Positions 1-10,497 of a stretch of DNA of 10,497 bases are shown here, piece after piece. The notes under the pieces were generated by a model. It did not search any database. It was given only the letters and a program-made list of their open reading frames with translations, and had not been told where the DNA came from. The DNA is from Naegleria gruberi (taxonomy: Eukaryota): the NCBI GenBank assembly GCA_000004985.1, contig GG739015.1; one strand, written 5' to 3'. How positions within the stretch are numbered: the stretch's first letter is position 1; each line of letters begins with the position of its first letter. Position numbers and translations under genes: made by a program.

Positions 1-882
1 ACATTCACATTGATTGGAAGATCGGAGGGTATCATCTTGATCCATCTTTTCAATACCTTCATAATTATTCCTTAATAGAAAGATATTATTTAATTTTCTT
101 GATAATGATGCTTATTACAATTAATATATATATAATGAGAGGCGTAGTAATATATTAGTGTGATGAAGCTAATATATTATATGCGCTTAATAACTTTTGT
201 TTGTTTTTTAAAGTATACTTTATTGAGAAAGTTTAATTGTGTGTTTGGTCCTTTGATTCAGCAAATTGTTCTCTACGGAGCATGAATCCCTTAGTTTTTT
301 TTTGATTTGGTAATGCTAAATGGCGGCAAAAAAAGGCGGGCTAAGGATGGATAAAATTGGATATATGCAAATCCTTAAATGATACTAGTCGAGTTATTAA
401 GGAGAATAAGTTCACCAATATGCGGAATGTTCCAAGTTTGGCATTTCTTGTTGGATTCACCAACATGTCTCCGCCAAGTTGAGGAAGTCTTGGAATGTCA
501 ATAAAACAAAACCTTAGAGTCGCGACTGCTTAACTCACTTTCTTGTTGTTTGACTTGTTGTGATATTCCATTCAATAAACTTTCTTCATTCTGCATTTGG
601 CTTAATATCGATGCATCTTTGCTATGGACAAAAAAGAGTTGACGAATATAGTACTTTCTTCTTTGCAATTATACCTTAATTTAATTGATTGTTATGGGTG
701 ATAGGGATGTTTTGAAAAATAGTGGTAACAATCTAACATTGTGTCATCAATAACAGTTCGGATATCCGAATCATTCATTATTCCGATAATGACAATTCAC
801 ATCACTTCACTCGTCAATCATCACAAAAATTCAGTAAAAAAAAAATCAAACCACTCAATTGCTAGACCGAATCACATCATCA

Positions 883-1094
883 TGGCTTCATCCACCACCA
901 ATGCACAGAGGGGAAAATTCCTTGGACACATTGAAAAGTTTCCATTTTGGGTCTGGGTATTGCTCTTCATCTTTTGTTGTCCATGTGCTTTGGTTTTCTA
1001 TATTCTCCATCGAAGAGAGAAGAGAACCATGCAAGGACAATTACGTTACGATCCGAACAATGTAAAAATTTCCTTCCAAGTTGATAATGTTTAA
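883..1094 (+). CDS. Hypothetical small protein of about 70 aa with one predicted transmembrane helix.
   Basis: An internal ATG at 883 sits in the 741..1094 ORF and gives MASSTTNAQRGKFLGHIEKFPFWVWVLLFIFCCPCALVFYILHRREKRTMQGQLRYDPNNVKISFQVDNV. The hydrophobic stretch is FPFWVWVLLFIFCCPCALVFYIL. The local GC content is clearly higher than the surrounding AT-rich sequence. No recognisable family, so this may be non-coding. Confidence 0.3.
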
Positions 1095-1692
1095 TTTTCT
1101 TTTGTTTTCTTTTGCTGTTTTTCCAATTTTTTGAATTTTTTGAATTTTACATGCGCAAACAAGAGAGGAATTTTATTGAAAATGATGAAAATGAGTAGAA
1201 TTGATGAAATTTGATAGGAAAAGTGTAGATGTGTGGATGTAAAACCTTTCAAGGGATTGGAAAGCAGTGATAGGATCATTCACATGCGTGCATGTGTTGT
1301 AAATTTTTTTGGATTTTCATACAGTAGTGCATGTGAAAATTTCAATATTTGGATTTGGAGCAGAAAATTAGCAAACTCATAAGGGAAAGTTTCAAATCTC
1401 GTACTAGGTTTGAATCATTCAATAAATAATATTTCTGTATGTAAATTCTATTTAAATTCTTATCAAAATTATTGTAAACTTGCCAATTGAACAAGATTGC
1501 AAATTCATGAACAATGAATAGCATTTTTAATGCTCAACAACCATTTCAATCAATCTCATCAGCATTTTGAAATCTTTTACACACCATTTAGAGAAGGAAA
1601 AAGAAATCAATTTCGAATTTCTATTTGAAATTTTTGTCGATTTTCTTCCAATTTTATTATTCTCAACATATTTCAAAATGTATTTGGAGCAG

Positions 1693-4600
1693 NNNNNNNN
1701 NNNNNNNNNNNNNNNNNNNNNNNNNNNNNNNNNNNNNNNNNNNNNNNNNNNNNNNNNNNNNNNNNNNNNNNNNNNNNNNNNNNNNNNNNNNNNNNNNNNN
1801 NNNNNNNNNNNNNNNNNNNNNNNNNNNNNNNNNNNNNNNNNNNNNNNNNNNNNNNNNNNNNNNNNNNNNNNNNNNNNNNNNNNNNNNNNNNNNNNNNNNN
1901 NNNNNNNNNNNNNNNNNNNNNNNNNNNNNNNNNNNNNNNNNNNNNNNNNNNNNNNNNNNNNNNNNNNNNNNNNNNNNNNNNNNNNNNNNNNNNNNNNNNN
2001 NNNNNNNNNNNNNNNNNNNNNNNNNNNNNNNNNNNNNNNNNNNNNNNNNNNNNNNNNNNNNNNNNNNNNNNNNNNNNNNNNNNNNNNNNNNNNNNNNNNN
2101 NNNNNNNNNNNNNNNNNNNNNNNNNNNNNNNNNNNNNNNNNNNNNNNNNNNNNNNNNNNNNNNNNNNNNNNNNNNNNNNNNNNNNNNNNNNNNNNNNNNN
2201 NNNNNNNNNNNNNNNNNNNNNNNNNNNNNNNNNNNNNNNNNNNNNNNNNNNNNNNNNNNNNNNNNNNNNNNNNNNNNNNNNNNNNNNNNNNNNNNNNNNN
2301 NNNNNNNNNNNNNNNNNNNNNNNNNNNNNNNNNNNNNNNNNNNNNNNNNNNNNNNNNNNNNNNNNNNNNNNNNNNNNNNNNNNNNNNNNNNNNNNNNNNN
2401 NNNNNNNNNNNNNNNNNNNNNNNNNNNNNNNNNNNNNNNNNNNNNNNNNNNNNNNNNNNNNNNNNNNNNNNNNNNNNNNNNNNNNNNNNNNNNNNNNNNN
2501 NNNNNNNNNNNNNNNNNNNNNNNNNNNNNNNNNNNNNNNNNNNNNNNNNNNNNNNNNNNNNNNNNNNNNNNNNNNNNNNNNNNNNNNNNNNNNNNNNNNN
2601 NNNNNNNNNNNNNNNNNNNNNNNNNNNNNNNNNNNNNNNNNNNNNNNNNNNNNNNNNNNNNNNNNNNNNNNNNNNNNNNNNNNNNNNNNNNNNNNNNNNN
2701 NNNNNNNNNNNNNNNNNNNNNNNNNNNNNNNNNNNNNNNNNNNNNNNNNNNNNNNNNNNNNNNNNNNNNNNNNNNNNNNNNNNNNNNNNNNNNNNNNNNN
2801 NNNNNNNNNNNNNNNNNNNNNNNNNNNNNNNNNNNNNNNNNNNNNNNNNNNNNNNNNNNNNNNNNNNNNNNNNNNNNNNNNNNNNNNNNNNNNNNNNNNN
2901 NNNNNNNNNNNNNNNNNNNNNNNNNNNNNNNNNNNNNNNNNNNNNNNNNNNNNNNNNNNNNNNNNNNNNNNNNNNNNNNNNNNNNNNNNNNNNNNNNNNN
3001 NNNNNNNNNNNNNNNNNNNNNNNNNNNNNNNNNNNNNNNNNNNNNNNNNNNNNNNNNNNNNNNNNNNNNNNNNNNNNNNNNNNNNNNNNNNNNNNNNNNN
3101 NNNNNNNNNNNNNNNNNNNNNNNNNNNNNNNNNNNNNNNNNNNNNNNNNNNNNNNNNNNNNNNNNNNNNNNNNNNNNNNNNNNNNNNNNNNNNNNNNNNN
3201 NNNNNNNNNNNNNNNNNNNNNNNNNNNNNNNNNNNNNNNNNNNNNNNNNNNNNNNNNNNNNNNNNNNNNNNNNNNNNNNNNNNNNNNNNNNNNNNNNNNN
3301 NNNNNNNNNNNNNNNNNNNNNNNNNNNNNNNNNNNNNNNNNNNNNNNNNNNNNNNNNNNNNNNNNNNNNNNNNNNNNNNNNNNNNNNNNNNNNNNNNNNN
3401 NNNNNNNNNNNNNNNNNNNNNNNNNNNNNNNNNNNNNNNNNNNNNNNNNNNNNNNNNNNNNNNNNNNNNNNNNNNNNNNNNNNNNNNNNNNNNNNNNNNN
3501 NNNNNNNNNNNNNNNNNNNNNNNNNNNNNNNNNNNNNNNNNNNNNNNNNNNNNNNNNNNNNNNNNNNNNNNNNNNNNNNNNNNNNNNNNNNNNNNNNNNN
3601 NNNNNNNNNNNNNNNNNNNNNNNNNNNNNNNNNNNNNNNNNNNNNNNNNNNNNNNNNNNNNNNNNNNNNNNNNNNNNNNNNNNNNNNNNNNNNNNNNNNN
3701 NNNNNNNNNNNNNNNNNNNNNNNNNNNNNNNNNNNNNNNNNNNNNNNNNNNNNNNNNNNNNNNNNNNNNNNNNNNNNNNNNNNNNNNNNNNNNNNNNNNN
3801 NNNNNNNNNNNNNNNNNNNNNNNNNNNNNNNNNNNNNNNNNNNNNNNNNNNNNNNNNNNNNNNNNNNNNNNNNNNNNNNNNNNNNNNNNNNNNNNNNNNN
3901 NNNNNNNNNNNNNNNNNNNNNNNNNNNNNNNNNNNNNNNNNNNNNNNNNNNNNNNNNNNNNNNNNNNNNNNNNNNNNNNNNNNNNNNNNNNNNNNNNNNN
4001 NNNNNNNNNNNNNNNNNNNNNNNNNNNNNNNNNNNNNNNNNNNNNNNNNNNNNNNNNNNNNNNNNNNNNNNNNNNNNNNNNNNNNNNNNNNNNNNNNNNN
4101 NNNNNNNNNNNNNNNNNNNNNNNNNNNNNNNNNNNNNNNNNNNNNNNNNNNNNNNNNNNNNNNNNNNNNNNNNNNNNNNNNNNNNNNNNNNNNNNNNNNN
4201 NNNNNNNNNNNNNNNNNNNNNNNNNNNNNNNNNNNNNNNNNNNNNNNNNNNNNNNNNNNNNNNNNNNNNNNNNNNNNNNNNNNNNNNNNNNNNNNNNNNN
4301 NNNNNNNNNNNNNNNNNNNNNNNNNNNNNNNNNNNNNNNNNNNNNNNNNNNNNNNNNNNNNNNNNNNNNNNNNNNNNNNNNNNNNNNNNNNNNNNNNNNN
4401 NNNNNNNNNNNNNNNNNNNNNNNNNNNNNNNNNNNNNNNNNNNNNNNNNNNNNNNNNNNNNNNNNNNNNNNNNNNNNNNNNNNNNNNNNNNNNNNNNNNN
4501 NNNNNNNNNNNNNNNNNNNNNNNNNNNNNNNNNNNNNNNNNNNNNNNNNNNNNNNNNNNNNNNNNNNNNNNNNNNNNNNNNNNNNNNNNNNNNNNNNNNN

Positions 4601-6434
4601 NNNNNNNNNNNNNNNNNNNNNNNNNNNNNNNNNNNNNNNNNNNNNNNNNNNNNNNNNNNNNNNNNNNNNNNNNNNNNNNNNNNNNNNNNNNNNNNNNNNN
4701 NNNNNNNNNNNNNNNNNNNNNNNNNNNNNNNNNNNNNNNNNNNNNNNNNNNNNNNNNNNNNNNNNNNNNNNNNNNNNNNNNNNNNNNNNNNNNNNNNNNN
4801 NNNNNNNNNNNNNNNNNNNNNNNNNNNNNNNNNNNNNNNNNNNNNNNNNNNNNNNNNNNNNNNNNNNNNNNNNNNNNNNNNNNNNNNNNNNNNNNNNNNN
4901 NNNNNNNNNNNNNNNNNNNNNNNNNNNNNNNNNNNNNNNNNNNNNNNNNNNNNNNNNNNNNNNNNNNNNNNNNNNNNNNNNNNNNNNNNNNNNNNNNNNN
5001 NNNNNNNNNNNNNNNNNNNNNNNNNNNNNNNNNNNNNNNNNNNNNNNNNNNNNNNNNNNNNNNNNNNNNNNNNNNNNNNNNNNNNNNNNNNNNNNNNNNN
5101 NNNNNNNNNNNNNNNNNNNNNNNNNNNNNNNNNNNNNNNNNNNNNNNNNNNNNNNNNNNNNNNNNNNNNNNNNNNNNNNNNNNNNNNNNNNNNNNNNNNN
5201 NNNNNNNNNNNNNNNNNNNNNNNNNNNNNNNNNNNNNNNNNNNNNNNNNNNNNNNNNNNNNNNNNNNNNNNNNNNNNNNNNNNNNNNNNNNNNNNNNNNN
5301 NNNNNNNNNNNNNNNNNNNNNNNNNNNNNNNNNNNNNNNNNNNNNNNNNNNNNNNNNNNNNNNNNNNNNNNNNNNNNNNNNNNNNNNNNNNNNNNNNNNN
5401 NNNNNNNNNNNNNNNNNNNNNNNNNNNNNNNNNNNNNNNNNNNNNNNNNNNNNNNNNNNNNNNNNNNNNNNNNNNNNNNNNNNNNNNNNNNNNNNNNNNN
5501 NNNNNNNNNNNNNNNNNNNNNNNNNNNNNNNNNNNNNNNNNNNNNNNNNNNNNNNNNNNNNNNNNNNNNNNNNNNNNNNNNNNNNNNNNNNNNNNNNNNN
5601 NNNNNNNNNNNNNNNNNNNNNNNNNNNNNNNNNNNNNNNNNNNNNNNNNNNNNNNNNNNNNNNNNNNNNNNNNNNNNNNNNNNNNNNNNNNNNNNNNNNN
5701 NNNNNNNNNNNNNNNNNNNNNNNNNNNNNNNNNNNNNNNNNNNNNNNNNNNNNNNNNNNNNNNNNNNNNNNNNNNNNNNNNNNNNNNNNNNNNNNNNNNN
5801 NNNNNNNNNNNNNNNNNNNNNNNNNNNNNNNNNNNNNNNNNNNNNNNNNNNNNNNNNNNNNNNNNNNNNNNNNNNNNNNNNNNNNNNNNNNNNNNNNNNN
5901 NNNNNNNNNNNNNNNNNNNNNNNNNNNNNNNNNNNNNNNNNNNNNNNNNNNNNNNNNNNNNNNNNNNNNNNNNNNNNNNNNNNNNNNNNNNNNNNNNNNN
6001 NNNNNNNNNNNNNNNNNNNNNNNNNNNNNNNNNNNNNNNNNNNNNNNNNNNNNNNNNNNNNNNNNNNNNNNNNNNNNNNNNNNNNNNNNNNNNNNNNNNN
6101 NNNNNNNNNNNNNNNNNNNNNNNNNNNNNNNNNNNNNNNNNNNNNNNNNNNNNNNNNNNNNNNNNNNNNNNNNNNNNNNNNNNNNNNNNNNNNNNNNNNN
6201 NNNNNNNNNNNNNNNNNNNNNNNNNNNNNNNNNNNNNNNNNNNNNNNNNNNNNNNNNNNNNNNNNNNNNNNNNNNNNNNNNNNNNNNNNNNNNNNNNNNN
6301 NNNNNNNNNNNNNNNNNNNNNNNNNNNNNNNNNNNNNNNNNNNNNNNNNNNNNNNNNNNNNNNNNNNNNNNNNNNNNNNNNNNNNNNNNNNNNNNNNNNN
6401 NNNNNNNNNNNNNNNNNNNNNNNNNNNNNNNNNN
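1693..6434. other. Assembly gap (4,742 N).
   Basis: An uninterrupted run of n from 1693 to 6434. Confidence 1.
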
Positions 6435-6750
6435 GTTTATCTTGTGGAATTTCTTGAATTAATTTCATCATTTCAGAAAAATCATTTTCATTATTAATTA
6501 TATAAATTGTTTTTCTCTTCTCAGAAGATGGAACAATAGCCTTGATCTTGAAAGTGGATAATAACACTTCATCAGAAGAAGTAGCAGATGGCAAATCTTG
6601 AACAAATTCTCTAACAGATTCATTCAAGCCTCCGAAATTAATTAATTGGAAAACCTTTTCAATACTTTCTTCCTTGTTCTTTCTCATGATTAATTTACCA
6701 GTGAGAGTATTATTATTGTTATTATTAGTACACATTTTCTTTCTTATCAA
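6435..6750 (-). CDS. N-terminal part of an unidentified protein, truncated by the assembly gap. It has a poly-Asn tract and a possible ubiquitin-like or beta-grasp type N-terminal region.
   Basis: The minus-strand frame is open from the ATG at 6748..6750 for 105 codons (MIRKKMCTNNNNNNTLTGKLIMRKNKEESIEKVFQLINFGGLNESVREFVQDLPSATSSDEVLLSTFKIKAIVPSSEKRKTIYIINNENDFSEMMKLIQEIPQDK) and continues into the N-run. Its GC content is higher than the flanking DNA. No family can be assigned by eye. Confidence 0.45.
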
Positions 6751-6942
6751 TTGTTTTAGATTATTATTTAAATAATTGTTTGATTTGTTTTTTTTGTTGA
6801 AAAATGAAAATAGAATAGGCGGGAAATTTTATTTCATTCCACAATAGCAAAGTTCACCATCTCTCCAATAATAGTTTTTTTGTAAGGTTACAACAACTTT
6901 CAATGTAGGTTGGTTGTCAAACATTAAAAGAAGTTCGACCAT

Positions 6943-7308
6943 CTACCAATACTCACCACAACTACAATTCCCATCTCGTACAATGATGTCACATTCTCTA
7001 ATTTTTGAAATGGCTTTTGCTGCTTGATGGCAATCACCACAAACTCTCAAGTTTGCAGTTATGCAAAGGGTAGATCCTTTTGGTAAAGAAATCAAACCGT
7101 ATGCAATAGCAAGTTTTTCACAATGTTGGAACAGAACTTTTTCTTTTTCCTCTTCAGTGGTGATATCTTTTTTCATGCCCAAACTTGTATCTGGATGGTA
7201 GAGTTTGGATTCCAACAATTCCAACCTTAGCGTATCTAGTTCAGCCCTAATTAGGTTAATCTCTTTATGCTTATCATCCTCACTAACAAATGTAATTACC
7301 CATCTATT
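6943..7308 (-). CDS. PPR gene fragment 3: truncated DYW cytidine-deaminase-like domain.
   Basis: This fragment is in the same frame as fragment 2. It encodes NRWVITFVSEDDKHKEINLIRAELDTLRLELLESKLYHPDT...HCEKLAIAYGLI...NLRVCGDCHQAAKAISKIRECDIIVRDGNCSCGEYW. The HxE lies at about 7117..7125 and the CGDCH at 7027..7041. The stop is TAG at 6943..6945. Confidence 0.8.
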   Translation of the reverse strand, partial: NRWVITFVSEDDKHKEINLIRAELDTLRLELLESKLYHPDTSLGMKKDITTEEEKEKVLFQHCEKLAIAYGLISLPKGSTLCITANLRVCGDCHQAAKAISKIRECDIIVRDGNCSCGEYW

Positions 7309-7761
7309 TCAATTGTGTGTGTGTAAATAAATATTCGACATTAATATGTAAGCTGCAGCATTGGAAGGGCTTTGGGATATCACTCTTTCGAATGCCACTT
7401 CACCAAACTCAATATTGTTATATTTTCTACTAGCTCCCAACAAGGTCATCCAAATTATGGTGTCTGTTTCGTCTGAATCAATAAAGAAATGCGCCTCCTC
7501 TAAAAAACCTGCTCTTCCCAACATGTCTATGATGCAAGTTTTGTGTTTAATGTCTGGTTCAATATCATGATTAGTTTGCATACTTTCATAGATTTGAAAT
7601 CCTTCCTTAATTAATCCACTATGACTACACGCATTCAAAACTGCTGACACAACAAATGTGGTATCATTAGGAGCTATCCTCATTTCTTTGAATATCCTAA
7701 TCGCTTCTGGGAAGTCTTCATGAGTGATATAAATATTCGAGAGTTTGGTGGAATTCGATTA
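7309..7761 (-). CDS. PPR gene fragment 2: last PPR motifs plus the E-type motif, ending LMSNIY (frame B).
   Basis: Frame B is open from 7761 down to TGA at 7309..7311. It encodes ...EAIRIFKEMRIAPNDTTFVVSAVLNACSHSGLIKEGFQIYESM...IDMLGRAGFLEEA...ILMSNIYLHTHN. This is the canonical layout of the last PPR and E motifs of plant PLS proteins. Confidence 0.75.
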
Positions 7762-8681
7762 CTTTTCATCAACTCTAAAACATTCAAAGCTTGAGTGAAA
7801 TTCGAACTGTTAATACATCCCTTGATTAGTGCATGATAGTGAGATGGCAAAATTACTCTAGTTTTGGATGTGAGTATTTGCAGAGCATTTTGGTATTTTC
7901 CAAGACTCGAAAGGGCTAGAATAACATAGCTAAAAGTTTGCTTGTCCGTCTCAATTGAAGATTCCATCTCGCTGAATAACAGTAGTACTTCATTGTAAAG
8001 AGAGTGATGTGCGTATGCGGAAAGCATTGCATTCCATGTTGCTGTTGGTTTCTTCTCCATGCTGTGAANCAGTTCAATAGACCTTTCTAATAACCCACAC
8101 TTGGAGAACATAGAAATGAGGCTTGTTTGGACAATTATATCATTGAAAAATCCACTATTAATAATTAATTCTTCCAGGTTTAAAGCAGATGCTTTTGTGG
8201 TGCATCCAGTACTAATATTACCTCTCATTTCTGATACTGCAATTAACGCTTTTTGAATTTGTTTAGTATTAACTAAAGCTTTGATGTAGCAGGAATAATG
8301 AAACTTGTCAGGTGCCCCAATGTTTCGAAATATTAACTCTGCCTCGAATTGCTTCCACAAGTCCCTTTTCCTTTGCATATCTATTGGTTTTTTAAGGAAC
8401 GTTGTTATAAGATATAAATTTGGTTTATCAATAGCTTTGAATATTTTATCACACTCCTCCACAGAAAACTTTTCTCCCGAAATCAAGAAGGCACCATCAT
8501 AGGAATTAGGGTTTACATAGAATTTCGATAAGGCTTGTTGTTTTCTTGGAAAAGGCTTTTCACGAGGCTGGTTGTAATTTTTTTCATTTTTAAAAAATAG
8601 GAAATTGGTAAGGCCTTTATATATGAGCCAATAAATACTGGCAAGAAATTCCTTACATGCTTTCATTCTTGTTGTTTTCAC
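7680..8681 (-). CDS. PPR gene fragment 1: N-terminal region and degenerate PLS-type PPR repeats (frame A).
   Basis: A 333-aa ORF with repeated PPR-like helices, for example VQTSLISMFSKCGLLERSIEL and TWNAMLSAYAHHSLYNEVLLLFSEME. It contains one X from the n at 8069. Confidence 0.75.
   Translation of the reverse strand: MKTTRMKACKEFLASIYWLIYKGLTNFLFFKNEKNYNQPREKPFPRKQQALSKFYVNPNSYDGAFLISGEKFSVEECDKIFKAIDKPNLYLITTFLKKPIDMQRKRDLWKQFEAELIFRNIGAPDKFHYSCYIKALVNTKQIQKALIAVSEMRGNISTGCTTKASALNLEELIINSGFFNDIIVQTSLISMFSKCGLLERSIELXHSMEKKPTATWNAMLSAYAHHSLYNEVLLLFSEMESSIETDKQTFSYVILALSSLGKYQNALQILTSKTRVILPSHYHALIKGCINSSNFTQALNVLELMKSNRIPPNSRIFISLMKTSQKRLGYSKK
8069..8069. other. Single ambiguous base inside the PPR coding sequence.
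   Basis: An n at 8069, giving an X in the 7680..8681 ORF translation. Confidence 1.
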
Positions 8682-8849
8682 AATATTATATTTCCAGTCA
8701 TGTAAGATCCAGTAGAAAAGAAATCTCTTTGTTGATGAGAGCTAAAAATTTCCCACCAAAAATCCCGCTAAAATATTTCCACGTAAATATTTTTATTTTT
8801 TCATTAATTTTTTCGCACTTTTGTTAACAAAAATTCAAGTCAAACTTTA

Positions 8850-9115
8850 TTGATTTTCGTTAATAATTAACAAAAAAAACGAAATAAAAACGTAAACGTT
8901 TGTTGGGAAAAAAATTTCAAATTTACAGGTAAATTAACGCTAAATTTTATCGTAAATTATTGACGATTTTTCAATAATGTTTAACATTAAATATTATTGA
9001 AAAATTGTTATCAAAAAACGTTAATCATTAGCGAAAAATCGTCAATATTTCACAATAAAATTTGACTCATAATTGTCATCAATCATTAACGAAAAACTGT
9101 TAATGATTTACACAC
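8850..9115. repeat. Palindrome and inverted-repeat cluster. It may be a MITE-like element or a structured regulatory module.
   Basis: Near-palindrome gttaataattaac at 8860..8872. A 14-bp inverted repeat attgacgatttttc (8959..8972) pairs with gaaaaatcgtcaat (9033..9046), with a 60-bp spacer. A direct repeat aatcattagcgaaaaa (9023..9038) matches aatcattaacgaaaaa (9081..9096). A perfect hairpin lies at 9081..9108. Confidence 0.5.
9081..9108. repeat. Perfect 10-bp stem / 8-nt loop hairpin palindrome.
   Basis: aatcattaac (9081..9090), then gaaaaact (9091..9098), then gttaatgatt (9099..9108). The two arms are exact reverse complements. Confidence 0.9.
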
Positions 9116-9272
9116 AACTCTAATAAAATTCCAAGTCGAGTTGTCGTCAATCCAAGTTCCGAAATTCCGACTAAATCCATCTGAAAAAAAATATACTCAC
9201 TCACTTCCTGCTTCCAACTAAAAGTGTTCACTTCCTCTCATCTACATCAGAAATGAAACACCAACAAGCTAC

Positions 9273-9382
9273 TTACCATTAAATTATTCATCATTATCCA
9301 ATAAATCTATTGCATTTAAATTGAATAACTGTAAATAAATTAAATAAATTAAATAAATTAAACAAATTACCATTAAATTATT
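9273..9382. repeat. A 16-bp direct repeat ttaccattaaattatt (9273..9288 and 9367..9382) flanking the minisatellite segment.
   Basis: Identical 16-mers separated by 78 bp. Possibly a duplication, a footprint or a TSD-like structure. Confidence 0.6.
9332..9367. repeat. Tandem 9-mer minisatellite, (TAAATAAAT)x3 plus one variant copy.
   Basis: taaataaat taaataaat taaataaat taaacaaat read directly. Confidence 0.9.
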
Positions 9383-9498
9383 GTACTCGTGACTCACCCG
9401 ATTGAATTAAAATCTTCATCAAATAAATCAACCTCTGTAAATACCATTGCTGATTAATTAAATTGTTGAATATCAATTATTATTATTGTATTTAAAGA

Positions 9499-9548
9499 NN
9501 NNNNNNNNNNNNNNNNNNNNNNNNNNNNNNNNNNNNNNNNNNNNNNNN
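9499..9548. other. Assembly gap (50 N), probably a placeholder of unknown size.
   Basis: A run of exactly 50 n. Confidence 1.
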
Positions 9549-9776
9549 TAATCAGAATCAGAAGAACTATTTGAATTCTCTGTTGAAATTTCCTCTCTAA
9601 CTCTCTTCTAGCTGTTATTCTTTTCATTCTCCTTTGATACATCATGATCACCCTTCTTCGATTTCTTCCCAGGGATCTCTTCAACTACATTTGCAGTGGA
9701 TTCACCATTTGAATTCTCACCCTCCAATTTGCTTTAGCTTTAACAATCTAGTACTTGGCAAGCTTGCTCTTATTTC

Positions 9777-10058
9777 TCAATACTTTGCCCATTCATTCGA
9801 TAATAATCTTGAATAATTAGCGGATCCGTCAAGCTCTGTTATTGGTTTCTTTAAAATTGATGTGCAAACATGTAAGATCTGAGCAGTTTTCACGGAAAGC
9901 TCACAAATTTCAACGTTAACACTATTACTTGATCGCCATGTTGAATAGTCAAGAGCGATAATTGGATGATATCTTGATTTTAGACTTTGGTGTACCAGCT
10001 TGGTTATTATCTGAATCTGAATCCGAATCTGATCAGGGCATGAAATCAAAATCTCCAA
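9777..10058 (-). CDS. Unassigned 93-aa ORF, possibly an exon of an unknown gene or non-coding.
   Basis: M-to-stop ORF MEILISCPDQIRIQIQIITKLVHQSLKSRYHPIIALDYSTWRSSNSVNVEICELSVKTAQILHVCTSILKKPITELDGSANYSRLLSNEWAKY. A short adjacent minus-strand open frame (~10066..10260) lies in another frame. No family is recognisable. Confidence 0.15.
   Translation of the reverse strand: MEILISCPDQIRIQIQIITKLVHQSLKSRYHPIIALDYSTWRSSNSVNVEICELSVKTAQILHVCTSILKKPITELDGSANYSRLLSNEWAKY
10011..10034. repeat. Imperfect hexamer tandem repeat, (CTGAAT)-like x4.
   Basis: ctgaat ctgaat ccgaat ctgatc. On the minus strand it encodes QIRIQIQI within the 9777..10058 ORF. Confidence 0.8.
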
Positions 10059-10497
10059 TTTTTAATCAAGATTGAAATGATTCCAGTTCTTTATTGGGAG
10101 AAATTCGATCTCCTCTTCCTGAAACAAAAATATCCTTCATTTCTTCACAAATCTTATTCGCAGATTTAATATCTTGCTGAATTGGAACATATGTTGTTGA
10201 AAGAGTGAAAATGAGACCTTCTCCAAAAAGGCAGAATTCATTGCTAAGGGCCGTACAATCAACAGCATATAACTAGTTCACAGAAAATTTGGAGTTGCCT
10301 TCTTTACGGAAACAAATCTTGCTAATCCTTTAACACCTGCAGAACAAGTTCAATAGAATCCATTACGTATTATGATAGGTGTCAATTATGTGATCTTCTT
10401 GATCTGAATGAACCCTTAAACTCAGGACAATGTATTGCTGGCAACTATGTAGTGAGTAAGAAACGAGATGCTTTGATACAAAAACCAAGAAGGTTTG

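Follow-up and report, generated by a model that had tools for sequence, protein, structure and literature searches.

DYW-type PPR editing factors are rare and patchily distributed outside land plants, and horizontal transfer is thought to have spread them. In the Heterolobosea, 11 DYW-PPR genes have been described in Naegleria gruberi and 12 in Acrasis kona, with two verified mitochondrial C-to-U sites in each species, which implies that spare paralogues exist (Fu et al. 2014, PMC4202320). Lineage-specific expansions of this gene family in heteroloboseans were noted again in a 2026 preprint. Among plant factors, OTP86 binds its second structural zinc through H924, H947, C954 and C956, and the Lys residue just before the PG box matters for editing (Takenaka et al. 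2021, PMC7611903). Two further reports describe plant editing factors that degenerated or became truncated once their target had been lost (PMC3441922, PMC6424221).

The locus described here lies on the minus strand (8681..6943) of a 10,497-nt stretch of DNA, hereafter the window. Its gene has the PLS array, E and DYW architecture of two relatives, the 860-residue N. gruberi protein P0072 and P0003, a protein from a metagenomic contig (JGI sample 3300057138). The three genes also have in common an N-terminal [E/K][Y/F][F/Y][K/V]NPNx[F/Y]..FL motif, and the coding sequence of the window gene resembles that of P0003 in its AT-rich composition. A complete E_motif, an Eplus_motif and an entire DYW domain (152-155 bits) are found in the Naegleria-type relatives, in contrast with the window gene, which lacks these and whose frame is broken. 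Its array covers ~550 codons, against 779-860 in those relatives. The DYW-PPR genes of Acrasis kona are likewise non-plant, lineage-specifically expanded and heterolobosean, and they outnumber their known targets. However, in all 12 Acrasis ORFs the E/E+/DYW domain is reported to be recognisable and the PG box to be conserved (PMC4202320), whereas the window gene, as compared with that published description, has lost most of the PG box.

Plant DYW structures (OTP86, 7o4e/7o4f; DYW1, 7w86; a synthetic PPR-DYW protein, 9kfx) can be aligned with the window over HxE, CxxCH, CxC, the gating-domain region and a near-canonical C terminus. Relative to OTP86, the window lacks the equivalent of K823 and most of the PG box (residues 1-14 of the 7o4e chain are unmatched), together with the Zn2 ligand H947. 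The C-terminal degeneration or probable pseudogenisation of a PLS-class factor at this locus has parallels in CRR4, CRR21 and CLB19 (PMC3441922) and in DOT4 (PMC6424221).

A PLS-class PPR-DYW gene and its relatives

The PLS-class PPR array, E motif and DYW deaminase domain were identified by a Pfam profile search of the translations (Table 1). ORF A (8681..7680, minus strand, 333 aa) matched PPR_2 (1.6e-19), PPR (1.5e-18) and PPR_3 (2.3e-08) over residues 186-323. The second frame (7737..7312, minus strand) matched PPR (6.6e-10) and positions 1-32 of the 63-position E_motif profile, and the segment 7308..6946 of the same strand matched DYW_deaminase (7.2e-26). The profile models thereby recognised tandem PPR motifs, the mark of PLS-class PPR proteins of the E/DYW subgroup. 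In the alignments, both L2 (LNACSHSG) and S2 (DMLGRAG) of the terminal triplet are retained, and the PPR repeats outside the lesions described below keep the family register. The single n, at 8069, stands for no more than an ambiguous base. The spacing from KCG to W across it, counted manually on the alignments, is 23 residues, the same as in the family consensus.

Table 1. Features of the PPR-DYW locus in the window
Feature	Position	Strand	Remarks
Candidate start, frame A: ATG at 8666 (MKACKEF...)	8646..8666	-	48 codons upstream of conserved N-terminal motif; start putative
N-terminal motif FYVNPNSYDGAFLI	8481..8522	-	Common to N. gruberi P0072 (EYFKNPNDFDAVFLL) and metagenomic P0003 (EYFKNPNPFAASFLI)
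Intact frame A repeats overall	7740..8132	-	Pfam PPR, PPR_2, PPR_3
S-type repeat (KCG)	8046..8132	-	Frame A; holds n at 8069
P-type repeat (TATWNAML)	7941..8045	-	Frame A
L-type repeat	7842..7940	-	Frame A
S-type repeat	7740..7841	-	Frame A
Broken P2 repeat	7663..7739	-	Helices in different frames; ~9 residues short of usual 35
P2 helix A, RIFISLMKT	7713..7739	-	Frame A
P2 helix B and loop, EAIRIFKEMRIAPND	7663..7707	-	Frame B
L2 (TTF..LNACSHSG), S2 (..DMLGRAG..), E1, first E2 helix (AAYILMSNIY)	7327..7662	-	Frame B; Pfam PPR and E_motif 1-32/34 of 63
Junction filler LHTHN*NR	7303..7326	-	(AC)5 run 7315..7324 and in-frame TGA 7309..7311
DYW deaminase domain remnant	6946..7302	-	Pfam; matches PDB 9kfx, 7w86, 7o4e
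PG box tail (WVITF) and gating-domain region kept in DYW remnant	within 6946..7302	-	
HCE	7117..7125	-	Catalytic HxE
CGDCH	7027..7041	-	Catalytic CxxCH
27-nt in-frame deletion junction VRD|GN	6967..6978	-	xxRFHHFKx removed
CSC	6958..6966	-	DYW domain
Terminal EYW	6946..6954	-	DYW-like tripeptide
TAG stop after ...CSCGEYW	6943..6945	-	

A word-indexed protein search returned 178 homologues, with best identities of 30-38%. The first-pass annotation, made from the sequence alone, had proposed the DYW-type PLS PPR family together with a Pfam check, and the PPR, PPR_2 and DYW_deaminase models all hit. At the level of sequence comparison, the assignment to PLS-class PPR proteins with a DYW deaminase is fully supported by Pfam, the 178 homologues and the matches to solved structures. 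What that annotation missed is that the gene, by its similarities, is a member of the Naegleria-like, non-plant DYW-PPR family. The closest sequences in the alignments were P0003 (40-50% identity), P0075 (45-47%) and N. gruberi P0072. Besides the window, a regular-expression search of the 287 retrieved proteins found the N-terminal YFKNPNxFDAxFL-type motif in P0072 and P0003 only, and from these three sequences we infer that it defines a Naegleria-type clade. The same three sequences were grouped in 68 of 100 bootstraps by neighbor-joining on the C-terminal region (270 columns, in a sample that did not include rotifer, Acrasis and Physarum sequences).

At identities of only 38-50%, none of the retrieved proteins is orthologous to the window gene. 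An exhaustive phmmer search with 284 aa yielded no orthologue among 10,403 hits, none of which exceeded 33% identity and most of which were long PPR arrays, and none of the 89 pattern matches from a metagenome scan was confirmed as one. No close match was found in ~15 billion public proteins, and the N-terminal 158 aa had no match. Public assemblies yielded no exact copy of the 124-aa or the 93-aa ORF, and no independent assembly of the locus came to light.

Lesions in the P2 repeat, the E2-PG region and the DYW domain

A change of frame interrupts the array in its P2 repeat. In tblastn comparisons with four relatives, the homologous segments run in frame -2 as far as 7719, and in frame -1 they extend from 7734 to 6946; frames A and B are both open over 7683..7758. 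The frameshift that had been placed near 7717..7746 falls inside this zone, but its attribution to a single 1-bp indel does not agree with the spacing of conserved residues. From the P2 Trp to the L2 ACSH there are 41 residues in 77 of 79 homologues and 42 in the other two. Here, the equivalent Phe (7733) precedes the Ala (7632) by 101 nt (33.7 codons), which amounts to a net shortfall of 22 nt. Some 19 of these nucleotides are missing between F (7733) and EA (7707), that is, between helix A (RIFISLMKT) and helix B (EAIRIF), and P2 is ~9 residues short for any placement of the frame switch. The P2-L2-S2 triplet thus departs from the family-constant spacing as well as changing frame, and the path from the PPR array to the deaminase is interrupted twice, by the frame change at 7707..7733 and by the TGA at 7309..7311.

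Two other candidate lesions were discarded. An 84-column "insertion" in the MAFFT alignment, considered as a tandem duplication, is the normal P1-L1-S1 triplet that precedes P2-L2-S2. At the N terminus, MKKITTSLVKSLF is encoded in another frame (ATG at ~8586) and resembles the N. gruberi presequence. A third lesion at that place is unnecessary because the frame A ATG at 8666, 48 codons before the N-terminal motif, matches the open upstream length of P0003, in which ~48 open in-frame codons likewise precede the same motif.

MAFFT alignment of the C termini revealed two further losses. A 26-residue segment with the consensus VAxVRxxMKxxGxKKxPGCSWIEVxG, present in 98 of 99 DYW homologues, is absent here. 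Its 78 nt code for helix B of E2, the Lys that precedes the PG box and the greater part of that box. In its place the window reads LHTHN*NR, encoded by ttacacacacacaattgaaataga, which carries an (AC)5 run and the TGA. The TGA, which is in frame with the DYW part, is therefore located in non-homologous filler at a deletion junction and not in conserved coding sequence. Farther downstream, xxRFHHFKx (9 residues, 27 nt), again found in all but one of the 99 homologues, is missing at VRD|GN. The same two gaps appeared against solved structures: residues 456-485 of 9kfx are unmatched, as is rfhhf in 9kfx, DYW1 (7w86) and OTP86 (7o4e). It had been suggested that the DYW domain was cut off from the repeats only by the TGA; the stop is real and in frame, but "only" is mistaken given the absence of 26 and 9 residues.

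Conceptual repair of the C terminus gave a Pfam E_motif match to positions 1-34 of 63 at 26.0 bits and a DYW score of 88.9 bits. The E_motif scores of the window (26.0-26.4 bits) fall below the Pfam cut-off of 27.3 bits. Among the relatives, which score 70-104 bits for positions 1-63 of E_motif, P0075 and P0072 match E_motif 1-63 and Eplus_motif 1-28 of 28 and have DYW scores of 151.7 and 154.8 bits, respectively. The E motif (E1 plus E2, 63 positions) is thus incomplete in the window. Pfam found no Eplus_motif match in the window translations or the repaired C terminus, and of the PG box (PGxSWIEVxGxxHxF) the WVITF tail alone is present.

The catalytic zinc signature HxE(x)nCxxC is preserved, as HCE and CGDCH align to HSE and CxDCH of 9kfx, 7w86 and 7o4e. 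The middle residue of HCE is changed from Ser to Cys, at a column at least 90% conserved. The second structural zinc site is incomplete: it retains counterparts of H924, C954 and C956, and that of H947, which in the numbering of the 7o4e alignment is the first His of the RFHHF block, is deleted. The protein ends with a DYW-like tripeptide, in CSCGEYW followed by TAG. Variant C-terminal tripeptides also occur in accepted members of the family, DSW in OTP86 and DNW in N. gruberi P0072.

Probable pseudogenisation and alternative readings

We consider that the locus is probably a genuine, fairly recent pseudogene of a Naegleria-type PLS-class PPR-DYW editing factor. Whole pieces of the protein are missing, which makes a real pseudogene more likely than a sequencing slip. 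Judging from its family, the ancestral gene would have encoded a mitochondrial, site-specific C-to-U RNA-editing factor, whose PPR array would have bound the RNA immediately upstream of the cytidine to be deaminated by its zinc-dependent DYW domain. Since then the copy has lost ~19-22 nt in the P2 repeat, with a frameshift as the consequence; 78 nt that covered helix B of E2 and the greater part of the PG box, where the (AC)5 filler with its TGA now stands; and 27 nt of the DYW domain, among them the codon for a ligand of the second zinc. As the sequence reads, a full-length protein can no longer be made from the present copy, and even after conceptual repair the product would be without parts that 98 of the 99 relatives keep. 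Both the 78- and the 27-nt deletions are multiples of 3, as would be expected if selection persisted for a time after them; chance alone would produce this in ~1 in 9 cases.

Redundancy among the paralogues of a lineage-specifically expanded family may have led to inactivation, as may an organellar C-to-T change that abolished the edited site. The latter route has precedents in plants (PMC3441922, PMC6424221), although, in contrast with those cases, a link between the window gene and a lost editing site would be purely inferred.

The decay does not extend to most conserved residues. At columns at least 90% conserved among 99 homologues, 40 of 46 aligned residues (87%) are kept. By this measure the window ranks fifth lowest of 100 sequences, yet above N. 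gruberi P0072, and is within the range of intact homologues. On these alignments point-substitution decay is modest, and because conserved residues are mostly retained the decay looks recent, in agreement with the recency that the first-pass annotation had suspected. Modest decay fits recent inactivation but also leaves room for an artefact, and substitutions were not decisive as independent proof of pseudogene status.

The gapped draft assembly, the modest substitution decay, the in-frame lengths of the two larger deletions and the existence of frame-restoring GT..AG pairs count against a pseudogene, and each finds its place in another reading. The organism's gene could be intact, with lesions that arose from low coverage, gap closing or local mis-joins in the assembly. 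The draft was correctly described as gapped, with runs of N at 1693..6434 (4742 N) and 9499..9548 (50 N) and the single n at 8069 inside the gene, and both the conserved residues outside the lesions, kept at approximately the level of intact homologues, and the intact catalytic HxE and CxxCH also speak for an artefact. However, three separate multi-base losses within ~800 nt, with microsatellite filler, are untypical of base-call or homopolymer errors, and the repeat register is exact elsewhere in the gene, even across the n at 8069, which argues that the sequence is not generally garbled. We therefore regard an artefact as unlikely. The first-pass annotation had offered pseudogenisation and sequencing error as alternatives; of the two, pseudogenisation fits better, and base-call error fits losses of ~19-22, 78 and 27 nt worse. 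Given the multi-base losses and the stop-carrying filler, a protein typical of the family would not be regained by mending a single base and a single codon.

Alternatively, the gene might be degenerate but still in use, in one of three forms that together have a low probability. The 78- and 27-nt deletions might be real and tolerated, with only the frameshift or the TGA an error, in a non-catalytic specificity factor like those of the plant E+ class. Two mini-introns, 7762..7716 (47 nt) and 7339..7304 (36 nt), might be spliced to give one ORF. Lastly, the 333-aa 5' ORF might be expressed alone as a truncated PPR protein. The modest substitution decay and the preservation of frame by both large deletions are consistent with continued use, and plant E+ proteins with a truncated DYW domain do work with trans-acting DYW proteins (PMC7611903). 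There are also GT..AG pairs of the right phase at both lesions: upstream of the frame switch the only GT is at 7762, and the pair 7339..7304 spans the TGA, its removal giving ...AAAYILIWVITFVSEDD.... However, the 47-nt "intron" would excise what looks in frame A like a canonical PPR loop plus helix A, a region covered by the PPR_3 alignment to residue 323 and by the P0003 tblastn segment to 7719, and would leave L2 without the P2 repeat that precedes it, at a fixed distance, in 77 of 79 homologues. Similarly, the 36-nt "intron" would excise the conserved SNIY of E2, and in both cases the PG box and the RFHHF segment would stay lost. A GTAATC 5' site and lengths of 36-47 nt are not known to be typical of Naegleria introns. 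We thus rejected rescue by introns, which restores the frame on paper only, removes conserved PPR and E2 sequence and does not regain the missing segments.

Were the sequence both correct and expressed, through read-through, the two mini-introns or separate products, it would specify a naturally minimised DYW protein lacking the beginning of the PG box and one of the residues that bind the second zinc. We find this improbable. The DYW domain of such a protein would be structurally new, and the protein might serve as a non-catalytic specificity factor dependent on a partner deaminase, like plant E+ proteins.

Recoding, with TGA as a sense codon in a variant nuclear code plus a programmed frameshift, was considered only because one gene contains both a TGA and a frame change, has no specific support and is extremely improbable: the TGA lies in non-homologous filler at a deletion junction, for which reason its reading as a sense codon was rejected, any amino acid at that position fails to restore the family architecture, no slippery-site logic or conservation could be shown, and ORF 741..1094 and the PPR gene end in standard stops (TAA and TAG, respectively).

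The best-supported overall reading of the sequence is an ordinary recent pseudogene of an already known non-plant DYW-PPR family, of which the decayed member itself is new. Its significance is small. One more Naegleria-like member adds one data point on the distribution of DYW-PPR genes outside land plants, and a decaying copy would illustrate turnover in lineage-specific expansions in which genes far outnumber the editing sites known so far. Annotators should mark the locus as a probable pseudogene rather than correct it to an intact editing factor.

Surroundings of the locus

Eight flanking ORF fragments gave nothing meaningful in Pfam, searches with the fragment of the neighboring gene found no matches, and tRNA and Rfam searches gave no hits. 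The locus is richer in GC (35%) than its flanks (25-27%); the P0003 gene has a GC content of 32%.

Frame-preserving deletions and intron-like pairs in the PPR gene

Relative to the family, the DYW-type PPR gene, which we favor as a recent pseudogene, carries deletions of 78 and 27 nt, both of which keep the reading frame. By chance alone, two deletions would both be in frame in approximately 1 of 9 cases, but the kept frame could also point to selection that still acted on the gene after these events.

Two GT..AG pairs were found at the frame lesions. An automatic gene predictor could call them as introns and thereby annotate the PPR gene as intact; homology speaks against both as introns.

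Features of the window and the metagenomic locus
Feature	Position	Strand	Description
Inverted repeat	8938..9063		AT-rich, nested, strong; in the 5' flank, ~270-400 nt ahead of the candidate start codon (ATG at 8666)
Third-frame peptide MKKITTSLVKSLFQENNK...	8535..8586	minus	ATG-initiated; similar to P0072 presequence
GT..AG pair, 47 nt	7716..7762	minus	phase exactly right for joining frame A (N-terminal repeats) to frame B (later repeats and E motif)
GT..AG pair, 36 nt	7304..7339	minus	phase exactly right for removing the TGA
78-nt deletion	7303..7326		frame kept
27-nt deletion	6967..6978		frame kept
Neighboring gene MCTNNNNNNTLTGKLIMRKNKEES...	6435..6735	minus	same strand as PPR gene
Scaffold gap	1693..6434		4742 N
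Small ORF MASSTTNAQRGKFLGHIEKFPFWVWVLLFIFCCPCALVFYILHRREKR..., 70 aa	882..1094	plus	one hydrophobic, Cys-rich stretch
P0003, 779 aa (locus L001)	197..2536 of contig Ga0506606_004408		JGI metagenome 3300057138

N-terminal region and 5' flank

The third-frame peptide, whose ATG is preceded by tatataaagg, resembles the presequence (..ATSLKKLGKVKDLF..) of P0072, another N. gruberi DYW-type PPR protein. It is not in frame with the PPR ORF, and it is not needed because frame A has its own ATG. The peptide may be the vestige of another 1-nt indel, or a coincidence. The closest full-length relative is P0003, encoded on a metagenomic contig with 32% GC. No stop codon interrupts its frame over the approximately 48 codons that precede the called start (MNTKCFFHVSFSLSRRYLL...), and the protein as called therefore probably lacks its presequence.

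The arms of the inverted repeat, 47 nt in length, are 85% complementary. Its folding energy as single-stranded DNA is -28 kcal/mol, compared with -12.5 +/- 2.7 for shuffled sequences (z = -5.9). Possible explanations are a MITE-like insertion and a hairpin belonging to the 5' flank of the PPR gene; a connection with the inactivation of that gene would be speculative.

Neighboring open reading frames

Approximately 200 nt past the stop codon of the PPR gene, the neighboring gene begins, which the scaffold gap truncates; its product contains a poly-Asn run. Neither a protein database search nor a Pfam search with this fragment returned any match. Similarly, a Pfam search with the 70-aa ORF gave no significant match; its hydrophobic stretch looks like a transmembrane segment.

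Follow-up and report, generated by a model that had tools for sequence, protein, structure and literature searches.

The minus strand of a small Naegleria gruberi scaffold carries, in the nuclear genome, what we consider, with good confidence, to be the decaying remains of a gene for a plant-type PLS-PPR/E/DYW organellar RNA-editing factor, most probably without function. Ordinary gene decay is the most likely explanation of the locus, rather than a novel type of enzyme. Its lesions comprise an in-frame TGA codon, a change of reading frame at about 7707-7749, two internal deletions and the replacement of a near-invariant lysine by alanine. The window, that is, the whole stretch of DNA analysed, is a complete 10,497-bp scaffold of the nuclear assembly with a G+C content of 26-37%; it contains a 4,742-N gap (1693-6434), a 50-N gap (9499-9548) and a single N at 8069. 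The gene in question is of the PLS type, with a PPR array and a terminal DYW deaminase domain (Table 1).

The terminal domain matched Pfam DYW_deaminase (PF14432) with 90.8 bits against a cutoff of 24 (E=5e-26), over profile positions 2-93 of 93. Within the remnant, VITF (the second half of the PG box), the gating region, HCE, ANLRVCGDCH and CSCGEYW follow one another in order, and the open reading frame 6946-7308 is translated as NRWVITFVSEDDKHKEINLIRAELDTLRLELLESKLYHPDT...QHCEKLAIAYGL...ANLRVCGDCH...IIVRDGNCSCGEYW before its stop codon. The last PPR motifs, which share the frame of the remnant, include the peptides PEAIRIFKEMRIAPNDTTFVVSAVLNACSHSGL and CIIDMLGRAGFLEEA. In the upstream array recognisable PPR motifs are few. 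The ambiguous base at 8069 lies in this upstream PPR reading frame, in a codon NTT that probably specifies Phe, Leu, Ile or Val, and indicates that read quality or coverage is low on the scaffold.

Table 1. Features of the PPR-DYW locus, in the order in which the gene is read; positions are those of the window.
Feature	Position	Strand	Evidence or remark
PPR array, 5' part, in the other frame	7750..8666	-	Pfam PPR, PPR_2 and PPR_3 matches; ATG at 8664-8666
Frameshift zone in a shortened PPR motif (RIFISLMKTS // PEAIRIFKEM)	7707..7749	-	Frame comparison, tblastn
Last PPR motifs (P2 remnant, L2, S2), same frame as the DYW remnant	7423..7706	-	Pfam PPR, alignment with 11 homologues, tblastn
E1 motif and beginning of E2	7321..7422	-	Pfam E_motif, profile positions 1-34 of 63; 25.3 bits against a cutoff of 27.3
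GT..AG 'intron' of the GenBank model, 36 nt	7304..7339	-	Exact reconstruction of P0001
First deletion junction, LHTHN*NRW (asterisk, stop), with an (AC)5 run	7300..7326	-	Net loss of 78 nt (26 aa)
In-frame TGA stop codon	7309..7311	-	tblastn: homologues run straight across
DYW deaminase remnant, VITF to CSCGEYW	6946..7299	-	Pfam PF14432, PDB sequence matches, AF2 model
HCE, catalytic His and Glu, retained	7117..7125	-	Alignment with homologues
Ala codon at the KNLRVC lysine (OTP86 K915, PPR56 K91)	7054..7056	-	Column 96% K, n=187 homologues
CGDCH, two catalytic-zinc Cys and second-zinc His, retained	7027..7041	-	Motif present
Second deletion junction R-D|G-N, 27 nt (9 aa)	6967..6978	-	Homologue and structure alignments
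CSC, both second-zinc Cys ligands, retained	6958..6966	-	Motif present
EYW	6946..6954	-	Motif present
TAG stop after ...CSCGEYW	6943..6945	-	Translation

Elsewhere on the scaffold, we observed nested inverted repeats at 8938-9063, with 47-nt arms that are 85% and 74% complementary, in very AT-rich DNA about 270-400 bp upstream of the ATG of the PPR reading frame; these may represent a hairpin or a small transposon remnant. The unit TAAATTAAA is repeated in tandem (about 5.8 copies) at 9317-9369, near the 50-N gap. About 190 bp past the DYW stop, an Asn-rich reading frame (MIRKKMCTNNNNNNTLTG...; 6435-6750, minus strand), in which no Pfam match was present, enters the 4,742-N gap. A 117-aa reading frame on the plus strand (741-1094) contains a hydrophobic, Cys-rich stretch (FPFWVWVLLFIFCCPCALVFYILH) and may encode a small membrane protein.

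The deletions were delimited in alignments with 11 homologues (alignment A1), with the C-termini of 187 intact DYW proteins and with three solved structures, namely the synthetic PPR-DYW protein 9kfx, DYW1 (7w86) and OTP86 (7o4e). The core of the observation made in an earlier note on this DNA, that the domain is shortened internally in two places, holds. The region ahead of the DYW core had been estimated to be some 30 residues short, with PGCSWIE gone, and both the 187 homologues and A1 bear this out, giving a net loss of 26 residues (78 nt). Thus, only 9 residues separate NIY from V-x-x-F, as against a consensus of 35 in the 187 intact homologues. The lost segment takes in the larger part of motif E2 and, from the PG box, the PGxSWIEV half. 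The gene lacks a complete E1 and E2 pair, as the E_motif match stays below its cutoff and the remaining part of E2 is absent in the alignments, and of the PG box (PGxSWIEVxxxxHxF) the V-I-T-F end alone is kept. VHxF had also been counted among the losses. When the sequence was aligned with homologues, both deletions stood whereas this part of the claim fell, since the strand is preserved as VITF in A1 and in the 187-homologue alignment. In A1, VHEFVVGDRSHP is the counterpart of the peptide VITFVSEDDKH, whose F, D and H occupy invariant columns.

At the second site, RD is followed directly by GNCSC, and the nine residues that the consensus has in between (ANRFHHFKD) are missing in comparison with the homologues and with all three structures (9kfx, 7w86, 7o4e), in agreement with the earlier description of RDGN joined to CSCGEYW with the loss of about nine residues including RFHHF. 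This deletion takes out the first His of HHF (H947 in OTP86, H123 in PPR56) together with its strand. A six-frame scan detected no PG-box-like or RFHHF-like peptide elsewhere in the sequenced parts of the window, which rules out that the missing segments have merely been displaced within it.

The reading frame had been regarded as preserved through these deletions, a view that overlooked both a stop codon and a frameshift. The TGA at 7309-7311 directly precedes NRW and shares the frame of the E1/PPR sequence upstream of it (...MSNIYLHTHN*NRWVITF...). In tblastn searches, homologues align in one frame across this codon, from about 7731-7749 to 6946, and translation of 7683..6943 gives ...AAAYILMSNIYLHTHN, a stop, NRWVITFVSEDDKHKEINLIRAELDTLRLELLESKLYHPDTSLGMKKDITTEEEKEKVLFQHCEKLAIAYGLISLPKGSTLCITANLRVCGDCHQAAKAISKIRECDIIVRDGNCSCGEYW and a second stop. 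GenBank nevertheless annotates a protein of 234 residues (P0001), which we reproduced exactly as join(7683..7340, 7303..6946). The 36-nt 'intron' of this model (7304-7339) encodes SNIYLHTHN*NR, so that its removal excises the conserved SNIY along with the stop. The N and Y of SNIY occupy nearly invariant columns of A1, and since this conserved peptide lies inside it, the segment is coding-derived and is not credible as an intron. Its donor, GTCGAA, is atypical. No figure for Naegleria intron length by which to judge 36 nt was found in the literature searched. The annotated 'intron' is probably an annotation device that masks a stop in coding-derived sequence, and no real intron.

Further upstream, the PPR motifs match homologues in tblastn over 8426..7707 in frame -2, the DYW part being read in frame -1. 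The PPR array and the deaminase remnant do not share one open reading frame: most of the motifs are out of frame, and the TGA also splits PPR/E1 from DYW. The frameshift zone contains eight GT..AG pairs that are able to restore the frame, including a 56-nt pair at 7707-7762, indicating that such 'introns' arise easily by chance. The 56-nt candidate was rejected as a chance match; its removal would excise PPR-like coding sequence (SNRIPPNSRIFISLMKTS).

Structural and mutational work on plant homologues provides a guide to what these changes might mean for activity. In OTP86, H892, C920 and C923 bind the catalytic zinc, and K915 forms a pair with the catalytic E894; H924, H947, C954 and C956 bind the other, structural zinc, and altering any of these four ligands abolishes editing in vivo (PMC7611903). 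Similarly, the H123A/Y, C130A, C132A and K91A changes in moss PPR56 each abolish editing of both targets, and P2A, located in the PG box, strongly reduces it (PMC10482289). Residue equivalences were counted from the glutamate of HxE in the 187-homologue alignment. The HxE...CxxC catalytic zinc site is present as HCE and CGDC(H), and the earlier statement that HCE and CGDCH are intact is thus upheld. The middle residue of HCE is Cys in a column that is 91% S among the homologues, and the protein ends in GEYW followed by a stop, with E replacing D in a column that is 90% D. The second zinc site retains three of its four ligands (the His of CxDCH and the pair in CxC), the equivalent of PPR56 H123 and OTP86 H947 in HHF falling inside the nine-residue deletion. 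At the position of PPR56 K91 and OTP86 K915 the lysine is replaced by Ala, and the equivalents of PPR56 P2 and G3 were lost with the first deletion.

Of the 30 columns conserved to at least 90%, the gene departs from the consensus in 10, as compared with a maximum of 6 among the 187 intact homologues, although this comparison set consists mostly of land plants, so that part of the divergence could be lineage-specific. Half of the departures are substitutions (G to L, S to C in HSE, K to A, R to C and D to E) and the other five are deleted positions. Judging by the mutagenesis of plant homologues, each lesion of the gene would be expected to inactivate the protein, and it is very unlikely that the DYW domain is active. 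An AF2 model based on a 31-sequence alignment had an overall pLDDT of 87 and a TM score of 0.84 to 9kfx, its best structural matches being 9kfx, 7w86 and 7o4e/f. It contains two beta strands only, and the C-terminal tail is of low confidence (pLDDT 52-62). We did not accept the confidence of the model as proof of a stable or active fold and took it as a reflection of homology.

Relatives were sought with word-indexed protein searches of 5.8 billion clusters, using the C-terminal 246 residues and then the 447-residue PPR part, with a full HMMER search of 1.84 billion representatives and with a metagenome locus scan. No relative of at least 50% identity was found among about 15 billion proteins or in the metagenome contigs. 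Beyond the gene's own model P0001, no match exceeded 45% identity and no second Naegleria protein was present among the matches. The nearest named matches come from Sphagnum, Diphasiastrum and other plants, and there are also metagenome proteins; P0002, P0003 and P0005, which are the nearest protist-like homologues, carry both of the segments missing here. Given that nothing retrieved is more than 45% identical, the gene is not a recent duplicate of any sequence within the searches. The suggestion in the earlier note of a 'decaying paralogue' stands in one half: decay is supported by the stop, the frameshift, the K to A change and the loss of the second-zinc His, whereas a close relative, as expected of a paralogue, was not retrieved. 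When P0001 and the 124-, 93- and 77-aa open reading frames were looked up by exact match, no independent assembly was on record.

Three metagenome contigs of 27-73 kb (L001-L003), presumably from uncultured eukaryotes, encode DYW domains that are 44-45% identical; they are the closest DNA-level relatives found and are not orthologues. PG-box, E2 or gating segments have also been lost from P0029 of the rotifer Adineta steineri and from the plant models P0222, P0195, P0263 and P0286. These internal losses indicate that broken DYW genes or mis-spliced models are frequent.

In an intact ancestor, the PPR array would have bound a mitochondrial transcript, E1, E2 and the PG box would have positioned the target cytidine, and the HxE/CxxC zinc site would have deaminated it to uridine, while the second zinc, bound by the His of CxDCH, the first His of HHF and CxC, would have held the fold. 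In the present copy, a short out-of-frame loss has occurred in the last P motif. A net loss of 78 nt has taken the bulk of E2 and with it the first strand of the deaminase fold, with a nonsense codon at the junction, and a 27-nt loss has eliminated the HHF strand and its zinc ligand. Near-invariant residues are also substituted, as in the K to A change in KNLRVC and the S to C change in HSE. We infer that the gene is no longer under selection. Stop-free stretches of 333, 124 and 121 codons nonetheless persist in DNA of about 33% GC, and such long stretches in AT-rich DNA suggest that the decay is recent, or that some constraint is left. Certain features run counter to decay: of the three length changes, two amount to whole codons; the catalytic HxE and CxxCH survive, as do three of the four ligands of the second zinc; and GenBank annotates a 234-residue protein.

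Similar considerations could be advanced for a functional short protein, either the annotated 234-residue form or a longer spliced one, that has no deaminase competence and serves as a non-catalytic RNA-binding or adaptor protein or depends on a partner. GenBank carries a model that a GT..AG splice reproduces exactly, both deletions in the DYW domain are multiples of three, HCE, CGDCH, CSC and EYW are kept, and the AF2 core is confident and DYW-like. Moreover, about 11 DYW proteins have been counted in N. gruberi against only two known editing sites, and the surplus has prompted proposals of other roles (PMC4202320). The splice that such a protein requires, however, uses the atypical donor GTCGAA and removes a conserved in-frame SNIY, and the resulting model contains about two PPR motifs, too few for specific RNA recognition, the upstream array being out of frame. 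In the DYW donors known to act in trans, every zinc ligand and the lysine of KNLRVC are kept, but here that lysine is Ala and a His ligand is gone, and the protein resembles neither half of the known split plant systems. The protein and metagenome searches also found no conserved relative. Taken together, we regard a functional short protein as unlikely. Its more specific form, in which the locus is transcribed and yields by splicing a short PPR-E1-deltaDYW protein that is selected as a non-catalytic or partner-dependent part of Naegleria mitochondrial RNA processing, seems very improbable. The 'non-canonical variant' acting with a partner that the earlier note had offered fares no better, as core strands and a zinc ligand are missing and translation needs the doubtful 36-nt intron.

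An error in the sequence would account for the lesions in another way, with the real gene intact and the defects produced by low-coverage Sanger reads or by a collapsed or misjoined assembly. The scaffold is merely 10.5 kb long, with a 4,742-N and a 50-N gap and an N inside the gene at 8069, and an independent assembly of the reading frames is not on record; on a small, gapped scaffold with such an ambiguous base, the TGA and the frameshift could be sequencing errors. Base-call errors would not, however, yield the defining deletions. Clean losses of 78 and 27 nt in well-aligned coding sequence are atypical of read errors, and conserved residues are substituted (K to A, S to C, R to C and G to L) in good sequence, so that an artefact is decidedly unlikely as the explanation of the locus. 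It is also conceivable that DYW domains in Naegleria normally have this shortened architecture as a lineage-specific form, which would make it a conserved variant. Adineta steineri P0029 likewise has no PG-box region, but this is a partial model and it keeps HHF. P0002, P0003 and P0005 carry both segments, and the literature describes Naegleria and Acrasis proteins with recognisable E/E+/DYW domains, with a PG box in 12 of 12 Acrasis proteins (PMC4202320). A conserved Naegleria variant is, in our view, exceedingly improbable. A decaying, most probably non-functional relic remains the reading that we favour.

The DYW family, its presence in Naegleria and the gene model are already public. What the present analysis adds is that the GenBank model hides a stop codon and that the encoded domain is very unlikely to be active. 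Gene families such as the DYW-type PPR proteins routinely lose members. The relevance of the locus is accordingly small beyond annotation; the result is useful for annotation and for family counts and will not surprise specialists. As the model rests on a 36-nt intron that hides a stop, family surveys and phylogenies of horizontal transfer should leave it out of their counts and alignments of intact DYW proteins. If at least one N. gruberi DYW gene is a relic, the excess of such genes over the known editing sites shrinks slightly. Were the functional short protein to prove true instead, it would be the first split or helper-type component of a DYW editosome known outside land plants, and would bear on how editosomes split into recognition and catalytic subunits.

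In the order of its parts, the N. gruberi gene is the same as the PLS-class PPR-E1-E2-DYW factors of land plants (PPR56 and PPR65 of Physcomitrium, Arabidopsis OTP86 and the synthetic PPR-DYW protein 9kfx). PPR motifs (P/L/S-like), E1, the gating region, HxE, CxxCH, CxC and a C-terminal (D/E)YW are common to both, and the C-terminal region is 35-45% identical to that of the land-plant proteins. Unlike them, it is without most of E2, the PGxSWIEV strand and the RFHHF strand, and Ala stands in place of the KNLRVC lysine and Cys in place of the Ser in HSE; a stop and a frameshift interrupt its reading frame, and its PPR array is short and degenerate.

A likeness can also be drawn with the split editosomes of plants, in which E+ class PPR proteins work with the trans-acting DYW1, DYW2 or MEF8, to the extent that an incomplete DYW-type protein is possibly partner-dependent. 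E+ proteins, however, are truncated at the C-terminus, end soon after the PG box and keep it, whereas the N. gruberi gene shows the reverse, with the PG box absent, CSCGEYW present and the losses internal. The deaminase that DYW1 and DYW2 contribute is complete and has every zinc ligand, and the structure of DYW1 (7w86) contains RFHHF. The N. gruberi protein differs from these short trans-acting proteins, MEF8 included, as the HHF strand and its ligand are gone and the K915 equivalent is Ala. Other internally deleted DYW models (P0029, P0222, P0195, P0263 and P0286) resemble it in having lost PG-box, E2 or gating sequence from recognisable DYW genes. Their deletion boundaries are different and they come from unrelated lineages, which identifies them as independent events or annotation errors and not as orthologues.

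Within N. gruberi itself, the comparison is with the same gene family in the same organism, and GenBank lists the gene on this scaffold as a predicted protein. The DYW-type PPR genes of N. gruberi have been public knowledge since 2010, reportedly through the work of Knoop and Rudinger. According to a later study, the family has 10-11 members in N. gruberi for two verified mitochondrial C-to-U sites, the surplus has led to proposals of other roles, and the Naegleria and Acrasis proteins have recognisable E/E+/DYW domains, the PG box being conserved in all 12 Acrasis proteins (PMC4202320). The family is thus described with full E/E+/DYW extensions, whereas the copy on this scaffold is internally deleted and interrupted.

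What the first reader, a model, noticed from the sequence alone, without database searches (positions are those of the whole stretch)
8850..9115. Dense palindrome and inverted-repeat cluster with recurring CG-containing words in the PPR gene 5' flank
In an otherwise CpG-poor, AT-rich tract the same short words recur in both orientations. These are CGTTAAT (8858, 9019), CGTAAA (8891, 8951), TTAACG (8934, 9087), TTAGCG (9027), TTGACG (8960) and AAAACG (several copies). There is also a 14-bp inverted repeat pair with a 60-bp spacer, a 16-bp direct repeat and a perfect 10-bp-stem hairpin. This architecture fits either a small non-autonomous transposon (MITE-like, roughly 150 to 270 bp) or a cluster of paired half-sites for a DNA-binding protein that controls the downstream gene.
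Basis: seen in the sequence. Interest (0 to 1): 0.5.

Follow-up and report, generated by a model that had tools for sequence, protein, structure and literature searches.

The report
Decaying palindromic repeat block in Naegleria
The "CG word" cluster is real, but it is eight worn copies of one 21-base palindromic module piled up between two broken genes of the amoeba Naegleria (not a plant); it looks like ordinary decaying repeat DNA, with no sign of a working switch or an identifiable jumping gene.

Summary
Every word, the 14-bp inverted repeat, the 16-bp direct repeat and the 10-bp hairpin are present, two of them one base off, and the pattern is far beyond chance. All of it reduces to one module: a palindromic 15-mer, CGTyAAT-N-ATTrACG, followed by an A5-6 tract. 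There are eight copies in 8854-9118. They form three 42-47-bp dimers, one inverted and two direct, with 21-bp spacing inside each dimer.

The context was misread. The window is Naegleria, not a plant. The downstream PPR-DYW gene carries a frameshift, an in-frame stop and deletions, and the upstream gene is also a pseudogene.

The module's CpGs are decaying. All 9 departures from CG are TG or CA. No position is conserved beyond what uniform decay would give.

No TIR+TSD pair beats shuffled sequence. There is no second copy in the window and no related cluster in the metagenome, viral or prokaryote collections. The Naegleria genome could not be reached, so copy number is untested.

Best reading: a duplication-derived, decaying palindromic repeat block. 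A transposon remnant and a homeodomain-type site cluster remain rivals. Interest is low.

The parts
8854..8878 (+). Module U1: TTTT CGTTAATAATTAACA AAAAAA (palindromic 15-mer plus A tract)
   Evidence: PWM scan; 1 mismatch to CGTTAATNATTAACG
8945..8969 (-). Module U2 (read on minus strand: AAAT CGTCAATAATTTACG ATAAAA). Outer half of the inverted dimer
8966..8990 (-). Module U3 (minus strand: TTAA TGTTAAACATTATTG AAAAAT). Both terminal CGs have decayed to TG
8981..9005 (+). Module U4 (TTAA CATTAAATATTATTG AAAAAT). The weakest copy; it overlaps U3 at the centre of the palindrome
9015..9039 (+). Module U5: AAAA CGTTAATCATTAGCG AAAAAT
9036..9060 (+). Module U6: AAAT CGTCAATATTTCACA ATAAAA, 21 nt after U5
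   Evidence: (family D1)
9073..9097 (+). Module U7: TTGT CATCAATCATTAACG AAAAAC
9094..9118 (+). Module U8: AAAC TGTTAATGATTTACA CACAAC, 21 nt after U7. U7 and U8 together give the perfect 10-bp hairpin 9081-9090 / 9099-9108
   Evidence: (I18)
8942..9063 (.). Long imperfect palindrome. Arms 8942-8988 and 9017-9063 are 47 nt and 85% complementary, with a 28-nt loop. It is dimer U3U2 facing dimer U5U6
   Evidence: I1; score 26 vs 10.4 +/- 1.2 in shuffles; RNA fold -45.5 kcal/mol, z -10.6, on the minus strand
9122..9153 (+). Degenerate partial repeat of 9054-9084 (71%), ending in a half-module TTGTCGTCAATC. Right edge of the block
   Evidence: D3
8838..8852 (+). 15-nt word AGTCAAACTTTATTG, inverted copy at 9053-9067 (93%). 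Approximate left edge of the block
   Evidence: I8
6943..8666 (-). Flanking PPR-DYW reading frame (context, not part of the repeat). Frameshift near 7714-7740, in-frame TGA at 7309-7311, E2 and DYW deletions
9611..9979 (-). Flanking pseudogene related to N. gruberi NAEGRDRAFT_54818 (context). Frame changes and in-frame stops

Best explanation
The block from about 8838 to 9153 (core 8854-9118) is non-coding repeat DNA. It was built by serial duplication and inversion of one ~21-bp module: a hairpin-prone palindromic 15-mer (consensus CGTyAAT-N-ATTrACG) followed by an A5-6 tract.

Shown:
- Eight module copies.
- Two-module dimers of 42-47 bp, present once inverted and twice direct, at 78-85% identity. 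The identity includes the spacers.
- A 21-bp pitch inside each dimer.

Inferred:
- The copies arose in place, by replication slippage or template switching at the palindrome, or were carried in by an element that can no longer be recognised.
- They are now drifting neutrally. The CG ends of the module are being lost through CpG-to-TpG/CpA transitions, which is the deamination signature expected if the DNA is cytosine-methylated.

The 'recurring CG words in both orientations' are what is left of the module's two terminal CpGs, seen on both strands because the module is a palindrome. The block has no demonstrable present function. It can physically fold into a cruciform or hairpin, but nothing indicates that it controls the neighbouring disabled PPR-DYW gene.
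For: - One module explains all the words: 8 copies by PWM, and 5 copies of the 15-mer against 0.08-0.28 expected.
- The dimer alignment has 84% mean column identity, and the inter-site spacer GAAAAA is as conserved as the sites. That is duplication, not convergent site maintenance.
- The long inverted repeat is far above shuffles.
- Of the 15 module termini, 7 are CG, 6 are CA and 2 are TG.
- Against the consensus, CpG sites changed at 9 of 32 positions, all transitions. Other sites changed at 16 of 120, with 4 transitions. By my hypergeometric calculation on those counts, p is about 3.5e-4, ignoring shared ancestry.
- There are 7 invariant columns out of 20, against about 6.6 expected from uniform 13% divergence (my arithmetic on the counts). 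Hence no position-specific constraint.
- Both flanking genes are degenerate, so this stretch of the scaffold is decaying as a whole.
- TRF finds no regular tandem array and TIR+TSD candidates are at chance level.
- N. gruberi encodes a Tet-like enzyme that acts on 5mC (PMC4678852), consistent with a cytosine-methylation system.
Against: - CpG observed/expected is still 3.5 in a window where it is 0.54 elsewhere. Either the block is fairly young or something protects its CpGs.
- Three rounds of duplication plus an inversion within 300 bp is unusual for purely local events and more typical of transposon ends.
- Neutrality is argued from only 8 related copies.
- Copy number in the Naegleria genome was not testable, so a dispersed family cannot be excluded.
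- The frameshifts in the flanking genes could partly be sequencing errors in a low-coverage draft scaffold. The in-frame stops argue otherwise.
Confidence: 0.45

Rival explanations
1. Remnant of a non-autonomous DNA transposon (foldback-like or MITE-like, or the subterminal region of a larger element). The palindromic modules would be repeated transposase-binding sites, as in the subterminal motif arrays of hAT, CACTA and P/Galileo-type elements and the sub-repeated arms of foldback elements (comparison from general knowledge).
For: - A short CG-containing motif is repeated in both orientations within about 270 AT-rich, non-coding bp.
- A 122-bp segment folds almost end to end into a hairpin, as many MITEs do.
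- CpG content is far above the local background, as expected of a younger insertion.
- It sits among pseudogenes on a small gap-ridden scaffold, the kind of place repeats collect.
Against: - No terminal inverted repeat with a flanking target-site duplication exceeds what shuffles give: maximum TSD >=7 in 14% of shuffles and >=6 in 40%.
- The 47-nt arms have no TSD.
- No second copy lies in the remaining 5.4 kb of the window.
- Scans for the consensus module or the dimer junction gave only isolated single matches, with no clusters: 14 in metagenomes, 5 in viral contigs, 12 in prokaryote genomes.
- No transposase is nearby.
Confidence: 0.3
2. Homotypic cluster of binding sites for a dimeric homeodomain-type (or other helix-turn-helix) transcription factor, set two helical turns apart, acting as an enhancer or promoter module for the PPR-DYW gene.
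For: - The inner 13 bases of the module are the HNF1 consensus GTTAATNATTAAC (PMC11476927). U1 lacks only its last base.
- The core AAT-N-ATT also resembles HD-Zip CAAT(N)ATTG sites (from memory).
- The 21-bp spacing inside dimers puts sites on one face of the helix.
- T3, A5, A6, T10 and T11 are invariant in all 8 copies.
- The block lies 185-450 bp upstream of the first ATG.
- N. gruberi has homeobox genes, 12 of them TALE (PMC6219170).
Against: - The number of invariant positions is what uniform decay predicts.
- The CG flanks are being lost by CpG transitions.
- Spacers are as conserved as sites.
- The gene downstream looks dead.
- The PWM finds no comparable module elsewhere in the window, and so not in its other intergenic stretches.
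- HNF1 itself is a metazoan factor, so the match is a resemblance only.
Confidence: 0.13
3. A transcribed long hairpin on the gene-sense (minus) strand that is processed into small RNAs, or that acts as a structured element in the PPR 5' leader or the upstream gene's 3' end.
For: - The minus-strand RNA of 8938-9066 folds at -45.5 kcal/mol, z -10.6. This is better than the plus strand (-34.9, z -6.5), because 4 of the 7 arm mismatches become G.U pairs on that strand.
- Both neighbouring genes are transcribed in that direction.
Against: - Four same-strand G.U mismatches is not significant (about 1 in 8). Three of them are simply CpG-to-CpA changes.
- No Rfam family matches.
- There is no expression evidence, and any DNA palindrome gives such folds.
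Confidence: 0.05

Closest known systems
Foldback elements and MITEs with sub-repeated arms (e.g. Drosophila FB, Galileo-type long TIRs, plant hairpin MITEs)
   Same: Small, AT-rich and non-coding. Inverted arms are built from short sub-repeats, and the segment folds nearly end to end into a hairpin.
   Different: No terminal inverted repeat with a target-site duplication beyond chance. The arms are only 47 nt (two modules). Extra direct copies lie outside the palindrome. Multicopy status is unknown.
Subterminal transposase-binding motif arrays of hAT and CACTA elements (Ac/Ds AAACGG repeats, En/Spm 12-bp motifs)
   Same: A CG-containing short motif recurs in both orientations over about 250 bp of AT-rich DNA.
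   Different: Here 'both orientations' follows trivially from the module being a palindrome. No element terminus, TSD or transposase was identified.
HNF1-type and HD-Zip-type palindromic homeodomain dimer sites (GTTAATNATTAAC; CAAT(N)ATTG)
   Same: The same half-site geometry, AAT-N-ATT with a one-base centre. The HNF1 consensus is contained in the module consensus (PMC11476927).
   Different: HNF1 is an animal factor and HD-Zip a plant factor. No Naegleria factor is known to bind this site. The sites show decay, not constraint.
Minisatellite or local tandem duplication with inversion (palindrome amplification by template switching)
   Same: A unit of about 21 bp and a 42-bp higher-order unit, with copies at 78-85% identity confined to one locus.
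   Different: It is not a regular head-to-tail array: TRF reports nothing here. The spacings are irregular (93, 21, 13, 34, 21, 37 and 21 nt between successive module centres, from the coordinates), and one dimer is inverted.

Membership tests
MITE | Terminal inverted repeats at the element ends | tested here: inconclusive
   Many inverted repeats exist. They are internal consequences of the palindromic module, and none defines a unique pair of ends.
MITE | Target-site duplication directly flanking the TIRs | tested here: not met
   Best candidates: 7-bp TTATTGA around 8854-8956 with a weak 10-nt TIR, and 6-bp AAAAAT around 8750-8909. Shuffles give TSD >=7 in 14% and >=6 in 40% of trials. The 47-nt arms have no TSD.
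MITE | Short (<800 bp) with no coding capacity | tested here: met
   The block is about 270-315 bp. Its only ORF overlap is the last 16 bases of a 26-codon minus-strand ORF (9180-9103) reaching into U8. No ORF of 70 aa or more lies in the block and the flanking ORF fragments gave no credible Pfam match.
MITE | Many dispersed copies in the host genome | not testable with these tools
   The Naegleria genome is not in any searchable collection. There is no second copy in the window, only isolated chance matches elsewhere, and the look-ups for Naegleria contigs failed.
Foldback element | Long inverted arms composed of tandem sub-repeats, with little or no loop | tested here: inconclusive
   The arms are 47 nt, two 21-nt modules each, with a 28-nt loop. 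The form is right but far shorter than classical FB arms.
Homeodomain-dimer (HNF1 / HD-Zip-like) binding-site cluster | Match to the palindromic consensus GTTAATNATTAAC | tested here: met
   U1 and U5 match CGTTAATNATTAACG with 1 mismatch, U2 and U7 with 2, U8 with 3. Consensus cited from PMC11476927.
Homeodomain-dimer (HNF1 / HD-Zip-like) binding-site cluster | Site positions conserved above the surrounding sequence (constraint) | tested here: not met
   7 invariant columns of 20 against about 6.6 expected under uniform 13% divergence. The spacer A tract is as conserved as the core, and the CpG flanks are decaying.
Homeodomain-dimer (HNF1 / HD-Zip-like) binding-site cluster | A cognate factor that binds the site, and a dependent target gene | not testable with these tools
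   N. gruberi has homeobox genes (PMC6219170) but no binding data. The candidate target gene appears disabled.
Tandem repeat / minisatellite | Head-to-tail copies with a constant period | tested here: not met
   TRF at minimum score 30 reports no array in 8850-9115. The 21-nt period holds only inside each dimer.
Structured RNA family (Rfam) | Match to a curated covariance model | tested here: not met
   No match at gathering thresholds anywhere in the window.

The most novel reading that the evidence does not exclude
The block is one copy of an undescribed Naegleria foldback/MITE-like family. Its repeated modules would be binding sites for a homeodomain-like, HNF1-geometry DNA-binding domain of a transposase or domesticated factor, and its gene-sense transcript would fold into a -45 kcal/mol hairpin able to feed the RNAi pathway.
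Probability: 0.1. Interest if true: 0.45.

Novelty: new member of a known kind. Interest (0 to 1): 0.2.

Why it matters
It matters little on present evidence. It is a tidy example of how one palindromic module, duplicated, inverted and eroded by CpG transitions, can look like a rich vocabulary of motifs. It also corrects the context from plant to Naegleria.

If the block proved to be a dispersed family, it would add a transposon type to a protist whose mobile DNA is poorly described. It would also give an in-genome read-out of CpG decay in an organism with a Tet/5mC system. If instead it were a conserved homeodomain-type site cluster, it would be one of the first cis-regulatory modules defined in a heterolobosean.

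Tried and rejected
1. Reaching Naegleria DNA for copy-number or orthologue tests.
- Exact-product look-ups failed for three window ORFs and for NAEGRDRAFT_54818.
- A metagenome scan with the PPR N-terminus gave 217 pattern matches but no relative.
- A protein search with P0121 returned only itself.

2. Pattern scans.
- CGTTAATNATTAACGAAAAA in metagenomes: 14 isolated hits.
- CGTYAATNATTRACGAAAAA in viral contigs: 5 isolated hits.
- The dimer junction GAAAAATCGTCAATANTTNAC in prokaryote genomes: 12 isolated hits in unrelated bacteria.
- PWM re-scans of all these loci found no clusters. I treat them as chance.

3. Plant origin was rejected. PPR identity to plants is at most 35%, and the only specific match of the neighbouring gene is to Naegleria.

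4. Other negatives: Rfam, TRF, and Pfam on the flanking ORF fragments, where the only matches were below cut-off at E >= 0.03.

5. A Helitron-like 3' end was considered: the hairpin at 9081-9108 followed by CTAA at 9120-9123. I dropped it. The hairpin is AT-rich, CTAA is trivial in this composition, and there are no other copies to define an end.

6. Strand-asymmetric G.U pairing as evidence for an RNA hairpin is not significant and is explained by CpG-to-CpA changes.

7. The literature search for Naegleria MITEs or transposon ends found nothing relevant.

Full report
**Observation**

I read 8500-10497 and the rest of the window. All are present. TTAACG is at 9086, not 9087, and TTAGCG at 9028, not 9027.

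The three named structures are also there:
- The 14-bp inverted repeat with a 60-bp spacer is ATTGACGATTTTTC (8959-8972) / GAAAAATCGTCAAT (9033-9046).
- The 16-bp direct repeat is 9023-9038 / 9081-9096 (15/16).
- The perfect 10-bp stem is 9081-9090 / 9099-9108.

The tract is 22% G+C, yet it holds 11 CpGs where about 3 are expected. CpG observed/expected is 3.5, against 0.54 for the rest of the window.

**Is it more than chance?**

Yes.
- The palindromic 15-mer CGTTAATNATTAACG occurs 5 times at <=3 mismatches within 8858-9112. Shuffles of the whole window give 0.28, and shuffles of the 601-nt tract 8700-9300 give 0.076.
- The best inverted-repeat score in 8700-9300 is 26, against 10.4 +/- 1.2 (maximum 16) in 300 shuffles.
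- The tract folds as ssDNA with z = -4.3.

**Anatomy**

An iterated PWM scan reduces everything to one module: four A/T bases, the 15-mer CGTyAAT-N-ATTrACG, then A5-6. There are eight copies:

| Module | Start | Strand |
|---|---|---|
| U1 | 8854 | + |
| U2 | 8945 | - |
| U3 | 8966 | - |
| U4 | 8981 | + |
| U5 | 9015 | + |
| U6 | 9036 | + |
| U7 | 9073 | + |
| U8 | 9094 | + |

Modules pair into dimers with a 21-nt pitch: U3U2 (inverted), U5U6 and U7U8.
- The three dimers align without gaps at 84% mean column identity. The GAAAAA spacer is as conserved as the sites.
- U3U2 facing U5U6 makes the 47-nt, 85% inverted repeat 8942-8988 / 9017-9063.
- U7 and U8 make the perfect hairpin.
- A degenerate partial repeat with a half-module continues to 9153 (D3). 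A 15-nt word at 8838-8852 is inverted at 9053-9067 (I8).
- TRF sees no regular tandem array here.

The words in 'both orientations' are therefore the two ends of a palindrome, copied eight times.

**Context**

The window is a draft scaffold with gaps at 1693-6434 and 9499-9548.

The minus-strand reading frame 8666 to 6943 is a PPR-DYW protein by Pfam: PPR at 6.8e-28 and DYW_deaminase at 1.4e-26.
- It is only 23-35% identical to plant proteins, and 24-33% to the listed hits among 1.84 billion representatives.
- It has a frameshift near 7714-7740 and an in-frame TGA at 7309-7311.
- It lacks about 30 residues of the E2 region and about 9 of the DYW domain, judged against the usual plant pattern (the comparison pattern is from general knowledge).

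The sequence to the right (9611-9979, minus strand) matches one protein only in a database of 5.8 billion non-redundant sequences: NAEGRDRAFT_54818 of Naegleria gruberi.
- The match is 90% over 31 residues, tblastn 1e-19 overall, with frame changes and in-frame stops.
- The organism is therefore Naegleria, or a very close relative, not a plant.
- DYW-type PPR proteins are discussed in the literature on heterolobosean mitochondrial RNA editing (search result PMC4202320).

The block thus lies between the 3' end of one pseudogene and the 5' end of another apparently disabled gene.

**Decay pattern**

Of the 15 distinct module termini, 7 are CG, 6 are CA and 2 are TG.

| Site class | Changed vs consensus | Transitions |
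|---|---|---|
| CpG sites | 9 of 32 | 9 |
| Other sites | 16 of 120 | 4 |

My hypergeometric calculation on them gives p of about 3.5e-4, ignoring shared ancestry among copies.

Seven of 20 columns are invariant. A uniform 13% divergence predicts about 6.6, so no position stands out as constrained. This is the signature of neutral drift with hypermutable, presumably methylated, CpGs. N. gruberi encodes a Tet-like dioxygenase that acts on 5mC (PMC4678852). That its genome is methylated at this locus is an inference.

**Transposon tests**

- A MITE-style scan for TIR >=10 plus TSD >=2 in 8690-9400 gave 63 candidates, the best with 7-bp and 6-bp A/T-rich 'TSDs'.
- Shuffled sequence gives 42 candidates on average, with TSD >=7 in 14% and >=6 in 40% of trials.
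- The 47-nt arms are not flanked by any duplication.
- Sensitive BLASTN of the block against the rest of the window found only low-complexity matches.
- Consensus-module scans of the metagenome, viral and prokaryote collections gave isolated single hits without clusters.
- I could not reach Naegleria genomic DNA by any route. The decisive copy-number test remains undone.

**Regulatory reading**

For:
- The inner 13 bases of the module equal the HNF1 consensus GTTAATNATTAAC (PMC11476927).
- The AAT-N-ATT geometry is that of homeodomain dimers.
- N. gruberi has 12 TALE homeobox genes (PMC6219170).
- The 21-nt pitch is two helical turns.

Against:
- There is no position-specific constraint.
- The CG flanks are eroding.
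- The spacers are conserved, which indicates duplication.
- The target gene looks dead.
- The PWM finds no comparable module anywhere else in the window.

**RNA reading**

The minus (gene-sense) strand of 8938-9066 folds at -45.5 kcal/mol (z -10.6), against -34.9 (z -6.5) for the plus strand. Four of the seven arm mismatches are G.U on the minus strand. Three of those are simply CpG-to-CpA changes, and four of four on one strand is not significant.

**Verdict**

The feature is real and non-random, but it is ordinary in kind: a duplication-derived, decaying array of one palindromic module in a degenerate intergenic stretch of a Naegleria scaffold.

| Reading | Probability |
|---|---|
| Locally amplified, now neutral repeat | 0.45 |
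| Transposon (foldback/MITE-like) remnant | 0.30 |
| Homeodomain-type site cluster | 0.13 |
| Hairpin RNA locus | 0.05 |

Its two interpretations are neither proven nor excluded, and the plant framing was wrong. Interest 0.2.

Noticed in passing
window 9611-10100, minus strand: The window is from Naegleria, not a plant. This stretch matches only NAEGRDRAFT_54818 of N. gruberi in the protein database (90% over 31 aa), but with frame changes and in-frame stops, so it is a pseudogene copy. The (ATCTGA)4 repeat at 10009-10032 corresponds to the SDSDSDSD run of that protein.
   Followed up: yes
window 6943-8666, minus strand: The PPR-DYW frame has a frameshift near 7714-7740, an in-frame TGA at 7309-7311, and what look like deletions of the E2/PG-box region and of about 9 residues before the terminal ...CSCGEYW. 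It has no relative above 35% identity in either protein library. It is either a pseudogene or a very divergent, poorly sequenced heterolobosean DYW gene.
   Followed up: partly
window 9100-9279, minus strand: ATG|GTAAGT at 9279-9271 and a T-rich ...CAG acceptor just before a second ATG at 9180. That ATG opens a 26-codon ORF (MDLVGISELGLTTTRLGILLELCVNH) whose stop (9102-9100) lies inside module U8. This may be a small upstream exon or a chance ORF. If real, part of the repeat block would be transcribed or intronic.
   Followed up: no
window 9317-9369: A (TAAATTAAA)n microsatellite, 5.8 copies at 86% match, lies in the same intergenic region. The stretch 9150-9450 has a strong C-over-G skew (-0.46 to -0.53).
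   Followed up: no
window 8741-8787: A two-copy direct repeat GCTAAAAATTTCCCACCAAAA / GCTAAAATATTTCCACGTAAA (76%) sits immediately upstream of the PPR ATG. The word TTTCCCACCAAA is inverted at 8899-8910.
   Followed up: no
window 6436-6750, minus strand: An ORF beginning MCTNNNNNNTLTGKLIMRKNKEES... starts about 190 bp downstream of the PPR stop and runs into the 4.7-kb gap. It has no Pfam match and no database relative.
   Followed up: partly
window 883-1094, plus strand: A small ORF (MASSTTNAQRGKFLGHIEKFPFWVWVLLFIFCCPCALVFYILHRREKRTMQGQLRYDPNN...) with a hydrophobic, cysteine-rich segment. A possible GTAAAA splice donor follows ...DPNN. It has no database match.
   Followed up: partly
window 1-10497: CpG is depleted across the window outside the block (observed/expected 0.44-0.65) while GpC is about 1. 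This is consistent with cytosine-methylation-driven CpG loss in this genome.
   Followed up: partly
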